Source: a virus
Length of the DNA stretch: 64,000 nt
Reading direction: 5' to 3' (one strand)
IMG/VR virus record: IMGVR_UViG_3300021962_000073
Location: 1-64,000 of that record
Shown: piece by piece, positions 1-64,000 of the stretch
Layout of the letters: the number at the start of each line of letters is the position of its first letter
How positions within the stretch are numbered: the stretch's first letter is position 1
Notes under the pieces: model-generated
What the model was told of the DNA's origin: nothing
What the model saw: the letters and a program-made list of their open reading frames with translations, nothing else
The model's database searches: none
Made by a program: the position numbers and the translations under genes

Positions 1-86
1 TACTAAATGAATATCCTATACCTCCTACTCTCACGAAGTAAAGCATTCCAAGCCTACCTTCAATCTATCCGTTATAGTACCTGATT

Positions 87-653
87 ATGTTTATGTTTGA
101 TGTTGAGACATTGGGTAAAAAGTCCAGTGCGGTGATATTATCATTAGCCGCAACACATTTTGATCCAGACTCCAATCCCAGCCCAGATATACTCCGACAA
201 AATACATTCTTCATTAAGTTTGATGCCGAAGACCAGATCCGACGCCTCAAGCGTACCATTACACCATCATCCATTGAGTGGTGGAAGAAGCAATGTTATA
301 ATGCCCGAGCCAAATCCGTAATACCTACACCGATTGATGCCAAGTTTGAGGATGGGTATGAATACTTCCGTAAATGGTCACACCAGTATAAGGACTCTAC
401 CTGGGTCTGGGCAAGGGGTAATCTAGACCAATTAGTTATGGATGATATCGAAGAGCAATTAAACCTCGAACCAGTTTTTCCATACTCCCGCTGGAGAGAT
501 GTAAGAACCGCAATCGATTTCCTGTATAATACCACCAATGGGTATACATCAGTAGATTATCCAGGGTATGATCCAGCCCTCCATATCACCAAGCACAATC
601 CAGTAGATGATTGTATCAGTGATATCATGATGCTATTATATGGAAAGAAATAA
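87..653 (+). CDS. dexA: DEDD-family 3'-5' exonuclease (DexA-like)
   Basis: MFDVETLG, WARG..D, WRDVRT and H.P.DDC motifs. Confidence 0.75.
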   Translation: MFMFDVETLGKKSSAVILSLAATHFDPDSNPSPDILRQNTFFIKFDAEDQIRRLKRTITPSSIEWWKKQCYNARAKSVIPTPIDAKFEDGYEYFRKWSHQYKDSTWVWARGNLDQLVMDDIEEQLNLEPVFPYSRWRDVRTAIDFLYNTTNGYTSVDYPGYDPALHITKHNPVDDCISDIMMLLYGKK

Positions 654-713
654 CCTCCGCCAAAGCAGCCTTCGGCTAAAGAATATCCAAGACTCAACCT
701 GGATATTCCGTAT

Positions 714-1097
714 ATGCATTTATATCCTATTCACCTGCCTAATCCTAAGCCTACTATGAATAAACCAAACCTCCATGATATTATCGACCTAGCCTATCAA
801 GTAGAACAAACGAGGGATCCAGATATCAAAGCAGGATTAAAGAGATACCTATTATATCTAATTAATAGCCTATATTCAGATATACAACCACCAGAAGTAA
901 AGCCATATAATCTTTATTCATGTAAAGTATGTGGAGAAAATGGTATTGTTTGCGGTAGATCCGATTGCCCAACAAGAGTTACCAAAGATATACAACCACC
1001 AGTAACTCCATATCATGGATGTTCTATATGTGGATTAAATGGTATTAATGGGTATGTTTGCTATAGATCCGATTGTCCCACGAAAATAACCTGCTGA
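714..1097 (+). CDS. hypothetical protein with duplicated Cys-rich module
   Basis: DIQPP..PY..C..CG.NGI...C.RSDCPT occurs twice. Confidence 0.6.
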   Translation: MHLYPIHLPNPKPTMNKPNLHDIIDLAYQVEQTRDPDIKAGLKRYLLYLINSLYSDIQPPEVKPYNLYSCKVCGENGIVCGRSDCPTRVTKDIQPPVTPYHGCSICGLNGINGYVCYRSDCPTKITC

Positions 1098-1137
1098 GTA
1101 CACTACGGATAGTGTACCGATACACTACGGATAGTGT
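1098..1137. repeat. two tandem copies of hairpin TACACTACGGATAGTGT
   Basis: 1099-1115 and 1121-1137 identical; each is ACACTA-CGGA-TAGTGT. Confidence 0.85.
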
Positions 1138-1142
1138 GTAGT

Positions 1143-1490
1143 ATGCCAAAGGCTAAAGACCGATATAGGGAAAAGAATTGCCAGAAATGCGGAATAATCC
1201 ACAAAAAAAGAGGATTATTCTGTTCCCTTGTGTGCGCCAATAGCCGAAAGCACACCACCGAAAGAGTAGAGGCCCGAACGGAAAAGATCCGCGAGTATTA
1301 CCGCGAAACCCTCGAAGGACAAGCGACCACAAAAATACTATCGGATTTAGCGAAACAAACCCACAAACGAAAGGCCTCAGAATTAACTGGAGACCATGTA
1401 TTGACCGATGAAGACTGGCAACTTGATATACCATTGACCACCGATAATCTGGATGATATATACGACGATGACACGGATATATGGAGATAA
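1143..1490 (+). CDS. hypothetical Zn-binding protein
   Basis: CxxC and FCSxxC motifs; ATG at 1143. Confidence 0.6.
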   Translation: MPKAKDRYREKNCQKCGIIHKKRGLFCSLVCANSRKHTTERVEARTEKIREYYRETLEGQATTKILSDLAKQTHKRKASELTGDHVLTDEDWQLDIPLTTDNLDDIYDDDTDIWR

Positions 1491-1494
1491 TCGG

Positions 1495-1653
1495 ATGCCC
1501 ACACTTAAACACACTTGCGACAACTGCGAGAATCCATTTAAGATCGTCTATGACCCAGAGGTAACGACTGACGATCCGATTTATTGTCCTTTCTGTGCGG
1601 AGTATATCATAACAGAAAAGGATGATAGTGATGACCTGGATGTATCAGAATGA
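1495..1653 (+). CDS. small zinc-ribbon protein
   Basis: CDNC...YCPFC; GGAG RBS upstream. Confidence 0.65.
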   Translation: MPTLKHTCDNCENPFKIVYDPEVTTDDPIYCPFCAEYIITEKDDSDDLDVSE

Positions 1654-2044
1654 GCCAGTGACGGATGAAACTATAGAAGGCTACTATGGGTTTGTCTATA
1701 TTATAACAGATACCACAAACAACAAAAAGTATATCGGTCGAAAGTATCTAACGAAGGCTGGATATAAGACAGTAAAAGGTAAGAGAAAAAAGATTCGAAA
1801 GCCATCAGATTGGCAAGATTATTGGGGTTCGAATAAGCCATTATTGGAATCCATCCTATTGCATGGTAAAGAGAGATTTAATAGGGAGATACTAAGGCTG
1901 TGCAAAACACGCTCCGAAACCAATTATTGGGAATTGCACTTCCAGGTGACGCACCAGGTCTTGCTCTCCGAGGCGTGGTATAACGATTGGATATCGGCTA
2001 AGATTTCTAGAAAACACTTGACAAGCCTAAGGAACTCTGTATAA
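1631..2044 (+). CDS. denA: GIY-YIG endonuclease II-like
   Basis: YYGFVYII...KKYIGRK, DW..YWGSN, YN.WI. Confidence 0.75.
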   Translation: MTWMYQNEPVTDETIEGYYGFVYIITDTTNNKKYIGRKYLTKAGYKTVKGKRKKIRKPSDWQDYWGSNKPLLESILLHGKERFNREILRLCKTRSETNYWELHFQVTHQVLLSEAWYNDWISAKISRKHLTSLRNSV

Positions 2045-2076
2045 TGTCGGTGTTACCTGATGATATGGAGGCTATA

Positions 2077-2223
2077 ATGATCCAGAGTTATACAGTCCTT
2101 GCTAGAACTCCGATTAGTTTCTTCTGTGAGATTGTCATTGGCTTGAGTGAGTATTCAGCTAGACAAGCATTCCTGGCTAGGCATCCTGGCTATGAGATTA
2201 TATCACTAACCGAAACACAATAA
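2077..2223 (+). CDS. small hypothetical protein (48 aa)
   Basis: GGAGG RBS and open frame downstream of TTGACA/TATAAT promoter at ~2028-2045. Confidence 0.55.
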   Translation: MIQSYTVLARTPISFFCEIVIGLSEYSARQAFLARHPGYEIISLTETQ

Positions 2224-2426
2224 GGAAAATTTATGGATTACGAGACACTTATTACTATGGCTAAAGAAAATAACTGGCCATATGGCCTAAGCTATACAAA
2301 CAGTTACACTATATCATAGGTGCTGATCCGGATAAAGAAAATCTATTGCTCCAAGCTTTTAATAGTATGGAATATCCAGCAGGAGAAGTATTTGACTTAG
2401 GTGATCCGGAACAAGCATATCAGTAA

Positions 2427-2497
2427 TGTTGTAGGAAAACAACACTTGAAATAGTGCTTGACAGGAGTACCGGGAAGAGTAGAATAGATTCTGTTGA
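2427..2497 (+). promoter_or_regulatory. early sigma70 promoter with TGTTG-N8-CAACA element
   Basis: palindrome 2427-2444, TTGACA 2458-2463, 16 nt, TAGAAT 2480-2485, AGATTCTGTTGA. Confidence 0.8.
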
Positions 2498-2513
2498 GTG
2501 ATTGAGAGAAGAA

Positions 2514-2879
2514 ATGCGAACCGTTACCTACTACAATCTTGAGGGTACTTCCAAAGCGAAGACTCGCCAAGCGATTCTGTTTCAGAACGAAAAGACTGGA
2601 TTGCAAGCTTGGTTTCCTCTGCGAATTGTGAGCTACCGCTTCATTGGTCCTGACTTCCGTGTTCGTATCAGTGTTCCTGACTGGTTGCTCAGTAAAGTAG
2701 ACTGGAAAGAACCTGTAGTGAAACCCACGAATCCCTATATCGGTGCTGATGTAGGAAACATGATGGAAGAGCGAATGGTTCTCAATGAGCAACTAGACTA
2801 TATCGCGAAAGGTTCTCCAGAATATCTTGGTCTGGTAAATCGAATCCGTCTCATTGATGAAGCTGCTGCTCTTGTCTAA
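2514..2879 (+). CDS. hypothetical early protein
   Basis: ORF immediately after promoter. Confidence 0.6.
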   Translation: MRTVTYYNLEGTSKAKTRQAILFQNEKTGLQAWFPLRIVSYRFIGPDFRVRISVPDWLLSKVDWKEPVVKPTNPYIGADVGNMMEERMVLNEQLDYIAKGSPEYLGLVNRIRLIDEAAALV

Positions 2880-2883
2880 AGGA

Positions 2884-3180
2884 ATGAAAGTGAATACTGA
2901 ACTTGCGAATGCTCTGGATCGTTATGTCTCCGCTATTCGATCCTCCTATACTGGAAATTTGACTTTCGATGTCGATGTAGAATTTGGTCGTAAGTACGCA
3001 AAGGTTGTCAATATCTCATACGGAGGCGGTCGCTCCGTTCATGCTTTCGTTGATATGAAAACTGGCGATGTCTACATGCCTGCATCCTGGAATGCTCCTG
3101 CTAAACATGTTCGGTACAATCTACTGAACAACTTTCCAACCAATATCACCTGGTCTGGTGGCTACCTCTATCTTCGCTAA
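2884..3180 (+). CDS. conserved hypothetical phage protein
   Basis: GRKYAKVV..SVHAFVD..TGDVY.PASW.APAK motif typical of T4-like phages. Confidence 0.65.
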   Translation: MKVNTELANALDRYVSAIRSSYTGNLTFDVDVEFGRKYAKVVNISYGGGRSVHAFVDMKTGDVYMPASWNAPAKHVRYNLLNNFPTNITWSGGYLYLR

Positions 3181-3189
3181 GGAATTGTC

Positions 3190-3435
3190 ATGATGAATGA
3201 ACTCTATAAACGCAATCCTAAGGACTACGCACTGATGCTGGTCCAAGAGGGTCTTGTCGATGCGGAAGCAATGGTCCTAGCCTTGCTTAATGCAATGACT
3301 CCAGATGATGTCCTGTATGCTCTGGATGCGAATGAATTGTCTCCTCGCTTCAATGAGGATTACGATGACTCCATGGATGGAGATGATGCTTCCGCACTTG
3401 CATCCGCTGGCTGGGGAACTGACGAGGATTACTGA
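3190..3435 (+). CDS. hypothetical acidic protein
   Basis: AAGGA RBS; C-terminal DGDD.SALASAGWGTDEDY. Confidence 0.65.
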   Translation: MMNELYKRNPKDYALMLVQEGLVDAEAMVLALLNAMTPDDVLYALDANELSPRFNEDYDDSMDGDDASALASAGWGTDEDY

Positions 3436-3436
3436 T

Positions 3437-3508
3437 TGTTGCAGGAAAACAACACTCTGGAATACACTTGACAAGGCTACCCGAAAGAGTATAATAGATT
3501 CTGTTGAG
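3437..3508 (+). promoter_or_regulatory. early sigma70 promoter with TGTTG-N8-CAACA element
   Basis: palindrome 3437-3454, TTGACA 3468-3473, TATAAT 3490-3495. Confidence 0.85.
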
Positions 3509-3520
3509 TAAGGAAACAGA

Positions 3521-3892
3521 ATGAACTTTGCAACTAAGTGGGATCAGATGAGCGATCTGGAACAAGCCTCCGCGATTTGGTGGGACCTCTATAAAGATGT
3601 TCATGGAGTACGCCCTCGCGGAGTCGATACTTCCAACTGGACGCTTGCTGGCTTCAATGCTCAGATTAATGCACTCTCCACCGCTCTGGATGAGCAAATG
3701 GAAGAAGAGCGCGAGAATCAGGCTATAGCGGTTGCTCGATTCGAAAATCGTGTCCGAGAGTTCATTCTTGCTGGTGCTGGTAATCGTGAAACCGCTATAC
3801 AGTGGATCATGAATGAAAGCGGTGTAGGTGACGATTTGGATTACCTCGAATTTCGCTTTAGTCTTCCTTTTGGATATCTTCGTAATGTCTAA
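3521..3892 (+). CDS. conserved hypothetical phage protein
   Basis: WDLYKDVHGVRPR motif, RBS. Confidence 0.65.
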   Translation: MNFATKWDQMSDLEQASAIWWDLYKDVHGVRPRGVDTSNWTLAGFNAQINALSTALDEQMEEERENQAIAVARFENRVREFILAGAGNRETAIQWIMNESGVGDDLDYLEFRFSLPFGYLRNV

Positions 3893-4166
3893 TGTATTTT
3901 ATTCCGAGATTGAAATTCTCATCCAAGCACTGGAAATGCAGGTCGCTAAACCCGCTCGTGCTGTCGTGAACTTTGAAGCCTCTTTCGTTCGGGAACGTCT
4001 TCAGAATGCTGGGTATGATGACCTTGCTCGGCGATACTGGATCTGGACCTGTTCGAACTGGAAAGCTAATCCAATCTTCGGACCAGAGGTTCTAGCCTTA
4101 CAGAAGGAACTTGAAGAGATTGATCGCCAAAGCACTATGCCTTCCTGGGGCACTTACGGAACTTGA
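3885..4166 (+). CDS. hypothetical protein
   Basis: ORF coupled to upstream gene. Confidence 0.55.
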   Translation: MSNVFYSEIEILIQALEMQVAKPARAVVNFEASFVRERLQNAGYDDLARRYWIWTCSNWKANPIFGPEVLALQKELEEIDRQSTMPSWGTYGT

Positions 4167-4169
4167 CTT

Positions 4170-4229
4170 TGTTGCAGGAAAACAACACTTGACAGGTACT
4201 CTAGGAAGAGTATAATAGATTCTGTTGAG
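4170..4229 (+). promoter_or_regulatory. early sigma70 promoter with TGTTG-N8-CAACA element
   Basis: palindrome 4170-4187, TTGACA 4189-4194, TATAAT 4211-4216. Confidence 0.85.
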
Positions 4230-4395
4230 TGATTGATTGGAGTTGATGATGATTGTTTCCACTGCGATAGTAGCCCTTGTTTTTGTCGGTGTTGTTGTAG
4301 TGTTTTTCGTTTAAGTGAGATGAAAATGATTCTGCCCAGTGTGATGTTTGTTGGTCTTCTCTCTTTCGTGTTTGTTCTTGGAATGGTGCTCTAAG

Positions 4396-4644
4396 ATGCG
4401 TACTCGTTCAGTGATTCGTGGTTTGAAAAATTCTCAGCGCGTCCGTGTGATTGTCAACGGTGTCGGTTTCGTGACTACCGTTGAGGGTATGACTCGGATG
4501 ACTTTTACTGAACAGCGGGTTGCTGCTTGGAATGCTCTAGAGCATATCGCCCGTGAGAAAATCACTGGGTTTGCTTATACCAGTACCTTCTACAATGATC
4601 GCATGGAACGTACTTCCGTCGATGTTCAAGTGGATCTAATCTAA
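4396..4644 (+). CDS. hypothetical protein
   Basis: ORF (MRTRSV...), stop overlaps next start. Confidence 0.55.
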   Translation: MRTRSVIRGLKNSQRVRVIVNGVGFVTTVEGMTRMTFTEQRVAAWNALEHIAREKITGFAYTSTFYNDRMERTSVDVQVDLI

Positions 4645-4889
4645 TGAATGACCAAATCGTGAGTCGCCTTGGCTATACTCATGGCCAACTGAATGATGCT
4701 TTTAAACTCATTCAAAATCCAGAACACTGGAAACTTCCTATCGATGCTTGGATTCATCCAAATATGTTCGAAGTCTGTAATGAGGCTTGCATTCACTTTA
4801 CTGGTGGTCCTCTGTATCGGCGAGGTACTGCTGGAGATGCTGCACTTCGCGTGACTGCGGATGGCTATTATCAAACAATCGGAGCTTAA
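4644..4889 (+). CDS. hypothetical protein
   Basis: translationally coupled ORF. Confidence 0.6.
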   Translation: MNDQIVSRLGYTHGQLNDAFKLIQNPEHWKLPIDAWIHPNMFEVCNEACIHFTGGPLYRRGTAGDAALRVTADGYYQTIGA

Positions 4890-4892
4890 ATT

Positions 4893-5276
4893 ATGATGCC
4901 TCCTGGAACTTATTATGTCGGCGACCTCTGCTATGTCATGCACAATGAATGGGATGAATTTTGTGAATTGACTACTAAAGGAATGCGATGCCTGGAAGGT
5001 GAATTTCAACTAGCAGATGGGCGTCGATTTGCAACATTCTCTACTATGTACGGAGATGGTGAATACTACGATCAATACGGAAATGCATATCCTGTGGATG
5101 CTGGTTTGATTGGTTGTATTCGTGTGGAAGACTTGACTGAAGAAATTCAATTCGAAGTTGGCAAAGTCTGCCAATTCAACTATGAGTTTGAAGTCTACTC
5201 TCAGGATGGTGTAATCACTATCGGAAGTGTGGTTATCGATACCTCTGGAATGTTTGAGGATGGATATGATGAGTGA
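4893..5276 (+). CDS. conserved hypothetical phage protein
   Basis: GTYYVGDLCYV, T.YGDG.Y, VDAGLIGCI motifs. Confidence 0.65.
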   Translation: MMPPGTYYVGDLCYVMHNEWDEFCELTTKGMRCLEGEFQLADGRRFATFSTMYGDGEYYDQYGNAYPVDAGLIGCIRVEDLTEEIQFEVGKVCQFNYEFEVYSQDGVITIGSVVIDTSGMFEDGYDE

Positions 5277-5646
5277 TAGACCTACTTGCTGTAATATTGG
5301 TTGCAATAACCTCTGTACAGAATCAGGAAAACTTAAAAGTAGGATAATTTATCGCCCATATTGTTCTAGTTGCCATCTTGCATCCAGAGGTAAAAGACCT
5401 TATACCAAAGGTGTGACTCCAGCAAAAAAGGATTATTGTGAAAATAAAGATGAACGTCTAGGATTTAAGTGTTTTGCTAATGGTAAAACCATGCCTGGCT
5501 TTATGCTGGATCTAGATCATATCTCCGGAGACCATCATGATAATCGATTAAAAAATCTCCAGACTTTATGCAAATGTTGTCATGCAGCCAAAAGTAAACT
5601 TTTCGGAGATACTTCCAGACAGTATCGATATGGAAATGTTGCTTAG
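5266..5646 (+). CDS. HNH endonuclease
   Basis: LDLDHISGDHHDN...NLQTLCKCCH. Confidence 0.8.
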   Translation: MMSDRPTCCNIGCNNLCTESGKLKSRIIYRPYCSSCHLASRGKRPYTKGVTPAKKDYCENKDERLGFKCFANGKTMPGFMLDLDHISGDHHDNRLKNLQTLCKCCHAAKSKLFGDTSRQYRYGNVA

Positions 5647-5712
5647 GAACAACACTTGACTCTCCTACTCTACTATGAGATAATATGTGTGTCGAAACAA
5701 GGAGTGTCAAAA

Positions 5713-6093
5713 ATGAGACCACTAATTTCTGAACGTAGAGCAAAGGCTGAAGCAAAGAGAATTCATGAACTTGCTGTAGCCAAACATACTAAACATGGTG
5801 TAGTTCGGACTCGAAAGGAAATTGTCGCTGTTGTCGGTGAGATGGAAGAAGGTTCGGAGATTGAAGCTTGGCGTATGGCTTCCGCTGCTGCAATTATGGT
5901 CTACTGGCCAAGTGGTCCTAAATGGTCTTCCAAGAAAAAAGCGGAATACGTGGAAAAAGCAAGGGCTGCAACTAGATTGGTTCACTACTATCTTCGCCCA
6001 TATATCGAAGAGTATAAGGCTGAGTTTGTTGCTTCCGCTGCTGAATGGGCTCGAAAAGAAAAACTGAAAGAGGAACGAAAAGCCTCTAAATAA
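5713..6093 (+). CDS. hypothetical basic protein
   Basis: GGAG RBS; follows promoter 5637-5684. Confidence 0.6.
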   Translation: MRPLISERRAKAEAKRIHELAVAKHTKHGVVRTRKEIVAVVGEMEEGSEIEAWRMASAAAIMVYWPSGPKWSSKKKAEYVEKARAATRLVHYYLRPYIEEYKAEFVASAAEWARKEKLKEERKASK

Positions 6094-6094
6094 G

Positions 6095-6153
6095 TGTTGT
6101 TTTTCGGCAACATACTTGACAAGACTCCTGAAAAGAGTATAATCGATTCTGTT
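6095..6153 (+). promoter_or_regulatory. early sigma70 promoter with TGTTG-N8-CAACA element
   Basis: palindrome 6095-6112, TTGACA 6116-6121, TATAAT 6138-6143. Confidence 0.85.
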
Positions 6154-6173
6154 GTGATTGATTTGAAAAGCAA

Positions 6174-8584
6174 ATGAAAATTGGTGATATCGTCAAGTCT
6201 CTAGACTTCAATGGAATTGATAACTGCTATATGGTTGGCACAGTTGTTGGTGTGTTCAAGTCTACCGGTACTTTTCGGGCTAAGTTCATCAAACGTGTCT
6301 GGCAAGGTGAAGTAGATAAAAAGTTTAAAACCGATTACTTTACTGCTCCATTGCAAGGTACTTCCTTCATGGACTCCGATGAATCTCCTCGCGTTATCGT
6401 GGTAGTCTAATTATGAAAATCAAATTCTATAGTGATCCTGGGCATGGCTGGGGTGCGGTTAAACGTAAGGTCCTGGTTGAACTTGGTATTCTGGAAAAGA
6501 TTACTCCGTTCAGTTATCAAAAAGGTCAAACTGTCTACCTAGAAGGAGACTGCGATTTGGCTACTCTCACTACGACTCTTGCACTTCGCGGTGAAACAAT
6601 CGAATATATTCATAAGTATACGGATTCAAGGTCTTCTATTCGATCTTATTCTAACTTTACTGTCTGAGTGATATCATGAAAGTTTGGTATAAAGGCACTC
6701 AATATTACATTATCTCCTCTTTTGGAAATATAATTGAAATTGCACCTACTCAATATGGTGCTGGTTCTTTTATTGTTCATCGAGATTTTGTAAATCTATG
6801 ACCAATCCTGAAATTCAAAATCATCTATATCAATGGGCTTGCGCCAAGGGCTTTGATGCGCCCTATGGCGTATTGACCGGATCCGCAACTAATCGAAGCG
6901 GGCGTAGGCACTTTACTGTTACTTTTGGGCGCGCAAGAACTTTGGACGCAACAGTTGAAATCTATAGTCCAACCTTCCTGCGCCTCCGTACCTCTAATCA
7001 TGGGAATGAGATATTCCGCGATCTACCTAGCCTCCTGGCTAAATTGGAGACTCTATGAAAATTGTAATTAATGCTTGTCATGGTGGCTTTGGGCTATCAG
7101 ATAAAGCACTGGAAATTTATCGCAAGGAAGTAAATGATCCTGAAGCGGATGAATGGGATATTCCTCGGGATCATCCTGTTCTAATTCGACTAGTCCAAGA
7201 ACTTCGCGATGAAATCAATACTCGTTTCTCGGAACTTAAAATTGTAGAAATTCCTGATGGTATCGAATGGACAGTCTGTGATTACGATGGATTAGAATGG
7301 GTGGCTGAGGCTCACCGTACTTGGAGTTAATCATGGGAACTAATTATTACGTTGCGTCTAATCACTGCGAGTGCTGCGACCGATATGATGAAGAATACCA
7401 TATCGGCAAATCTTCTGGTGGTTGGGCATTCTCTTTTCGTGGATATCGTGCTGAACGGCTTGTAAGCTGGCAAGCTTGGAAAGAATTTCTCAAAGATAAG
7501 ATTATCATGGACGAATACAGAGAACGTATCGACTACGATTGGTTCGTCCATTATATTGAAGGACCAAAAGCGCCAAAGTATACAAATACTCATGGGCATA
7601 AAAATCTTCAACATAATGACGAAGGACGAAAACCTGACAAGTTTGGGCATTCATGGTTCAATCCCGAATACGATTGGGATGATCCAGAAGGATATGCTTT
7701 CTGTAGTAGGGAGTTTTCATGAATGAAGATCAACTAATCTATAATGCATGGCGCGATTCTGAAGCATACCAAGTACCCATGACAGAAGAAGGTATGAGAC
7801 TTGCGGGAATTAGATTTGAGACTTTTCGCAAAGGCTGGGAATATCATAAGTTCTACTCAGAACATGGGGATGTCTATATGAAAGATTACCTTGAACATGG
7901 ACCGAGGGATAATGATGAATGATAATTGGTGGGTCTTTCCCGTAGCAGGTTTAACACTTGCTGCTATTATTTTACTAATTGTTATTGGTGGCAAGTTGGA
8001 AAAGATGCGTATTTACAACAACTGTCTTGACAAGAATGGCACCATGCTGTATACTGATGCTGTTAAACATTGCAAAGAAATTGTAAAATGATGCTTTTTG
8101 TCAGACCAAAAAAACTTTATTATGTTTTGTTGTATAAAGCGAGAACCTTTCCCAACGGTGGTTGGTCTAACTTTATTGCTACACCATACCTTGGTAAAGC
8201 ACGATACTACGCTAAGAAACTGAAGCGGCAACACCGTCAAATTGATGTACGGGTTCGTGGTAAACGTAAAGCATATGTTCTAAAAGGAAGTTGGCTATGA
8301 ACTTCATCAAGTGTCATAAATGTGGGCGTGAAGAACCAGCATTTGACTATGCACATATCTGTGGTCCGGTAGAGATAAAACAACCTAACAAACGAATTGA
8401 ACTAACAAGACCCGACGGAACACCTTACCTAACACTTAGAAAAGATAGTCGGCTTGCCTATATTCAAATTCATGATTATGATTACTTCGGTGATCCTGTA
8501 GAGTTTAATTTTGATGTGAGAGCAATATCTATGTTGATTGATGGGCTAATTCAACTGAGAGATACTAATGAACAAACGAATTGA
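6174..8584 (+). other. cluster of ~10 small coupled hypothetical genes (6174-6410, 6413-6667, 6798-7058, 7055-7330, 7333-7722, 7719-7922, 7912-8091, 8088-8300, 8297-8584)
   Basis: dense same-strand ORFs with overlapping stop/start codons. Confidence 0.6.
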
Positions 8585-8801
8585 AGAACTAGCACAATGT
8601 AATGAACGCATTCTAAATTTCTTTCAAACAGGTCCCGTTCAACGTGCTGCCATCGAAGAATTTGCCGAGTTGATTGTTCGGGAATGTAATCGTGCTGTGC
8701 TTGAAGTGCCTTGTTACTACAAAGATTACCGCAGTCAAATTGAAGAGGCAGTTATCAATGACTGTGCCCGTTCGGTACTTGAACATTTCGGAGTTGAATA
8801 A
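8568..8801 (+). CDS. MNERI/FAELIV/HFGV paralog family member 1
   Basis: MNKRIEELA..EFAELIVREC..EHFGVE. Confidence 0.65.
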   Translation: MNKRIEELAQCNERILNFFQTGPVQRAAIEEFAELIVRECNRAVLEVPCYYKDYRSQIEEAVINDCARSVLEHFGVE

Positions 8802-8934
8802 TGGATGAAACAATTTACCTTCTTATTGGGTATGCACTAGGTATTATTATTGGCTATATTATCTGGGCACCCGATACGACATTCAAACGTAATTTTGTAG
8901 ATGGATTGACTCTGCGATTTCTTTGGGGTAAACG

Positions 8935-9225
8935 ATGAACGAACTAATTCTAAAACTAGCTAAAGAAACTGGCATCTCTTTTGGTGGTCACCCTATGAAT
9001 CCTCTAAATGTTTATCCAAGCGAACTTCAAAAATTCGCCGAGTTGATTGTAGAGGAATGCGCTGATGTATTGAGAGCAGAATCCGAAAGACTCTACAAAC
9101 TTTCAGCAGAAGAAAAAGACGAACTTTTTGCCAGTAATTTTGAAATCTGCGCTGAGAAGTGTTGGGATAATGAAGTAGCAATTAAAATGCATTTTGGTGT
9201 TAAACCATTTGGAGATAAAGAATGA
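8935..9225 (+). CDS. paralog family member 2
   Basis: MNELILKLA..KFAELIVEEC..MHFGVK. Confidence 0.65.
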   Translation: MNELILKLAKETGISFGGHPMNPLNVYPSELQKFAELIVEECADVLRAESERLYKLSAEEKDELFASNFEICAEKCWDNEVAIKMHFGVKPFGDKE

Positions 9226-9467
9226 ACGAACGAATTCGAGAACTTGCTAAAGACGCTGATTTAGACTGGCACAAACACTGGAATGATGATGAAAGCAATC
9301 GGCTAGAAAAGTTTGCCGAGTTGATTGTTCGGGAATGTATGATATGTGGTGATAATTTAGCCAAGCATTATATCAATACTCATCCCGAAAAAGAACAAGC
9401 GTGGTTGTTGGCTGCTATTGCTGATTACGCAAACGAGATTGAAAAACATTTTGGAGTTAAAGAATGA
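9222..9467 (+). CDS. paralog family member 3
   Basis: MNERIRELA..KFAELIVREC..KHFGVKE. Confidence 0.65.
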   Translation: MNERIRELAKDADLDWHKHWNDDESNRLEKFAELIVRECMICGDNLAKHYINTHPEKEQAWLLAAIADYANEIEKHFGVKE

Positions 9468-9850
9468 GCCAAGTAGTAAGAGCACTTGAAGTACACGATA
9501 CCGGTGACCGAAAACTTATCAAAGAAAGTTTCTCTACACTGTTCCAAGATGTGTTCAATATCAAGTCACATACACAAGACCTAAAAGGAACTGAGGGTAT
9601 TGCAAAACAATATCGAATCAGTGTCACAATTGGTTCTCAGGTCCATGTAAGTGACCTTGACCTTCTTCAAGAAGGTGGTGATGCACTAGAGGAAGCAATT
9701 CATCGAACCAAGCGCCAAGTTATTGAAGCCATCTATGGTGAGTTTCGACAAGACCTGATGTTGACTGAACGTGCACTATATGATCGTGATTTTCAGAAAG
9801 CACGAGATTGTCTGAGGATTCTAGAACAGAAGATGTTTGGGATTGAATGA
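9464..9850 (+). CDS. hypothetical protein
   Basis: ATGA-coupled ORF. Confidence 0.6.
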   Translation: MSQVVRALEVHDTGDRKLIKESFSTLFQDVFNIKSHTQDLKGTEGIAKQYRISVTIGSQVHVSDLDLLQEGGDALEEAIHRTKRQVIEAIYGEFRQDLMLTERALYDRDFQKARDCLRILEQKMFGIE

Positions 9851-10071
9851 TGAGCGAACTGATTCAAAAATTTGCAGAACAAGCAGACCTCTTTGCTGAT
9901 TCCAAACTTTTAATGAAAGGTGAATTTCATCCTGATTGGCATGACATTCGTGATGAAAAGTTTGCTGAATTGATTGTTCGAACATGTATCGCAAAATGTG
10001 ATGACCTAAACAGCATGAAATATATTGCCCAACATTTCGGAATTAAAGTTCAAGGATTGATAGATGAGTAA
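9847..10071 (+). CDS. paralog family member 4
   Basis: MSELIQKFA..KFAELIVRTC..QHFGIK. Confidence 0.6.
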   Translation: MMSELIQKFAEQADLFADSKLLMKGEFHPDWHDIRDEKFAELIVRTCIAKCDDLNSMKYIAQHFGIKVQGLIDE

Positions 10072-10602
10072 AATCGTGTTATCATGTGGGCATGAAGTTG
10101 ATGACTTTTATCATGTGCATAATGTTATGACTAAAGCAACTGACCGCGAAGGTAATAAAGCCATTGCATATCAGGCTGTATGTGGTGCATGTGAAGATCA
10201 GTATCGGCAACATGGTGAAATTTTTGATAACATTGAAGATGCTGAAGCATGGCTTGAACGGGAGACTTGGTGATGAAACTCAGTGAACTGCATCGATTGG
10301 TGAATGTATATCACGATGAAGAACGTATGATGCGAGAAGATCCAGAAGTTGTAATTCAAATTAAACTTCCATACTCAACTGTAGGTGCTCATCCAACAGT
10401 TAAGATCAAACACATTAGTATGGGATTTGATTGGGATGCAGGTAAGTTCATTATCACACCAGAAGAAAACCTAACACCTGCTGATCGAGACTTTGCTGAA
10501 CAGATGCGAAAGATGCAGGATGATTTGGGTTGGGTAAAGTATGAGAACCGTAATCTCAAAGCAGAAATTAAAAAACTGAAAAAACAACTTGGCACACCAT
10601 AA
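10064..10602 (+). other. two hypothetical genes (10064-10273, 10270-10602)
   Basis: coupled ORFs. Confidence 0.55.
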
Positions 10603-10850
10603 TGAACGAACGAGTTAAAGAACTAGCACTAGAAGTGTTTAGTTTCAAATACAAGACTGATCCGAATGAACTGAATCCAGGGCATCATATGGATCATTTG
10701 CATAAATTCGCTGAGTTGATTTTGAAGGATGTATTCAATCGATTCGGTGATGAAATTTTGAGTCTACACTATCTTGAACAGGGGTGTTGCGAAGATTCGG
10801 TGCATTTGTTAAAATCAAAGATTCAAGAACATTTTGGAATAAAAGAATGA
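10602..10850 (+). CDS. paralog family member 5
   Basis: MNERVKELA..KFAELILKD..EHFGIKE. Confidence 0.65.
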   Translation: MNERVKELALEVFSFKYKTDPNELNPGHHMDHLHKFAELILKDVFNRFGDEILSLHYLEQGCCEDSVHLLKSKIQEHFGIKE

Positions 10851-11394
10851 GTAAATCAATTACACTAAACCGTGAACAAGTACAAAAACTCTATGAGATT
10901 GTAAATCACTTCAAAGAAATCAATCATTTTGTTGTTGAAGCAGACAGTTCATCAGGTATTGGTGTTGGAATACAAGTGAGATTTGATTTGTTTCAAAAGA
11001 GTGATACAACAATTGATATTACTGATGTAAAGGAATGGTAATGAGCGAAGAACCAACAGCGTATAGGGATAAAGAGTGGTGGGAACATTATCCACTTCAT
11101 AAATGGTGGTGCAATGATTTATGCCCATTGGTGCCTCGGTGGCATTACCGAGAAGGTGATGAGTGGAACTCAAACAATTGGAGTGTTCATTGGTTGCTAT
11201 TCAATGTTTGGTCGATGGAACATTTTTCGTTTGGTGTAGATGCTGGTATTTCTCCTAATGAAGTCTATGTCGGTGCTATTCTACCTTACCTACGAATTAC
11301 GATTGGTGTGAGGCACGTTTATTGGCAATGGTCAATTAAACTCTCACGATTCCTGCAAAGAAAGCCTGCGATTAAGAAACCAAATTATGACTGA

Positions 11395-11451
11395 TGTTGC
11401 AAAAAAGCAACAATAAAAAACAGTTGACATTTTTTCCAGTTGATGTACAAT
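11395..11451 (+). promoter_or_regulatory. sigma70 promoter with TGTTG-N8-CAACA element
   Basis: palindrome 11395-11412, TTGACA 11424-11429, TACAAT 11446-11451. Confidence 0.8.
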
Positions 11452-13147
11452 CTATGAATACTTGATAAGGATTCTTATGAACTCGCGTGACTTGTCTAAT
11501 CTGAATTTTCTGATGACTGCAACACCCGAAACTCTTCTCGATTGGTACAATCAAGCATCCGAAGATGATATTCTCTATGCAACCGAACTTCTCAATGCAT
11601 ACGAAAATGAATTGAATGAAGATTCATTTGGCATTCTTGCACCTTCAACTAATACACTTCAGTAAGGAATAATCATGGGTTTGGACATGTATCTCAAAGG
11701 TAGTCGTTATATTTCTTCTTGGAAAGAAGGCGAAAAAGAACTTGGAGAAAAAATTGCTCAACTTGTTGGGCAAGAAGGAATGGCTGTAAATACTGTCGAA
11801 ATGGAAGTTGGATATTGGCGTAAAGCAAATGCGGTTCATCAATGGTTTGTGAAGAATGTCCAAAATGATGTAGACGATTGTAAATCATATTGGGTACCAC
11901 GAAAAAAGTTGCTCGAACTTCAAGATGTATGTAATCAAGTTCTAGCTGATGTTACACTCGCATCAAGTCTTCTTCCTACACAAGGAGGATTCTTTTTTGG
12001 TAATTTAGAGTATGATGAGTGGTACATGGAAAATCTAGAGATTACTCTACAAAATATACAAAAAGCATTAAGTCTTCCCGAAGAGTGGGATATCGAATAT
12101 CAAAGTTCATGGTGAAAAAAATGAGTAGACAAATTGATATTAGTGGTGAAATTGCAGATGGTATCACCGTTCTTAATTTGAAAGAACATCGAGATTACCT
12201 AGCAAAAGAACTTGAAGGATACGAAAACGGTCAATGGCTGCATCCTGATGATGTTATCATGAGCAAACAAACCGTATCAGCAATTCATGCTGTACTCGAA
12301 TATTTTGGGCACTAAAATGAGTAATGAAGAAGTTGATAAGGCTATGGAAGAATTGTCTGAAATGGGACAACGATTTCAAAAAGTTATTGATGCGATGGAG
12401 AAAGAGCAAGAAGAATATTGGAACTCTTTAACCAAAGAGCAACAACTAATGGCTTTTTGTGCAATCTCTCGACGTATCTACAATGGTGAGATTATACAAA
12501 AAGGATCTTATCGTTATGTGCTATATGATGTTTTTGGTTTTGGACCAGAATCATACATGCCCGCGCAAGTAGCAGGTTATCTCTCCATTCATAATGCAAT
12601 TTTTGATGCTGAACATGAGGCAGATTTGCTTAAAGCATTTGCAAAATTTCATGGGCTCGGTGAAGATGCTGTTGATAAATTTTATGAGATAGGTTCTAAA
12701 AAATGACTTCTAAAGAATTGATTGAAAAGTATCCTTTGATTTTTCAGATGCGTAAAGGGTGTGAACTCGAACCCTTTTCTATGTTTGGTATTGAATGTGG
12801 TAGTGGTTGGTTTCCTCTTTTGAATGCACTCTGCTACCAGATTCAATCGTATATTGATTTTCGTAAAAAAAGCAACGAACGAATCGAACAAAACAAGAAA
12901 AAGTATCCAGACTACGACCAAACTCCATATGAATTGATTCCTCAAGTTGTAGTGACTCAAGTAAAAGAAAAGTATGGCACTTTGCGATTCTACTATGATG
13001 GCGGCGATGAAACTATAGATGGCATGGTTCGTATGGCGGAGGCTATGAGTGCAATTACTTGTGAGACTTGCGGTAATCTAGGAAAAATGCGAGGCAGACA
13101 TTGGTTTTACACTGCTTGCGATGAACATACGAGAGCGGAAGACAAAG

Positions 13148-13207
13148 TGTTGCAAAAAAACAACGATGAATAAAAGTTCTTGACAATCGCTACAGCATCA
13201 GTATAAT
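13148..13207 (+). promoter_or_regulatory. sigma70 promoter with TGTTG-N8-CAAC element
   Basis: palindrome 13148-13165, TTGACA 13180-13185, TATAAT 13202-13207. Confidence 0.8.
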
Positions 13208-13822
13208 TACCAATGTGATGAATAACTTTCATGAGTTTGTAATGACTGAAGAAAATCTTTTCAATGTTGCTTTTGTTGTGGTTCTGATTGCTGCTGCTGT
13301 TGTCGGCTGTCTTGATCTTTTTGTCTGGAGGCTCTGATGAATCTCGATCAAATCAATTTTGAACTTTCTGACCTTGCTGACAATTCTCGCCAAGAAATTG
13401 TGGATCTCATGCATGAAGATATGATTCGTGAGATTGATGAATATTGGTTGAGTTATGTCTTCGATTATGAATCTGAATGGGATTTTTGAAATGACCCCAT
13501 TGATTGAACTTCGATGGGTTTGGCGAAACGATCCAAAAGAAAAAGTGTTGCAGTACAGGTATAAAATTGCTGAATCTGAAAATTACGTAACACACTGGAA
13601 AGACGTTCCTGTTGTTACTGAACAAGCGGAGAATGAAATTGGAAATGCGTGAAATTTTTGAGCAAGTTACTTTGGTGAATTTTGTTCCTGGTGAAATAGA
13701 TACAACTCGATTGGCTAATGGTCAGTATCGTAATCCTGTCATTGAGGATCACTGGCAGACATTCCAAGAAGGTTGGGAAGAAGGTATTAAGTGGTTTAAG
13801 CAGGCTGCAACGGAATATTGAT

Positions 13823-13881
13823 TGTTGCTAAAAAACAACAAACTCCTGACTGCTTGACATTTGGCTTGGCTTCTGTATAAT
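13823..13881 (+). promoter_or_regulatory. sigma70 promoter with TGTTG-N8-CAACA element
   Basis: palindrome 13823-13840, TTGACA 13854-13859, TATAAT 13876-13881. Confidence 0.8.
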
Positions 13882-14525
13882 CGATTACATGATGAATGAA
13901 ACGAAAAACTTCCCAGCCCTCTTCGATGAGATTTCTGCAATTTGTAATGCTTGGTTCTACAAGCCAGTAGAAGCTTTGCAATACATTGAAACTCATATTG
14001 AAGAATATGAAGGCACTCGGTGTCTTCGCGATTATTTTGAATTTGTTAAATTTGCAAAATCAGGAGTTTGATATGAACGTCGAAAATCAAATGAATGTCC
14101 GTCGTGAAGTTCAAAGTGTTGTTGATTTGTTCAACAAAGTTCATGACAAAAAATACAACGGATATGCCTACGGTGCTGGATATCTTGGCTCAATGTTGAG
14201 TGAAGTTATTTCGAATCTTCCTAAGCGTAAGCGAGAGGTCTATGTCAAGCAATTGATGCGTACAATTCAGGAAAATGTATGATGGCTTTTCTTAGCGCAC
14301 TTTTTTCTGTGATTTTGTGGAAGATGGCTCAAAAAGATTTTGAGAATGGAAGAAATGGCTCCGGATGGGCGGCTTTGTTTCTAAGCGCAGCCAACGGAGC
14401 CTGTGCTGCTCACCTAATTCTAAATTAGAGTCTAATTCCTCTTTGACGCAATCTTTCTTCGTAAGTCTTTGCTCTACCTTCGGCGATACCATTAAATACT
14501 ATCTTGATAATGTCTAGAATTTTTT

Positions 14526-14681
14526 TCATCGGGAAAATCCTTTTCTGTTGTGGTCAAGTTGACGAAGGATTCTCTCTACATCCACAATATCCTGAGCATA
14601 TTTGAAATGACATTCATTGAAAGTTTTTTCGTCATATTGTCTTATTTTTAGAGAGATATAATCTAAAATTTTCTTAATCAT
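14526..14681 (-). CDS. DUF3563-like small protein, probably late
   Basis: AQDIVDVERILRQLD motif; minus-strand TATAAATA ~14732-14739 upstream. Confidence 0.5.
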   Translation of the reverse strand: MIKKILDYISLKIRQYDEKTFNECHFKYAQDIVDVERILRQLDHNRKGFSR

Positions 14682-14998
14682 TTTTGACCTTTTGGGTTTA
14701 TTTTGTAATTGATGAGGTTTTGCCTCATTTGTATTTATATTGCACTGCAACAAAGGAATAAATAATGCACATTCAAGATGACGCATTGAAAGCCTTGTGG
14801 CAGGCTCTAAAGCTGTTAGAAAAAGCTGAAGCTAGCCACTATCTTTTATTAAGAATGCGTGAACTAATTTCTCTAGCTGAAGAAGAAATGGATGAATCTG
14901 ATGATTGATAAAATCAAGCGAAAGATCGCAAATTTGTACTACGATTACAATTTCAATTTTACATTCATCGAATGGATTTTTATTTTAGGAATTTTAAC

Positions 14999-15136
14999 AT
15001 GGTTACTAAGCGTCGCAATTCGGTAGCGAAGGATCTTCGTACACCTAAGTATAGTATGCGTGTGGTGCCGCTCGTAAAAATATACAATCGTAAAAAAGAG
15101 GAACGAAAGATGATTCGTGAACAGAGATATGAGTGA
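14999..15136 (+). CDS. 45-aa basic protein, possibly ArfA-like
   Basis: AGGA RBS; MVTKRRNSVAKDLRTPKYSMRVVPLVKIYNRKK; not in ORF track. Confidence 0.6.
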   Translation: MVTKRRNSVAKDLRTPKYSMRVVPLVKIYNRKKEERKMIREQRYE

Positions 15137-15476
15137 AAGAGAATATCTGGAAAAATGTGATGGATTAGCTTTTATTCCGGGTGAAGAGGGTGAGACTGAG
15201 ATTAGGTTCATGACATTTCATGAACCCATGAAAGGAAAAATTCAAGTATCAAGTTCTGGTGGTGTATACTATCATGTTTGTTTTTTGAAGTATGATGAAT
15301 CGGACAATTTAGTTTTCGATGATTCGTTTGATGCGATTTTTATGGACCCACTAGAATATATTAAAGGTCTGGTTGGTACGAATATTTACGGAACTATGAT
15401 CAAAAAGCGGGAAAATTCTGATGCTTGGTTTCAAAAATACTTGACAGAGATAAAAGAAAAAGTTAAACTATCTTAA
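15129..15476 (+). CDS. hypothetical protein
   Basis: coupled ORF. Confidence 0.55.
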   Translation: MSEREYLEKCDGLAFIPGEEGETEIRFMTFHEPMKGKIQVSSSGGVYYHVCFLKYDESDNLVFDDSFDAIFMDPLEYIKGLVGTNIYGTMIKKRENSDAWFQKYLTEIKEKVKLS

Positions 15477-15491
15477 ATTCGATATGGAGTC

Positions 15492-15797
15492 GTGATGAAA
15501 ATGATTGATAATGTTAATGCAAACACTTTCGCTGATCAAAAAGCTAGGGATTGGTTGGTTGGCGTTCTTCGTGAACAGGCTGTCACTGTTACTTTCACAA
15601 AACAAGATGGCACTGAACGTGTAATGAATTGTACCTTGTATGAAGGTGATATTCCTGTCGAACAAGCACCAAAAGGATCGAGTCGTTCTAAACCAACCGA
15701 AGCTCTTGCTGTTTTTGACATTGAAGCAAAAGGTTGGCGTTCATTTCGTTGGGATGCAATTAAAGAAGTTAAATTTACACTGGGTCAAGCAAAATGA
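15492..15797 (+). CDS. WYL-like SH3 beta-barrel protein
   Basis: VTFTKQDGTERVM.CTL...VFD....WRSFRWD. Confidence 0.7.
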   Translation: MMKMIDNVNANTFADQKARDWLVGVLREQAVTVTFTKQDGTERVMNCTLYEGDIPVEQAPKGSSRSKPTEALAVFDIEAKGWRSFRWDAIKEVKFTLGQAK

Positions 15798-16093
15798 AAA
15801 AGTACATTGTTGAAACTATTTCCACTTTTCGTAATGTTCATGTAATTGAAGCTGAGAATGAGGATCATCTTTTGCAAATTGCAGAAGAGTGTGATCCAAA
15901 TTGGGATGATTGGCTAGGTTCAATTAAGCATGATGTAACTGAATACTCTGAAGAAGCAATCTCAAAGTATAAGACACGAAAATATTTTTGGAATGGTTCC
16001 GTTTTTGTTGATGAAGAAGGATATGTTTGCTATCGAGATGTTGACGGAACAGTTCGAAAATCTAGCTCACATAAAATTGATTTAAACCCTTGA
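15794..16093 (+). CDS. hypothetical protein
   Basis: coupled ORF. Confidence 0.6.
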   Translation: MKKYIVETISTFRNVHVIEAENEDHLLQIAEECDPNWDDWLGSIKHDVTEYSEEAISKYKTRKYFWNGSVFVDEEGYVCYRDVDGTVRKSSSHKIDLNP

Positions 16094-16118
16094 CAAAGAG
16101 AAAAAAAGCATATATAGT
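16090..16118 (+). promoter_or_regulatory. sigma70 promoter of tRNA-array leader
   Basis: TTGACA 16090-16095, 17 nt, TATAGT 16113-16118; predicted +1 ~16125 equals the ATG. Confidence 0.75.
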
Positions 16119-16124
16119 ATTACT

Positions 16125-16241
16125 ATGATTAAAACCAAACATTATTTTAGACCCATAACACGATCAACATCGTGGCAGCCATCCTTTTATCTGGAGATTG
16201 GTAATGCCTGCGATAATAAGATTTTAGGGGTTTGTGTATAG
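16125..16241 (+). CDS. putative attenuator leader peptide (38 aa, all 20 amino acids)
   Basis: MIKTKHYFRPITRSTSWQPSFYLEIGNACDNKILGVCV*; last codons overlap antiterminator arm. Confidence 0.7.
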   Translation: MIKTKHYFRPITRSTSWQPSFYLEIGNACDNKILGVCV

Positions 16242-16272
16242 TTGTAGCATAGTAGAAATTCACACAAACCCC
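16227..16272 (+). promoter_or_regulatory. antiterminator helix
   Basis: GGGGTTTGTGT 16227-16237 perfectly complementary to ACACAAACCCC 16262-16272. Confidence 0.75.
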
Positions 16273-16300
16273 AGACACCAAAAGGTCTCTGGGGTTTTTT
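16266..16300 (+). terminator. intrinsic terminator (attenuator)
   Basis: AAACCCCAGA-c-ACC-AAAA-GGT-c-TCTGGGG followed by T6. Confidence 0.85.
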
Positions 16301-16309
16301 ATTAGTTGT

Positions 16310-16323
16310 TGTTCTTTAAAAAT
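16310..16323 (+). promoter_or_regulatory. boxA-like antitermination site
   Basis: TGTTCTTTAAAAAT vs rrn boxA TGCTCTTTAACAAT. Confidence 0.6.
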
Positions 16324-16335
16324 TTAGTTTTCTAT

Positions 16336-16409
16336 TGGGGTATGGTGAAATGGCATCACACTCGATTTTGATTCAAGTATTCTTGGTTCGATTCCAAGTA
16401 CCCCTGCCA
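16336..16409 (+). tRNA. tRNA-Gln(TTG)
   Basis: cloverleaf, loop TTTTGAT, TTCGATT, CCA. Confidence 0.9.
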
Positions 16410-16416
16410 AAATTTA

Positions 16417-16509
16417 GGAAGTGTGGCAGAGCCCGGTTTAATGCAATGCTCTTGAAAAGCATCGGACGTTAAAAGCGTTCCGTGAGTTCGAATCTCACCG
16501 CTTCCACCA
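16417..16509 (+). tRNA. tRNA-Ser(TGA)
   Basis: ATGCT-CTTGAAA-AGCAT, long variable arm, CCA. Confidence 0.92.
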
Positions 16510-16517
16510 AATTTAAT

Positions 16518-16609
16518 GGAAAGATGGATGAGTGGTTTAAATCGGCACCCTGCTAAGGTGTTGGTTTGCGAAAGCAGGCCCGTGGGTTCGAATCCCACTC
16601 TTTCCACCA
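16518..16609 (+). tRNA. tRNA-Ser(GCT)
   Basis: GCACC-CTGCTAA-GGTGT, long variable arm, CCA. Confidence 0.92.
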
Positions 16610-16615
16610 AACAAT

Positions 16616-16710
16616 GGTAGGTAGCACTGGTGTGCGGCTGAGTCTTATAAGCTCGGGAGATCGGTCAGATGGGCTGAAACGGAAGAGTTCGAATCTCTTA
16701 CCTACTACCA
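16616..16710 (+). tRNA. atypical tRNA with anticodon TAT (Ile?)
   Basis: CTGAGT-CTTATAA-GCTCGG, tiny D-loop, long variable arm, T-arm, CCA. Confidence 0.75.
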
Positions 16711-16717
16711 AATTCAT

Positions 16718-16795
16718 GCACAGGTGGCAGAGTGGCCCAATGCAAGAGTCTGCAAAACTCTAAAACCGTCGGTTCGAATCCGACCCTGTGCTCCA
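16718..16795 (+). tRNA. tRNA-Cys(GCA)
   Basis: AGAGT-CTGCAAA-ACTCT, U73, CCA. Confidence 0.92.
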
Positions 16796-16886
16796 GTTGT
16801 AAAAAAACAACAACAAAAAAGTTGTTGACATAGTTTGTGGAATCTGTATAATAGATTCTGTTGATGATGTAAATGCTCTTTAAAAA
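16795..16886 (+). promoter_or_regulatory. internal tRNA-array promoter with palindrome and boxA
   Basis: AGTTG-N8-CAACA 16795-16812, TTGACA 16825-16830, TATAAT 16847-16852, TGCTCTTTAAAAA 16874-16886. Confidence 0.8.
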
Positions 16887-16898
16887 CTGTTGTTCGAT

Positions 16899-16973
16899 GC
16901 ACCGTTCGTCTATCGGTTAGGACGCTAGCCTTTCACGCTGGAAAGACGAGTTCGATTCTCGTACGGTGTACCA
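16899..16973 (+). tRNA. tRNA-Glu(TTC)
   Basis: CTAGC-CTTTCAC-GCTGG, CCA. Confidence 0.92.
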
Positions 16974-17105
16974 TATTGAAACACACTTACACTGTGGCGC
17001 TTTGTCCGTCCCTGGTTTAAAACGGGATATCGCATAAACAGTTCAAGCCCCGGTCGCTCCGGTCTGCTGTGTAAAAGAGAGACGGTCGAGTGTGTTTCAA
17101 TATGG
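16971..17105 (+). ncRNA. unknown structured RNA 1 (closed by CCATATTGAA.../...TTCAATATGG)
   Basis: ~18-bp terminal stem CCATATTGAAACACACTT/GAGTGTGTTTCAATATGG, internal helices, no ORF. Confidence 0.6.
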
Positions 17106-17179
17106 GCCTATAGCTCAGAGGTCAGAGCAGTGAACTCATAATTCATTGGTCGTAGGTTCGAAACCTACTGGGCCCACCA
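17104..17179 (+). tRNA. tRNA(CAT), probably Ile2 (lysidine)
   Basis: GTGAA-CTCATAA-TTCAT, ileX-like body, CCA. Confidence 0.85.
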
Positions 17180-17185
17180 AAATTC

Positions 17186-17259
17186 GCGGGTATAACTTAG
17201 TGGTAAAGTAACTGGCTTTTAACCAGTAAATCCGAGTTCGATTCTCGGTGCCCGTACCA
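17186..17259 (+). tRNA. tRNA-Lys(TTT)
   Basis: ACTGG-CTTTTAA-CCAGT, CCA. Confidence 0.92.
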
Positions 17260-17264
17260 AATAT

Positions 17265-17351
17265 GGATGCGTAGCCAAATGGTTGACGGCAGCGGGCTGT
17301 AAACCCGTGACATAAGAAACGCTGGTGGTTCGAATCCATCCGCATCCACCA
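17265..17351 (+). tRNA. tRNA-Tyr(GTA)
   Basis: GCGGG-CTGTAAA-CCCGT, long variable region, CCA. Confidence 0.92.
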
Positions 17352-17360
17352 AGTTTAGAT

Positions 17361-17437
17361 GGGGGTCTAGCGAGTAACATCGCTCAGTCTTAAACGACAG
17401 CAAAAGAATGTCGAGAGGACATCCAATTGCGCCCCTT
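17361..17437 (+). ncRNA. unknown tRNA-sized structured RNA
   Basis: GGGG/CCCC closing stem, AGCGA/TCGCT, GTC/GAC, ATGTC/GACAT hairpins; no TTC loop or CCA. Confidence 0.45.
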
Positions 17438-17441
17438 AATC

Positions 17442-17516
17442 GGTTCCATAGTATATCGGCGAGTATAGCGCCCTGTCACGGCGCAGGAACGGGTTCGAGT
17501 CCCGTTGGGACCGCCA
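17442..17516 (+). tRNA. tRNA-Asp(GTC)
   Basis: GCGCC-CTGTCAC-GGCGC, CCA. Confidence 0.92.
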
Positions 17517-17522
17517 GAATGA

Positions 17523-17598
17523 TCCGGAGTAGCACAGCGGTAGTTGCAGCGCACTGTTAATGCGCCTGTCGTTGGTTCGATCCCAACCTCCGGAGCCA
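17523..17598 (+). tRNA. tRNA-Asn(GTT)
   Basis: GCGCA-CTGTTAA-TGCGC, CCA. Confidence 0.92.
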
Positions 17599-17600
17599 AA

Positions 17601-17677
17601 GCCCTCTTACTCCAATTGGTAGAGAGGACGGTCTTAGAAGCCGTAAAGTCTCAGTTCGAATCTGAGAGAGGGCACCA
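17601..17677 (+). tRNA. tRNA-Leu(TAG), short variable loop
   Basis: ACGGT-CTTAGAA-GCCGT, CCA. Confidence 0.85.
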
Positions 17678-17800
17678 TATTGAAATATTCTGAGTAGCTA
17701 CAGCGGAACAACTGATTGCTTGCCAATTCTAGACAAAGCAAGGATCAGCCGTGAAGAGGGGCTATCGCGGATTCAAGTGCCACAGAATGTTTCAATATGA
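17675..17800 (+). ncRNA. unknown structured RNA 2 (homolog of tmRNA intervening segment)
   Basis: terminal stem plus core aligning to 35624-35740 with compensatory changes. Confidence 0.75.
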
Positions 17801-17922
17801 CCATATTGAAGCGCATAATCGATAGTATACTCAGAACAGGAGTGACTGCCTGGTGCGTATACTTGTAGAGAGATGTAAAAAGGCCCCGCTGGTCACGGTT
17901 ATCTCAGTGCGTTTCAATATGG
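17801..17922 (+). ncRNA. unknown structured RNA 3
   Basis: CCATATTGAAGCGCAT/GTGCGTTTCAATATGG stem, AGTATAC/GTATACT, CAGG/CCTG, possible GTGAC/GTCAC pseudoknot. Confidence 0.6.
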
Positions 17923-17932
17923 TTCTGCAAAA

Positions 17933-18055
17933 TTGATGATGGCAAATCCGCCCAACCATCAGGGCGACTACTTAACCCTATTGAACGTCTTGCCAACGAG
18001 GAGTGGAGAATAGGGGAGTCCAAGAGGACTCTTAAACGGGTGATGGTAACCATAC
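17933..18055 (+). ncRNA. possible structured RNA 4
   Basis: TGATGG/CCATCA with loop CGCCC pairing GGGCG; CCCTATT/AATAGGG; GAGTCC/GGACTC. Confidence 0.45.
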
Positions 18056-18061
18056 CTTTTC

Positions 18062-18139
18062 GGGCCTCTAGCTCATGTTGGTTAGAGCAGCGAACTCATA
18101 ATTCGTTGGTGCGCGGTTCGACTCCGCGGGGGCCCACCA
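18062..18139 (+). tRNA. tRNA(CAT), probably Ile2
   Basis: GCGAA-CTCATAA-TTCGT, CCA. Confidence 0.85.
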
Positions 18140-18152
18140 TATATAATGTATT

Positions 18153-18227
18153 GGGCTGCTAGTGATAATGGGAGCACGCCGCCTTTGCACGGCGGAGGTT
18201 GGAGTTCGATCCTCCAGCGGTCCACCA
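18153..18227 (+). tRNA. tRNA-Ala(TGC)
   Basis: G3:U70, CCGCC-TTTGCAC-GGCGG, CCA. Confidence 0.92.
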
Positions 18228-18235
18228 AGTTTTTC

Positions 18236-18310
18236 GCCCCTATAGTTAAATGGCTATAACAGTTGCCTTGTAAGCATCAATTCCTAGTTCGATTCCAGGT
18301 GGGGGCACCA
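18236..18310 (+). tRNA. tRNA-Thr(TGT)
   Basis: loop CTTGTAA, CCA. Confidence 0.9.
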
Positions 18311-18317
18311 AGTTTTA

Positions 18318-18395
18318 CCGAGTGTAGGATAGTCCGGTTATTCCGCCTGCTTTGGGAGCAGGAAATCGTGTGTTCGAATCACACCACTCGGACCA
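18318..18395 (+). tRNA. tRNA-Pro(TGG)
   Basis: CCTGC-TTTGGGA-GCAGG, CCA. Confidence 0.92.
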
Positions 18396-18403
18396 GTTTC
18401 TAT

Positions 18404-18482
18404 TCCGCAGAACCCGAGCAAGGTGCATGGGCTTGACTGTTAATCAATGGTTAGCAGGGTTCGATTCCCTGATGCGGAGCCA
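18404..18482 (+). tRNA. tRNA-Asn(GTT), divergent second copy
   Basis: TTGA-CTGTTAA-TCAA, T-arm, CCA. Confidence 0.8.
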
Positions 18483-18490
18483 ATTTCAGA

Positions 18491-18564
18491 TGCGGGTTGG
18501 AGAAAAGGTATCTCGGGAGTCTCATAAGCTCCAGTTGGTGGTTCGATTCCATCATCCGCTACCA
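18491..18564 (+). tRNA. tRNA-Met(CAT), initiator-like
   Basis: 1:72 mismatch, loop CTCATAA, CCA. Confidence 0.8.
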
Positions 18565-18570
18565 AGTTAC

Positions 18571-18645
18571 GGTTCAATGACGTAGAAAGATGCGTACCGG
18601 TTTCATAAGCCGAGGAGAGTGGAGCGTTACCACTTTGAACCACCA
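18571..18645 (+). tRNA. atypical tRNA(CAT)
   Basis: GGTTCAA/TTGAACC acceptor, loop TTCATAA, T-loop AGCGTTA, CCA. Confidence 0.65.
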
Positions 18646-18654
18646 GGAGATATT

Positions 18655-19395
18655 ATGAATATTGACGAAATTGTTAAAGTACCATATACAACACAACCAA
18701 GAATGATACGAAATACTGGTGAAGTTTTTAATAAAACTCCCGATAAAAAATATTTTGAAGAGAAGAAAATTCAATTAGATAAATTTGGTTATGATTTGTA
18801 TGGTATGAATATACCTTGCATTACAGAAAAAGTTATTGAAAAATGTGAATCTTTTTTAGGTAAACCTGTAACTGGTGATATCGTAGATTTCGCAATGAAC
18901 TTTGAAGAAGATATTGCGATTATGCACCATGGTGTTTTGTCTGCAATTTGTTTTTGTTTTCCCAGTTCTTGGATTCCTTTTTACGGTCTAGACAAAACAC
19001 TGGAAGAAATACACCGACCTGTGGCTGATGGTGATCATCTTCGGCGTGTAAGTTCGAAACTTACAAAGACAATGGCAGATCCTATTCTAGGAAGTTTTCT
19101 TAGATATGTATGGACTATTACAAAAGTTCCAGATTTAAGTAATCATCCTGAAGTAAAACAAAATTATGATGATGCAGAATTAACATTCGATAATCTCTAT
19201 TTTAGATTGGAGAAACAAACAACATTACCATTGAATGATGGTAAGACTAGTTTGTTTTTTGTGAAAGTTGAAGTTGTTCCATTAAAAAATGTTTGGTCAC
19301 CACTAATTAAAGAGAGTATTGATTCTATGAGTGATGCGATTATTCAATATAAAAATTTAAAAGAAATTAAAACGGTCCTTAGTTCAATGGATTAG
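18655..19395 (+). CDS. DUF3445 / heme-dependent oxidative N-demethylase alpha-like protein
   Basis: EEDIAIM..LSAICFCFPSSW..LEEIHRPV..R..WTI..FRLEKQT; AGGAG RBS before 18655. Confidence 0.65.
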   Translation: MNIDEIVKVPYTTQPRMIRNTGEVFNKTPDKKYFEEKKIQLDKFGYDLYGMNIPCITEKVIEKCESFLGKPVTGDIVDFAMNFEEDIAIMHHGVLSAICFCFPSSWIPFYGLDKTLEEIHRPVADGDHLRRVSSKLTKTMADPILGSFLRYVWTITKVPDLSNHPEVKQNYDDAELTFDNLYFRLEKQTTLPLNDGKTSLFFVKVEVVPLKNVWSPLIKESIDSMSDAIIQYKNLKEIKTVLSSMD

Positions 19396-19448
19396 AATCC
19401 CTTGCTACGAACGAGGAGACGGGAGTTCGATTCTCTCAGGACCGGCCA
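19373..19448 (+). tRNA. tRNA-Arg(ACG)
   Basis: CCTTG-CTACGAA-CGAGG, CCA; overlaps end of upstream CDS. Confidence 0.88.
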
Positions 19449-19453
19449 ATTAT

Positions 19454-19528
19454 GCCCCGTTAGCTGAGATGGATTAGCAACGTCTTGATAAGGCGTAGAG
19501 AATGGATCGATACCATTACGGGGTACCA
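19454..19528 (+). tRNA. tRNA-Ile(GAT)
   Basis: ACGTC-TTGATAA-GGCGT, T-loop ATCGATA, CCA. Confidence 0.85.
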
Positions 19529-19533
19529 TCAAT

Positions 19534-19608
19534 CTCGGTGTAGTGTTAATGGCAGCACGAGAGTCTCCAAAACTCCAAGATGCGGTTCGAGTCCGTACAC
19601 CGAGGCCA
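19534..19608 (+). tRNA. tRNA-Trp(CCA)
   Basis: GAGT-CTCCAAA-ACTC, G73, CCA. Confidence 0.9.
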
Positions 19609-19625
19609 TTTTATAGGAGTGAGAT

Positions 19626-20096
19626 ATGTACAACAAAAAAATTAATTTAAATGAAGTGAAAGCATTCATCGATAGTTGTGGTCCTAATACCAAAGTTTAT
19701 CTTGGATGCGATTCTGAGAAAGTTAAAATTAATGGTGTATGGCATGCGGATTATATTATAGCCATTGTTGTACATATGAACAGCAAGCATGGTTGTAAAA
19801 TTTTCGGTCAAATTACTCGTGAACGTGATTATGACCAAGCACGAAATAAACCAAGAATGCGATTGATGAATGAAGTATATAAAGTTGCCGAGATGTATCT
19901 TGAATTAGCGGCAATGATTGATGTTGAAATTGAAGTTCATCTTGACATCAATCCAAATGAAGAGTATAATTCAAATATTGTAATCAATGAGGCGATTGGC
20001 TACATAAAAGGAATGTGTAATGTTGTTCCTCTTGTAAAACCAAATGCTTTTGCGGCTTCATATGCAGCCGATAGATTGAAAAGTTTAGTAGCTTAA
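19626..20096 (+). CDS. RNase H-like YkuK (DUF458) family protein
   Basis: KVYLGCDS, R.RLM.EV, EVHLDIN, AS.AAD. Confidence 0.8.
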   Translation: MYNKKINLNEVKAFIDSCGPNTKVYLGCDSEKVKINGVWHADYIIAIVVHMNSKHGCKIFGQITRERDYDQARNKPRMRLMNEVYKVAEMYLELAAMIDVEIEVHLDINPNEEYNSNIVINEAIGYIKGMCNVVPLVKPNAFAASYAADRLKSLVA

Positions 20097-20098
20097 TT

Positions 20099-20175
20099 GC
20101 GGGTATGGTGTTTAATGGCTAGCACGACAGCCTTCCAAGCTGACAGTATCGGTTCGAATCCGATTACCCGCTCCA
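20099..20175 (+). tRNA. tRNA-Gly(TCC)
   Basis: CAGC-CTTCCAA-GCTG, U73, CCA. Confidence 0.92.
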
Positions 20176-20192
20176 TATTTTTATATAAATGA

Positions 20193-20729
20193 ATGGAACT
20201 TAAATCTTTTGTCAAACATTATGAAAATGTATTGAGCCCCCAAACTTGCGAACGAATAATCCAAGAATTTGAGAACAATCGTTCACATATCACTCAATAC
20301 GATAATGAGCATTACAAGTTTGATCAGTTAGATTTAAATACATCTGGCAATCAACTTTTAGCGAAAGCATTTATACAACAGGTCGTACCATATCTGAAAA
20401 ATTATATTAGTTTGTTGAGTGTTGAACCTTATGTTAAGATTCGAGGTTTTGAAAATGTACGCATCAAAAAATATCTGAAAGGATCAGATTATAAATTCAA
20501 AACTCATGTTGATGTTGATGATAAAGATTCGGCAGTTCGATATTTGATTTTTATTTTGTATTTAAATGATAACAATGGATGTACAACTTTTCCTAATCTA
20601 GGATTGTCTTTCAAACCAAAACAAGGAAGTATGATTATGTTTCCTCCGTTTTGGATGTTTCCTCATTCAGGTGAAACACCGACAGACAATGATAAGTATA
20701 TTATGATGAGTTGTCTTCACTATAGTTAA
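20193..20729 (+). CDS. 2OG-Fe(II) oxygenase
   Basis: HVD..R.L..ILYLND..FPP.W.FPH..KY. Confidence 0.85.
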   Translation: MELKSFVKHYENVLSPQTCERIIQEFENNRSHITQYDNEHYKFDQLDLNTSGNQLLAKAFIQQVVPYLKNYISLLSVEPYVKIRGFENVRIKKYLKGSDYKFKTHVDVDDKDSAVRYLIFILYLNDNNGCTTFPNLGLSFKPKQGSMIMFPPFWMFPHSGETPTDNDKYIMMSCLHYS

Positions 20730-20730
20730 A

Positions 20731-20820
20731 GCAGGAGTGGAGAAATCGGTAAACTCAGTGGACTTAAAATCCACCGGCACTAAAAACGCCTTGCGGGTTC
20801 AAGTCCCGCCTCCTGCACCA
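20731..20820 (+). tRNA. tRNA-Leu(TAA)
   Basis: GTGGA-CTTAAAA-TCCAC, long variable arm, CCA. Confidence 0.92.
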
Positions 20821-20824
20821 CAAC

Positions 20825-20899
20825 CTGACCGTAGTTAAATGGATATAACATGGGTCTTCTAAACCCAGATTCCAGGTTCGATTCCTGGCGGTCGGGCCA
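20825..20899 (+). tRNA. tRNA-Arg(TCT)
   Basis: TGGGT-CTTCTAA-ACCCA, CCA. Confidence 0.92.
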
Positions 20900-20900
20900 C

Positions 20901-21161
20901 CTATACTACAAACTTAACGTATAGTGTGCAATCACCATCAGTTTCTCCCAGAATGGTGATTCTTCCATTTTCAATTTCTACATTTTCTTCTGCGATTTCT
21001 TCAACTTTCTCAGCACTTACGAATAGGCTCTGTACCATCGTTAACTTATAAACGCCTGTCCCTCCGTTTACAACAGAGTTCATAATATCAACTTCATTTT
21101 CATTAAAGAAACCATCTGTTGCTGTAATATCGTCAAATAAAAAATCGTCTACGCTTGTCAT
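20901..21161 (-). CDS. hypothetical acidic protein
   Basis: AAGGA RBS, ORF. Confidence 0.6.
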   Translation of the reverse strand: MTSVDDFLFDDITATDGFFNENEVDIMNSVVNGGTGVYKLTMVQSLFVSAEKVEEIAEENVEIENGRITILGETDGDCTLYVKFVV

Positions 21162-21171
21162 TTTTATGTCC

Positions 21172-21483
21172 TTAGGTTGGTGTGTCTTCTACGATGTTGA
21201 AATTCTTTCCTGATGAAACCACGCAATAAAGATCCTCGGAGATTTTTTCGACAACGGTCCACGTTTTAGTTCTTTTATTTAGAAAAAATATTACTACCGA
21301 TTCGACTATAGTTCTATTATTTGTCGATCTAACTGTTTCTCCGGCAGCAAAAGGTTTTTCATTAAATTCTACCATCACTGCCGTTAAATCTTTCAAATTA
21401 CCACATTCTACTGGTAATAACCTAGTTTGAGCATTTGCGGTTAAAGAGGTTAGAAGAGCCATTAATACTATTAGATATTTCAT
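21172..21483 (-). CDS. hypothetical secreted protein
   Basis: signal peptide MKYLIVLMALLTSLTANA. Confidence 0.6.
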   Translation of the reverse strand: MKYLIVLMALLTSLTANAQTRLLPVECGNLKDLTAVMVEFNEKPFAAGETVRSTNNRTIVESVVIFFLNKRTKTWTVVEKISEDLYCVVSSGKNFNIVEDTPT

Positions 21484-21522
21484 GATCAAGCCCTTATGAA
21501 AAGTATTTGATTAGTTATGTAG

Positions 21523-22041
21523 TTACCATTTTCCAGCACTTCTTCCATACTCATAAAACCAAACGAAAAATTTAATTGCAACAGTAATGCTTATGATAAG
21601 TAAAGTTCCCCAAAAGGCATTTTCTATAAATTTCTTTCTTCTTTGGGCTTGATCTCTAATTGCTTTCTCTCTTTCTTCTCTAACTTTTTTTCGGATAGCT
21701 ATGAATTCTCGATATCCTTCTTGACTTAGATGCTGTAAAGCACCATAATAAAACATGTGTTGAATTTCCGCTTCCATCTCTCTAAGTTTTTGTTGAGCGG
21801 CATAAATGTCCATCGCTTCAGCCGTATCACTTTTAGCGAATCCAATTTTTTGAAAGATGCCAGGTTTTTTCTGATGATTAGGATCTCTCGACTTGTTTAT
21901 GAAGTCTTGTAGTTGACCTGCTGAGTCTGCCCACTTGTTTAGTTGTCCGAAAATATCTTGTACCTCTCTTCCAACGGCAATCGCCTTCTTGATTCCATTG
22001 AAGGCGGCAGTTGTTGCTGCAAGAAGTGTTACGGGATCCAT
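21523..22041 (-). CDS. hypothetical membrane-anchored protein
   Basis: MDPVT.LA N-terminus, coiled coil, C-terminal TM. Confidence 0.7.
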   Translation of the reverse strand: MDPVTLLAATTAAFNGIKKAIAVGREVQDIFGQLNKWADSAGQLQDFINKSRDPNHQKKPGIFQKIGFAKSDTAEAMDIYAAQQKLREMEAEIQHMFYYGALQHLSQEGYREFIAIRKKVREEREKAIRDQAQRRKKFIENAFWGTLLIISITVAIKFFVWFYEYGRSAGKW

Positions 22042-22709
22042 TAGTTCGCCAATGGATTATCTAATGCTTTTTTAATCTTATCATCAACTTCACGGCGAAT
22101 TGTTCTTATTTCATTATTCGTTTCACGTTCAATTCGATTTACCCTTTCATTAACTCCTTGAACTGTCGCATCTACTTGCTTTTGCATTTCTCGCACAGAT
22201 GAATCTGTTGATCTACGAATTTCTTTTATTTCCCCATCAACTTGCTTACGAATTTCTTTGAAGTCAACTTCAACTTGTCTGCGAACTTCAATAACCGCTC
22301 TCTCAACTTCTCTCTGTGCGACCTTACTGCTTCTTTCTACGCCTTCCAATACACCTTCTGTTCTACGAATATCACCTTTAAGGTTCTGATTGATATCACG
22401 AGTATAACCAACCACCTTTTCGCTATTTTCTTCTAGTTTAATAATTCTTGCTTCATATTCGCTGAAATCTGGTGCGACATAATTCGCTATTTTCTTTTTC
22501 ATTCCCATATAATCATTGTATGCTTCAAAACATCCATATAGTCCACCTATAACTGATGAAACAATACCAAATGCAATCATGAGTTTTGCAGGTGTAAACT
22601 CATATCCACCAATGCTGATAACGGTATCTTTACTCGCATACTTTTTCATAGCCGCTTCTGCGGCTTCTACCTTTTTGTTTAAATCTACTTTATCTTCTGT
22701 ACTGCTCAT
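22041..22709 (-). CDS. coiled-coil membrane protein
   Basis: N-terminal TM, long heptads, C-terminal ALDNPLAN. Confidence 0.7.
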   Translation of the reverse strand: MSSTEDKVDLNKKVEAAEAAMKKYASKDTVISIGGYEFTPAKLMIAFGIVSSVIGGLYGCFEAYNDYMGMKKKIANYVAPDFSEYEARIIKLEENSEKVVGYTRDINQNLKGDIRRTEGVLEGVERSSKVAQREVERAVIEVRRQVEVDFKEIRKQVDGEIKEIRRSTDSSVREMQKQVDATVQGVNERVNRIERETNNEIRTIRREVDDKIKKALDNPLAN

Positions 22710-24369
22710 CTACCATCTCCCTATGAATTCTATCTGAACGTTGATTGAGTTGTCTTAATGCTCTAGCATTGTCTTGTATCGTCACACGTTTATAAATATC
22801 TTCAGATTTGTAGAACGGCACATCAGGTATTTTTACTTCTAAGTATTGACTAAATCCAGGAACCTCCGCCATTGAAGCTAAAGCAACGTCTTGTGGATCT
22901 CTCTGACTGCTTCTTTGAGCGGCAACAGCGGCTGCTCTCGCAGTCTCCCTTGCACTATTTCTTGATTGCTGTTGCTGTGTTGTGTTTCTTGACGGTGATT
23001 GCGATCCACCTGTTGATGATGGTGATACCGATAATCCTTGTCCAAGTGGTTGAGGCGTTTGTATCTTTTCTTCAGGTTTGGAGATAATCTGATTTACAAT
23101 TGGATCACTCGTAGCTTGTGGCGTAGTTAATAACTTCGCTACATCCTCGTTCCCAACAGACGGCACATTTAGTGGAGAAGAAACGACAGAGGTTACTGCT
23201 GTCGTAATTGGTTGTGTTACTGTCTCAATCACCTGCTTCTTTCTAAAAGCGTCTGCATATCCTGGGCAACCAGAATTGTATAGAGGGTTTGCCATACATT
23301 GCTGATTGAAAAACGCTTGTTGATAAAGAGGACACGATGTTGAAAAAAGGGGATTAGCGGTACACTGTTGATTCAAGTAAGCTGATTCATACAGTGGACA
23401 CGATGTATTGGACAATGGGTTCTCATTACAGTTCTTATCGAATAATGCTTTAGCATATCCTGGACAGGTTGAATTGTATAACGGATTTGCTGTACATTGT
23501 TGTTGCAAAAATGCTTGTTGATACTCTGGACAAGTAGGAGAAAATAGTGAGTTTAAACTACATTGCTGTGCTTGATAAGCAACTGCGTATCCTGGGCAAT
23601 TGGTTGCAAATAGAGGATTTGATGAGCATTGCTGATTAAACCATGCTTGTTGCCAACCTGGACAAGACTGACTGAATAGTTGGTTAATCGCACATTGTTG
23701 CTGCAAGTACGCTTGCTGATAACCTTCGCACGTTGGTGAAGCGAGAGGATTCGCACCGCATGGATCCAGTGAATATCTCAATCGAATATCTATATCTCTT
23801 ATCTCAGGGCCGTAATATCCTTTCCAATTTCCCTCATCTCTGCTCGATATCGATATGTAAACATTACCTAAAGATGCTAGACTATACTTGTTAGCAAAGT
23901 CTTCAGTTCCAGTAAAGCGAGTCCAATCGTTTATTCGTCTACTGTAATCATAAGTTTTACTTTCTATGATGTTCGCATTTGTGGAATCATAAAGAGACAC
24001 GCGAATACCTAATGGATCGAAAGATTGAGTTTGATAAGCTCCTGCGTTAGCGTTTTTTATAGTCCATCCGTATTGATATCCTCTGACGATAATGCCAGTA
24101 CCATTCAACGCCTGATTGACTGCTATGCTCTGATATAATACTGAACCGCCGTAGCTAAAAAGTATAGCTCCGTCAGCCGATCTTTGGACTGGACATGGTC
24201 CTCCTGTCGTTCCACCCCATATCATTCCATTGTGCTGAGTCAAACATCCCTGCCAACCTGATTGATTGACAATATTACTGGATGTTTGAATATCTTGGGC
24301 GTTAGAGTAGAAGGAGAAGAACAGCCAAGACGCCAAGCCCAGCAGAAATTTTTTGCCAGAAACTTGCAT
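22690..24369 (-). CDS. secreted Cys-repeat protein
   Basis: signal peptide; ~8 repeats of QQCxxNPLxxxxCPGYxxA. Confidence 0.75.
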   Translation of the reverse strand: MQVSGKKFLLGLASWLFFSFYSNAQDIQTSSNIVNQSGWQGCLTQHNGMIWGGTTGGPCPVQRSADGAILFSYGGSVLYQSIAVNQALNGTGIIVRGYQYGWTIKNANAGAYQTQSFDPLGIRVSLYDSTNANIIESKTYDYSRRINDWTRFTGTEDFANKYSLASLGNVYISISSRDEGNWKGYYGPEIRDIDIRLRYSLDPCGANPLASPTCEGYQQAYLQQQCAINQLFSQSCPGWQQAWFNQQCSSNPLFATNCPGYAVAYQAQQCSLNSLFSPTCPEYQQAFLQQQCTANPLYNSTCPGYAKALFDKNCNENPLSNTSCPLYESAYLNQQCTANPLFSTSCPLYQQAFFNQQCMANPLYNSGCPGYADAFRKKQVIETVTQPITTAVTSVVSSPLNVPSVGNEDVAKLLTTPQATSDPIVNQIISKPEEKIQTPQPLGQGLSVSPSSTGGSQSPSRNTTQQQQSRNSARETARAAAVAAQRSSQRDPQDVALASMAEVPGFSQYLEVKIPDVPFYKSEDIYKRVTIQDNARALRQLNQRSDRIHREMVDEQYRR

Positions 24370-24850
24370 TCGAACTCTCGCTTAGAGGTTGAGGTTTACG
24401 ATCTGGATTTGCATCCCAAACTTTCTTAGCCTCTTCACCAATTTTACCATCTATTGGACAAGGTGTTCCTGCATTCATCATCGCTTGGAAAACTCTATCA
24501 TCTTGACAGAGAGTAGATACGGCAGCAACTTTCATACCCATATCATAAAGATTTTTGGCTAGTTTCAATCTTTCGCAGTTCATATCTCTAACCATTGTTC
24601 CGCCAGAGATACCGAGAATTTGAGTCTGAACAGCGCCACCAACGCCGACAGTACAAAGGTCGTTGTTCAGTACATTAAAAGAAGGAGAAACTGCCGTCGC
24701 TGGAGGAGACCTTACTGTAGTTTCGTTTACGCTATTACTATTTGTGGTAACGGTGCTCGAACTTTTAGAATCTGTTACTATCACATCAGATTGAGCAAAA
24801 CTTAACGAAGAAATAACAAAAAGCACCAAAAAGGTTAACTTTTTGTACAT
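24302..24850 (-). CDS. hypothetical secreted/membrane protein
   Basis: signal peptide, D.C..G..GAVQTQILGIS.G...D.NCERLK, C-terminal TM. Confidence 0.7.
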   Translation of the reverse strand: MYKKLTFLVLFVISSLSFAQSDVIVTDSKSSSTVTTNSNSVNETTVRSPPATAVSPSFNVLNNDLCTVGVGGAVQTQILGISGGTMVRDMNCERLKLAKNLYDMGMKVAAVSTLCQDDRVFQAMMNAGTPCPIDGKIGEEAKKVWDANPDRKPQPLSESSNASFWQKISAGLGVLAVLLLLL

Positions 24851-24960
24851 TTTTGACTTCCTATAGATGTTGTCCTAGAACAACATGATTGACAACTGAA
24901 ACTATTTATGTTATTATTTACACATAATGAAAATGTCTCATAAAAACAACAGTTTGGAAG

Positions 24961-25017
24961 TGTTGCAAAAATACAACTTGACGTTTTCCTGGATGTCTGT
25001 ATAATTGATTCTGTTGA
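24961..25017 (+). promoter_or_regulatory. sigma70 promoter with palindrome
   Basis: TGTTG-N8-CAAC 24961-24977, TTGACG, 16 nt, TATAAT 25000-25005, GATTCTGTTGA. Confidence 0.8.
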
Positions 25018-25037
25018 TTGATTAATAAGGAGTTTTC

Positions 25038-25467
25038 TGTGGCTTATGTCTCTCAAGAAACCAAAGCAAAAATCGTTGCTGCTGTTAAGCCTGTTCTGAA
25101 AAAATATGGTTTGAGCGGTACTTTTGCGGTTCGAAATCATTCTACGATTTCTCTGACCTTAAAATCTGGCAAAATCGATTTTATTGAGAATTATATAAAA
25201 GTTGATGCGGAAAAACCCTACGCTCGTCATTTGAGTTCGGATCAAGTTTCAACGATTCGTAATCAGAGCCATCTGGATATTAATCCTTACTGGTTTCATG
25301 AGCACTTTTCTGGCAAAGCAAAAGCGGCTCTAACTGAGATTTTCGCGGCTATCAAAAAAGGTGGTAGCTGGTATGATGAGTCCGATATTCAGACTGATTA
25401 TTTTAATACTGCGTTCTATATCGACGTTAATGTCGGTAAGTGGAACAAACCTTATGAGGTTAAGTGA
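25038..25467 (+). CDS. conserved hypothetical protein
   Basis: AAGGAG RBS + GTG; D.SD.QTDYF..A.Y....GKW.KPY. Confidence 0.65.
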
Positions 25468-25861
25468 TGTTTGAGAACGATACCCTTGATTCTGTTATGT
25501 TTGACTCTCCAGAATTGCCCTTTCCGACTGAAAACGAGATCGATGAAATGGCTAAATGGTATGGAGAGGATGAACCTGATGTAGGAAGTTGACAATGCAA
25601 GGAATTTATATTATAATATTGCGGGATGGCTGCCGAGTGGCTGCCCTCCGCGATTATGAAGAACTTTTTGAAGGCTACTCACCCAGTATGATTCGATACC
25701 TCAACAAAGAAAAATTTGTTGAGGCTTTTGGCTTTTGTGTTCCAATGACCGAAGTTGAAGCCCGAGAATGTGCCCGAGTAATAGCAAAATCTTACCGCGA
25801 ATTGCCTGATGGCATTCGCACACTAACTGATTATCGTAATTTTTCCTTTGAGGAACTCCGT

Positions 25862-26900
25862 GATGGTGCGTATTCCAAAGATTGAAGAACCTAAATTTCA
25901 AGGCACTCTTTCCAAAATTCAACTGATTGAGTGTTTGAATTGGTATCATTCAAATAAAGAAAATAAAGATGCCGTAAAATACATTCAAGATTATTGTAAG
26001 AAGAATAGAATTGATGGTCGCATATCGAGTACCGAAAGTTTTCTGACCATTGCATGGTTATGTCGGGCTGAGATGAATGGTAATGATCTTGGCTCATACG
26101 GAAAAAAATATCTCATCAATAAATTGAAGAGTATGGTTCGTATCGAAAAGACGGTTGTCCAAGATGCGACACCAGTTGTAAGTATTCAAGAACGATTGAA
26201 AGAAAAAGTTTCAGAAATTGCCGGCGATCTTGAAGGCGCAATCGATGATTATATTCTCAGCGGATTTAAAGATTCGAAATCTCCTTTTGCTTTGATGCAG
26301 GATCGAACAAAAGGTTTACATGCTACTCGTTTGATCGAAATTTTTAAACGTCGTCGAGCGGAGTTTGATGAGGTATTGAATTCGAAAGATACCCAAGTGA
26401 AAGAAGGTTATTCTAATTTCACTAAACCTCAAATCAAGAAAATTATTGCTTATTGCGATTCGATCATCACTGATGCACTTAAAATTTCAGGTGAAGCTAA
26501 GGCTACTCGTAAACCTCGAAAGCGTAAAGCCAAGACTGCCGATCAGTTGCTAGGTAAATTGAATTATCTAGAAGAGTCTAAAGAATTTAAACTCAAATCG
26601 GTGATGCCAAAGCAAATTCTTGGTGCTACTCAATTATGGGTTTTTAATGTTAAAACCAAGGCTCTCGGTGTTTATCATGCCGAAGATGCCTCGGGATTTT
26701 CCGTGAAAGGTTCTACCTTACAAAACTTTTCAGAAATGAAATCTGTAACTAAGCGCCTTCGTAAACCTGAGAAAGTATTATCTGAGGTATTGAACGGAGG
26801 TAAAGTTACTCTTCGAAACATTTTGGGTAAAGTTGCCACTAAAGAAAGCTTCTTGACAGGACGTTTAAATAAAGATACAATACTACTTCGAATTATTTAA
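25862..26900 (+). CDS. conserved hypothetical T4-like protein
   Basis: long ORF preceding rnh. Confidence 0.7.
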
Positions 26901-26910
26901 AAGAGATAAC

Positions 26911-27750
26911 ATGTTAATTTTTGATTTCAACCAGGTAGTTCTAGCCAATTTGATGGAACAGATTGGCTATTCTAAACAGCCTGTAGATGAAGGTCTTGTT
27001 CGACATATGGTATTGAATACCATTCGAGCGCATATCCGAAAATTTCGAGAGTATGGTGAAGTAATTATTGCTTGCGATAATAAGCGTTACTGGCGCCGCG
27101 AAGTTTTTCCTCCTTATAAAGCTCATCGCAAAAAGAATCGTGAGGCTTCTGGTCATGATTGGACAACCATTTTCGAATGTATGTCCAAGATTCGCCAAGA
27201 ACTTAAAGATCATTCACCGTATAAAGTGATTGATGTTGATGGTGCCGAGGCTGATGATGTAATTGGTGCTCTGGTACACAAGTATGCAGATAAAGAACCA
27301 ATTATGATTCTTTCATCCGATAAAGACTTTGTACAGTTACAAACTTATAAAAACGTAAAACAATATTCACCAACTTTAAAGAAATATATTAAAGCGGATG
27401 ATCCGATTAAACAACTGAAAGAATTGATTGTCACTGGTGATACAGGTGATGGCATTCCAAATATTCTTTCTCCAGACAATTCTATAATTGATGGCATTCG
27501 CCAAAAACCAGTTACGAAAAAATTTCTTTCAGAGTTCGCAGAAAATGGAACATCCAAATTTAATGACACTCTTAATCGTAATTGGTCGCGTAATGAGATA
27601 TTGATTGACTTGTCTATGATTCCAGAAACCATCTCAGAAAGTATTATAAGTACATATAACGAAACGAAGCCGGCTAGTCGTCAACAGTTTATGAATTATA
27701 TGATTGCAAATCGGTTGAAAAATTTACTTGAGGTTATCGATGAGTTCTAA
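26911..27750 (+). CDS. rnh: T4-type RNase H (5'-3' exonuclease)
   Basis: YWRR....YK..R, EADDVIG, SSDKDFVQL, GD.GDGIPN. Confidence 0.93.
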   Translation: MLIFDFNQVVLANLMEQIGYSKQPVDEGLVRHMVLNTIRAHIRKFREYGEVIIACDNKRYWRREVFPPYKAHRKKNREASGHDWTTIFECMSKIRQELKDHSPYKVIDVDGAEADDVIGALVHKYADKEPIMILSSDKDFVQLQTYKNVKQYSPTLKKYIKADDPIKQLKELIVTGDTGDGIPNILSPDNSIIDGIRQKPVTKKFLSEFAENGTSKFNDTLNRNWSRNEILIDLSMIPETISESIISTYNETKPASRQQFMNYMIANRLKNLLEVIDEF

Positions 27751-28174
27751 TCTGATGTATCATGAAATAATTGAACTTTTTCAAAAAACGGAAAAACGTT
27801 CGGAAAAAATTGAAGTATTACGAAAACATGCTGATGTTAATTTCGTTAATTTTCTGAAGATGGCTTTTGATCCACGAATAGTTTTTGATGTTGAAATTCC
27901 TTCGTACAATCCATCAATTATTCCTGCCGGTCTAAATGATTTGTATCTTCATAGTGAAATCCAGAGAATGTATAGATTCATCAAAGATCATCCTCGTAGA
28001 CCTCATGGACTAACCGCAGCAAAACAGAAAAGTTTGCTCATTTCCGTTTTGGAATCTCTTCATAAAGATGAAGCGGATTTAATGATTCGTTGTATCAATA
28101 AAGATTTAAAAGTTCCCTTTCTAACTCCAAAACTTATTAAAGAAGCTTTTCCTGATTTGGATCTGGGTGTATGA
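27740..28174 (+). CDS. conserved hypothetical protein downstream of rnh
   Basis: LESLH.DEA.L....KDL..EAFP. Confidence 0.7.
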   Translation: MSSNLMYHEIIELFQKTEKRSEKIEVLRKHADVNFVNFLKMAFDPRIVFDVEIPSYNPSIIPAGLNDLYLHSEIQRMYRFIKDHPRRPHGLTAAKQKSLLISVLESLHKDEADLMIRCINKDLKVPFLTPKLIKEAFPDLDLGV

Positions 28175-28929
28175 AAGTTGCAGTTGTAACTCCCACTATT
28201 GGCACACGATATCTTTCTGATTGTGTCCAAAGTATAGATGAACAAACATATGATAATCTTACTCATTATATTTTCTTAGATGGTGAGAAACAATATGGAA
28301 ATAAAATTTGGCGCCAGTTAGAGGGAGCATCCAGGATTAAAACCATCCGACTCGAAGAGAACATTGGAAAAGGATGGTATGGTCACCGAGTCTATGCTGC
28401 ATGTTCTTTTTTAGTGAATGCTGATATTATTTTTTATCTTGATGAAGACAATTGGTTCGAAAAAGATCATGTAGAAAGTCTTGTCAAAATTATTACTGAA
28501 GAAAATTTAGATTGGGCCTATAGTTTTAGAAAAATTTATGATAAAGAAGGCAATTATCTGTGTGAAGATAATTGCGAATCTCTGGGAAAATGGCCCATTT
28601 ATTTTTCTGAAGATCAATATCATATTGATACTTCCAGTTTCGCCGTAAAGCAGAATGTTGCTACTCGAATTGGTCATTCTTGGTATGGACAATGGGGTGC
28701 AGATAGAAAATTCTTTTTCAATCTTAGCAAATATTTTCCGAAATATGATTGTTCAATGAATCATTCTTTATGTTATAGGCTTGATGGAAATCCTAACTCA
28801 GTCAGTAAAGAGTTTTTTGAAAAAGGCAACGAAGCAAATCTAGAACGTTATAATGGAATTTTACCATGGAAGAAAACATCAGAACCGCACTCGTTACGGG
28901 TGGGGCCGGGTATCTCGGTTCTTTTCTAA
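28171..28929 (+). CDS. glycosyltransferase family 2
   Basis: VVTPTIG..L..CVQSI..QTY, YLDEDNW. Confidence 0.85.
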   Translation: MKVAVVTPTIGTRYLSDCVQSIDEQTYDNLTHYIFLDGEKQYGNKIWRQLEGASRIKTIRLEENIGKGWYGHRVYAACSFLVNADIIFYLDEDNWFEKDHVESLVKIITEENLDWAYSFRKIYDKEGNYLCEDNCESLGKWPIYFSEDQYHIDTSSFAVKQNVATRIGHSWYGQWGADRKFFFNLSKYFPKYDCSMNHSLCYRLDGNPNSVSKEFFEKGNEANLERYNGILPWKKTSEPHSLRVGPGISVLF

Positions 28930-29810
28930 GCAAAAAACTTAAAAAAGAAGGCTGGAGGGTCGTCGTATATGACAAAAAACCTCCAACACATACTTACTTC
29001 GATTCTCTTATTATAGATGATATACTGAATCGAGAAATGGTAAATACCGTTTTTTCTGAGGAAAATATCAATGTCGTTTTTCATCTAGCTGGTAGAATTG
29101 AAGTTGGTGAATCTGAAAAGAATCCTACTGAGTTTTGGGAAGTGAACGTCGGTGGAACTTTGATTGTATTGAATGCCATGAAAAAGCATGGCGTCAACAA
29201 AATTATTTTTTCTTCTACTGCCGGTGTTTATTTTTCTAGCGGAATTATGATTCCTGAAGATGAAGCGACCACAAACAATTCCGTATATTCAAATACAAAA
29301 TTATCCTGCGAATATGCTATTGAAGATTCTGGTCTGGATTTTGTGATCTTCAGATACTTCAATTTGGCCGGAGCAGATGATAATTTAGGTGAAAATCATG
29401 AGCCAGAAACTCACCTGATTCCTAGAATTCTTCAAAATCTAAATAGTTTTCAAATATATGGTAATGATTATGATACTCCCGATGGAACGTGCATAAGAGA
29501 TTATGTACATGTTTCAGATGTAGTGAATGCTCATATTGAAGCAGTAAAATATCTTGATGATAATAAAGAGAATGTAATTGTAAATTTAGGATCTGGACAA
29601 GGTTACTCTGTTTTAGAAATTATAGATATTATCGAGAAGGAAATCGGACTAAAATTAAATTATCAGATTGCTCCCAGGAGAGAAGGCGATCCAAGTCGTC
29701 TTGTTGCTGATATAACTCTTGCTAAAGAATTGTTAAATTATGAACCACAACACAAAATCGATTCAATCATTAAATCTGCCTATGAGTGGGAGAAGAAAAG
29801 ATCCCGATGA
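28866..29810 (+). CDS. galE: UDP-glucose 4-epimerase
   Basis: TGGAGYLGS, FRYFN.AGA, ETHLIP, DGTCIRDYVHV.D. Confidence 0.9.
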   Translation: MEENIRTALVTGGAGYLGSFLSKKLKKEGWRVVVYDKKPPTHTYFDSLIIDDILNREMVNTVFSEENINVVFHLAGRIEVGESEKNPTEFWEVNVGGTLIVLNAMKKHGVNKIIFSSTAGVYFSSGIMIPEDEATTNNSVYSNTKLSCEYAIEDSGLDFVIFRYFNLAGADDNLGENHEPETHLIPRILQNLNSFQIYGNDYDTPDGTCIRDYVHVSDVVNAHIEAVKYLDDNKENVIVNLGSGQGYSVLEIIDIIEKEIGLKLNYQIAPRREGDPSRLVADITLAKELLNYEPQHKIDSIIKSAYEWEKKRSR

Positions 29811-30369
29811 AAAGGATATTTCTTTTACCGTACAAGATAAACTAGACAATTGTTTTTTAAATAATAATGTACACTTTTTGTATGGTGAGATCGATGAGAT
29901 AAACATCAACAAAACGATTCAGTGGATTATTTACGAAAACACCCAAGAGAATACTAATAATAAAGTATTAAAATTATATGTTAATTCTATTGGAGGAGAT
30001 TTGTATCAAGCTTTAGGTTTGATAGATGTCATGAGACTTAGTAACAATCCAATACACACTATTGGTATTGGTGCTGTTATGTCAGCGGCATTTCTCATCT
30101 TTGCTTCTGGTGAAAGAGGTCATCGTTATATCACAAGAAATTGTGGAATAATGTGCCATCAGTATACGGATGTTTATGAAGGTAAACATCATGACCTCAA
30201 ATCATTTGCCAAAGAGGCAGAATTAACAAATAAAAGAATGATGAAAATTCTTCAGGATGCCACTGGCATGACCGAAAGTCGGGTTAAAACAAAGCTACTT
30301 ACACCGAGCGATGTTTGGATGTCTGCTGAAGAATTGGTGCAACTAGGTGTAGCCGATCAAATACTTTAA
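29782..30369 (+). CDS. ClpP-like protease
   Basis: YVNSIGG, AVMSAA, IMCHQ, DVWMSAEE....G.AD. Confidence 0.85.
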   Translation: MSGRRKDPDEKDISFTVQDKLDNCFLNNNVHFLYGEIDEININKTIQWIIYENTQENTNNKVLKLYVNSIGGDLYQALGLIDVMRLSNNPIHTIGIGAVMSAAFLIFASGERGHRYITRNCGIMCHQYTDVYEGKHHDLKSFAKEAELTNKRMMKILQDATGMTESRVKTKLLTPSDVWMSAEELVQLGVADQIL

Positions 30370-30740
30370 AGGAGGAAAGACCGAAAATGATTGGTGGTAT
30401 TAGAGTAGAGAGGGTCCAAAAAACTAAATTTCGTAAAGAAAGAGACCAAGAGAGTTATAGCAGTAAAAAGAAAAAACACCACGATAAAACAACATACCGT
30501 ATGGTGAGAGAGGAAGACCATGAACTCGAATTATATCAAAAAGAAAATCGAAGAACTTGAAGAACAGATTGCCAGTCAACACGGCGATTTGAAGGAACTC
30601 AAGAAACAATTACATAATCTTCGAATGCAAGAATTTGAGGAAGATTTGCGTGAGAGTGACAATAGACAATTACTAAAAGGTTAAGTTGTAAAAAAACAAC
30701 AGTAACTTGACAGATTGTTTGGTTATGATATACTTTGTGA

Positions 30741-31121
30741 ATGATGAATATTCCTTCAGTTGGTTCTAAAATTTCTGTGACTGTCCGACACAAGTCGGTT
30801 TATCTCTATGCAAATCAGCCCTGGGATGAGCGAACTTATGTTGGTATGGTCGTGAAAAGTGCGAAGTGGGTTGATGCGGAGAGTTTTACTCTTCAGACTG
30901 AAGACTCGCAATTTCCAATCAAGATTATACATTCTGGTAAAGTGCATAATCTAAAATTTTTGTCTGGAGGTGACTCTCTTAATATTCGCAAGTTTCAAGT
31001 TCAAGGAAAAGGTGGTTCTTATACCGTGACAAAAACAGGCAAACAATATTCCTGTACTTGTATCGGTTTTAAGTATCATTCAAAATGCAAACACATTACC
31101 GCAGTTATAGATAAGGAATGA
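30741..31121 (+). CDS. SWIM zinc-finger protein
   Basis: CTCIGF.....CKH; preceded by palindrome-bearing promoter 30684-30734. Confidence 0.75.
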   Translation: MMNIPSVGSKISVTVRHKSVYLYANQPWDERTYVGMVVKSAKWVDAESFTLQTEDSQFPIKIIHSGKVHNLKFLSGGDSLNIRKFQVQGKGGSYTVTKTGKQYSCTCIGFKYHSKCKHITAVIDKE

Positions 31122-31372
31122 TATGGATCAGTTTACGATGCTTGTTAATTATTTTGTTCAAAGTGATCAAGAAAAACTTCAAGCTAGTCGTGGCTTGGAA
31201 ACAACAGACTCTATGGAATTTGTTGAACAGGTCTTGCTAGAAGGTTATAATATCGAGGGAAATTTTCAATGAATGAATTTGCTTTTTTTCTAGAAGCTTG
31301 GCTTTTTTGTTATAAAAACAATATCGATATCAAAAAAATTTATCGTAAAGATTGGAAAACCTGGGCACTACG

Positions 31373-31717
31373 ATGATGATTTATGTACGCGACCGTTCTA
31401 AGATGAAGTCGCCAACTAAAAAACAACAGGCTGAGTATCAAGCTTGGCTCGATAGTTTGAGCCAACAAAGAACTGGATTTTCTAAGACTCCCGTTCGAAA
31501 AGTTGCGAAGCCAGTTTATTTGCCAAAAGTTCCTCCTGGACGCGAAACGCCAAAATATCCAAGCGTAGACACTGGCGGTGGTTCGACCACTAAGCCCATT
31601 CACGGTAAGGTATATACTGGTAGTCTAATGAAAGGTATCGGAACGTTACATAAGAGTAACGCGGTTCCAATCTTCACTGACCAGGAAGCTTTGGATCAAG
31701 CGAATATGCGCCGTTGA
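31373..31717 (+). CDS. conserved hypothetical phage protein
   Basis: YTG..MKGIGTLHKSNAVP motif. Confidence 0.65.
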   Translation: MMIYVRDRSKMKSPTKKQQAEYQAWLDSLSQQRTGFSKTPVRKVAKPVYLPKVPPGRETPKYPSVDTGGGSTTKPIHGKVYTGSLMKGIGTLHKSNAVPIFTDQEALDQANMRR

Positions 31718-31934
31718 TATGGACCTTCATACCATCACAATTTTTGTCTCCGGTGCGTTCCTAGGTGCTGTCCTAGGTAGAATGTTGACTTTCTTTGTGT
31801 TGGCTGGAGCCTTGATTGTCATTTTATTGTTTCGTTTGTAAAACGTTGTTTTTATGCAACATATGAAAAAATCTCTTGACTTTTGCATCCTCTGTGCTAA
31901 AATATTGTTTCCTTAATTTAAATCGGAGTTTATT

Positions 31935-32297
31935 ATGGCTAAACCTGCAAAGACCCTCAAACTTAAACCTGCTGAGAAACTTCTCAATCTTTTGATTACT
32001 GGTGATATTTTCACCAAAGACCAAATCAATGATCGACTTGGTACAGAAATTGAGATGTATCGAATTTCGACTTATATGTGGTATATCAAGACTGAAGTTG
32101 GTGGTGTCATTCGCGTAACTAAAGACGGCCGGCGTGTCGTTGGATACCAACTTGTTAATGTGAAAGATATTGAAAAGTATCTTAAAGATCGCGGTATTCT
32201 TTTGAGTGTAAAACCTCCCGTTGAGAAACTTTCTGACCTTAAAGCGGAAAAAGTTTCTGATACAGAAGTTCTCGAAGTTACAGAAATTGCTCAGTAA
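31935..32297 (+). CDS. hypothetical, possibly winged-helix DNA-binding protein
   Basis: GGAG RBS; own palindrome-bearing promoter 31844-31903; terminator follows. Confidence 0.55.
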   Translation: MAKPAKTLKLKPAEKLLNLLITGDIFTKDQINDRLGTEIEMYRISTYMWYIKTEVGGVIRVTKDGRRVVGYQLVNVKDIEKYLKDRGILLSVKPPVEKLSDLKAEKVSDTEVLEVTEIAQ

Positions 32298-32323
32298 TTT
32301 TTATTCTCCTTGTTGTAACTTTC

Positions 32324-32348
32324 AGCCTGGTAAACTCCAGGCTTTTTT
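32324..32348 (+). terminator. intrinsic terminator
   Basis: AGCCTGG-TAAACT-CCAGGCT-TTTTT. Confidence 0.75.
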
Positions 32349-32351
32349 ACT

Positions 32352-32894
32352 ATGAACATATTCTATCTACATAATGAACCTAAAATTTGTGCGGAAATGC
32401 ATAACGATAAGCATACCGTGAAAATGATTATCGAATATGCCCAACTTATGTCCACTGCACACCGATTGCTCGATGGCGTTCCTTATCTCGATAAGACTGC
32501 TAATGGTCGTTCAATCAAACGTTGGCGCCTTGAAGGTGAAAACGAAACCGTCATGATGAAGGCTTCTCATATCAATCATCCTTCAGCCGTATGGACTCGT
32601 TCAAATCGCCAAAATTACAATTGGTTGTATTGTATGTGGTATTATCTTTGCAAAGAATATACCTATCGATATGATAAAATCCATGCGGTAGAAAAAAGAA
32701 TGTCTAACGCATTGTATCTTCCTCCAATTAATATCGTGAGTAGTGAATTCTTTCCACCAACACCCGCAATGCCAGATAATGTAAAAGTTCCAGGTAATTC
32801 TCTAGCGTCTTATCGTAACTATTACAATCGCAACAAAACTCATCTTGCATCTTGGAAAAATCGACCAACTCCCGAATGGTATCAGGCTATATAA
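32352..32894 (+). CDS. pyrimidine-dimer DNA glycosylase family protein
   Basis: MNIFYL..CA..H.DKH.VKM..EYAQL.STAH, H.NHPS.VW. Confidence 0.8.
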   Translation: MNIFYLHNEPKICAEMHNDKHTVKMIIEYAQLMSTAHRLLDGVPYLDKTANGRSIKRWRLEGENETVMMKASHINHPSAVWTRSNRQNYNWLYCMWYYLCKEYTYRYDKIHAVEKRMSNALYLPPINIVSSEFFPPTPAMPDNVKVPGNSLASYRNYYNRNKTHLASWKNRPTPEWYQAI

Positions 32895-32898
32895 AGAT

Positions 32899-33216
32899 AT
32901 GCCAACTTATACTTTTTTTAATTGTGAAACGGGTGAAGCGTTCGAAATGATGATGAAAATTTCCGAGCGTGATACCTTTCTGGTTGAAAATCCACACATT
33001 CAACCAGTTCTTACCGCACCAGCAATTCTATCTGGTGTTTCCACTTCAAATCAAAATCGGGTTCCCGATGGGTTCAAGGAGGTGCTTTCTAAAATTTCTG
33101 AAGCTCATCCCAGCAGCGGTGTGGCTGAAAAACATGGTAAAAAATCTATCAAACAGATTAAAACGGACCAAGTTGTAAAGAAACACGTTGAAAGGGTGAC
33201 GGGAGTGAAAACATAA
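32899..33216 (+). CDS. FmdB-like small protein
   Basis: MPTYTF...TGE.FE, GFKEVLSKI...HP. Confidence 0.65.
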   Translation: MPTYTFFNCETGEAFEMMMKISERDTFLVENPHIQPVLTAPAILSGVSTSNQNRVPDGFKEVLSKISEAHPSSGVAEKHGKKSIKQIKTDQVVKKHVERVTGVKT

Positions 33217-33234
33217 TTTTTTAAAAGGTCATCA

Positions 33235-33978
33235 ATGTCTAGAAAAGCCAATACAAAAATAAAATTAGTAGAAGAAGAAACAAAAAACGGACATACATTA
33301 AGAATTAAGATAGACGATCTAAAAACATTTGATCCTCTAACTCAAAATCAAAAAAAGTTTTTTGATGCATACAAAAGAGGTGATTATTTTGTAGCACTTC
33401 ATGGTGTAGCAGGCACAGGAAAAACATTTTGTGCGATGTATAAAGCCCTTGAAGAAGTTCTAGACAAATCAAATCCTTTTAATAAGATAATTCTCGTTCG
33501 TTCGGCAGTTCAATCTAGAGAAATCGGACATTTGCCAGGCGATGTAACTGAGAAGATGGAAATCTATCAGCAACCTTATAGACAAATTTGTGAAACTCTA
33601 TTTGGTCGTAAAGATGCATATCAAAGACTTGAAGAACAAGGATATGTTGAATTTATTTCGACATCATTTATTCGAGGTATGAGTTTTGATGATGCAATTA
33701 TTATTGTTGATGAAATGCAGAATCTTACCTTCGAAGAGATTGATACTGTAATGACTCGTGTTGGATATCGTTCAAAGATTATTTGGTGTGGCGATTATAG
33801 ACAAACGGATTTGAATAAAAAGAAAAATGACATGAGCGGCATTTTGAAATTTTTTGATATCGCAATGCATATGGATGCATTTACTAAGATCGAGTTTACA
33901 CCTGATGATATTGTTCGTTCTTCATTGGTGAAAGATTATATCTTGGCTAAACTTAGATACGAAGACCATGTTGTTTGA
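33235..33978 (+). CDS. phoH: PhoH family ATPase
   Basis: GVAGTGKT, GHLPG, SFIRG.SF, DEMQN, GD..Q.D. Confidence 0.93.
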   Translation: MSRKANTKIKLVEEETKNGHTLRIKIDDLKTFDPLTQNQKKFFDAYKRGDYFVALHGVAGTGKTFCAMYKALEEVLDKSNPFNKIILVRSAVQSREIGHLPGDVTEKMEIYQQPYRQICETLFGRKDAYQRLEEQGYVEFISTSFIRGMSFDDAIIIVDEMQNLTFEEIDTVMTRVGYRSKIIWCGDYRQTDLNKKKNDMSGILKFFDIAMHMDAFTKIEFTPDDIVRSSLVKDYILAKLRYEDHVV

Positions 33979-34657
33979 ACATGTAAAAATACCAGAATTG
34001 CAATTTGATTTAGAAGCACAAACTAGTGATTCTGGTAGATTGTATCTGACTCCAAGTGGCAAGAAATATCCCTCCGTTACTACTGTTCTGTCACACTATA
34101 ACTCTAAAGCTATCGCAGAGTGGCGTGAGAGAGTCGGTAATGAAGAAGCGAATAAAATATCAGGTAGGGCTTCTCGTCGAGGTACAAAACTTCATAGTGT
34201 ATGTGAAAAGTATCTTTTGAATGAGATGACTGAATTGAAAATGCGCTCGATGATGCCTAATATTAAAGAATTATTTCTTAAAGTTAAACCTTATATTGAC
34301 AAAAACATTTCGAAAGTATATACTCTAGAACAAGCGTTGTACTCGGATCATCTACGAATTGCTGGTCGAGTAGATTGTATTGCAGAGTGGAATGGAGTGT
34401 TATCTGTAATTGATTTTAAGTCTTCAACTAAAGCAAAGAAAAAAGAATCAATTGGTAATTATTTTATGCAATGCACCGCATATGCCGAGATGTTTTATGA
34501 ATTGACTGGAACACCCATACATCAATCAGTTGTATTGATTGGTGTTGAAGAAGATAATGGACAAGTATTTGTTGAAAAAACTGCTGATCATTATTTACCT
34601 CTAAAAGAATATATTGACCGTTATTATGATAAATCAAACCGTACTGAATTTGTCTGA
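33968..34657 (+). CDS. PD-(D/E)xK (Cas4-like) exonuclease
   Basis: YPSVTTVL, RGT.LH, AGRVDCIA..IDFK, Q..AYA. Confidence 0.85.
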   Translation: MLFEHVKIPELQFDLEAQTSDSGRLYLTPSGKKYPSVTTVLSHYNSKAIAEWRERVGNEEANKISGRASRRGTKLHSVCEKYLLNEMTELKMRSMMPNIKELFLKVKPYIDKNISKVYTLEQALYSDHLRIAGRVDCIAEWNGVLSVIDFKSSTKAKKKESIGNYFMQCTAYAEMFYELTGTPIHQSVVLIGVEEDNGQVFVEKTADHYLPLKEYIDRYYDKSNRTEFV

Positions 34658-35357
34658 CTCTTTAAAAGTCAACTATGATTCTGCATACCCTTTTCCTTAT
34701 GTTGTCATAGATAATTTTTTAAATGAGTTTGTTGCAAAAAGGATCGTTGAAGAATTAAAACAGTATCAGCATTGGTCTTGTGATACAACTGATGAAGTAA
34801 AAGATTATCAAATAAACAAATATTATACACCAGATGTCTTTGATCTTTCTACTCTAAATGCTCTGAACAGAGATTGCCCAATCACAAAATTTACTTTAGA
34901 CTATTTGAATAGTTCGGATACATTAAATTTTTTAGAAAAACTTACAGGCATAAAAACACTGATTGGCGATGATACGTTTTTGGGTGGTGGCGTTCATCGT
35001 GTTTTGACTGGGGGTAAATTAGGTATACATGCAGATTTCAATATTCAGTTTAAAAATAATCTTCATCGTAGATTGAATATGCTGATTTATTTGAATGAGA
35101 ATTGGCAAGATCAATGGGGTGGCAATCTCGAACTTTGGGAAAAAGACATGAGCAAATGTTGCGTTCAAGTCAAACCAATATTCAATCGTGCTATAATTTT
35201 TAGAATCACTGATGATGCTTTTCATGGTCATCCTCACCCACTAAATACCCCTCAAGGTGTTGACAGGTATTCTTTGGCATTGTATTATTACACAGAGGAT
35301 AGACCAGAACATGAGAAAGCACCATTTCATCCAGTTGTTTGGAAAACTCCAAGATAA
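34626..35357 (+). CDS. 2OG-Fe(II) oxygenase
   Basis: GGG.H, HADFN, RR.N.LIYLN..W...GG.LELW, HGH, R.S.A.YYY. Confidence 0.88.
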   Translation: MINQTVLNLSDSLKVNYDSAYPFPYVVIDNFLNEFVAKRIVEELKQYQHWSCDTTDEVKDYQINKYYTPDVFDLSTLNALNRDCPITKFTLDYLNSSDTLNFLEKLTGIKTLIGDDTFLGGGVHRVLTGGKLGIHADFNIQFKNNLHRRLNMLIYLNENWQDQWGGNLELWEKDMSKCCVQVKPIFNRAIIFRITDDAFHGHPHPLNTPQGVDRYSLALYYYTEDRPEHEKAPFHPVVWKTPR

Positions 35358-35360
35358 GTA

Positions 35361-35549
35361 ATGTGGGTTTGGATATTATCCATCACATTATTAGGTACCA
35401 ATCCTGAACATTCAAGAATCGCTAAATTTGAGACTAAAGAAGATTGTCAGAAAGCACTGATTGCTAAAAGAAAAGAATATGAACTAAAAGGTAGAGAAAT
35501 GGTTGGTCATTGTTTTTATGGAAGAACAGATTCTAAAGGTTGGTGGTAA
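35361..35549 (+). CDS. hypothetical protein
   Basis: ORF with hydrophobic N-terminus. Confidence 0.55.
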   Translation: MWVWILSITLLGTNPEHSRIAKFETKEDCQKALIAKRKEYELKGREMVGHCFYGRTDSKGWW

Positions 35550-35560
35550 TAAATAAAGCT

Positions 35561-35908
35561 ATGATCGTATGAAGTAGATCGAAAGGTGTTCTGGACGGCG
35601 GTTCGATTCCGCCCAGGTCCACCAGTAAACTCTTTGAGTGACTACACTGGAACAACTGCAACACTTGCCAAAGTCGACTAAAGCAAGAACCAGCCAGGAA
35701 GTAGGGTCACCGTGATTTCGAGTATCGCAGAGAGTTTACTAATGGGCCTGACCTGGTTTCGACAGGGCAATAAGTAGAGACATGGACGATCCGACACAGA
35801 GAGTCGTAAAAAGTAAATTCAATAAACGCAAATGAAGAAATCTTTGCATTAGCCGCCTAAACACGGCTTAGGGTTTCGGTGGGTTTCCTCGTAACAGAAT
35901 AACCCACC
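35561..35908 (+). ncRNA. ssrA: circularly permuted (two-piece) tmRNA
   Basis: 3' half with T-arm and CAGGTCCACCA (ends 35624) precedes 5' half GGGCCTGACCTGGTTTCGAC (35744); G3:U70; tag 35828-35860 ANEEIFALAA*. Confidence 0.92.
35624..35740 (+). ncRNA. structured RNA forming tmRNA intervening segment (homolog of 17675-17800)
   Basis: AGTAAACTCT/AGAGTTTACT closing stem, shared core, T-arm GTGAT-TTCGAGT-ATCGC. Confidence 0.75.
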
Positions 35909-35929
35909 ATCACTACTAGGAGGTATCAA

Positions 35930-36466
35930 ATGAAAAGTTTAACTTTTCTTAGTGTGATTTTTTTTATGCTTATAGTGAAAAACGTTTACGCTATACCAAA
36001 TACGATTCTCTTCAGGGATCTTACCGCAGAAGCGCAGAAGCAGGTCGTATGTTTAGCAGATAACATCTATTTTGAAGCAGCCAGCGAATCTCATAACGGC
36101 AAAATGGCTGTTGGATTTGTCACACTAAATCGCGTTTCAACAGGAAACTATCCAAATACAGTTTGCGGAGTTGTACATCAAAAGATAAGAGGAATTTGTC
36201 AATTTTCTTGGTATTGTGATCCAACCACTGCTAAGAAAAGGTTGACAATAAGATCCACTTCATTGTATAATGATATCTTGGATTTGGCAGTGTTTCTTGC
36301 GGTTTATTATCATTTTATAGAAGATGTTTCCAAAGGAGCCACACATTTTCATTCCGTCAGAGTTAATCCGAGATGGAAATTACAAAAAACTAGTCAAATA
36401 GGACAACACATATTTTATAGAAATAGATACGAAAGAATTAATAAAGAAAAATTTATTTTGGCATAA
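35930..36466 (+). CDS. cell wall hydrolase (SleB/Hydrolase_2)
   Basis: CLA.NIYFEA, V.LNRV...P.TVCGVV.Q, CQFSW, GATHFH, IG.HIFY. Confidence 0.9.
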   Translation: MKSLTFLSVIFFMLIVKNVYAIPNTILFRDLTAEAQKQVVCLADNIYFEAASESHNGKMAVGFVTLNRVSTGNYPNTVCGVVHQKIRGICQFSWYCDPTTAKKRLTIRSTSLYNDILDLAVFLAVYYHFIEDVSKGATHFHSVRVNPRWKLQKTSQIGQHIFYRNRYERINKEKFILA

Positions 36467-36469
36467 ATT

Positions 36470-37609
36470 ATGGACGATTATGAATTGGAAAATTTTTTGG
36501 CGAGAATTAGAGTTGATGTTGCTACGCTGCGACGAAGACCTAAACGAAGATCGAATAAAAGAGTTTTAAAAAAATATTGCTGGGAATCATATCAACTACC
36601 GATGAATATTATGGAAAAAAACAAAGATAGAATTTTTATTGGCGCATCCGATTATTCAGATTTCGTATTTTGTAATCTGGTGAATAATTTTGAAGATAAA
36701 AAATTATCTCTTTTTAATCGTGAAATTAAATTGCATGGCAATCGTCGCCGCTGGTATAACTTTATTGAATCTAATTATGAGAATCAAAAGATTCTAGAAA
36801 TCAACGACAATTCAGGCTATATTATTACTGAAGATGGATTTTTTAGATATAGCGTTAGTTCGAATTCGATTACTGTCGAAATTTATGGTTCGTTGAAATT
36901 TATCGATCAATCGGAAGAGTTTGTATTGAACAATTTTGAAATCGTCACATCTTATATCGAATGGGTATATAGTGCGAATGGTGACACCGTAACAATTCCG
37001 TTAAATATGGACAAATTGCCCATCGATGAAATGTATCCATTTCTTAAAGATGAAACTCTGCAAGAATATTATGATAGGTTTTTAAATTCGACAGCAAACA
37101 TTCTTTTGTTGATCGGTCCGCCTGGTACGGGCAAGACCACATTTATTCGAGGGCTTATTGCTCATAGCAATTCATCTGCCCTCGTCACATATGATGCGGC
37201 GATTTTGGAAAAAGACTATGTTTTTGCCAGATTTATTGAAGACAATAATGACATCATGGTCTTAGAAGATTCTGATAATTTCCTAAATGCTCGTCAAGAT
37301 GGTAACACTATGATGCATCGTTTTTTAAATGTGGGCGATGGTCTTGTGACAACAAAAGGTAAGAAGCTAATTTTCTCAACAAATCTTCCTTCTGTTCTTG
37401 ATATTGATCCTGCACTAGTTCGTCCTGGTCGGTGTTTCGATATTCTTACATTTGATAATTTGCAAAAAGAAGATGCGGTGAAACTTGCGACTAAGGTCGG
37501 AGTAAACTTGACAGATGATAAGGATAGTTTTACAATTGCAGAAGTTTTTAATAAGCAAACATTAACTGACCAAAACAAAAAAATTGGTCGCAAACTTGGT
37601 TTTATTTAA
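36470..37609 (+). CDS. AAA ATPase
   Basis: GPPGTGKT, LEDSD, STN, D.AL.RPGR.FD. Confidence 0.85.
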   Translation: MDDYELENFLARIRVDVATLRRRPKRRSNKRVLKKYCWESYQLPMNIMEKNKDRIFIGASDYSDFVFCNLVNNFEDKKLSLFNREIKLHGNRRRWYNFIESNYENQKILEINDNSGYIITEDGFFRYSVSSNSITVEIYGSLKFIDQSEEFVLNNFEIVTSYIEWVYSANGDTVTIPLNMDKLPIDEMYPFLKDETLQEYYDRFLNSTANILLLIGPPGTGKTTFIRGLIAHSNSSALVTYDAAILEKDYVFARFIEDNNDIMVLEDSDNFLNARQDGNTMMHRFLNVGDGLVTTKGKKLIFSTNLPSVLDIDPALVRPGRCFDILTFDNLQKEDAVKLATKVGVNLTDDKDSFTIAEVFNKQTLTDQNKKIGRKLGFI

Positions 37610-37619
37610 GGAGTTTATT

Positions 37620-37892
37620 ATGGCCGTACAACAATTTAGTATTAATCAGATTTCAAATGAGGCAGACAGGAAAAAACTTCTGAGTGCCATTCGTGAATGT
37701 TCAGATTCTATGACTCGCATTTCTGCTGAAAAAGATTTGATTAAAGAAACCGTGAAGGCAGTTTGTGAAGAACTCAAATTGCCTAAACGACTCGTGAATC
37801 GCCTAGTGAAAGTCTATCACAAACAGAATTATGATGAAGAAGTGGCTACACATGAACAATTCGAACAACTCTATGAGACTATCGTAAAGTAA
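37620..37892 (+). CDS. dsbA: T4-like dsDNA-binding protein
   Basis: I.E.SDS..RI..EKD, YHKQN, FE.LYE; position before gp33. Confidence 0.75.
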   Translation: MAVQQFSINQISNEADRKKLLSAIRECSDSMTRISAEKDLIKETVKAVCEELKLPKRLVNRLVKVYHKQNYDEEVATHEQFEQLYETIVK

Positions 37893-37893
37893 T

Positions 37894-38115
37894 ATGCCTA
37901 CTAAAGAAGAAATGTTTAAATTTCAAGAAGAAATTGAGAAATTAATTTCTGGAACTGATTACAATTATATGGAAGCAATTGTTGAGTATTGTAATCGAAC
38001 TGGTATGGAAATCGAAGTAGCATCATCTTTGGTAAATAAAGATTTAAAAGCCAAAATCGAAATTGATGCTCAAGAACTCAATTTGCTTCCCAAAACACAC
38101 AGACTTCCAATATGA
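37894..38115 (+). CDS. 33: late promoter co-activator gp33
   Basis: YMEAIV.YC....EIE, LKAKIE.DA..LN.L. Confidence 0.85.
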   Translation: MPTKEEMFKFQEEIEKLISGTDYNYMEAIVEYCNRTGMEIEVASSLVNKDLKAKIEIDAQELNLLPKTHRLPI

Positions 38116-38693
38116 CAGGTTATGAAGCATTCAGTACATTTCATGTTTTAAAGTTGCACTTTACCACTAATTATGATTATTTTAAGTATAATGGTAAATG
38201 TAATATTTCAATAGAAACTTTTGAGAAGCGAAAAGACAAGTATCATTTTTATAAGTTGTCTAGAAAATATGATGTTGATGACTATAAACAATTCATAATC
38301 TCTAACTTACTTAAAGATCCTAATATCTGGGCAGGCAATTTGCTAGAAGAAACAGCAAATGATATTCATATGTCTAGAATGTCTAGAATACAGTCTTTGT
38401 CTTATAAATTTAAAAATGATTGTTTATTCATAAGAGAAAAAACAGATTTGAATGAAGCTTTAAAAACAAATGGTGATTACCCTCTTTTGCTTACAATGAC
38501 AACACAGGGGGATATTTCGGATGAAACCGTTTGTATACTTAATTGCCTTGTTAATTTTTTGCCCGTTTGGAGTAGGAAAATAAGGGATACAATTCGCTGG
38601 CCTCTTTTATATAAGAAATGGATGTGTTATACTCCATTCATAGAGTTTGATAGGTCTAAATTTAAAAAACTTGCCTTAGAAGGTTTGAAATGA
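38112..38693 (+). CDS. 59: helicase loader gp59
   Basis: LKLHFT..YDYFKYNGK, F.KRKDKY.F.KL. Confidence 0.9.
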   Translation: MTGYEAFSTFHVLKLHFTTNYDYFKYNGKCNISIETFEKRKDKYHFYKLSRKYDVDDYKQFIISNLLKDPNIWAGNLLEETANDIHMSRMSRIQSLSYKFKNDCLFIREKTDLNEALKTNGDYPLLLTMTTQGDISDETVCILNCLVNFLPVWSRKIRDTIRWPLLYKKWMCYTPFIEFDRSKFKKLALEGLK

Positions 38694-39181
38694 TTGAAAA
38701 AATTTATTTGGATATGGATGGTGTTCTGTGTGATTTTGAATCACGCTATGAGAAATTGTTCGGTGAATTGCCGGCGTATTCCCGAGAGATGAAAGAGTGG
38801 TCCGCGAATTGGAATGTTTTCGTTGAGACTGAACAGTTCAAAACTCTTGATTGGAATCCTGGCGGAAAAACTTTACTTAAAGTGATCACTGATGCTGATA
38901 TTGATTATGAAATTTTATCTTCATCAGGAGGCAAAAAACATCACGAAAAAGTAGAAGCTCAAAAGAAACATTGGCTTCAAACAAATGGTATTCTCGTCAA
39001 AGCTAATATTGTTCCTGGAAGAACAAACAAAGCAAAGTTTGCCAATTCTAGGGCAGTTTTGATTGATGATACACCAGATGTGATTGATGCCTTTAATGCA
39101 GCAGGTGGTTATGGTATTCTCCACAAAAATACCCCTGATACGGTAAAGAAGTTGGAGCGTATCTTGAATGTTGCTAAATAA
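38690..39181 (+). CDS. HAD 5'(3')-deoxyribonucleotidase-like
   Basis: IYLDMDGVLCDF, LIDD. Confidence 0.8.
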   Translation: MIEKIYLDMDGVLCDFESRYEKLFGELPAYSREMKEWSANWNVFVETEQFKTLDWNPGGKTLLKVITDADIDYEILSSSGGKKHHEKVEAQKKHWLQTNGILVKANIVPGRTNKAKFANSRAVLIDDTPDVIDAFNAAGGYGILHKNTPDTVKKLERILNVAK

Positions 39182-39251
39182 CAGTATATAATGCATACTG
39201 TGGACAATAAAAAATATTCCGTTTATACTACGACATACGAAAGGAAATAAT

Positions 39252-40151
39252 ATGAGTTTCGCAAATCTAAAACGTAATCGCAATAGTCTCGAAAAACTTA
39301 CGAAAGCAATTGAGACTACCGCCCAAGCCGCAGAAGCCGGCTCCAAAGACGATACCCGACTCTGGCAACCAAGTGTAGATAAATCGGGTAATGGCATGGC
39401 CGTTATCCGATTTCTTCCCGCACCTTCTGTAGATGGTGAAGATGGTCTTCCTTGGATTCGTACATTTAGTCATGGTTTTCAAGGACCTGGCGGATGGTTC
39501 ATCGATAACTGTTTGACCACTCTGAATGAAAAATGTCCAGTTTGTGAGCATAACAATTCTCTATGGAATTCTGGTATCGAAGCCAATAAAGAAATCGTTC
39601 GTAAACAAAAACGTAAACTTAGTTATATTGCTAATGTTTATGTTGTCTCAGATCCTTCAAATCCTGAAAATGAAGGTACTGTTCGTCTGTTCAAATTTGG
39701 TAAGAAAATCTTTGATAAACTTACTGAAGCAATGAATCCTGAGTTTGCTGATGAAGAACCTGTAAATCCCTTCGATATGTGGGAAGGTGCTAACTTCAAA
39801 CTAAAGATTCGTAATGTTGAAGGTTATCGCAACTACGATAAATCTGAGTTTGCTGATAAATCTGCTTTGCTTGATGGTGATGATGCTAAACTTGAAAAGA
39901 TTTATTCGCAAGAACATTCATTGAAAGAGTTTCTTGAGAAAAAGAATTTCAAGCCATATGATACTCTGAAAGCTCGTCTTGATAAGGTTCTTGGTTTTGA
40001 TGGTGAACCTGTTATTGCACAAACTCGTGCAGAAGATGTGGCAATTCAGTCTGTCAAACCAAAAGGTACTATCAGTAATGTTAAACCTGTAACCGTTGCT
40101 GATGATGACGAAGATTTGAATTTCTTCAAATCACTAGCCGAAGAACAGTAA
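39252..40151 (+). CDS. 32: ssDNA-binding protein gp32
   Basis: AVIRFLP, HGFQGPGGW.I.NC.TT...CPVC, GKKIFDK, acidic tail. Confidence 0.95.
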   Translation: MSFANLKRNRNSLEKLTKAIETTAQAAEAGSKDDTRLWQPSVDKSGNGMAVIRFLPAPSVDGEDGLPWIRTFSHGFQGPGGWFIDNCLTTLNEKCPVCEHNNSLWNSGIEANKEIVRKQKRKLSYIANVYVVSDPSNPENEGTVRLFKFGKKIFDKLTEAMNPEFADEEPVNPFDMWEGANFKLKIRNVEGYRNYDKSEFADKSALLDGDDAKLEKIYSQEHSLKEFLEKKNFKPYDTLKARLDKVLGFDGEPVIAQTRAEDVAIQSVKPKGTISNVKPVTVADDDEDLNFFKSLAEEQ

Positions 40152-40152
40152 T

Positions 40153-40179
40153 AAAAACAGCCCCCGAAAGGGGGCTTTT
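40153..40179. terminator. likely bidirectional terminator
   Basis: AGCCCCC-GAAA-GGGGGCT-TTT between convergent genes. Confidence 0.85.
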
Positions 40180-42175
40180 AGAATGATTTGTGAACTAAAT
40201 CTCCAGATGCTTTAGCAACAAGAAAATCTACAAGCATATCACTATTAAACGCAGAAGGAATTCCTCCAGTATCTCTGATACTTTTGCCTTGACTTGGTGA
40301 TGCTGTCGGCGGTGTTATCATGTTTACGGTTGGAACAATATTTGAGGCTACAGTTTGTAGGTCTGCTCTTTGTTCAGTTGCGGCAACTAATGTTTGACCT
40401 AGTGTTGGTTGCGATTTAACGCTCGATAACAATCTCTGAAAATCATTTGAAGACATTAGTGCTTTGTTTCCAGCGGCATCGCCTTGATAGAATGATCTAT
40501 CATCAGTTGTAGGCATAGCAGCCCATCTTCTCGCTACTTTATTTTGAAAATCCTCTAGGCTTATTCTACCTGTTTTGAAATCTTGGTAACCTAGTTCATC
40601 TAATAGTTTTGAAGCAATTTGATCTTGTACGATTGGTGTAAATTTATCTGATCCAGAAAATCCTGCTTTTGCTGCGAACTCTTTTAATGTATCGCGTGTA
40701 AATTGATATTTTCCTACAGCGGTACTTGCATGTCCACTACCAACCATTCCTTTTTGATATTCCAAAACTTCATCTATAGTCATATTCACAAGGGCTGCTC
40801 TCTTTGGGGTATTTTTACCATAAACAAGAGCATTATAATCTCCTTTTGATTCTTTTGCTCCTATTTCATTGAGCAATTTCTTTTTTCCAGGATCCATCAT
40901 TCCTTCTGGAATTCTTTCAGGTGTTGGTCTAACTGGACCACCGATATCTTGAGGCTTACGTTCGAAACGTTCAACAGAAGAGTTTACTGAACCGCTATAA
41001 TTATCTGCTGCTCTAATCATTTCTCTTCTTTCTCTTACCTGACTCATTATATCTTCGAGAGAAGCACCAGTTTGTTCTGCTCTATATCTGGCTGCGGCTT
41101 CAGCATCAAGTTCGCTACCGTAGTCTTCAAGATATCTTAAATACTTTTCTTGTCCAGAAACATCTCCTAAGGATATTCTTTCACCTCCTGTCTCTGAGGC
41201 TGCCGTTACTTTTCTTGCCTTTATTTTTGCTTCGATTTGTCGCATTCTTGCGATTGCCGCTCCTTCATCTGTTGGAACACCAGTTACGTCATTTCTGGGT
41301 AAAGGTTCACCAGATATCTTTGGCATTCCTTCTTGTTCTTCTTCAATAAATTTATTGACCAACCAAGCTATACCTGCTGCACCTAATACTGCAATACCGG
41401 CAGGCGATAAAAGAAGAGGTAATGCACCTCTCAATAAACCCCATAGTGCCTTACCAGTTATCCTTGCGGCCGCTCCTACTGCACCACCGGCCGCGTCAGC
41501 TAAACCAAAAATATTTTTTAGTGTTATAACATCTTTTATTTTATTTGGTAAATCAACTAGAATAGTTTTTAATCCAGAAAGAGCACCTATTAATGCTAAT
41601 GACCCAAGACCTTTCGCTTTATCTAATACAGACTCTTCTTTTTTACCTGTAGAATCAACAGGTTTAATTTGTTCCACTTTACTTTCGGCTCTGAATTTTC
41701 CTTCATATGCGGCTTCTTCTTCTGCGGTCTTTCTAAAAAACATATCTGCTTTATTTGTTGCAGTTCCTCCACCCATCTTGACTAGTTTAATAATATTTTG
41801 TCTCATCACATTCATGTCTCTTGCCATGGCTCGAAGAGGCATTGTATTTTTTCCAATAATTGCTAGTCTGGTATCTTGTCGTCTTAATAAATCATTCTGT
41901 GCTTTAGAAGATTCGAGAAGTTGTGAGAGAGCCTCAGACTTTAGAGATTCGCCATCCGATATTTTTTTGCCGGAAGATAATGCTTGGAAACCTTTACCGA
42001 ATATTTTTTGACCAGTAGATGAAATTATACCAGTGCCGCCAAATAATATGTTTCGAGGATCAAATCTTTCTTTTGTTCTTTTTAGAATCGTAGATCCTAG
42101 AGAACTAAGAACTCCTTGGCTTTTGAGTTCTTGCTTATAGATTTGCGCGAATCTGGATGAGTTAGATGTTGCCAT
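40178..42175 (-). CDS. tape-measure/hub-like protein with lysozyme-like domain
   Basis: position after gp26/51; ES.GDYN..TAVGKYQF..Q muramidase-like motif. Confidence 0.6.
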   Translation of the reverse strand: MATSNSSRFAQIYKQELKSQGVLSSLGSTILKRTKERFDPRNILFGGTGIISSTGQKIFGKGFQALSSGKKISDGESLKSEALSQLLESSKAQNDLLRRQDTRLAIIGKNTMPLRAMARDMNVMRQNIIKLVKMGGGTATNKADMFFRKTAEEEAAYEGKFRAESKVEQIKPVDSTGKKEESVLDKAKGLGSLALIGALSGLKTILVDLPNKIKDVITLKNIFGLADAAGGAVGAAARITGKALWGLLRGALPLLLSPAGIAVLGAAGIAWLVNKFIEEEQEGMPKISGEPLPRNDVTGVPTDEGAAIARMRQIEAKIKARKVTAASETGGERISLGDVSGQEKYLRYLEDYGSELDAEAAARYRAEQTGASLEDIMSQVRERREMIRAADNYSGSVNSSVERFERKPQDIGGPVRPTPERIPEGMMDPGKKKLLNEIGAKESKGDYNALVYGKNTPKRAALVNMTIDEVLEYQKGMVGSGHASTAVGKYQFTRDTLKEFAAKAGFSGSDKFTPIVQDQIASKLLDELGYQDFKTGRISLEDFQNKVARRWAAMPTTDDRSFYQGDAAGNKALMSSNDFQRLLSSVKSQPTLGQTLVAATEQRADLQTVASNIVPTVNMITPPTASPSQGKSIRDTGGIPSAFNSDMLVDFLVAKASGDLVHKSF

Positions 42176-42316
42176 TTATTTTTTTCTCGATTGTATTTGT
42201 TGTTTCAACTTCTCATTCTCTTCTTCTATATGCTGAATAAGCATGGTAATATAAATGTTTCTTTCCCAGGACATCATATTTTCTAAATCACTTAAACTGT
42301 ACTTGTGATGCTGCAT
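42176..42316 (-). CDS. 51: baseplate hub assembly protein gp51 (frame open to 42379)
   Basis: TNFALMQHHKYSLSDLENMMSWERNIY; not in ORF track. Confidence 0.8.
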   Translation of the reverse strand: MQHHKYSLSDLENMMSWERNIYITMLIQHIEEENEKLKQQIQSRKK

Positions 42317-42366
42317 TAAAGCAAAGTTTGTTTGATAATGATTGCTCAAACTATCATGACGAAATG

Positions 42367-43098
42367 TTATACGAAAAAACTTTGGATTCCTTCTAATAAA
42401 AGTTCTTCTTCATACTTACATTTGCTACACTTAAATAATAATTTTTTACTGATCTTAGGAATATCTTCGAAGAAAGCTTGTATTTTCGAAAATTGTTCCC
42501 GATTTAAACTATCAATAAAATCTTCTAACTCTTTTTCACTTACATCTTTGGCATAGTATATCGATTCTGAGTCATACACATAATCAATACAACTTGTAAT
42601 CAATTTCGCTGTTGCTTCTGCTTCCGATAAACCTTCAGTCTTTTTAATAGTATTGAAATTTGGATACTTCATTACTACACCAAGCTTTTTCGTCAACTCT
42701 ATTTTCTTATTTTTCTCTGTTCGTTTTTCGATTTCTACTTCAAGCAAATTAAATTGAAGTTTAATCATACTATTACATTTTGTAAGTTCTTCGTTTTCAC
42801 CTTTTACATCATTGTTACAACGATACTGCAAATCTACTATTTCACCAATCGATCTTGCTCTTAGCTGGAGAAAAATATACTCCAAATCTAAGACAGGCAA
42901 TTCATCAACATCTAAATTATCCACGCAACAATTATTAACGATTTGCTTTATTGCTAAAAGAACCGCTTCTTCATCCTGGGATTCAATTGCCATCAACAAA
43001 ATCTTTTCTTCTTTTACTAGAAAAGGTCTTATCTTTATTTTTTTACCTGACAATGGTAAAGTAATATTGTATAGTGGCACATCAATTTTAGGTAACAT
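42367..43098 (-). CDS. 26: baseplate hub chaperone gp26
   Basis: LPKI..P.Y...LP.SG....RPFLVKEEKILL, DLEYIFL.LRA.S.GE, LEG..SFF. Confidence 0.9.
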   Translation of the reverse strand: MLPKIDVPLYNITLPLSGKKIKIRPFLVKEEKILLMAIESQDEEAVLLAIKQIVNNCCVDNLDVDELPVLDLEYIFLQLRARSIGEIVDLQYRCNNDVKGENEELTKCNSMIKLQFNLLEVEIEKRTEKNKKIELTKKLGVVMKYPNFNTIKKTEGLSEAEATAKLITSCIDYVYDSESIYYAKDVSEKELEDFIDSLNREQFSKIQAFFEDIPKISKKLLFKCSKCKYEEELLLEGIQSFFV

Positions 43099-43110
43099 AC
43101 ATTCTCCAAA

Positions 43111-43878
43111 TTAAAATAAACTGAATATTTGTGCAGTTGTTCCTTTTAGTTGGTTTTTGATTGCTGTAGCAGTTGGCGATCCTGCTATTCCTGCTCCTAA
43201 TAGAGCAGAAGAAAATGCCGCAAAATCATAACCACCTTCATATATTGTTCGATATTTGTGGTAGGTAAATGAAACGGTCAATCTATGAAAACCATCATCA
43301 GACCAACTTAGTCCTTGGGATCCTATGGCCTTAGGAAAAGCATCTAAAAGTTCTACTGCATATATTTGTTTTATAGTGTCATCATATTGAATTATTTTTA
43401 TATTCGTTAGATAATTTGTTCCTTGACCTTTGGGGAACCGAATGTTATGAGTATCATTCGGAATCATTGCTTCCATCCATTTGTCAAACAATTTTCTCTC
43501 ATAAAATTCATTGGTGCAAAGAAAGGTAAAATTGGTATCGGCATATGCTGTCAAGTATGGAACTTCGAAACTTGGACCGTAAATACTGACTGTTTGTGTT
43601 TGTATTGATTTTCCAGGTAATTCAGCACTTTCACACTGTAGAGCCAAATATCTGGACATTGTCGGATTATAACTAGCATTTCCCGTTTCACCCTTCACTC
43701 TTGTGGTGATATCAGAAAAAATTGTATTAGGCAAATTTAATAGTCTTTCAATTAAACTTGATTCAACAAAGTTGCTAATATATTGAGGAATAGGCAATAT
43801 AACCTGAAAACGGTTTGGTCTAGCCAAACCTTCTTTGGCTTTTATATTAGATAAAAATAGTTGAGGTAAGAATGCCAT
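43111..43878 (-). CDS. 54: baseplate-tail tube initiator gp54-like
   Basis: GLARPNRF.V, CESAELPG, L.DAFP, LTVSF.Y. Confidence 0.7.
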   Translation of the reverse strand: MAFLPQLFLSNIKAKEGLARPNRFQVILPIPQYISNFVESSLIERLLNLPNTIFSDITTRVKGETGNASYNPTMSRYLALQCESAELPGKSIQTQTVSIYGPSFEVPYLTAYADTNFTFLCTNEFYERKLFDKWMEAMIPNDTHNIRFPKGQGTNYLTNIKIIQYDDTIKQIYAVELLDAFPKAIGSQGLSWSDDGFHRLTVSFTYHKYRTIYEGGYDFAAFSSALLGAGIAGSPTATAIKNQLKGTTAQIFSLF

Positions 43879-44456
43879 TAGAATTTTTTCCTTGATTGAG
43901 ACCATACTTTACTTGTACTAGCCTTTTCAAATTGTTCGACGGGAAGTAAAGCGGCTATGTCCCATTCATTAGCATGAATTTCTAAAAATTTAGATTGAAC
44001 GTGGCTCGACAAATATCTTTTAATGCAAGGCGTTGCTTCATATGCCATAGAAAAAGCTTGTAGTACCTGATAATTCATCCTAAGCTTTGTGCTTTGGTCA
44101 TAGGCCTTATTTGATGCAAAATGACTCAATTTATCCAAAAGAATGATACGATGCTTTGGGTGAATGTAATGTAAATTCAGCCCTAGAAAACCGTCTGGGT
44201 ATAGTTGAATTGGTATAACCAATGGGAACCTATCGTAGTATGGCAAAGTATCTTTCGTTTTCGGATCATAGTAAAAGAAATACATGTGGCCTATTAAATT
44301 TGTATCCGTTTTTCTAGTATTATCATTCATCAACTTTCTGGATGTAGGATTCAGATCAGGTAATTTTGAACGAAGCCAGTCTCTAGCTTGCTTTGAGCGA
44401 GCTTGATACCCAGTTTTAGATAACTGTTGATTGATTCTGTCCATTAAGTAAGCCAT
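43878..44456 (-). CDS. 2: DNA end protector gp2
   Basis: YFF.YDPK.K..LPYYD.FPL, GF.GLNLHY. Confidence 0.9.
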   Translation of the reverse strand: MAYLMDRINQQLSKTGYQARSKQARDWLRSKLPDLNPTSRKLMNDNTRKTDTNLIGHMYFFYYDPKTKDTLPYYDRFPLVIPIQLYPDGFLGLNLHYIHPKHRIILLDKLSHFASNKAYDQSTKLRMNYQVLQAFSMAYEATPCIKRYLSSHVQSKFLEIHANEWDIAALLPVEQFEKASTSKVWSQSRKKF

Positions 44457-44526
44457 GGTGCTATTTATTTGCCTTATGATTACCTGGGTTTCCTGTCATT
44501 TTGTATATAAGTATTGGTGTCCTGGA

Positions 44527-44976
44527 TCAAATTAATCCTAGATCCTTCTCCGTTAGAATCTTGAATTGCCATCCATGTTCATGGCAGAATTCATCTGCTG
44601 CTTTCCACTTCATTTGATTTATAGCATATGTTGCTGCTTCTTGTAGAAACCTTTTAGTCTTTTTCTTTTGTGTAGGTTTCTTTGTCTGTGCTTCTGGTTT
44701 AACCTCAATAACAAAGGTCATAACGGTATTATCTTTTCTTTTGACCTTTATGATGAAGTCTGGAAAGTATCTATGTCTTTTACCATCAACAGGTGAGATA
44801 TAAGGAATAGCTAATTCCTCTGAAGACCACCAGATTATATCTGGATGATCATCAAAGTATTTCATACAACGAAGTTCCCAGGAAGATCGATAAATGATAT
44901 TTTCTGGGTTTCCGTTGTATTTTTGAGGGTTTTGTGGTCGGAACCAACCCTTGTAAGTATTATTTCCGTATGCCAT
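44527..44976 (-). CDS. 4: head completion nuclease gp4
   Basis: YRSSWE, WSSEE..IPY, HRYFPDF, EVKP, N..KW.AA. Confidence 0.92.
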   Translation of the reverse strand: MAYGNNTYKGWFRPQNPQKYNGNPENIIYRSSWELRCMKYFDDHPDIIWWSSEELAIPYISPVDGKRHRYFPDFIIKVKRKDNTVMTFVIEVKPEAQTKKPTQKKKTKRFLQEAATYAINQMKWKAADEFCHEHGWQFKILTEKDLGLI

Positions 44977-44983
44977 ATAAATA
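44976..44983 (+). promoter_or_regulatory. T4-type late promoter
   Basis: TATAAATA upstream of gp48. Confidence 0.7.
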
Positions 44984-45007
44984 TGTAGTCAACATCTAAG
45001 GATAGCC

Positions 45008-46267
45008 ATGGCACTTTTTACTCTAGGCGATATAAATTTCAATAAGCCTATCGAAAATCGAGATACATTAGACTTTTTAAGTAATAGGTCGAAACTCTCC
45101 GCTCCGAATGTTTACAGATATCCCATAGATATAGGTAATGTTGATAGAGCACATTACATGATGATTAACATTCACAAGCAAGAAAAGAGTGCTTATTCTT
45201 TTGATATGGCCAATGATCCTTATTCTAATGTACAAAGAAATCGTATTGGTTTAGCGGGGCAGACAGGTGCTTTAAATGCTGGCGGAGTAATGCAAAATTT
45301 AGGTTCAACAGTAGGCACTTTAGCTAATGCAGGTACTCAACAAGCAAAAGAACGTTTCGGTCTAGACGAAAAATATGCAAGTTATTTAGCAGATTCTATT
45401 TCTAATGTTAAAGGTGCTATCGAAGGTACTCCTGTTGGAGATAAAATTTTAGAAGTAACGAAGGAAGTAGGAAATGAAGCAGAACAAATGTTAGGTCGAT
45501 TAAATAATGCCAAATTTTTGAGAACGACAGACAAGATAACTGATTGTATTGCTCTTTACATGCCAGAGACTCTCAACTTTGATGAAAGACAGCAATTTAA
45601 TCCTTTAGGTACAGGAGGAGAGACTCTAAATTATCTAGGATCTCTCGCATCAATTTTAAGCGATTCTGTTAATGGCAAAATCAACGCTTCCGAGGTTGCT
45701 AGAAACTTTACACCATTTATAGCACAAACTATATCAAATAGAATAGGAAGATTCGCTTCTAGTCCAAATACGATGGCTGGTGTATTTGCTTCTGCTATCG
45801 GAGGTGTGCAAAATTCTAGACTTGAATTAATATACAATTCTCCAGATTTTAGAAGTTTCCAGTTTCAATTTATGTTTTATCCTAGAAGTGAAAAGGAAGC
45901 CACTGAAGTTCAAAATATTATTAATGTACTGAGATTTCACCAAGCTCCAGAAATTATGACTGGTACCGCAGGATATTTTCTTGTTCCTCCTTCTGAGTTC
46001 GATATTACATTTTTCTATAATGGCTATGAAAATCCTAATATTCCTACAATTTCAACTTGTGTATTGACAAGCCTTCAGACAGATTATGCTCCATCAGGAT
46101 TTCATTCATTCGAAGTTCCAGGAGAAAATTATCCGTCAATTGGTAGAACGGGTATGCCTTTTGCTATTAGATTAACATTAGGTTTCCAAGAAACTGAAAT
46201 TATGACAAAATTCAATCATCAATTGAGAGCAGGATTTGCCTCTCCAGAAATAAAATTTACCAGATAA
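45008..46267 (+). CDS. 48: baseplate tail tube cap gp48
   Basis: YRYP.D, IALYMP, FRSFQF.F.F.PRS..EA..V..II. Confidence 0.8.
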   Translation: MALFTLGDINFNKPIENRDTLDFLSNRSKLSAPNVYRYPIDIGNVDRAHYMMINIHKQEKSAYSFDMANDPYSNVQRNRIGLAGQTGALNAGGVMQNLGSTVGTLANAGTQQAKERFGLDEKYASYLADSISNVKGAIEGTPVGDKILEVTKEVGNEAEQMLGRLNNAKFLRTTDKITDCIALYMPETLNFDERQQFNPLGTGGETLNYLGSLASILSDSVNGKINASEVARNFTPFIAQTISNRIGRFASSPNTMAGVFASAIGGVQNSRLELIYNSPDFRSFQFQFMFYPRSEKEATEVQNIINVLRFHQAPEIMTGTAGYFLVPPSEFDITFFYNGYENPNIPTISTCVLTSLQTDYAPSGFHSFEVPGENYPSIGRTGMPFAIRLTLGFQETEIMTKFNHQLRAGFASPEIKFTR

Positions 46268-46271
46268 AATA

Positions 46272-46907
46272 ATGTCAAAATATTTTACAAATTTTCCAAA
46301 GACATTTTATATTGCTTCTAATAATTCGACTTCATTAGAAACAATAACTAATTTGACGGTTGGGTTTTCACTAGATAAAACCTTTTCCAATAACTCGATA
46401 CTTTATCAAGAGTATACAGTAAAAGATGGTGATACACCAGAAAACCTATCGCATAAAATTTATGGATCATCCGAGTATCATTGGATTATTATGAAAATGA
46501 ATGATATCGTGGATATCAAAAACGATTGGCCTTTAGATCAGGAAACTTTAATTAAATGTATAGAAGACAAGTATGCAAACAATGCATCTCCAGGAGATAC
46601 TGGTCTAGATTGGGCAAAAGAAACCACACATTCGTATTACAAAATAGAAACTCAATCCTTTCCTAATTCTACGGAAAGTAAAGTCATCAAGACAAGAATA
46701 GACTCCAATACATATGCAAATTTAACTTCTAGTACGAATCAATATACCCTAGCCGACAATTCCGTACTTAAAATAGATGTTGCAAAATCTTTTATAACAT
46801 ACTATGACTATGAAGTTCAAGAAAATGAGGCGAAAAGACAATTAAAAATAATGAAGTCAGAATATATTAATCCCGTCTATGCTGAGTTTCAAAGAGTTAT
46901 GAAATGA
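46272..46907 (+). CDS. 53: baseplate wedge gp53
   Basis: YF..FP, Y.VKDGDTPE..S..IYG...HWII...N.I.D...DWP, NE.KR. Confidence 0.9.
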   Translation: MSKYFTNFPKTFYIASNNSTSLETITNLTVGFSLDKTFSNNSILYQEYTVKDGDTPENLSHKIYGSSEYHWIIMKMNDIVDIKNDWPLDQETLIKCIEDKYANNASPGDTGLDWAKETTHSYYKIETQSFPNSTESKVIKTRIDSNTYANLTSSTNQYTLADNSVLKIDVAKSFITYYDYEVQENEAKRQLKIMKSEYINPVYAEFQRVMK

Positions 46908-48229
46908 CAGATAGTTTAGTCACTAAAACCACACAATATAAAATAAAAGATTTATCTATCGTATCGAAAATCGGTAAAATAGACATCACTGGATTATTTG
47001 AAGAGTTGGATATATTTGATTGTATTTTCTTTCCGTCTATAACGGGAAAAATAGTTATAAATGATACATTAGGATTAACAAGTAGACTTGCATTAGATGG
47101 CTCAGAAGTTTTAGTTATTCATATGGGTAAGACCGATGAGGATGCCGTTTTCAGAAAATCTTTTAGAATTTATAAACAGAGCGATAGACAATCCTTAAAC
47201 AATAATTCAGAGAGATATATTTTACATTTTATTTCCGATGAATATTTGTTATCACAACAAAACAGAATATCGCAATCATTTGTTGGCACATATACGCAGA
47301 TGGTAATGAATATTTTGGAGAATTATCTTGGAATAAAATCTAAGTCTCTGAGTGTAATTGAAGATTCTGTGGGTGTCAGAAAGATGGTTGTTCCAATGAA
47401 GACTCCTTTTGATGCTATAGATTTGTGTGCTCGAAGAGCCATAAACATTAATGGTTCACCTACATTTTTGTTTTTCGAAAATAAAGTAGGATATAATTTT
47501 GTCACTACATCATCTTTGATTAAACAGAATGCCATTCATACCATAAATTTTGAACCTAAGAATATAGTCCAGAATGACACTGAAATGATGGGTGCAATGA
47601 AGTATGAAGTCGTTTCTCAGTTTGATGTAAACAAAAGTATAACTGATGGTGTATATTCAGGAACTTTTATTGGGTTTGATCCTACAACAAGAACTATTGT
47701 TAAACAGTACATCAACTATAATGAATTGTATGCATCGAATGGTTTGGCAAATAAAGTTCCGAATATAGGCGTGACCGAGAATCGAGCAGGAATAAAAAGC
47801 ACAGATATGTACAATTCTAAAATTACAGTTTTTCCTTGCTCTGTATTTTCTTCGAAAAGTAGTTATATAAAACAAAATTTTCCTGAGATGATTAATTATG
47901 ATGATGATACATATAATTATGTTTTTCAAAGAGAAGCATCACTCAGGTCTCTTTTAACTCAAAGATTAAAATTAGCGATGCCAGGTAATTTCGATTTAAC
48001 ATCAGGCACCACGGCAAATATAATAATACCTAATAGATCAGAACAATCTCCTACTGAAGATGCAATAGATTATTCATTAAGCGGTAAATATTTGATTATT
48101 GCATCCAGACAGATAATTTCGTATAATAAACATATTACAGTTGTAGAAGTTGCAACAGATTCCACGAATAGAGATAATTACTACTATAGTACGAACATGC
48201 AAGATGGAGCTATAGCAGATTATGCATAA
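46904..48229 (+). CDS. baseplate hub protein (gp27-like)
   Basis: position between gp53 and gp5; FLFFEN..G.NF, PGN..L..G, SGKYLI. Confidence 0.65.
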   Translation: MTDSLVTKTTQYKIKDLSIVSKIGKIDITGLFEELDIFDCIFFPSITGKIVINDTLGLTSRLALDGSEVLVIHMGKTDEDAVFRKSFRIYKQSDRQSLNNNSERYILHFISDEYLLSQQNRISQSFVGTYTQMVMNILENYLGIKSKSLSVIEDSVGVRKMVVPMKTPFDAIDLCARRAININGSPTFLFFENKVGYNFVTTSSLIKQNAIHTINFEPKNIVQNDTEMMGAMKYEVVSQFDVNKSITDGVYSGTFIGFDPTTRTIVKQYINYNELYASNGLANKVPNIGVTENRAGIKSTDMYNSKITVFPCSVFSSKSSYIKQNFPEMINYDDDTYNYVFQREASLRSLLTQRLKLAMPGNFDLTSGTTANIIIPNRSEQSPTEDAIDYSLSGKYLIIASRQIISYNKHITVVEVATDSTNRDNYYYSTNMQDGAIADYA

Positions 48230-49217
48230 TATGAACTTTATATGGTGGATAGGTGTCGTAGAAAATATCGACGATCCTTTAAAGATAGGAAGATTGAGAG
48301 TAAGGATCATTAATTATCATACAGAAAATCTGAATCTTCTTCCATCTACTGATTTACCTTGGGCTGAAGTTTTATTTGCATCCAATGGATCGACTTATTT
48401 AAATGTAAAAGAAGAGGATTGGGTGATAGGGTTTTTCTCTGATGGACCTAATGCTCAAAGACCTGTTGTTATGGGAGTTTTGCCTGCTATAAAAGAGATA
48501 CAGCCTAGTATCGAAACTGGATTTTCTAGACAGGTAACTCCTGTACAAATATTGAAGGCACCAGAGCCCGCAAAAGAAATTGTCGTTGGTAAAGTGGGTG
48601 AGCCTACTATTCCCAGATCGACAAGAGGAGTTGTTACTGGTACGCCAATTGAAATCGCAAACAATAAAAGAGAACACGTTTGCGACATCTCAAATGAAAT
48701 GACGCGAGCAGCCTCATGGGTTAGACTTAAATTTAGCGAATTTATGGACCTAATCAGAAAAGGAATTAGAGCATTACTTAAAGCATTAGGAACATCACCA
48801 GATGGTGTTTCATCCAGATTTCAGGAATTAGCTAAAGCAGTGTCGAATGAACTTAAAAAAGTTCAGAAAGTATTAAAAGATGTGCAAGATGCGATTGCTG
48901 TTTTTAATAATTTTATAAAAAAAGTAAATGATTTGATCAAATATATTTTATCTCTTCCTGCCAAACTTTTAGCTATGCTCCAAGAATGCCTAAGTAACTT
49001 ATACTCTTCCCTATCTAAAGGATTTACAGAATTATTTAAAGATGTTGGTGGTAGTTCTGATTTCTCTTCGATAGCGGAAGTTGCAAAAGAAGTACAGAAA
49101 ACTGTAGGAGTTGCTGTAGAAACCGCAGGAAAAGCAGCAGAGTCGGCTGCATTAACTGCATCAACTATCGCAACCGTTGGTGCCGCAACACAAACTGCGA
49201 AAGCATTCAAAATATGA
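48222..49217 (+). CDS. 5: gp5 N-terminal OB-fold protein
   Basis: WWIGVVE..DDPL..GR.RVRI..YH, LPWA, WV.GFF.DG..AQ.P. Confidence 0.8.
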   Translation: MHNMNFIWWIGVVENIDDPLKIGRLRVRIINYHTENLNLLPSTDLPWAEVLFASNGSTYLNVKEEDWVIGFFSDGPNAQRPVVMGVLPAIKEIQPSIETGFSRQVTPVQILKAPEPAKEIVVGKVGEPTIPRSTRGVVTGTPIEIANNKREHVCDISNEMTRAASWVRLKFSEFMDLIRKGIRALLKALGTSPDGVSSRFQELAKAVSNELKKVQKVLKDVQDAIAVFNNFIKKVNDLIKYILSLPAKLLAMLQECLSNLYSSLSKGFTELFKDVGGSSDFSSIAEVAKEVQKTVGVAVETAGKAAESAALTASTIATVGAATQTAKAFKI

Positions 49218-50050
49218 GCGAACTAGAAAAACCATCATGGGACTATGGTTGGACAGAACCCGAATCTGAAGCCTCAATAGAAAACCCACCGACTTATCCT
49301 TATAATAAGGCCACTGTTACTGATTCTGGTCATTCATTTGAAATGGATGATACGAAAGGTAGAGAGAGAGTTCGCCTTCAACACGGTGGTGCAAAAACTA
49401 ACGGTGAGGGTACATTTTTCGAAATGCAATCGAATGGTGATATGGTCACTAAAGTAATTAAAGACAATTATGAAATTATTGCGGGAAGAAATAATGTCTT
49501 AATAAAAGGTGTCTGTAATATAACAATAGAAGGCGATTCTGTCCTTCATGTTAAAGGTAATAAGTATGAAAGAATCGATGGAGATTATATACAGGAAGTA
49601 AGAGGTAGATTTACACAAACAGTTGTGGGTGACAGTACAACAAGTAGTTTAGGAACTTTATCATTAAATGCCGGCAACCCAGAATCTTTAATACCTGATG
49701 GTATTATGATTTTTAGAGCAGGCGATTTCGTTTCTGTTGATAGTGACTTGAATGTTGAAGGTTCTGTCGCTGCCGATATGATAACATCTGTAACTAAAGT
49801 AAATGCTGGAACACAAGTTAATGCGGGACCTTTGGGATTTGTAACTGAAAGTGGTGGATTGGCTGTTGGAGTACCTGTTGCAACCCCGCTTCAGGTAAAT
49901 GCGGCTCTTTCAGTTAACTCACCATTAATTAATGGTACTGTTGTCCGAGATTCTATGGGAACAATGATGACCATGAGATTTCAGCACAATATACACAATC
50001 ATATGGCCTTTAAAGGTCCAACTTCTACTCCATTAAAGAAAATGATTTGA
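49214..50050 (+). CDS. gp5 C-terminal beta-helix spike protein
   Basis: YPYN..T.SGH.FE.DDT...ER....H, V.G repeats, terminal H.H. Confidence 0.75.
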   Translation: MSELEKPSWDYGWTEPESEASIENPPTYPYNKATVTDSGHSFEMDDTKGRERVRLQHGGAKTNGEGTFFEMQSNGDMVTKVIKDNYEIIAGRNNVLIKGVCNITIEGDSVLHVKGNKYERIDGDYIQEVRGRFTQTVVGDSTTSSLGTLSLNAGNPESLIPDGIMIFRAGDFVSVDSDLNVEGSVAADMITSVTKVNAGTQVNAGPLGFVTESGGLAVGVPVATPLQVNAALSVNSPLINGTVVRDSMGTMMTMRFQHNIHNHMAFKGPTSTPLKKMI

Positions 50051-50058
50051 GGTGATGA

Positions 50059-50922
50059 ATGTCTGGAGCGAATGTTTTTAATCGTTTAAGTTTTAGTTTC
50101 GATACGAGTAAATTTGGTGAGGCGGCCAATTTAAGTCAAGGAACAAAAGACTTTTTAAATACTAGTCCTGTAGTTTTGACGGATTGGCAAAAATCCGATT
50201 TAGCCAATGGCACGATTGTTGTGACGGATTACTACAAAAATCCTTTAGTAAATGTTTTGAGTCAACTGAGATCAAATGTTTATAATTTATACAACACTTT
50301 TATTTCTGTAGAATTTTTTGATTTTCCGAATGTACAGACTGCTAATATAGTTTCCGAAACTAGCAATTTGATCGTTCAAATTGATATGATGAAAAAACAT
50401 TCAGATAATATTTCTGGAGTAACCAGTTCTTTCGGAGATACAATAGAAAATTCTACTGTGGTTATTGAATATCCCGACTATGAAAAAGCAATATCGATAG
50501 GAAGAGATTTGGTAATGTTACTTAATTCCACAGACGGAATTCAAAATGCTACTCCAGTTTTGGGAAGTATGACAAGCCTTTTTATAAAAAATGATATTCA
50601 AAATAATAACCCTATAATTGTTACTGCAAATACAACAATTAACAATAGTATTAGACTCGTTTCTGTTGGTGGAGGATATAATGTATATTCAAATATATCT
50701 GGAACGACATCAAATAGTATACTTTTACAAATTAAAACGGCAAATACTTTAATTGGTGGTAGAAGAGAACACGATTGGAACTATTATCGAGAGGGTTTGA
50801 AATTGATGGAAGACTACAATAAGGTTACCAAATTTGAAGATGTAGGACAAACCCAAGAATATCTGGTAAAAAATCTTATTGGAACTGATTCATATATAAA
50901 CAAGATTTCGGCAAACACATAA
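50059..50922 (+). CDS. hypothetical virion protein
   Basis: ORF within baseplate operon. Confidence 0.65.
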   Translation: MSGANVFNRLSFSFDTSKFGEAANLSQGTKDFLNTSPVVLTDWQKSDLANGTIVVTDYYKNPLVNVLSQLRSNVYNLYNTFISVEFFDFPNVQTANIVSETSNLIVQIDMMKKHSDNISGVTSSFGDTIENSTVVIEYPDYEKAISIGRDLVMLLNSTDGIQNATPVLGSMTSLFIKNDIQNNNPIIVTANTTINNSIRLVSVGGGYNVYSNISGTTSNSILLQIKTANTLIGGRREHDWNYYREGLKLMEDYNKVTKFEDVGQTQEYLVKNLIGTDSYINKISANT

Positions 50923-50932
50923 TAAATAAGAA

Positions 50933-51337
50933 ATGGCAAGCATAGTCGCACAAACCGCAAAAAGATATAAAGACCTGGATTTGTCTTTTACTAGACATCC
51001 AGTTAGAAATGATGTCAATAAACATACTGATGAGATGGCTGTTATAAATGCTCTCAAAAATTTGTTATCTTTGAGCTATTATGAAAAGCCCTTTCATCCA
51101 GAAATAGGTTCTGGAGTTAGAGGTTTATTATTTGAAAATATGGATATCGTTACGGCCAGAGTTTTGGAAAGAGAAATAAAACAAACAATACAGAATTTTG
51201 AACCTAGAGTAAATGTTCAAAAAGTAGAAGTTTCTCCAGATTTTGATAATAATGGATATTCTATAGGTATGACTTTTTATATTATAAACAGAACAGAACC
51301 AATAACAATAGATTTTTTCTTGCAAAGAGATAGATAA
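50933..51337 (+). CDS. 25: baseplate wedge gp25
   Basis: YKDLDL.F..HP, EKPF.P..GS....LFE, FEPRV. Confidence 0.92.
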   Translation: MASIVAQTAKRYKDLDLSFTRHPVRNDVNKHTDEMAVINALKNLLSLSYYEKPFHPEIGSGVRGLLFENMDIVTARVLEREIKQTIQNFEPRVNVQKVEVSPDFDNNGYSIGMTFYIINRTEPITIDFFLQRDR

Positions 51338-51339
51338 AA

Positions 51340-53412
51340 ATGGCAGATCGTCTAAATGTCACGGAATTGGATTTCGATTCAATTAAAACTAATCTCAAAA
51401 ACTTTTTGAAACAACAATCAGAATTTGAAGATTATGATTTTGAAGGTTCTGGTTTAAACATACTGTTGGATGTGTTGGCATACAATACACACTATAATGC
51501 TTTTTATTTGAATGCGATAGCAAATGAATCATTCCTAGATACCGCAGTTTTAAGAAACTCTGTAGTATCACATGCTAAAAAATTAGGTTATACACCTAGA
51601 TCAAAATCTGCTGCAAAAGCAATTGTAAATATTACCGTACAAACAGACAATTCTAATCCAGGTACTTTGACTTTACCTAAAGGTTATGTTTTTCTTTCTT
51701 CTAAAATCGACGGCGCATCATATAAGTTTGTAACATTAGAAACTTATACCGTATCTAAAACTGGCAACAATTTTGTGTTTACTTCAATACCAATTTATGA
51801 AGGTCAGTTAGTATCATATAGTTACATAAACAGTTATGCTGAAAATCCTCGACAACTTTTTACTATACAAGATTCTGAAGTTGATACAAAAACCTTAAAG
51901 ATTAGTGTTAGACAATCAACTTCTAATTCTCAAGTTACTGTATTTACTAAAGCAGAAAACATTTTAGAATTGACTGCGAATTCTGAAGTTTATTATTTAC
52001 AAGAAGGTAGAAACAGTCAGTATGATGTTTATTTTGGAGATAATGTTCTGAGTAAAAGGATTCCTGATGGCGGAGTTGTTACATTAGAATACTTGATTAC
52101 AAATGCTGATTTGGCAAATAAAGCAAATACATTTACTACTTCGGCACCTATAGGTGGTTTTTCCACAATAGTTGTCAATCCTTTATCTGCTGCTTCAGGT
52201 GGTTCTCCTGCTGAAACAGTTGAACAGATCAAGTTTGCAGCACCATTATCCTTATTATCACAAAATCGTGCAGTCACTAAAAACGATTATATAAGATTGA
52301 TACAGCAAAAATATCCTGCATTCGAGGCAGTCAATGTGTGGGGTGGAGAGGAAAATGATCCTCCAATTTATGGCAAGGTTTTCATTTCGGCAAAACCAAA
52401 ATTAGGTTTTGAAATTACACAAACCGAAAAAGAATTTGTTGTTGAGAATGTATTGAAACCCATTAGTATGTTGACCGTAACTCCAGAAATAATTGATGTA
52501 GATTATAATTACTTGAAGGTAACAACTACCGTATTTTATGATAGAAATAAAACAACTCAGTCCGATGAGGATTTAAAAAATTCAATAAAGACAGTTATCT
52601 CAAATTATTGTAATAATAATTTAAATAAATTTAATTCATATTTTAAATATTCTGGTTTAGAAACCGCAATAGATTCTTATAGTTCATCGATCTTTTCGAA
52701 TGAGGTCGAATTATTTGTGGCTAAAAAATTTAGACCAGTTTTAGGACAATCAGATAGTTATGTTTTAGATTTTGGTTTCGAATTGTCAAGAGGCACTACT
52801 AGCGATAATTTTTATTCATCTCCCGACTTTACGATTGTTGATGAAGAAGGCATCTCTAGACAATGTTTTTTTGAAGAAATACCATCATCATTTACAGGAC
52901 TAGAATCTGTTACAATTACGAATCCAGGATATGGTTATACTTCCACTCCAACAGTAACAGTTGTTGGAGATGGAGAAGGAGCAGTTGCCGTTGCAACAAT
53001 AGTTAATGGAAAATTATCAAAGATAGAAGTGACCAATCCAGGCGTCGGCTATACTACTGCCGCAATTCAAATAATTGGTGGTGGAGGTTTTTTAGGTGCC
53101 GCTTCTGCGGTTTTAGAAGGTCGATATGGACAAATAAGAATATCTTATTACAAAACAGATGAAATCAGTAGTCAGAGTACGAAAGTTGTTATCAACAGAA
53201 ATAGAAATAATGGTATTACAGGAACAATTGATTACTTCTTAGGAAAAATATACATAGATAATTTTTATCCTACGGCAGTAAATAATAGCTTTGGTGATAT
53301 CATGATTCATATAAAGCCAAAAATAAACGTAATTCAATCCAAATTAAATCATATGCTTGTCATCGATACTGACGATTCCTCAAGCATAGTAGTTAAAACA
53401 GTTATCGTATAA
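51340..53412 (+). CDS. 6: baseplate wedge gp6
   Basis: LDFD.IK, DYDFEGSGL..LLDVLAYNTHY, QNRAVT..DY, WGGE. Confidence 0.93.
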   Translation: MADRLNVTELDFDSIKTNLKNFLKQQSEFEDYDFEGSGLNILLDVLAYNTHYNAFYLNAIANESFLDTAVLRNSVVSHAKKLGYTPRSKSAAKAIVNITVQTDNSNPGTLTLPKGYVFLSSKIDGASYKFVTLETYTVSKTGNNFVFTSIPIYEGQLVSYSYINSYAENPRQLFTIQDSEVDTKTLKISVRQSTSNSQVTVFTKAENILELTANSEVYYLQEGRNSQYDVYFGDNVLSKRIPDGGVVTLEYLITNADLANKANTFTTSAPIGGFSTIVVNPLSAASGGSPAETVEQIKFAAPLSLLSQNRAVTKNDYIRLIQQKYPAFEAVNVWGGEENDPPIYGKVFISAKPKLGFEITQTEKEFVVENVLKPISMLTVTPEIIDVDYNYLKVTTTVFYDRNKTTQSDEDLKNSIKTVISNYCNNNLNKFNSYFKYSGLETAIDSYSSSIFSNEVELFVAKKFRPVLGQSDSYVLDFGFELSRGTTSDNFYSSPDFTIVDEEGISRQCFFEEIPSSFTGLESVTITNPGYGYTSTPTVTVVGDGEGAVAVATIVNGKLSKIEVTNPGVGYTTAAIQIIGGGGFLGAASAVLEGRYGQIRISYYKTDEISSQSTKVVINRNRNNGITGTIDYFLGKIYIDNFYPTAVNNSFGDIMIHIKPKINVIQSKLNHMLVIDTDDSSSIVVKTVIV

Positions 53413-56400
53413 TGCAAAATTTTAAAACATCATCTCTGGTAAAAAGACAATTACCGGATTTTGTAAGAAGTGATCATCCTACATTCGTAACTTTTTTAGA
53501 AAAATATTATGAATGGTTAGAACAAACCGATAAAGTATACTATGAGATCGATGCACTAAAAGATTCGCATGATGTCGATACTGCTGATTCTTTCTATATT
53601 GAAAAATTAAAACAAGATTTATTACCTTATTTTCCAGCTAATGTAATAGCAGATAAGAGATTATTTTTAAAACTCGTTTCTAATTTTTATAAGTCTAGCG
53701 GAACTCAAGAATCTCTTAAATTTTTATTCAAAGCATTATATAATGATGACATAGAAATTTATTATCCTAAAGAAGATATTCTAAAAGCTTCTGATGGTAA
53801 ATGGGTTTTACCTTTAGCCCTTCGTATTGATACGAATGATAATAATATTTTTAATATTGAAAAATGTATTTTGCAAGGAGTTTCTTCTAAAGCAACGTCT
53901 ATAGTTGAGAAAGTAATACGATCTGTAGATAGACAGTTAGGTGTCTCTTATATTGAAGTTTACATTTCAAATATTGAAAGACTTTATGAAACGGGTGAGA
54001 CGGTCACAGCAACTTATAACGATTCAATAACTGAATTACCTGTAACAGTTACAGGACGTTTGATTGGTTCTCTATCAGAAATTAAAATAAATCCCAGCAA
54101 TAGAGGTCTTCTCTATAGAGGTTATGAACCAGAAAATAATTATGATGGTGATCCTGTTAGTATTGTTGGAGGTTTAAATCCTGAATCTGCTAATCCTATA
54201 GGTGCATTAGCTTATGTTGGTGATGTTACTAAAGGCTCAATTACTGATATTGTTGTTGAAAATGGTGGGTTTGGATTTAGAAGTCAGATAGATTTTCCAG
54301 GATCTTCTTTAATAGATTTCCAGGGCGGTTTTGAAAATACCGCATTTGGACAAGAAGCCAGAGCAAACATTTCTCTTATTGATGAAGATATAGTTAGAAC
54401 GATGAATCTCACTAGCACAATCGTTTCTAATATTATCACGGGATCAAATGTAACATTAACTGGTACTGCAAGCATTTCATCGACGGGAAATGTAGTTACA
54501 GGATCAGGGACTTCATTTACTACACAATTATCAGTTGGAGATGCGGTATATTTTGGTGGTTTCCTTCAAGAAGTTACACTCATAACAAACAATACAACAT
54601 TAGAGGTAGCAAATAATTTTCCAACTACAACAAGTGGAGTCTCTCTCATCAAAGCAGGAGGAGTAATTGCTAATATTAGATCACAATTAATTAGTAATTT
54701 ATCTTCTTTTAATAGTATAAATGTTTATCCAATATCATTTGTAACGATTGATGGATCTGGTGGTGGTTATAGAAGTAAGCCACAAGTTGAGACTTATAGT
54801 TTTTATTTGGAAGAGTATACAGATGATTTAATATTAGGTAGTGTATCTATTGTAAAAGGCACTTCGCTAGTATCGAATAATGCAACATCAACAGGAAATT
54901 TACCTTCTCTTATCGAAACTGGAGACTATGTAAGAATAAGTTATATTTCTCAGGCAGGAACTCAAATCGGTGAAGAGATTCGAGAAGTTGAATATGTCGA
55001 TAGTAATACTTTATATTTTTCTGAGCCATTCGCTAATGATGTTTTGGCTAGAGTGTATAAAGTTAATAGAAGAGATTTATATAAACTTGGATCTCTAGGT
55101 AGAATTTCTATAAATTCTCCTGGTTTAAATTATGCCAACGGAGAAGTTTTAATTTTTACTGGAGGTAGTGGCTATGGTGCGAATGGATATGTAACAGTAA
55201 ATGCTCTAGGATCAATAGTAGGAGTAACTTTAAATAATCATTCTTCAAACGCATATGTAATTGGAGGTGAGGGTTATAGTAGAACATCTTTACCTACTCT
55301 AACCATACAGACATCTGGTGGTACAGGTGCCAATCTTACCGTTTCGGAAATAACTGGTGATGGTGAATCCTATTCATTAACGACATCTAGAGTTGGAGCA
55401 ATTTCCAGCATTAGAGTTATAAGTTACGGTTATGATTATATTTCTTCACCTAAAGTTTCATTGAGAAATGCAGACATTCAAACAACTGGTATAACACCAG
55501 GAACTCTTTTTGTTGCAAATACCACAGTTTATCAAGGTACATCAAATTCAAACTTTTCATTTAAAGCCACAGTAGATTCATTTAATCAGTCTAGCGGTTT
55601 GCTCAGAGTTTTTGATTATATCGGTACTATCAACACAGCAAGAAGATTGATATACGATAGCTCAATTTCTTTAAATGCAGTAAGTTCGAATGTAACGTCT
55701 TTTGTTGCTTATGGAGATGGAACTGCGAAAGCCACTGCTAAATTTGAAAATGGCTTGATAAGATATCCAGGTATTTACCTCAACACTGATGGTCAAGTTA
55801 GTGCTGATAAGAAATTGCAAGATTCGGAAAAATATCACAACTTCTCTTATGTAATAAAATCCGAAACCGATTATGCAGATTTTAAGAAGCCTTTGAATGA
55901 TCTTGTTCATCCTATCGGTACAAAAACTCTTGTCGTTCGAAATATTGATAATTTCGAAATTATTCCGACATCCAATTCTTCAGATTTTATTACAGTAACT
56001 TCTTTAGCAGATAGTTATAATATAGGAATAAATTCGAACACAATAACGACAACAAATGTTTCAGCAAATCTACAGCAATTAGTAAATGTTGGTGATATAA
56101 TTATACTTTCAAATGTTCACAAAACCCTGCAAAATACAGTAAATGTAACTAGTGGATCCAATGTACTAACTGGTATCGCAAACGATGTCAATTTTATTAA
56201 TGACTTACAAGAAGGTGATACAATCTACCTATCAACAGGAAATACCGTTACGATACAGTCCATAACCAATTCTAATTTTGCATTACTAAGTACAACAATT
56301 AATGTCACTTCAACCTCAGCAACTATGAATTTAGTCTATTCTGAAGTAGCTAAAGCAAATTCAGTAAATGCAAATACTATTATAACTACGACTAAATTTA

Positions 56401-56447
56401 AAGCAAGTGGAAGCAATCTTTCAGCAACCATTCAAAAAGTTAGATAA
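53412..56447 (+). CDS. 7: baseplate wedge gp7-like
   Basis: QLP.FV..D.P.FV.FLE.YY, FY.S.GT..S..FLF..LY, LQDS..Y..FSYVI, LVHP.G. Confidence 0.75.
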   Translation: MQNFKTSSLVKRQLPDFVRSDHPTFVTFLEKYYEWLEQTDKVYYEIDALKDSHDVDTADSFYIEKLKQDLLPYFPANVIADKRLFLKLVSNFYKSSGTQESLKFLFKALYNDDIEIYYPKEDILKASDGKWVLPLALRIDTNDNNIFNIEKCILQGVSSKATSIVEKVIRSVDRQLGVSYIEVYISNIERLYETGETVTATYNDSITELPVTVTGRLIGSLSEIKINPSNRGLLYRGYEPENNYDGDPVSIVGGLNPESANPIGALAYVGDVTKGSITDIVVENGGFGFRSQIDFPGSSLIDFQGGFENTAFGQEARANISLIDEDIVRTMNLTSTIVSNIITGSNVTLTGTASISSTGNVVTGSGTSFTTQLSVGDAVYFGGFLQEVTLITNNTTLEVANNFPTTTSGVSLIKAGGVIANIRSQLISNLSSFNSINVYPISFVTIDGSGGGYRSKPQVETYSFYLEEYTDDLILGSVSIVKGTSLVSNNATSTGNLPSLIETGDYVRISYISQAGTQIGEEIREVEYVDSNTLYFSEPFANDVLARVYKVNRRDLYKLGSLGRISINSPGLNYANGEVLIFTGGSGYGANGYVTVNALGSIVGVTLNNHSSNAYVIGGEGYSRTSLPTLTIQTSGGTGANLTVSEITGDGESYSLTTSRVGAISSIRVISYGYDYISSPKVSLRNADIQTTGITPGTLFVANTTVYQGTSNSNFSFKATVDSFNQSSGLLRVFDYIGTINTARRLIYDSSISLNAVSSNVTSFVAYGDGTAKATAKFENGLIRYPGIYLNTDGQVSADKKLQDSEKYHNFSYVIKSETDYADFKKPLNDLVHPIGTKTLVVRNIDNFEIIPTSNSSDFITVTSLADSYNIGINSNTITTTNVSANLQQLVNVGDIIILSNVHKTLQNTVNVTSGSNVLTGIANDVNFINDLQEGDTIYLSTGNTVTIQSITNSNFALLSTTINVTSTSATMNLVYSEVAKANSVNANTIITTTKFKASGSNLSATIQKVR

Positions 56448-56455
56448 ATAAAAAC

Positions 56456-57781
56456 ATGCCATCTATTATTACTAATAATTTCAAAATAACATTAGCCAAA
56501 CAAGTATATAATTTACTTGAAATTGGTGCTAATTCCTATTTGCCGGCAGAAAAAAAATCTTATGTCTATGCTTTTATAGGTAAACAATTACCTTGGAACA
56601 CTGGCACCGAAGTTGCTCCAACTCCACAACAATCTATAGTAGCACAAAACGACTACTATAAAAGAGGAATTTACGCTAAACAATTGTCTATTGAGAATTC
56701 TTCTCTAGTTGTTCCTAGAATAAATTGGACATCGAATACTGTTTATAATACATACGAATCAAGTTCAAATTTTTATGTTTTAAATTCCAAAGATCAAGTA
56801 TTTAAATGTTTATCAAATAATAGTTCTGTTGCTTCCACAGATGAGCCTCAACTAACTTTATCGACAACTTCTCTAGAAGAACCTTACGTTCAAACTTCCG
56901 ATGGTTATAAGTGGAAGTATATGTTGACATTAACGTCTTTACAAAAACAGAAATTCTTAACGCAAGAATGGATGCCGGTTGTATATAATAAATTCGTTCG
57001 TGCCGCAGCCGAACCAGGATCAATAGATGTCGTTACAATAACAAATTCAGGTAACAATTATACTAACGGTGGAACACAAGGCATAATAAGTATAGAAGGT
57101 GATGGTACTGGCGCTATACTTAAAGCTAATGTGGCTAACGGACAAGTTCAAAATATTATTATTCAGAATAGAGGAACAAATTATACTTTCGCCAATTTAA
57201 CTTTTCAAGATGTAACAGGCGGAGTAGGTTCAGATGCAAGTGCTGTCGTTTCTATTGCTCCAGTTGATGGTCACGGATATGATCCAGTTTATGAATTAGG
57301 TGCTTCTTCGGTAATGTTCACGGTAGATTTTGATCAGAGTGAAACTTCTACTTTACCTGTCGATAATGATTTTCGAGAAGTAGTTTTAGTTCAAAATCCT
57401 CTGTTGTACGGATCAACAACTTTAGCATCTGCTTCTAAATATACACTATACACGAAAGTCAAAGTTTCTCCTGGTGTTGGAGATTTCAGTACCGATGAAA
57501 TCGTTTATCAGGGTGACTCTTATGCAACATCTACCTTTAGTGCCGATGTAATTTCTTTTGATCCTGTTGAAAATTTCATTTTTTTGAATAATATAAAAGG
57601 CACTTTAGAAACCAATAAAACAATTTGGGGATTAACTTCAGGTTCGATTAGGGTTGTAAATTCATTTTTAAATCCAAATCTCAAACCTTATTCAGGAAAA
57701 ATATTATACATATCTGATAAATTGCCCATAAGTAGGGATGCATCTCAAACAGAAAGAATTCGTTTCGTATTGAGCTTTTAA
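56456..57781 (+). CDS. 8: baseplate wedge gp8
   Basis: VVPR..W, FYV.N....VFKCL.N, DGYKWKYM, GHG.D...ELG. Confidence 0.85.
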   Translation: MPSIITNNFKITLAKQVYNLLEIGANSYLPAEKKSYVYAFIGKQLPWNTGTEVAPTPQQSIVAQNDYYKRGIYAKQLSIENSSLVVPRINWTSNTVYNTYESSSNFYVLNSKDQVFKCLSNNSSVASTDEPQLTLSTTSLEEPYVQTSDGYKWKYMLTLTSLQKQKFLTQEWMPVVYNKFVRAAAEPGSIDVVTITNSGNNYTNGGTQGIISIEGDGTGAILKANVANGQVQNIIIQNRGTNYTFANLTFQDVTGGVGSDASAVVSIAPVDGHGYDPVYELGASSVMFTVDFDQSETSTLPVDNDFREVVLVQNPLLYGSTTLASASKYTLYTKVKVSPGVGDFSTDEIVYQGDSYATSTFSADVISFDPVENFIFLNNIKGTLETNKTIWGLTSGSIRVVNSFLNPNLKPYSGKILYISDKLPISRDASQTERIRFVLSF

Positions 57782-57792
57782 ACGAGGAATAA

Positions 57793-60700
57793 ATGACAAC
57801 TCTTTTCAATTACGACCCATACTATGATGACTTTGATGAAAATAAAAACTTTTTGAGAGTTTTATTTCGACCAGGTTATTCTGTTCAGGCCAGAGAATTA
57901 ACGCAGCTTCAATCAATTCTAGCTAATCAAATTGAAAAGTTTGGCAATCATATTTTCAAAAACGGAAGCCCGATTATTGGTGGAAAAATTTCTTTAGATA
58001 GAAAAGCTAATTATATTGTTTTAGAAACTCAATACAACGGTGTTGATATAACACCAACCCAATTTTTGGATAAAACAATTGTTTCTTTTGGTGGATCAAA
58101 ATCTGTTGTTGCCAAAGTTATTGATATAGACACTTCAGGGGCAAATCCTGTTCTAATTTTAAAATATTTGAGTGGAGATCGTTTTGCTGAAAGCGAATCT
58201 CTTCGCATTCGTGGTCAAGACATTTTTGCTACTTTAAAAAGCACCTCTGCTACTGGTGGATCCTTCGTTGCAAGTATCCAAGAGGGAGTTTATTATTTTA
58301 AAGGGCAATTTGTAAAAGTTACTCCTCAATTTTTAGTTGTTGAAACTTATTATCGATTAGGTAATAGTTCTACGATTAATGCTAAACCGTCTTATAAAAT
58401 TGGTGTTGAGTTTGAAGAAAATGTTGTTGATGAAATTGATGATGTTTCTCTTTTAGACCCAGCTCAAGGAGCATTTAATTATCAGGCTCCAGGAGCCAAT
58501 AGATTTCAGATCGTTACAAGACTTTCAAAAAGAACTATTGATTCTTCCGATATATCAACCTTTTTTGAGGTTATTCGTCTAGTTGATGATGTTAAAACGA
58601 AAGAAATAGAATACCCAGTTTATAGTGAAATAGAAAAAACATTGGCGAGAAGAACTTATGATGAATCAGGAAATTATACTGTTGATCCTTTTGTGATTTC
58701 TATTGAAGAAGGTGATGAAGCTAATGGAAAATTTAGTGTTGTTCTGGATCCAGGAAAAGCATATGTATCGGGGTATGAATTTCAGACAATAGCTCCAACA
58801 ACATTAACGATGGACAGAGGTAGATCAGTAGCAAATGCTGCCAATTATGATCTACCTACCAACTATGAAAGTTCAGTCGTTTTAGATACTGTATTCGGTA
58901 CTTTAGATATTACAACATACCCCTCTTTAGATATTCATTGTGTAACGCAAGACAAAATTAATAATACATCTCAAAATGATTATAATGAAACTAAAATAGG
59001 AACTTTAAATGTATCAATGTTGCGTTATAATGATTCAACAGATAGAACATTAGGAAATACACACTCATTAACGGTAAATGTTTTTAATGCAAATACTATT
59101 CCATTAATAGGCACACTACCTGCTTCAGGCTCTTCCGCAACTACTATAGCTTTACCAATAACGTTAACGCCAAATGTAGTTAATGCGTATGCTAACATGT
59201 ATTTTCAAATTTCCGATGGTTTAGGAACAGTTGTATCGCCGATATTAATTACGAGTTCTAATGCATCAACAATTAATCTTTCATCTGCATTACCTTTTAT
59301 TCCTGCATCGAATACGGTTCAAATTAAAACTGACTTTAAATCTGCAAGATCGCTTGTAGCGAATAGCGGATCTGGTGTAACCTTTGCAGGCAATATAAAC
59401 TCAGATTCTATAGTTCCGAGTACAGGATTTGCCTTCATTTCTGAGCCTCAAAGAACTAGCAGAATATTTGAAGTACCTTTTGCGGCAATCAAAGCAGGAT
59501 CAATTTCTGATATGAGTTTTTTTGCGAGAAAGTCTTATTTGAATAAAACATCGGATGCTGGTGGAAAAATTGGTATTACCGCCGAAGGAACAGATACCTT
59601 CACATTTTCTCCAGGAAGCGGAACAATTTCTGATAGTTTGATTACGGAAAACATTTTGTGTTTTATTAGAACTGATTCTGTTGCAAATACACAATATGGA
59701 ATATACCCAGGAAAAATATTAGGTCTCGCAAACAATCTCTTCACTGTTACATCTGTTTCAACTACCAGTTTCGATATTAATGTTGTTGTGCCTGGCGTTA
59801 AAGTGGACCTGTTTATTACCTCTAAAGTAAACAACGCTAATAATTCTACAACAGGTGCAATTAGAGGAAAACAATTAATACCTCTTACGAGTGGCGCTAA
59901 TCTTCATGCGAAAGTTCCTTTCGAAATGGGAGGGGCTAATACACTTGATGATGCAAATACAGTAACTAATACATCATTTACTGGCGGTATAGTTTTCCAA
60001 GACATTGGAGCAACAAACTTTACCGATACTTCTATTCTTACGGATTTAAGAACACCAGGAAAAGTTGTAAGTTTGCAGGTTCCCGATATTATTGAAATTG
60101 TTAGAATTACTGATTCACAAAATGTCCAGGCCAATGTTACTACTTCGATGTTAACGAATGATTCTTATAATATAACAAATAATTATGAATTTGATACAGG
60201 GCAAAAAAAGACACATTATGACCATGCTACTATTAAATTAAAAAGAGGCGTATCTCCTCCAAGAGGTAGAGTTTTTGTTCAATACAAATATTTAAAACAT
60301 CAGTCCGCACCAAGCCCCCAAAATGATGGTTTGTTTACTGTCGATTCTTATTTGAAAACAGGTTCAAATTTCACTTATGATCAGATATTTTATTTTAATA
60401 ATACTGAAGATGCGAAGATTGTTCCTTTAAGATCAGCCTTTGATTTCAGACCTACGAGAGCAATTGGTGGAACATCTTTGTCTGGTGCGGTAAATCCCGA
60501 GCCATTAGAAAATATTTCAATGGATTTTGATTATTTCCTTGGAAGAATCGATCAGATCGTAATTAAGCCATCTAGAGAATTTGCGGTTGCTCAAGGGAAG
60601 TCTGCCGTAAATCCAATACCTGCAACGGTCGGTATTGATGACATGATTCTTTATACTGTTTATATTCCTCCATATACGGATACTGTGGAGTTAATTCGCG

Positions 60701-63700
60701 CAGACTTTAAGAATCATCGTAGATATACGATGAGAGATATCGACAGAATTGAAAACAGACTGAGACAACTGGAATATTATGTTTCATTGAATGCTTTAGA
60801 AAAAGACACACTATCACTAAAAGTTTTGGATGCAAATGGTCTTGAGCGTTCAAAGTATGGTATTTTTGTCGATAATTTTACAACAAAAGATTTACAAGCA
60901 ACGAGAGAAGAAGTTGGTTTTGATAATCGCAATTTAGTTGAAAACGGCGAATTAAAACCTGCCTCTTTAATGAGAACAGTTAAACTTTTATCGAATACTT
61001 CTCTTACAACTGGATCAACAAAGTTTAATGGAGTTGGTGATAAGAAAGTTTTAACTTTAAATTATACTACAGCGGAATTGGCAAGACAACAATTTGCAAC
61101 TAAATCTGTTGTTGTTGCGAATGCCCTTTTTGCTAACTTTAAAGGAAAAGTTTCTTTATTTCCTGAGTTTGAAGGAAATGTCGATACAAGTACAACTGCT
61201 AGAGTTACACTAAATTCAACACAGGGTATAAACCAAGCATTCAATGCAATTAATAGTTTGATTCAATATCAAGCATTAAATGATACTGACTGGCTAACAG
61301 ATAGAAATAATCCTTTTGCTCAAATATCAAGTCAAGATTGGTTTCAGCAAAGAGTCGCAGTTTCGACAACAGAAACGCAAATAACTGATTTTAATAATGG
61401 TGTTGTGATTAATGGAAGAAGATCGGGTATATGGGAAAGTGCCACTACAACTTCAATTAATAATGTTATTGCTGCTGGAACACAAATATCTGGACAACAA
61501 TTTTCAACATCAGCATCACAAGTAGATGTTGGATCGTTTGTTAGCGATTTGGCTATTCAGCCTTATATGAAGCAAACTGGCATATTTTTCTCAGCACAAC
61601 AGTTAAGACCAAATACGACATTTTATCATTTCTTTGATGATAAAAATGTCGAGGATAGCATTTATTTAGGTAATGAAGTTTTATTGACTACAACTACCGG
61701 TGGTCCAGCTTTCAATTTACCTAAATTTATACCTGGCGAAAAAATAATCATTTATGACAACGCCGGAACATTAAACCATAAACTCGCTTCATATAGAGCT
61801 AATCCAGGAAATACAGGAATCGGCTGGGCAGCGGCTGGTTTTAGTGATTCTTCATCGAATACTGCAACAATATTTACTCAGTATGATATGAATGGTCTTA
61901 GTTTATATGGCGTCGAATCTGGTCGCGCTTTCACAGTAACATCAGTTAATCACCGAGCTGGTTATGGTCTTGTAGTAGGAAATACAATTGTTCTTGGAGA
62001 CTCCACTTCTGGAATATATGGAGGAACAACAAGAGATTCATCGAGTGTGAATAACTATTATAATGCAAATACAATTAATATTTTGATGAGAGAGACTTCA
62101 GATCCGAATACTTGGGTCAATGAACAGTTTACTATTACTGCTTATAATGGATCCACTAGAACTGCAACTTTAAGTGGTACACCAAATAAAACAGGTAAGT
62201 TTCTGTATAGCATTGGAAAAAATAAAACGGATCGTTTCGGTCGTTTAAATGGTTATTTCTTTATGAGACCGGGAACATTCCGTTCTGGACAGAGAAATTT
62301 TAGGGTTACAGAATCTTTCAACAATACTTATGATGCAGATTCGATATCATTTGCAGATACCATATATACATCTACAGGATTAACTGTAAGAAAAACTACT
62401 TTAGTTGATACTGTATTAAATGTCGGTATTGAAAATAGAATTCTTGGACAGTTAACGAGTGATAGAGTTCTTTCTACAACGTCGAGAACAGAAGTCGGTG
62501 AATTTGCAGTAGATCCTTTAGCACAAACTTTCTTTGTTGATGAAGCCGTTTATCCTAATGGGTTATTTTTAGATAGCGTTGACCTCTTCTTCAGAGCCAA
62601 AGATGATGAAAATCTTCCTGTATCTGTTCAAATAAGGCCTACCGTAAACGGATCACCAAGTTCAGACTTTTGGTATCCCGAATCGGTATCTGTTTTATAC
62701 CCATCAGACGTTAAAACTTCAGAGACACCTTCTCTAGGCGTTTCTTCGACTGCAACAAACTTTAAATTTTATTCGCCAGTTTATCTAAAACCTGGATTAT
62801 ATGCTCTAGTTATAATTACAGATTCTCCAGATTACTCTGTTTGGGTCGCTGAAAAAGGATCAACAACTAGAAATAATGAATATGTTGCATCTCAGCCATA
62901 TATGGGAACTCTGTATAAATCTCAAAATACAATGGAATACGTTCCATTTATTAATGAAGATTTGATGTTTAGAATTAATAGATGTTCATTCTCAACATCA
63001 TCTACAGCAACTTATGTTTTTGATACAGAAAAGCCAGGAACAAATATACCAAATCTTCTAACGGATCCTGGACTTTCATTCAATGTTGATAGATTGCGTT
63101 TGTTGACCAATGAAATAACTAATTTTACCAATGATGTCGCACTTACAAACTATTCGATAATTACAACATTAGCCAATGGATTAAAAGAAACCGAATATGA
63201 AGAAATTTCTCCGCATGAAGTTTATGAATACGGACAATCTCAAAAGTATTCTGTGGGTAATAGAAGAAGAAAACTTACAAGTCATGGCGATTTCAAGGTA
63301 AAATTAATATTATCTACAACGACGGATCATGTTTCTCCTGTCGTTTCTTTACAACATTTATATTTGAATGTTTGGGAAAATTTTATTGACAATGCAAAAA
63401 TAAGTTCTGAAGATTTTACCATAATTGATCAGGGTCGGGGATATACTAATGCTAATAGTGTAATTGTCGTTAGCTCAAGTGGAACCTCTGCTAATGTAGA
63501 GACCAAAGTTGATGTAAATGGAAATGTTCTTTCTATATACGTTGATTCTGGTGGTTCTGGTTATACAGATGATTTTACAATATTATACCCAGTTGTCGGA
63601 AATTCAGACACAGTTTCATCAAATGCAAGTATTGTCATTAACAGCGAATTTGATGAATCTGGTGGACCTTGCGATGCTAGGTACATAACAAAACCAATTG

Positions 63701-64000
63701 TTTTAGCTGATGGTTTTGATGCTGGCGATCTGCGTGTTTATCTTTCTGCAAACAAACCACAAGGAACAGAAGTTCACATATATTATAAATTATTAAGTCA
63801 ATTTGATTCTACAACATTTAAAGATAGACCATATCAAAAAATGACTTTAATTAATCCAAGTCCAGTTCCTTCAAAATCGCCAACTGAGTTTACTGAATTT
63901 GAATATAGACCATCGATCACAGACAATTATGTGACTTACACATCCATTTCGGGTGTTACATATGATACGTTTAAGACATTTTCAATTAAAATTGTATTGA
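57793..64000 (+). CDS. large virion structural protein (VrlC/DUF4815-like), runs off window end
   Basis: GAGG RBS; MTTLFNYDPYYDDFDENKNFLRVLFRPGYSVQARELTQLQS; later DPLAQTFFV motif; absent from ORF track because unterminated. Confidence 0.8.
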   Translation, partial: MTTLFNYDPYYDDFDENKNFLRVLFRPGYSVQARELTQLQSILANQIEKFGNHIFKNGSPIIGGKISLDRKANYIVLETQYNGVDITPTQFLDKTIVSFGGSKSVVAKVIDIDTSGANPVLILKYLSGDRFAESESLRIRGQDIFATLKSTSATGGSFVASIQEGVYYFKGQFVKVTPQFLVVETYYRLGNSSTINAKPSYKIGVEFEENVVDEIDDVSLLDPAQGAFNYQAPGANRFQIVTRLSKRTIDSSDISTFFEVIRLVDDVKTKEIEYPVYSEIEKTLARRTYDESGNYTVDPFVISIEEGDEANGKFSVVLDPGKAYVSGYEFQTIAPTTLTMDRGRSVANAANYDLPTNYESSVVLDTVFGTLDITTYPSLDIHCVTQDKINNTSQNDYNETKIGTLNVSMLRYNDSTDRTLGNTHSLTVNVFNANTIPLIGTLPASGSSATTIALPITLTPNVVNAYANMYFQISDGLGTVVSPILITSSNASTINLSSALPFIPASNTVQIKTDFKSARSLVANSGSGVTFAGNINSDSIVPSTGFAFISEPQRTSRIFEVPFAAIKAGSISDMSFFARKSYLNKTSDAGGKIGITAEGTDTFTFSPGSGTISDSLITENILCFIRTDSVANTQYGIYPGKILGLANNLFTVTSVSTTSFDINVVVPGVKVDLFITSKVNNANNSTTGAIRGKQLIPLTSGANLHAKVPFEMGGANTLDDANTVTNTSFTGGIVFQDIGATNFTDTSILTDLRTPGKVVSLQVPDIIEIVRITDSQNVQANVTTSMLTNDSYNITNNYEFDTGQKKTHYDHATIKLKRGVSPPRGRVFVQYKYLKHQSAPSPQNDGLFTVDSYLKTGSNFTYDQIFYFNNTEDAKIVPLRSAFDFRPTRAIGGTSLSGAVNPEPLENISMDFDYFLGRIDQIVIKPSREFAVAQGKSAVNPIPATVGIDDMILYTVYIPPYTDTVELIRADFKNHRRYTMRDIDRIENRLRQLEYYVSLNALEKDTLSLKVLDANGLERSKYGIFVDNFTTKDLQATREEVGFDNRNLVENGELKPASLMRTVKLLSNTSLTTGSTKFNGVGDKKVLTLNYTTAELARQQFATKSVVVANALFANFKGKVSLFPEFEGNVDTSTTARVTLNSTQGINQAFNAINSLIQYQALNDTDWLTDRNNPFAQISSQDWFQQRVAVSTTETQITDFNNGVVINGRRSGIWESATTTSINNVIAAGTQISGQQFSTSASQVDVGSFVSDLAIQPYMKQTGIFFSAQQLRPNTTFYHFFDDKNVEDSIYLGNEVLLTTTTGGPAFNLPKFIPGEKIIIYDNAGTLNHKLASYRANPGNTGIGWAAAGFSDSSSNTATIFTQYDMNGLSLYGVESGRAFTVTSVNHRAGYGLVVGNTIVLGDSTSGIYGGTTRDSSSVNNYYNANTINILMRETSDPNTWVNEQFTITAYNGSTRTATLSGTPNKTGKFLYSIGKNKTDRFGRLNGYFFMRPGTFRSGQRNFRVTESFNNTYDADSISFADTIYTSTGLTVRKTTLVDTVLNVGIENRILGQLTSDRVLSTTSRTEVGEFAVDPLAQTFFVDEAVYPNGLFLDSVDLFFRAKDDENLPVSVQIRPTVNGSPSSDFWYPESVSVLYPSDVKTSETPSLGVSSTATNFKFYSPVYLKPGLYALVIITDSPDYSVWVAEKGSTTRNNEYVASQPYMGTLYKSQNTMEYVPFINEDLMFRINRCSFSTSSTATYVFDTEKPGTNIPNLLTDPGLSFNVDRLRLLTNEITNFTNDVALTNYSIITTLANGLKETEYEEISPHEVYEYGQSQKYSVGNRRRKLTSHGDFKVKLILSTTTDHVSPVVSLQHLYLNVWENFIDNAKISSEDFTIIDQGRGYTNANSVIVVSSSGTSANVETKVDVNGNVLSIYVDSGGSGYTDDFTILYPVVGNSDTVSSNASIVINSEFDESGGPCDARYITKPIVLADGFDAGDLRVYLSANKPQGTEVHIYYKLLSQFDSTTFKDRPYQKMTLINPSPVPSKSPTEFTEFEYRPSITDNYVTYTSISGVTYDTFKTFSIKIVL

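Follow-up and report, generated by a model that had tools for sequence, protein, structure and literature searches.

A probable leader-peptide attenuator with a 20-amino-acid reading frame at the head of a phage tRNA array

How phages control large sets of tRNA genes, and why they carry them, is an open question, and recent work connects the tRNAs of phages with the evasion of defences that cleave tRNA (PMC10264068, PMC11464382, PMC11555353). The nearest published biology found is the trn operon of Anabaena sp. PCC 7120, where an L-array of 26 tRNAs is induced under translational stress (PMC8421152). Control of that array is exerted at initiation, through direct repeats lying over the -10 box and the start site and through the repressor TrcR, and the two papers that describe it contain no mention of a leader, an attenuator or a terminator (PMC8421152, PMC10272220). 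A different organization is found in the trpL, hisL, pheL and leuL leaders and in the multivalent thr and ilvGMEDA leaders, which associate a promoter-proximal short open reading frame (ORF) with an intrinsic terminator and with an antiterminator that cannot form together with it, the 5′ arm of the antiterminator being located at the end of the ORF. The same organization is described here in front of a phage tRNA array, where it is likely to act as a ribosome-mediated (leader-peptide) transcription attenuator sensing decoding in general; the phage would thus probably make more tRNA when ribosomes decode slowly. No published leader-peptide attenuator for tRNA genes was returned by a full-text literature search covering few subscription journals.

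The window, namely the whole stretch of 64,000 nucleotides analysed here, makes up the initial 64 kb of an IMG/VR contig that is 78 kb long and has an estimated completeness of 48%. Baseplate proteins of the gp6/gp7 type mark the phage as a divergent T4-like myovirus of ~36% G+C. A close cultured relative was not found, the cultured-phage collection giving no near match and only distant matches at the level of tRNAs, and the upstream 99-aa protein has no homologue in this collection. The contigs that resemble the window come from freshwater and riverine samples. The phage has 21 tRNA anticodon species in an array devoid of tRNA-Val, tRNA-His and tRNA-Phe, and a phrog_11311 protein is encoded inside the array (window positions 19626-20093). 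All features discussed below are on the + strand.

Transcription of the leader is predicted to start at a sigma-70-type promoter, P1 (16090-16118), made of TTGACA (16090-16095), a 17-nt spacer and TATAGT (16113-16118), which scores 11/12 in a promoter scan. Counting from the -10 box, the ATG at 16125 begins on the seventh base, at the predicted +1 (in other words, the putative mRNA is leaderless), with no Shine-Dalgarno site before it. From this ATG extends the leader ORF (16125-16241), MIKTKHYFRPITRSTSWQPSFYLEIGNACDNKILGVCV*, which consists of 38 codons and a TAG stop, contains all 20 amino acids and is kept in relatives. Promoter, start codon and ORF stand where the initial annotation had placed them, and recounting gives the same 31 distinct codons and the same 19 amino acids present by codon 30; the first Val is found at codon 36. 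The ORF has no codon runs, i.e. none of the tandem or enriched regulatory codons that serve as the classical criterion for attenuators. Its composition is rare in this genome, as a calculation suggested in the initial annotation confirms: all 20 amino acids occur in only 0.11-0.15% of the 38-aa windows. Among 150 ATG ORFs of 30-50 aa, the leader ORF is the only one with the full set, for an expectation of ~0.2. Taken in the window alone, an ORF with all 20 amino acids is thus unusual, yet not decisive for a feature noticed post hoc.

A smaller ORF within this region (GGAG at 16193, ATG at 16204, encoding MPAIIRF* with the codons ATA-ATA-AGA) was considered as an alternative with a Shine-Dalgarno start and rejected: its stop codon is lost in two close relatives (L002/L006), and a ribosome stalled on it would already cover the 5′ arm of the antiterminator. 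A phmmer search with the leader peptide against 1.8 billion representatives retrieved two long repetitive proteins that were judged irrelevant. Contigs from riverine metatranscriptomes span the leader at a depth of 2-7 and bridge both promoter and terminator, a signal that could stem from DNA or from read-through.

The switch itself is formed by two arms and a terminator. Region 2 (16227-16237), GGGGTTTGTGT, is the 5′ arm of the antiterminator; it occupies codons 35-38 up to 1 nt from the stop codon and is a perfect 11-bp complement of region 3 (16262-16272), ACACAAACCCC, the 3′ arm, whose assignment relies on this complementarity and on covariation. Region 3 shares positions 16266-16272 with the 5′ arm of an intrinsic terminator (16266-16300), AAACCCCAGAcACC-AAAA-GGTcTCTGGGGTTT followed by a T-run, with a stem at 16266-16297 and a run of six U residues at 16295-16300. 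A simple terminator scan missed this element because the stem holds one C-C mismatch. The terminator has a folding energy of -19.6 kcal/mol and the competing antiterminator hairpin one of -18.2 kcal/mol; having 7 nt in common, the two are mutually exclusive, in agreement with the initial annotation. A perfect 11-bp helix reaching into the terminator arm is found in only 1 of 5000 dinucleotide shuffles (P 2e-4).

Two further structures lie inside the ORF. A small hairpin, CACGAU-CAAC-AUCGUG (16159-16174, codons 12-17), is a candidate pause or folding element; its sixth pair is U-A, C-G or A-U depending on the lineage (CACGAN-4 nt-N'UCGUG), i.e. it varies with pairing kept. It competes with the 5′ arm of a central hairpin, H1 (16169-16214), which is present in the minimum free energy (MFE) and centroid folds of the window and of the relatives L002 and L004. 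A conserved region 1 able to pair with region 2, that is, a 1:2 anti-antiterminator, was not found among the leaders. Each of these features of the window is by itself only moderately unlikely, and it is the comparison with relatives that decides.

Beyond the terminator, a boxA-like element, TGTTCTTTAAAAA (16310-16322), matches the consensus exactly and precedes tRNA-Gln, which starts at 16336 after a gap of 35 nt from the terminator; boxA and first tRNA thus follow directly, as initially described. The 64 kb contain only two exact TGYTCTTTAAMAA matches, at 16310 and 16874, both directly before tRNA clusters; when one mismatch is allowed, 52 of 100 shuffles give two matches or more, which makes the sequence alone weak evidence. 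The promoter scan detected no promoter-like site between 16300 and 16336, and therefore the first five tRNA genes (16336-16795; Gln-UUG, Ser-UGA, Ser-GCU, a long-arm tRNA with a UAU anticodon, and Cys-GCA, as identified by ARAGORN and Rfam) depend on read-through. A second promoter, P2 (16825-16886 together with its own boxA at 16874-16886), is a 12/12 match made of TTGACA, 16 nt and TATAAT, and serves the tRNAs from Glu onward. With a third consensus promoter at 19942, it serves most of the array in the window. Strict gating in the window is accordingly limited to the first five tRNAs, and the caveat raised at the outset about a second promoter at 16825 was correct.

Relatives of the leader were searched by iterated nhmmer with the leader DNA in loci chosen via an unrelated neighbouring protein, phrog_11311, which has 582 relatives in IMG/VR; 80 of these loci were examined. 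Homologous leaders exist in 32 of the 80 and, without exception, precede an array of 12-32 tRNA genes, usually by 8-125 nt. The 25 distinct leaders from IMG/VR and JGI contigs represent ~16 peptide lineages of 31-48 residues, with a between-lineage identity of only ~20-45%. The full set of amino acids is present in eight lineages, including a group of 31-aa peptides, while 19 amino acids are present in five lineages and 17-18 in three or four (17 in L075, 18 in L046 and L078). Given the amino acid frequencies of the phage, a peptide of 38 aa has a probability of 0.0025, and one of 31 aa a probability of 0.00019, of containing all 20; if an ancestor with all 20 is assumed, the full set survives random replacement to the observed divergence in only 0.5-2% of cases per lineage. 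Such figures indicate, at the level of sequence, that the completeness of the leader is under selection. Diverged ORFs with 19-20 amino acids and a covarying helix, which the initial annotation had proposed to look for upstream of tRNA arrays in related phages, therefore do exist.

The start signals of these ORFs are maintained in two different ways. The -35 and -10 boxes of P1 are conserved in relatives, and in ~10 leaderless lineages the ATG comes exactly 6 nt past a TATAAT-like -10 box, the sequence of the 6-nt spacer being variable. Other lineages have GGAG, 6-8 nt and then ATG, GTG or TTG. Swapping of a leaderless for a Shine-Dalgarno start is to be expected only if an ORF is translated.

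The switch helix is retained along with the ORF. In a trimmed MAFFT alignment of 26 sequences, used for the covariation analysis, 86.7% of the cells of the antiterminator form a standard pair, and both sides have changed in 7 of the 11 pairs; none of 500 shuffles reaches the observed values, and pairing drops to 36-58% when the partner is slid by 1-3 columns. Compensated arms include UUUAUGU/ACAUAAA, UAC/GUA, UCC/GGA and UUGAA/UUCAA. The geometry of the switch is also fixed: in 25/25 leaders, region 2 begins 11-28 nt ahead of the stop codon and its end falls within -9 to +7 of that codon, and region 3 overlaps the terminator arm by 6-7 nt (again 25/25), the two hairpins being similar in energy. 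The terminator is present in every relative. The MFE structure of the nascent RNA (up to the terminator loop) holds the antiterminator in 24/25 leaders, and that of the full-length RNA holds the terminator in 20/25. From the global MAFFT alignment, in which the ORF part aligns poorly, RNAalifold retrieved no more than the base of the terminator stem, which covaries; the trimmed alignment and a per-sequence analysis were used instead. Altogether, comparison at the sequence level establishes the anatomy of the leader, its conservation, the selection for completeness and the covariation of the helix, and the antiterminator is thereby seen to be maintained by selection. It is also this comparative evidence that lends strong support to two ideas of the initial annotation, namely that the position of the ribosome may choose between antiterminator and terminator, and that completeness may be a designed feature of the peptide.

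An independent sample was obtained by scanning IMG/VR for the helix pattern only, GGGTTTGTG-N15-45-CACAAACCC, which returned 48 stretches; in 27 new ones, a G-rich stem and a T-run follow closely. This sample is a fair test because it was chosen neither by ORF nor by tRNA. In 27/27 of these loci the terminator is followed by tRNA genes (within 120 nt in 26/27), and in 25/27 the helix marks the end of an ORF containing the complete set of 20 amino acids; among these are several further peptide lineages, 31-42 residues long. For the window, where a single all-20 ORF among 150 short ones is not very rare, coincidence might have been invoked, with an ORF and a helix arising by chance beside an ordinary terminator. 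However, the arrangement reappears in diverged relatives by the dozen, as well as in the sample taken blind to the ORF, the helix covaries and passes the shuffle test, and the comparative data refute this explanation, the probability of which is negligible.

Among close relatives, the leader is also constrained as RNA. The ORF is kept in L002/L006, L004 and L005, with an in-frame 3-nt deletion and a replaced block in L006 (NKIL changed to SGQ); the near-identical L002, L004 and L005 are too little varied for any test. Comparison of the window with L004 reveals 4 differences in the leader transcript of 176 nt (2.3%), only one of which is synonymous, versus a divergence of 10-12% in the flanks, or of 7-12% when flanking genes, promoter spacer and tRNA-Gln are considered together. 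The leader RNA as a whole is therefore constrained, which indicates a constraint exceeding the needs of a mere test peptide and would allow the 176-nt RNA to have a second role. Such a role could be that of a trans-acting small RNA (sRNA) of ~176 nt running from P1 to the terminator, possibly with a dual function like rnTrpL/peTrpL, in which case transcription of the tRNAs would be a by-product of leakage. Such an sRNA would begin with an AU-rich single-stranded 5′ end, contain internal hairpins and finish with the U-tailed terminator, an overall architecture that we take to resemble that of Hfq-type sRNAs. Besides the island of nucleotide conservation, this reading can draw on the structured interiors of the ORFs, which in the 25 leaders fold better than shuffles (mean z -2.0). 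Nevertheless, if the leader were an sRNA, its retention of an ORF with start signals and a complete set of amino acids would be without a reason; its 5′ part is neither conserved nor alignable from one lineage to another, and no Rfam family covers the leader, the sole match being one of NsiR1 to the terminator at chance level (E 0.79). As a replacement for attenuation, an sRNA is thus decidedly improbable, the least probable of the alternatives apart from chance. The sRNA reading could also coexist with an attenuator.

The promoters of the relatives bear on what the leader can control. In ~17 of the 32 relatives, the stretch from the terminator to the first tRNA contains a near-consensus promoter, often accompanied by a boxA, which extends the caveat about P2 to about half of them; the leader there can do no more than add to tRNA transcription and cannot be its sole gate. 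Since the tRNAs of such relatives need no P1, it can be asked whether P1, ORF and terminator are just a separate small gene for a functional peptide of 31-48 aa, insulated by its terminator and with a constitutive leak into the array. The peptides do share motifs (TR..SW, YR..D..SW, GVCV) and often two Cys residues, which would suit a conserved function. These motifs, however, coincide with the arms of covarying RNA hairpins, and the composition stays complete while the identity drifts to the low values given above. Moreover, a plain terminator needs no covarying competitor helix ending at the stop codon, and the unit always heads a tRNA array. A small gene of this kind is therefore considered unlikely.

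The features fit together in the following proposal of attenuation, in which the start site, translation, the natural trigger and both the direction and the magnitude of the response are inferred. RNA polymerase would start at the A of the ATG at 16125, and a ribosome would load on the leaderless 5′ AUG, which assumes efficient leaderless translation in the host, and would translate the 38-codon ORF needing all 20 amino acids. If decoding is fast, the ribosome would reach the UAG at 16239 and cover region 2 (16227-16237); region 3 would then pair with the downstream arm, the terminator would form and the transcript would end at ~16300. If instead the ribosome is delayed at a codon up to ~30, or was never loaded, region 2 would pair with nascent region 3, the terminator arm would be sequestered and the polymerase would pass the boxA into the genes for the Gln, Ser, Ser, UAU and Cys tRNAs, and probably beyond. 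Starvation, loss of host tRNAs and anticodon nucleases are candidate triggers. Because the products are tRNAs, the loop would amount to a negative feedback on decoding capacity, and with no conserved region 1 to pair with region 2, read-through is the predicted fate of untranslated transcripts.

What the attenuator would sense is a separate issue. The leader codons engage 19-20 of the 21 anticodon species of the phage (P ~0.001), and the leader may be a general gauge of decoding speed, by which the phage would control its own tRNA supply in a closed loop: if a tRNA for one of ~19 amino acids ran short, were cleaved or stayed uncharged, the stalled ribosome would switch replacement tRNA genes on, and restored decoding would switch them off. 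We regard this specific reading as about evenly balanced between true and false. Host anticodon-nuclease defences and decay of host tRNAs are examples of causes that such a gauge could register. Alternatively, the same switch could report whether ribosomes load and run at all, amino acid or tRNA identity being secondary; it might then respond to a shut-off of translation, to toxins or antibiotics that target the ribosome, or to the supply of 70S ribosomes available for leaderless starts. The predicted ribosome-free default of read-through, the frequency of leaderless starts in the leader family and the response of the Anabaena tRNA array to general translational stress (PMC8421152) are compatible with such a signal. 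It would leave unexplained the retention of all 20 amino acids in drifting peptides down to 31 residues, as well as the coverage of nearly all phage tRNA species by the leader codons, and it is hence judged as unlikely as the small-gene explanation.

The initial annotation had linked the occurrence of Val only inside the antiterminator arm to the absence of tRNA-Val from the array. This link fails. His and Phe, also without a phage tRNA, are among the early residues of the leader; tRNA-Val is carried by the closest relative, whose peptide likewise ends in GVCV; and other lineages place Val earlier in the peptide. If the proposed mechanism is true, phage tRNA arrays would be a regulated response to the state of translation and not a constitutive supplement, and a compact natural sensor of decoding capacity, of <200 nt, would become available for study.

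Comparison with known systems helps to situate this leader. Like the Anabaena trn operon, the locus is an accessory tRNA array, which there rises when translation is impaired and is proposed to do so here; unlike the phage locus, the Anabaena operon is described without a leader or terminator and relies on repressor-based control of initiation. As in rrn-type boxA/Nus antitermination, a boxA consensus follows the terminator (16310) and P2 (16874), both being candidate sites by sequence. Since the first of these boxA elements is downstream of the leader terminator, it cannot suppress it and would only protect the later tRNA transcript. T-boxes also combine a terminator with an antiterminator and sense tRNA charging; the leader differs from them in that T-boxes bind tRNA directly, are untranslated and deal with one tRNA each, and the Rfam search of positions 14000-22000 gave no T-box match at E up to 1. 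A ribosome-polymerase distance or a stalled ribosome in a short ORF that remodels downstream RNA is shared with the pyrBI and erm/cat leaders, but pyrBI senses UTP-dependent pausing of the polymerase and erm/cat sense drug-bound ribosomes at peptide motifs, while here it is the composition of the peptide that is conserved.

The closest structural parallel remains that with the amino acid operons. As in the trp, his and thr attenuators, a finished peptide is proposed to lead to termination and a stalled ribosome to read-through. Unlike trp, the phage leader has no conserved 1:2 anti-antiterminator, and its untranslated RNA is predicted to read through. Unlike enterobacterial leaders in general, it would control tRNA genes instead of biosynthetic enzymes, is phage-encoded and, in this lineage, has a leaderless start. 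In contrast to trp/his-type leaders, it contains no run of a single codon, each of the 20 amino acids being present once to a few times. Judged from sequence, the leader has the structural characteristics of leader-peptide attenuators without their defining codon runs and, if the proposed mechanism is true, it would extend classical attenuation from one sensed amino acid to all.

Variants of the leader that precedes the tRNA array, with its all-amino-acid ORF, antiterminator and terminator, are found among the fetched relative loci. In the 31-aa leaders of L059-L064, Glu and Gln trade places at positions 10 and 13 (..KECPQY.. versus ..KQCPEY..), which at the RNA level takes the form of a G...C to C...G exchange, and Gln stays single in these peptides despite the swap. 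The leader homologue of L077 (2784-2983) encodes 48 aa comprising 19 amino acids; it is followed by a protein-coding gene, with the next tRNA lying 383 nt downstream, and therefore the device is not in every case fused directly to tRNAs. Within the leader of the window, a Shine-Dalgarno-led mini-ORF (MPAIIRF*, 16204-16227), read in a frame that differs from that of the leader ORF and containing the rare codons ATA-ATA-AGA, immediately precedes the antiterminator arm; this mini-ORF is not conserved in the close relatives L002 and L006.

The gap between terminator and first tRNA is filled in 12 relatives (L016, L017, L018, L023, L024, L026, L009, L013, L022, L044, L050 and L081) by a GTTG...CAAC hairpin and a near-consensus promoter, often accompanied by a boxA. 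The same hairpin/promoter/boxA module is present in the window at 16796-16886, after the fifth tRNA rather than directly after the leader terminator. A third perfect sigma-70 consensus promoter (12/12) is located at 19942-19970, in the 3′ part of the ORF at 19626-20096, and the tRNA-Gly gene (20099) starts ~130 nt downstream of it.

Inside the array, three inserts of 120-130 nt each (16972-17103, 17677-17800 and 17800-17922) separate tRNA genes. They have in common one long stem (CCATATTGAAAC...GTTTCAATATGG) that closes each of them and begins on the CCA end of the tRNA upstream of the insert; Rfam returned no match for any of the three. The array also varies at the level of individual genes. 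Compared with their counterparts in the closest relatives, L002 and L004, the two tRNA-Ser genes (16417-16609) show 28% and 45% divergence, and the flanking tRNA-Ile and tRNA-Glu genes are identical in these loci, a pattern that looks like a cassette-like swapping of single tRNA genes.

Several RNAs are of unusual type. The tRNA at 16616-16710 (95 nt), 100% identical to its counterparts in L002 and L004 while the adjoining tRNAs are not identical, combines an acceptor stem of 8 bp and a long variable arm with the anticodon UAU. It is labelled Ile by ARAGORN, whereas the Rfam hit is to tRNA-Sec, with a sub-threshold score of 30.6 bits; since the body is of class II and the anticodon reads AUA, the amino acid carried is in question. 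In the array of L027, a tRNA with anticodon UUA (position 125), labelled ‘tRNA-Stop’ by ARAGORN, is a possible ochre suppressor. Finally, ARAGORN predicts in the window a permuted (two-piece) tmRNA at 35532-35951, with the tag ANEEIFALAA.

What the first reader, a model, noticed from the sequence alone, without database searches (positions are those of the whole stretch)
16971..17922. Three different RNA cargos bracketed by the same CCATATTGAA...TTCAATATG(G) stem, docked on CCA ends
Seen: 16971-17105, 17675-17800 and 17801-17922 each begin CCATATTGAA and end TTCAATATG. Each forms a 16-18 bp closing stem around ~90-100 nt of mutually dissimilar structured sequence. In the first two the leading CCA is the 3' end of a tRNA, and the first also pairs into the 5' GG of the next tRNA. 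Inference: a shared processing handle (RNase III-like cleavage, circularisation or protein binding) for a cassette system of small RNAs. It is loosely reminiscent of T4 species I/II RNAs in the T4 tRNA cluster.
Basis: partly seen in the sequence, partly recalled or inferred. Interest (0 to 1): 0.7.

Follow-up and report, generated by a model that had tools for sequence, protein, structure and literature searches.

The report
Shared-stem RNA cassettes in phage tRNA operons
A T4-like aquatic phage carries three small structured RNAs in its tRNA operon that share one conserved 17-base-pair closing stem, and the same stem encloses at least 150 unrelated RNA 'cargos' in more than 200 other uncultured phage contigs, where they are swapped like cassettes; their function is unknown and no such family is on record in Rfam or in the papers searched.

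Summary
Elements 16971-17105, 17675-17800 and 17801-17922 each close with a 16-18 bp stem, CCAUAUUGAA…/…UUCAAUAUGG. Two start on the CCA of a tRNA, and one ends in the GG of the next tRNA.

This is a large family, not a local oddity. Two truncated scans of IMG/VR gave 304 elements (256 unique, 63-147 nt) in 203 contigs. They carry about 152 unrelated cargos behind the same stem, CCAUAUUGAA-RYRYAYU / AGURYRY-UUCAAUAUGG.
- G·U wobbles lie on the tRNA strand in 123 of 124 decidable cases.
- The cargos show covariation.
- 48% of elements start exactly on a tRNA CCA.
- None occurs in 185,579 prokaryote genomes, no Rfam family matches, and no paper found describes them.
- A cultured cyanophage, BUCT-ZZ01, carries a variant stem.

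Near-identical flanks hold different cargos, both cargos or none, so cassettes are exchanged at the arms.

Best reading: these are co-transcribed small RNAs whose stem is an RNA-level folding, processing and stability handle. Its identical arms also serve as recombination homology. The enzyme that acts on the stem and the function of the cargos remain unknown. No Ro protein, RNase III, integrase or reverse transcriptase is encoded in complete genomes. T4 species 1 and 2 RNAs share only the genomic context. The scan had already noted the same stem on another genome (e1-6104796).

The parts
16825..16852 (+). Consensus sigma-70-type promoter (TTGACA-16-TATAAT) that heads the tRNA sub-operon holding the three elements
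   Evidence: 12 of 12 matches. No + strand terminator-like site between here and 21200.
16899..16973 (+). tRNA-Glu(UUC). Its 3' CCA (16971-16973) is also the first three bases of element 1.
16971..17105 (+). Element 1 (135 nt). 5' arm 16971-16988, 3' arm 17088-17105, 18 bp. Cargo family with 13 relatives in other viral contigs.
   Evidence: alignment A2: 43 pairs, 4 with compensatory change; 81-99% identity
17104..17179 (+). tRNA-Met(CAU). Its first two G (17104-17105) pair with the CC of element 1's 5' arm.
17601..17677 (+). tRNA-Leu(UAG). Its CCA (17675-17677) begins element 2.
17675..17800 (+). Element 2 (126 nt). Arms 17676-17692 and 17783-17799, 17 bp including a U·G wobble. It is absent from the same site in L118 and present alone in L072.
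17801..17922 (+). Element 3 (122 nt), directly abutting element 2. Arms 17801-17816 and 17907-17922, 16 bp. Cargo family with about 15 relatives.
   Evidence: (alignment A1: 36 pairs, 6 with compensatory change)
19626..20096 (+). DUF458/YkuK RNase H-fold protein inside the tRNA operon. It is the protein family most often found next to bracket elements, and is a candidate processing nuclease, not a shown one.

Best explanation
The three elements belong to a large, undescribed family of phage small RNAs that are transcribed as part of tRNA operons. Each consists of a nearly universal helix of 17-18 bp that encloses a variable, independently folded cargo of about 30-110 nt. The helix is 5'-CCAUAUUGAA-RYRYAYU paired with AGURYRY-UUCAAUAUGG-3', and is usually extended by a pair between a purine at -1 and a U at +1.

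Shown:
- The helix is selected at the RNA level on the tRNA strand.
- The cargos are conserved structured RNAs.
- About half of the elements start exactly on the CCA of the upstream tRNA, and about one in six end in the first G(G) of the next tRNA.
- Cassettes are replaced, added and lost between otherwise near-identical flanks.

Inferred mechanism: in the polycistronic precursor the helix brings the two ends of the cargo together. This insulates cargo folding from the neighbouring tRNAs and places both boundaries where the normal tRNA-maturation enzymes act. These are 3' trimming of the upstream tRNA back to CCA and RNase P cleavage at the downstream tRNA. Where no tRNA abuts, as at the junction of elements 2 and 3, a helix-specific endonuclease would have to cut. 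Candidates are host RNase III, RNase E in the A/U-rich outer part, or the phage's own YkuK-like RNase H-fold protein. The released hairpin-closed RNA would resist exonucleases, and its activity would lie in the cargo.

At the DNA level the identical arms act as portable homology. The recombination-proficient T4-type phages can therefore shuffle RNA cargos among tRNA slots and among phages.
For: Family size and diversity: 304 elements, 256 unique, in 203 contigs, with about 152 cargo clusters.

RNA-level helix: elements were found with a strand-symmetric pattern, and the strand that carries G·U rather than A·C equals the tRNA strand in 123 of 124 cases. Position 16 is U·G in 88 of 120 elements and position 11 is G·U in 52 of 120. 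Variants of the outer 10 bp keep pairing, for example G8-C changed to C-G or A-U.

Cargos are real RNAs: covariation in 20 of 38 pairs (A3), 6 of 36 (A1) and 4 of 43 (A2).

Docking: 146 of 304 elements overlap an upstream tRNA by exactly the CCA, 48 of 304 overlap the next tRNA, and 290 of 304 lie within 1.5 kb of a tRNA.

Co-transcription: a consensus promoter and no terminator. RNA-library contigs of relatives carry tRNA plus bracket (weak).

Shuffling: the same cargo family sits behind Thr, Val, Gln, Tyr, Leu and Arg tRNAs. The window has tRNA-Leu-el2-el3-X, L118 has tRNA-Leu-el3, L072 has tRNA-el2-X and L109 has tRNA-el3-X, with flanks 92-99% identical. Sixty-five further replacements and 7 empty sites were found. 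An RNA contig shows the el3-type cargo behind tRNA-Glu, where the window has el1.

Phage-specific: 28 hits in 596 Gb of prokaryote genomes, and none is a true element. Twenty-seven have stems of only 10-13 bp without the RYRYAYU block, and L256 is a perfect palindrome of 30 bp or more, also without that block.

The handle is conserved across phages whose DUF458 proteins share only a median 64% identity.
Against: No RNA ends were mapped, because only assembled contigs from RNA libraries could be laid. Excision, the enzymes involved and the stability of the product are therefore all inference.

A generic processing or stability stem does not by itself explain why CCAUA…UAUGG and RYRYAYU/AGURYRY are kept across divergent phages. 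That pattern fits a sequence-specific partner at least as well.

The best candidate phage protein, DUF458, is absent from one complete bracket-bearing genome (G021). It is present in KVP40 and DLP6, which lack recurrent brackets. No phage RNase III was found.

The recombination role could be a by-product rather than a selected function.

The compensation statistics are biased, because that search required a stem.
Confidence: 0.55

Rival explanations
1. The helix is the docking site of a dedicated protein, from the phage or the host, which forms an RNP. The conserved stem would be the constant 'adaptor' and the cargo the variable effector, such as an aptamer, decoy or tether. This would work like Y RNAs on Ro60/Rsr. 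Processing would be secondary.
For: Two sequence-conserved blocks (CCAUA/UAUGG and A-RYRYAYU/AGURYRY-U) are separated by 3-4 freely covarying base pairs. Conserved wobble pairs sit at fixed positions. The handle is conserved although the phages are divergent. The stem-plus-variable-module architecture matches. Nine of 256 cargos are tRNA-like, with a T-arm abutting the 3' arm, as in the bacterial Y RNA YrlA. BUCT-ZZ01 has its own variant of the stem shared by several cargos in one genome.
Against: No TROVE/Ro protein in the window's contig, in one complete bracket genome, or in BUCT-ZZ01. The Rfam YrlA model does not match any element. No protein family co-occurs strictly with the bracket: DUF458 is in 26 of 50 records and is also found without brackets. 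One genome can hold two stem versions, UUGAA and UAAAA.
Confidence: 0.2
2. The element acts on its neighbouring tRNA. By pairing UGG(U) with (N)CCA it sequesters the 3' end of the upstream tRNA, and the 5' GG of the next one, in the precursor. This would time or control tRNA maturation. After release it might capture uncharged NCCA ends in trans, as the T-box bulge UGGN does.
For: 48% of elements share the CCA with a tRNA. The base at -1, the discriminator when docked, is a purine in 86% and the base at +1 is U in 84%, which extends the pairing to NCCA:UGGU. 16% of elements also pair into the next tRNA's first G(G).
Against: About half of the elements are not docked on any tRNA yet keep CCA…UGG. 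This reading does not explain why there are more than 150 conserved, covarying cargos. Elements are gained and lost behind the same tRNA with no change in that tRNA.
Confidence: 0.1
3. The arms are terminal inverted repeats or folded recombination sites of a DNA mobile element, MITE-like or integron attC-like. The RNA would be irrelevant.
For: The arms are inverted repeats. Whole units are present or absent between identical flanks. One occupied/empty pair shows an 8-nt direct repeat, ATACCATA.
Against: The strand asymmetry of G·U pairs follows the tRNA strand in 123 of 124 cases. The interiors are not copies of one element but about 152 unrelated, covarying RNAs. No tyrosine integrase or reverse transcriptase is found in five complete genomes. 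No transposase appears among the ten commonest neighbour families that were annotated. The 8-nt repeat includes the arm's own CCATA, as expected for microhomology deletion rather than target duplication. attC core sites (GTTRRRY) are absent from the arms.
Confidence: 0.05

Closest known systems
T4 stable RNAs species 1 and 2 (rnaC, rnaD)
   Same: Small, stable, non-tRNA RNAs of about 120-140 nt encoded inside a T4-type phage tRNA cluster and co-transcribed with tRNAs. Their function is unknown (annotation of NC_000866). rnaC has a T-arm-like hairpin, as a few of the cargos here do.
   Different: They have no CCAUAUUGAA bracket and no long closing stem. rnaD does not fold better than shuffled sequence (z = -0.83). 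There is no sequence similarity to the window's elements. They do not form a multi-cargo family.
Y RNAs / bacterial YrlA with Ro60 (Rsr)
   Same: The 5' and 3' ends pair into a conserved stem that carries a variable module. Some modules are tRNA-like (own knowledge of the family; tRNA-like cargos).
   Different: No TROVE protein is encoded. The Rfam YrlA model does not match the elements. The stem sequence differs. The elements are docked on tRNA CCA ends inside tRNA operons.
PeSL cassettes of T4-type phages (Arbiol et al. 2010, PMC2839356; Comeau et al. 2014, PMC4122927)
   Same: Short conserved motifs are repeated through a plastic region of T4-type genomes. Recombination between them replaces, inserts and deletes the modules that lie between.
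   Different: PeSLs are promoter plus terminator stem-loops flanking protein genes. Here the motif is a split helix with no promoter or U-tract. It flanks RNA cargos and is selected as RNA structure.
RNase III processing stems that bracket rRNAs (and some phage early RNAs)
   Same: A long helix formed by sequences on both sides of a functional RNA within a polycistronic precursor. This is the model for how the handle may be cut (established knowledge).
   Different: rRNA stems are not a shared sequence reused for many unrelated products. Cleavage here is untested. No phage RNase III was found.
Integron attC gene cassettes
   Same: Imperfect inverted repeats of similar size with conserved ends and a variable centre. 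The logic is one of cassettes.
   Different: No integrase and no GTTRRRY core sites. The 'centre' is itself the product, a structured RNA, and the elements lie in tRNA operons of lytic-type phages.

Membership tests
Any Rfam 15 family | Match to a curated covariance model | tested here: not met
   Scans at E-value thresholds of 0.1 to 1 covered the window 15500-21500 and 16 related loci holding more than 30 elements. They gave only tRNA, tmRNA and GOLLD matches plus chance hits, none listed over the elements checked.
Y RNA / YrlA-Rsr | Partner Ro60/Rsr (TROVE domain) protein | tested here: not met
   PF05731 is absent from G000, complete genome G021, BUCT-ZZ01, KVP40 and DLP6, while the controls were positive. 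A host-encoded Rsr cannot be excluded.
Y RNA / YrlA-Rsr | Terminal stem from the 5' and 3' ends carrying a variable or tRNA-like module | tested here: met
   17-18 bp terminal stem in all elements. tRNA-like cargos in 9 of 256.
Y RNA / YrlA-Rsr | Conserved Ro-binding helix sequence, or a match to the YrlA model | tested here: not met
   RF02553 matches only a tRNA pair at E = 0.023, and matches no element.
T4 rnaC/rnaD-type stable RNAs | Sequence or structure homology to T4 species 1 or 2 RNA | tested here: not met
   The folds and sequence of T4 70908-71171 lack the bracket. blastn of el1 and el3 against 50,697 phage records gave no match.
T4 rnaC/rnaD-type stable RNAs | Non-tRNA small RNA gene within a T4-type tRNA cluster | tested here: met
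   (T4-like structural genes)
Integron attC cassette | IntI-type tyrosine recombinase | tested here: not met
   PF00589 is absent from five complete or near-complete bracket-bearing genomes.
Retron msr-msd | Reverse transcriptase next to an RNA closed by inverted repeats | tested here: not met
   PF00078 is absent from the same five genomes.
MITE / TIR transposon | Copies share one interior, are orientation-neutral and carry target-site duplications | tested here: not met
   About 152 unrelated interiors. Orientation follows the tRNAs in 123 of 124 cases. The single direct repeat seen overlaps the arm itself.
PeSL recombination cassettes | Composite early promoter plus terminator stem-loop | tested here: not met
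   No promoter or terminator consensus within the elements. The arms are separated by the cargo.
PeSL recombination cassettes | Module replacement or indels bounded by the repeated motif between closely related phages | tested here: met
   65 replacements and 7 empty sites between flanks that mostly share 80-100% identity. The el2/el3 series in the window, L118, L072 and L109 is one example.
RNase III processing stem | Staggered double-strand cleavage within the helix | not testable with these tools
   Only contigs were available from RNA libraries. No phage-encoded RNase III.

The most novel reading that the evidence does not exclude
The bracket is the constant adaptor of a phage 'RNA cassette library'. 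A still unidentified factor would recognise the two conserved blocks of the helix and thereby process, stabilise or deploy any cargo placed inside it. The 150 or more cargos would be a rapidly exchanged arsenal of aptamer-like or decoy RNAs, for example tRNA mimics and binders of host defence or translation factors. Phages would trade them through the arms. In effect this would be an RNA-gene counterpart of an integron or an anti-defence island.
Probability: 0.25. Interest if true: 0.92.

Novelty: new variant of a known kind. Interest (0 to 1): 0.8.

Why it matters
Phage tRNA clusters are usually read as tRNAs plus spacers. This result shows that in a broad group of aquatic T4-like phages many of the 'spacers' are genes. 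They form a family of structured RNAs built on a single helix that accepts at least 150 different inserts and is exchanged between phages.

Four consequences follow:
- It is a large, unannotated class of phage non-coding RNAs to add to GOLLD and ROOL, which also lie near phage tRNAs.
- It is a natural, evolution-tested RNA scaffold for expressing arbitrary structured RNAs from a tRNA operon. Bioengineers build such scaffolds artificially.
- It offers a new window on how phage RNA genes are shuffled.
- It yields a list of conserved cargos, some of them tRNA mimics, whose targets may include host defence or translation factors.

A cultured phage-host pair (BUCT-ZZ01 on Synechococcus elongatus PCC 7942) carries a variant of the family, so the questions can be tested directly.

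Tried and rejected
- Rfam, at evalue and gathering thresholds, on the window and 16 loci: no family for the elements.
- blastn of the whole region, el1 and el3 against 50,697 phage records: only tRNA pieces or nothing.
- Literature searches by the arm sequences and by several keyword sets: nothing relevant.
- Scan of 185,579 prokaryote genomes: 28 hits, about the number expected by chance, and none is a true element. Twenty-seven have stems of 10-13 bp. L256 is a perfect palindrome of 30 bp or more without the RYRYAYU block, perhaps an assembly artefact.
- Y RNA/Ro idea: no TROVE protein.
- Phage RNase III: none. Integrase: none. Reverse transcriptase: none.
- T4 rnaC and rnaD: no bracket.
- DUF458/YkuK as the cognate nuclease. 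It is the commonest neighbour (54 of 203 loci; 26 of 50 records; 4 of 5 complete genomes). But it is missing from complete genome G021 and present in KVP40 and DLP6, which have no recurrent bracket. The link may therefore be to tRNA clusters in general. Its model (pLDDT 87) gives only weak RNase H-superfamily matches.
- RNA evidence: four metatranscriptome runs hold contigs of relatives' tRNA clusters including brackets. Contigs cannot give ends, strand or level, and DNA carry-over cannot be excluded.
- Anticodon-stem-loop decoy idea: ASL-like hairpins occur in 19 of 256 cargos against 7.9±2.3 in shuffles. This is too few to be general, and the control is weak.
- The compensation and G·U/A·C counts come from a search that required pairing, so they are not used as independent proof. 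The unbiased strand test is.
Full report
**1. What is in the window**

The window comes from a 77,977-bp IMG/VR viral contig estimated to be about 48% complete. It belongs to a T4-like myophage. It has gp6-, gp5-, gp25/53-like baseplate genes, gp32, RNase H and tail tube genes. Its nearest cultured relatives are Methylophilales phage Melnitz and the Pelagibacter phages Mosig and HTVC008M, at about 40% amino-acid identity over gp6. Its permuted tmRNA scores as betaproteobacterial (RF01850, 132.8 bits).

Bases 16336-20899 hold 24 tRNA genes on the + strand. They lie behind consensus promoters at 16090-16118 and 16825-16852, and no + strand terminator-like site is found in between.

**2.

- CCATATTGAA and its complement occur as three pairs at 16971/17096, 17675/17791 (one mismatch) and 17801/17913.
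- Each unit folds with a closing stem of 18, 17 or 16 bp. The z-scores are -4.1, -3.7 and -4.5, and none of 200 shuffles folds as well.
- tRNA-Glu ends at 16973 and tRNA-Leu at 17677, so each CCA is also the start of an element.
- tRNA-Met starts at 17104, so its GG closes element 1.
- Elements 2 and 3 abut with no spacer.

**3. It is a large family**

A second scan for cargos of 60-90 nt stopped at 120. After removing chance hits (stems under 15 bp), the 227 loci hold 304 elements. Of these 256 are unique. They are 63-147 nt long, sit in 203 contigs, and fall into about 152 cargo clusters with no detectable similarity to one another. Contigs with elements carry one to four each.

The window's el1, el3 and el2 have 13, about 15 and 2 relatives.

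The conserved helix is 17 bp: CCAUAUUGAA-R-Y-R-Y-A-Y-U paired with A-G-U-R-Y-R-Y-UUCAAUAUGG. Position 16 is U·G in 88 of 120 elements and position 11 is G·U in 52 of 120. The base before the element is a purine in 86% and the base after it is U in 84%, which adds a further pair.

**4. The helix is selected as RNA, on the tRNA strand**

The search pattern is strand-symmetric. Even so, the strand on which mismatches read as G·U rather than A·C is the strand of the nearby tRNAs in 123 of 124 decidable cases.

The outer ten pairs, which my scans had fixed, also vary in additional elements in the same loci. Examples are CCAUAUAAAA/UUUUUAUAUGG, CCAUUUUGAA/UUCAAAAUGG and CCAUAUUCAA/UUGAAUAUGG. Variation is greatest at positions 6-9, while CCAUA/UAUGG and the RYRYAYU block stay. 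That search required pairing, so I use it only to show that variants exist.

The phages are not close relatives. Their DUF458 proteins share a median 64% identity, ranging from 49 to 100%. A neutral 17-mer would not survive that divergence.

**5. The cargos are genuine structured RNAs**

Consensus folds of three cargo families show compensatory changes in 20 of 38 pairs (21 sequences), 6 of 36 (el3 family) and 4 of 43 (el1 family).

Nine of 256 cargos carry a tRNA-type T-arm, against 0.65 expected. In all nine it lies 0-4 nt from the 3' arm, giving cloverleaf-like four-way junctions whose 'acceptor stem' is the bracket.

No Rfam family matches any element examined.

**6. Docking and context**

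- 290 of 304 elements lie within 1.5 kb of a tRNA.
- 146 of 304 overlap an upstream tRNA by exactly its CCA.
- 48 of 304 overlap the first one or two bases of the next tRNA.
- The docking tRNA is not fixed. One cargo family is found behind Thr, Val, Gln, Tyr, Leu and Arg tRNAs.

**7. Cassette exchange**

I searched for other loci that match both 90-nt flanks of each element. This gave 164 cases with the same-sized element, 65 with something of a different length and 7 empty sites.

The window itself is part of a clear series. The window has tRNA-Leu-el2-el3-X. L118 has tRNA-Leu-el3. L072 has tRNA-el2-X. L109 has tRNA-el3-X. The breakpoints are indistinguishable from the arm ends.

An RNA-library contig of a relative carries the el3-type cargo behind tRNA-Glu, where the window has el1.

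One occupied/empty pair (L065 versus L142, L060 and L007) differs by the element plus eight bases, bounded by the direct repeat ATACCATA. That repeat includes the arm's own start, as expected from microhomology recombination.

This behaviour parallels the PeSL-mediated modular shuffling described for T4-type phages (PMC2839356, PMC4122927). The motif here, however, is a split RNA helix rather than a promoter-terminator unit.

**8. Distribution**

In 185,579 prokaryote genomes (596 Gb) the pattern occurs 28 times, about the chance expectation, and none is a true element. Twenty-seven have a stem of only 10-13 bp. L256 is a perfect palindrome of 30 bp or more that lacks the RYRYAYU block. The family therefore appears confined to phages.

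No cultured phage matches the window's cargos. Synechococcus phage BUCT-ZZ01, whose host is S. elongatus PCC 7942, has at least five elements with a variant stem (CCAUAUUAAAGCAUGC and relatives, 14-23 bp). All are co-oriented with its tRNAs and next to them.

DNA runs that hold the window region are marine, estuarine, lake and other freshwater metagenomes.

**9. Proteins**

The family most often found beside the elements is a DUF458/YkuK RNase H-fold protein (window 19626-20096).
- It is present in 54 of 203 loci, in 26 of 50 whole records and in 4 of 5 complete genomes.
- It has invariant acidic residues.
- Its model is confident (pLDDT 87) but resembles NurA, EndoV, RNase HI and PIWI only weakly. 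This agrees with its published assignment to the RNase H-like superfamily, with function unknown (PMC3985635).
- It is not bracket-specific. Complete genome G021 lacks it, and KVP40 and DLP6 have it in or near their tRNA clusters without recurrent brackets.

Complete bracket-bearing genomes encode no RNase III, tyrosine integrase or reverse transcriptase. No Ro/TROVE protein was found.

**10. Interpretation**

*Shown.* This is a phage-specific family of co-oriented, tRNA-operon-embedded structured RNAs that share one RNA-level helix, are docked on tRNA ends and are exchanged as cassettes.

*Inferred (confidence about 0.55).* The helix is a folding, processing and stability handle. It places both cargo boundaries at sites already serviced by tRNA 3' trimming and RNase P. 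It insulates the cargo's folding from its neighbours. It leaves a hairpin-closed product that resists exonucleases. Where two elements abut, as el2 and el3 do, an endonuclease acting on or near the helix is needed. Candidates are host RNase III, RNase E (the outer CCA-U|AUU resembles its preferred site; this rests on my own knowledge and is untested) or the DUF458 protein. The identical arms double as recombination homology.

*Main rival (0.2).* A sequence-specific protein binds the helix, Y RNA-like. This would better explain the two conserved blocks and the fixed wobble pairs.

*Lesser rivals.* Control or capture of tRNA NCCA ends (0.1), and a purely DNA-level mobile element (0.05).

**11. 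Comparison with the known, and novelty**

The elements fail the defining tests for Rfam families, Y RNA/Rsr, T4 rnaC/rnaD homology, attC cassettes, retrons, MITEs and PeSLs (see the membership table). They share single traits with several of these. I found no description of them in 8.4 million papers and preprints, searching by sequence or by keyword.

I rate the family as a new variant of known kinds: stable RNAs of phage tRNA operons, processing-stem-bracketed RNAs, and repeat-mediated module shuffling. There is a substantial chance (about 0.25) that it is a new kind of system with a dedicated handle-reading factor.

The first stage of this scan noted the same stem on another genome (e1-6104796), which agrees with the breadth found here.

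Noticed in passing
window 35520-35928 (+): Phage-encoded circularly permuted (two-piece) tmRNA that scores as the Betaproteobacteria type (RF01850 132.8 bits; RF04321 126.3 bits). ARAGORN gives the tag ANEEIFALAA. This suggests a betaproteobacterial host. A relative has the same (L089:8258-8602), and BUCT-ZZ01 has one that overlaps a bracket element (L125:13077-13495).
   Followed up: partly
window 19626-20096 (+): DUF458/YkuK RNase H-fold protein embedded among the tRNAs. It is the commonest neighbour of bracket elements, and also sits in or near the tRNA clusters of KVP40, Stenotrophomonas phage DLP6 and BUCT-ZZ01. Its acidic residues are invariant. It is possibly a phage tRNA-operon RNA-processing nuclease.
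   Followed up: partly
L227:6851-7312 (+); fragments at L147:1-180 (-) and L169:10286-10556 (+): GOLLD RNA (full length, 200.6 bits) lies in the tRNA regions of phages that also carry bracket elements. No GOLLD was found in the window itself.
   Followed up: no
window 17923-18061 (+): A 139-nt spacer without a bracket, directly after element 3. It is conserved at 80-93% identity in L072, L069, L109 and L206 and is probably another small RNA. Its fold z-score is only -2.2.
   Followed up: partly
window 17352-17441 (+): A 90-nt structured spacer between tRNA-Tyr and tRNA-Asp (z = -3.0) with no bracket. In L118 the same slot holds a 79-nt bracket element, and in L067 and L117 it holds 257 nt.
   Followed up: partly
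L008:3960-4550 (+) and 43 other loci: A calcineurin-like phosphoesterase (Metallophos) of about 196 aa is the second commonest protein next to bracket elements. It might act on RNA ends, but this was not examined. No homologue was found in the part of the window compared.
   Followed up: no
window 18619-19395 and 20193-20729 (+): A HODM_asu-like (DUF3445) protein and a 2OG-Fe(II) oxygenase are interleaved with tRNA genes. They are possible RNA or nucleoside-modifying enzymes.
   Followed up: no
window 16616-16710 (+): A long-arm tRNA with anticodon UAU. It scores better with the tRNA-Sec model (30.6 bits, below threshold) than with the tRNA model. Similar long tRNAs recur in related loci.
   Followed up: no
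L263:6031-6131 (KVP40) and L125:4180-4279 (BUCT-ZZ01): A different 20-bp helix formed by the sequences flanking a tRNA-His gene is present in both phages. It may be a processing stem around tRNA-His.
   Followed up: no

Follow-up and report, generated by a model that had tools for sequence, protein, structure and literature searches.

Two loci in the window, a 64,000-nucleotide stretch of viral DNA, are paralogous genes of a family of structured RNAs of ~115-125 nt that, as judged by comparing its members, is widespread among uncultured freshwater phages. The fold and the family are established by comparative analysis, and the most probable overall reading (about 0.7 by our estimate) is that the product is a processed, stable and homodimeric small RNA, which may serve as a trans-acting scaffold or decoy. 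One copy (A) lies in a tRNA array and the other (B) occupies the intervening segment of a permuted tmRNA gene; across the family, the tip of the molecule keeps a self-complementary word through which two RNA copies very probably pair.

Two paralogous RNAs in a tRNA array and a tmRNA gene

The window belongs to a viral contig of 78 kb in IMG/VR (an estimated ~48% of a genome) whose baseplate proteins match T4-type families. Its closest cultured relatives are Methylophilales phage Melnitz and Pelagibacter phage HTVC008M (Kyanoviridae), although the amino-acid identity of the gp6-like wedge protein to theirs is only 39-42%, and the sequencing runs that contain DNA of the contig are lake, freshwater, estuary, marine and drinking-water metagenomes. 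ARAGORN and Rfam place 24 tRNA genes between 16336 and 20899, all on the + strand. The acceptor piece of the two-piece tmRNA ends with CCA at 35622-35624, and its coding piece begins at G35744 and carries the tag ANEEIFALAA. The features of the two loci are as follows (R1 and R2 are the covariance models described below).

17601-17677, + strand: tRNA-Leu(UAG) (ARAGORN; Rfam tRNA, 58.2 bits)
17676-17799, + strand: copy A (sequence; fold z = -3.7; R1 119.7 bits, R2 110.6 bits)
17676-17692 with 17783-17799: copy A, P1, 17 bp
17694-17699 with 17760-17765: copy A, P2
17703-17706 with 17749-17752: copy A, P3
17712-17714 with 17746-17748: copy A, P4a
17719-17723 with 17738-17742: copy A, P4b
17724-17737, + strand: copy A, apical loop of 14 nt, with self-complementary TCTAGA at 17728-17733 and A-rich unpaired flanks
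17753-17759: copy A, purine-rich strand joining P3 to P2
17768-17782, + strand: copy A, short hairpin P5, with the T-loop-like 7-nt loop TTCAAGT at 17772-17778, abutting the 3' strand of P1
35532-35951, + strand: permuted (two-piece) tmRNA gene (ARAGORN; Rfam RF04321, 126.3 bits; RF01850, 132.8 bits)
35624-35740, + strand: copy B (sequence; fold; R1 128.9 bits, R2 116.9 bits)
35624-35636 with 35728-35740: copy B, P1, 13 bp
35669-35682: copy B, apical loop, with self-complementary AGTCGACT at 35672-35679
35717-35723: copy B, T-loop-like loop TTCGAGT

When aligned with MAFFT (17670-17810 against 35618-35750), the two copies show 79% mean column identity and adopt one common fold architecture. 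An initial annotation of this DNA had already paired them, and its alignment is borne out, with the sequence blocks that it named being invariant. Helices that it had described as changed but still paired are indeed so: P2 reads GTAGCT/GGCTAT in copy A and GTGACT/GGTCAC in copy B, and P3 reads GCGG/CCGT and CTGG/CCAG, respectively. The closing stems (17 and 13 bp) are, as it had stated, unrelated in sequence. The T-loop-like hairpin that it placed near the 3' end is found in both copies, with 7-nt loops that differ in one base (TTCAAGT in A, TTCGAGT in B), and different self-complementary words, TCTAGA and AGTCGACT, sit at the same loop offset. The proposed starts at CCA ends are likewise as described: the closing stem of copy A begins within the CCA of tRNA-Leu (17675-17677), which it partly pairs, and in copy B the start coincides with the CCA of the tmRNA acceptor piece (35622-35624), while three bases separate its end from G35744 of the coding piece. 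P1 of copy B prolongs the tmRNA acceptor stem, at the cut sites that split the two-piece tmRNA. In the whole 78-kb contig, the family model matches nothing besides copies A and B.

The fold is a three-way junction made up of a long closing helix (P1), a rod (P2-P3-P4) and a short T-loop-like hairpin (P5). Both ends of the RNA lie in P1, which has 10 modelled pairs and reaches 13-19 bp with its extension in most copies. One unpaired A separates P1 from the rod, where P2 (6 bp), P3 (4 bp), P4a (3 bp), an internal loop and P4b (5 bp) lead up to an apical loop of 13-16 nt. The rod is interrupted by conserved purine-rich internal loops; at the P2/P3 boundary an ACA bulge faces a GAAG(AG)NNG strand, and an AACAA bulge is located between P3 and P4a. 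P5 follows two bases past P2 as a hairpin of 3-4 bp with the loop UUCRAGY, and runs straight into the 3' strand of P1, which it abuts as a T-arm abuts the acceptor stem. In nearly all members this loop is UUCAAGY or UUCGAGU, in agreement with the T-loop sequence motif (U-U-C-R-A-N-Y).

Two further observations concern this region. The pair that closes the T-loop (columns 126/134 of the family alignment; window positions 17771/17779) is A·G in 44 sequences and G·A in 19, with a few Watson-Crick pairs, and the GAAG... joining strand, which is 6 or 8 nt long, varies in length with the last base of the T-loop (U or C). The swap and the correlation could possibly reflect a tertiary contact, or merely the existence of two sublineages.

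A covarying family at tRNA ends and in tmRNA segments

Homologues were first sought with an exact-pattern scan of viral contigs and then with a covariance model built from three copies (R1), which yielded ten further loci. A second model (R2), used together with patterns in which the 5' block was optional, gave 48 matches among viral contigs and 102 among metagenome contigs. These 150 further matches in other contigs, all scoring 69-123 bits, together with strong covariation, confirm that the likeness between copies A and B is beyond chance. In a genome collection there were 10 pattern matches, two of which were accepted by the model (L121 and L124); both are tRNA-dense metagenome-bin contigs and probably represent phage DNA. 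The union of all matches comprises 97 distinct sequences, present at one or two copies per contig. The carriers include 240-285-kb fragments of giant phages, and the baseplate proteins of five large carriers gave weak, short matches to that of the window in three cases and none in two, indicating that the RNA family spans distant phage lineages. Given its frequent occurrence in metagenomes from lakes, estuaries and drinking water and its reach across large phages that are only distantly related, the family probably meets some need general to infection.

To gauge the support for the fold we used alignments of 40 and 76 distinct rows, which were fitted to the model and are somewhat favourable to it, with large margins nonetheless: standard pairs fill 94.3% (40 rows) and 93.7% (76 rows) of the cells, as opposed to 30-43% when the partners are slid by 1-3 columns. 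Changes on both sides were found at 24 of 32 pairs in the smaller alignment and 26 of 32 in the larger one. All 10 pairs of P1 show double changes, the P5 stem covaries at four pairs out of four, and the covariation score was not reached by any of 500 shuffles. The covariation read by the initial annotation from two copies alone therefore holds across the family, with pairs kept at ~94%. Furthermore, invariant and frequent G·U pairs indicate that the RNA strand is the strand of the tRNAs.

No Rfam 15 family matches these RNAs, in line with the earlier failure to recognise them: the scan of the window at gathering thresholds returned tRNAs and the tmRNA only, the scan of 17600-18070 and 35615-35750 at E<=10 returned nothing relevant, and that of 13 homologous loci returned tRNA and tmRNA only. 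The earlier suggestion of a functional RNA is accordingly upheld by homologues and covariation, which point to a selected, structured family outside Rfam. The family may be present, without a name, among the 8,495 unnamed candidate RNAs reported from IMG/VR (PMC10690425). A blastn search of 50,697 cultured-phage records with copy A plus its flank and with the tmRNA retrieved only matches to tRNA-Leu and tmRNA arms, the element itself having no match there even at E<=10, and R2 found no match in phages Melnitz, HTVC008M and T4; the same method does recover the element in viral records. Clustering of 802 ORFs from the 48 segments with viral-contig matches, carried out in search of a protein partner, gave no family present in more than 9.

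All 945 tRNAs located within 3 kb of a copy are on the strand of that copy. As many as 70 of the 97 copies lie no more than 20 nt from a tRNA end (26 of them on both sides) and 7 are in tmRNA intervening segments according to ARAGORN, with L012 added by an Rfam permuted-tmRNA match; copies that abut a tRNA or occupy a tmRNA segment thus amount to 77 of 97. The neighbouring tRNAs have 14 different identities upstream and 12 downstream. The slot between the CCA and the coding piece of tmRNA is filled not only by copy B but also in L012, L022/L027, L055 and L111, and in L116 the element is found just upstream of the tmRNA gene. P1 commonly begins at the upstream CCA, and its outer part reads CCAUAUAA.../...UUAUAUGG in many copies, so that the preceding CCA can pair with the downstream UGG before the next tRNA.

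With 77 of the 97 copies at tRNA ends or in tmRNA segments, release by tRNA-processing enzymes appears likely. This placement fits both tRNA and tmRNA processing, as the initial annotation had supposed, and strongly suggests that the RNA is freed from the tRNA or tmRNA precursor by processing enzymes. There is a precedent for cargo in such a place, namely an intact tRNA-Ala gene inside one tmRNA intervening sequence (PMC11915505). Contigs assembled from RNA libraries mostly matched the tRNAs of relatives, and neither copy was covered by them. A weakly supported contig in a run that is probably DNA joins 35625 to 35739, and may represent the tmRNA of a relative with another insert or none.

The arrays hold other oddities. 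A long tRNA (92-95 nt) with a long extra arm and the anticodon UAU (called Ile) is found at 16616-16710, and recurs at the same place in related arrays (L008:7471-7565 and L014:8515-8606). ARAGORN additionally made odd tRNA-like calls at L002:323-423 and L020:1151-1239, one with a four-base anticodon (tacc) and the other with a two-base one.

A self-complementary apical loop and a proposed homodimer

The kissing-loop homodimer put forward for the two copies in the window finds strong comparative support in the apical loops of the family, where palindromes are conserved among homologues. In 93 of the 97 distinct sequences the loop holds at least 6 nt that are self-complementary by Watson-Crick pairing, as a hexamer at a fixed position flanked by unpaired A's, and at least 14 different words occur: TCTAGA, GTCGAC, CTGCAG (often extended, TTCTGCAGAA), CCGCGG, ACCGGT, CTCGAG, GCCGGC, TCCGGA, AACGTT, CCCGGG, TCATGA, ACCTATAGGT and others. 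Palindromic loops were observed in 39 of 40 cases, where shuffled loops predict 7.3 of 40. For each loop length the word is found at a single offset (8 of 9 loops of 13 nt, 17 of 19 of 14 nt, 4 of 5 of 15 nt and 9 of 9 of 16 nt), with only 0-4 loops scoring at any other. In an unbiased mutual-information scan, the outer and central palindrome columns rank 5th and 12th, among the true helices. The exceptions are L005, whose loop is replaced by a longer insert that lacks a palindrome, and two sequences with only GCGC. One lineage has GCCGGU instead of ACCGGU at the same offset, a word that is self-complementary only by means of G·U; in L194, whose loop contains no other palindrome, pairing would be kept only at the level of RNA.

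Since the hexamer cannot pair inside its own loop, it is expected to pair with the corresponding loop of another molecule. The pattern is thus a fairly strong signature of a symmetric loop-loop (kissing) homodimer, even though a 6-bp kiss rich in A/U, such as UCUAGA, is weak on paper. The same palindrome argument has been applied to the OLE and GOLLD RNAs and was confirmed by cryo-EM (PMC12286853). All three contigs with two copies (the window, with TCTAGA and AGTCGACT, as well as L163 and L136) carry two different words. This fits pairing of each version with itself only, and random draws usually give the same.

Taken together, we propose that the RNA is made within a polycistronic tRNA/tmRNA precursor and would be excised from it by host tRNA-processing enzymes. 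Its 3' end would be generated when RNase P frees the 5' end of the tRNA or tmRNA piece that follows, and its 5' end by maturation of the preceding CCA end, a route to release that follows from established tRNA processing and the position of the gene. Once excised, P1 would bury and protect both ends of the RNA, and two molecules would join tip to tip through six-base-pair kissing loops to give a dimer with two-fold symmetry. Paralogues that reside in one phage carry different hexamers, and each would therefore pair only with itself. As to function, our guess is that the dimer is a stable, trans-acting, protein-binding scaffold or decoy employed in the takeover of the host translation and tRNA apparatus.

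Several alternatives deserve consideration. The RNA might be a tRNA mimic or decoy in which the stack of P1 and P5 imitates the acceptor/T-arm elbow and titrates a host tRNA-directed enzyme, for instance a defence anticodon nuclease, RNase P or Z, or the CCA-adding enzyme, a rather unlikely explanation in our assessment. It is consistent with the 7-nt UUCRAGY loop of P5 abutting the 3' strand of P1 in a T-arm/acceptor-like manner, with presumed co-expression with tRNAs, with the ACCA that follows copy A and with the fact that the best (non-significant) alignments of the family model in T4 are to the T-arm and acceptor stem of tRNAs. However, ARAGORN calls no tRNA at either copy and Rfam RF00005 gives none at E<=10; P1 comprises 13-19 bp instead of 7, there is neither a D-arm nor an anticodon-like loop, most copies are devoid of a 3' CCA, and no link to a defence system was found. 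As tRNA models fail on the element, the case for a tRNA mimic comes down to the arrangement of P1 and P5 and the T-loop sequence.

A 'self-addressed' trans homodimer is a narrower form of the homodimer reading, and an unlikely one as formulated: its two rods, with a tRNA-elbow-like T-loop module at each end, would bridge or titrate some host factor that acts on tRNA; anticodon nucleases of defence systems and enzymes of tRNA processing or repair are examples. If it were true, the paralogue-specific hexamers would prevent cross-pairing between co-resident versions, and the tRNA arrays and tmRNA intervening segments of aquatic phages would serve to express a repertoire of small RNAs, each enclosed by the shared closing-helix handle.

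Distinctly unlikely for this family is a function purely in cis, where the element would be a processing or insulator cassette whose helix would only separate tRNAs, mask the CCA and leader or serve as an RNase III/E target, and what is cut out would be waste. This explanation gains from the modules of a different kind that sit alongside:

17800-17922, + strand: different hairpin-closed RNA module, with handle ACCATATTGAAGCGCA / TGCGTTTCAATATGGT, a 17-bp closing helix, MFE z = -5.1 and no ORF
16974-17103, + strand: third hairpin-closed module, between tRNA-Glu and tRNA-Met, with handle TATTGAAACACAC / GTGTGTTTCAATAT

The former lies directly 3' of copy A and has a closing-helix handle like that of copy A, yet falls outside the family; its homologue (L046:3249-3374, 82.5% identity, 3 compensatory pairs) is located just upstream of a tRNA-Ser. 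The latter has homologues in L147, L201 and L237 (81% identity, 3 compensatory pairs), and comparable hairpin-closed units precede the element in other phages. A common closing-helix handle around unrelated cores suggests that small RNAs are exchanged between phage tRNA arrays in the manner of cassettes, and these neighbours keep the spacer explanation alive, as do the frequent pairing of the upstream CCA with the downstream UGG by P1 and the normal fate of tmRNA intervening segments, which is to be discarded (PMC11915505). But a cis spacer needs no conserved core, and here the junction bases, the T-loop and the position of the palindrome are kept across distant phages; the self-complementarity of the loop would, moreover, be irrelevant to it. 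The conservation of core, T-loop and palindrome is what makes the spacer explanation unlikely.

Some additional features of these arrays were noted. The module at 16974-17103 contains the heptamer TTCAAGC, the same as the T-loop of the family. The non-coding stretch 17923-18061, before a tRNA-Met, is 92.7% identical to L008:7864-8000 and has a weak fold signal (z = -2.2); in L008 this stretch directly follows a family member, with no second module in between. Strings of hairpin-closed units with unrelated cores are found at L046:2201-2428, L051:5982-6084, L074:7735-7899 and L097:2547-2787, where the units start with approximately ACCAUA(U/A)... and end with ...GUGUGUUUCNAUAUGG(U).

It is very improbable that the RNA is a small self-cleaving ribozyme, or an aptamer for some ligand, that is active in dimeric form. 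Some ribozymes do act as dimers, and the invariant, unpaired, purine-rich junction strands (ACA, AACAA, GAAG..G) and compact junction would suit one, but there is no match to an Rfam ribozyme or riboswitch at E<=10 and no downstream gene or expression platform, and RNase P together with 3' maturation would already account for the ends of the RNA. Hardly credible, finally, is a feature at the level of DNA, be it a miniature inverted-repeat mobile element or a palindromic site of the protein-binding or restriction type: the terminal inverted repeats formed by P1, the many different positions in tRNA arrays and tmRNA genes and the restriction-site-like character of every loop word would agree with it, but the double changes in P1 would not arise from selection on DNA ends, only one or two copies are present per contig, the G·U pairs are strand-specific, GCCGGU is palindromic only as RNA, and a protein site would keep its sequence rather than vary among 14 words. 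An apparent direct repeat, ACCATATTGAA at 17674 and 17800, turned out to be the start of the helix of the next module; MITEs are recognised by conserved terminal repeats, target duplications and many copies, whereas here P1 covaries and each contig has one or two copies.

The homodimeric, trans-acting RNA that we favour would be of interest on several counts. Functional RNA-RNA homo-oligomers are, to our knowledge, few in nature, and the best recent ones (GOLLD, ROOL and OLE) are large and needed cryo-EM to show their oligomerisation. The present RNA is small and easily synthesised, and the comparative record of its putative dimer contact is richer than those of GOLLD, ROOL and OLE; the family could amount to a natural set of mutually exclusive dimerisation tags. 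It also indicates that a conserved RNA gene can reside in the intervening segment of a two-piece tmRNA, which is regarded as 'discarded', and is a further sign that the products of phage tRNA arrays are not limited to tRNAs.

Comparison with known phage and viral RNAs

The rnaC and rnaD RNAs of T4 are released from a tRNA precursor, and we know of no palindromic loop words reported for them. These species 1/2 small stable RNAs (NC_000866 70908-71171; ~120-140 nt, no known function) resemble the family described here in that their genes sit within a phage tRNA cluster, have the orientation of the tRNAs and directly adjoin one of them (tRNA-Arg), but share no homology with it in sequence or structure, and are not found in a tmRNA gene. 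A search of T4 positions 68000-76000 with R1, filters off, gave tRNAs as its best matches (E 0.4-0.9) and none on rnaC/rnaD. A similarity to rnaC that can be seen by eye (GAGTAGC...GGAAC plus a T-arm) is not aligned by the model, and we take it as chance.

GOLLD and ROOL are also encoded by phages and prophages, often beside tRNA islands, and their function is similarly obscure. They self-assemble without protein through kissing loops, and switching between loop palindromes has been taken as evidence of intermolecular contact (PMC12286853); by the same reasoning, the way in which one palindrome replaces another at a constant offset, with 14 or more words in all, would point to such a contact in the present family. 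The architecture differs, GOLLD and ROOL being RNAs of 500-800+ nt that form 8- to 14-mer cages and the family members RNAs of ~120 nt with one symmetric contact, from which a dimer is expected. The Rfam models of GOLLD and ROOL match neither copy A, copy B nor the 13 homologous loci.

Palindromic kissing-loop dimers are formed by the HIV-1 dimerisation initiation site and the oskar mRNA loop, and variants of the HIV-1 type with different words would not cross-pair. The likeness to the HIV-1 site lies in a 6-nt self-complementary word in a hairpin loop with unpaired purine flanks. Both systems are nonetheless parts of long genomes or mRNAs, with roles in co-packaging or transport, whereas the present family appears to be a free-standing small RNA of DNA phages.

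The intervening sequences of permuted tmRNAs (RF04321; PMC11915505) are regarded as discarded spacers. Unlike typical ones, the slot of copy B holds a conserved RNA that also occurs alone in tRNA arrays. The permuted tmRNA of Melnitz has an intervening segment of >100 nt (L133:1560-1705; MZ577097, ~46072-46217) that is unrelated to the family and is closed by a helix of its own (AAACACUU.../...AAGUGUUU). Just downstream of its coding piece lies the glutamine riboswitch that has been reported for this gene (RF01739, 52.8 bits), which has only the heptamer GGAAGUAG in common with copy B; Rfam finds neither RF01739 nor RF01704 in copies A and B at E<=10.

Overall, the family is of a kind already known from the small RNAs of phage tRNA clusters (T4) and the self-assembling phage RNAs (GOLLD, ROOL). 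It is much smaller than GOLLD and ROOL, and is new with respect to them and to rnaC/rnaD in its unrelated sequence and fold, its single symmetric contact and its presence in tmRNA segments as well.
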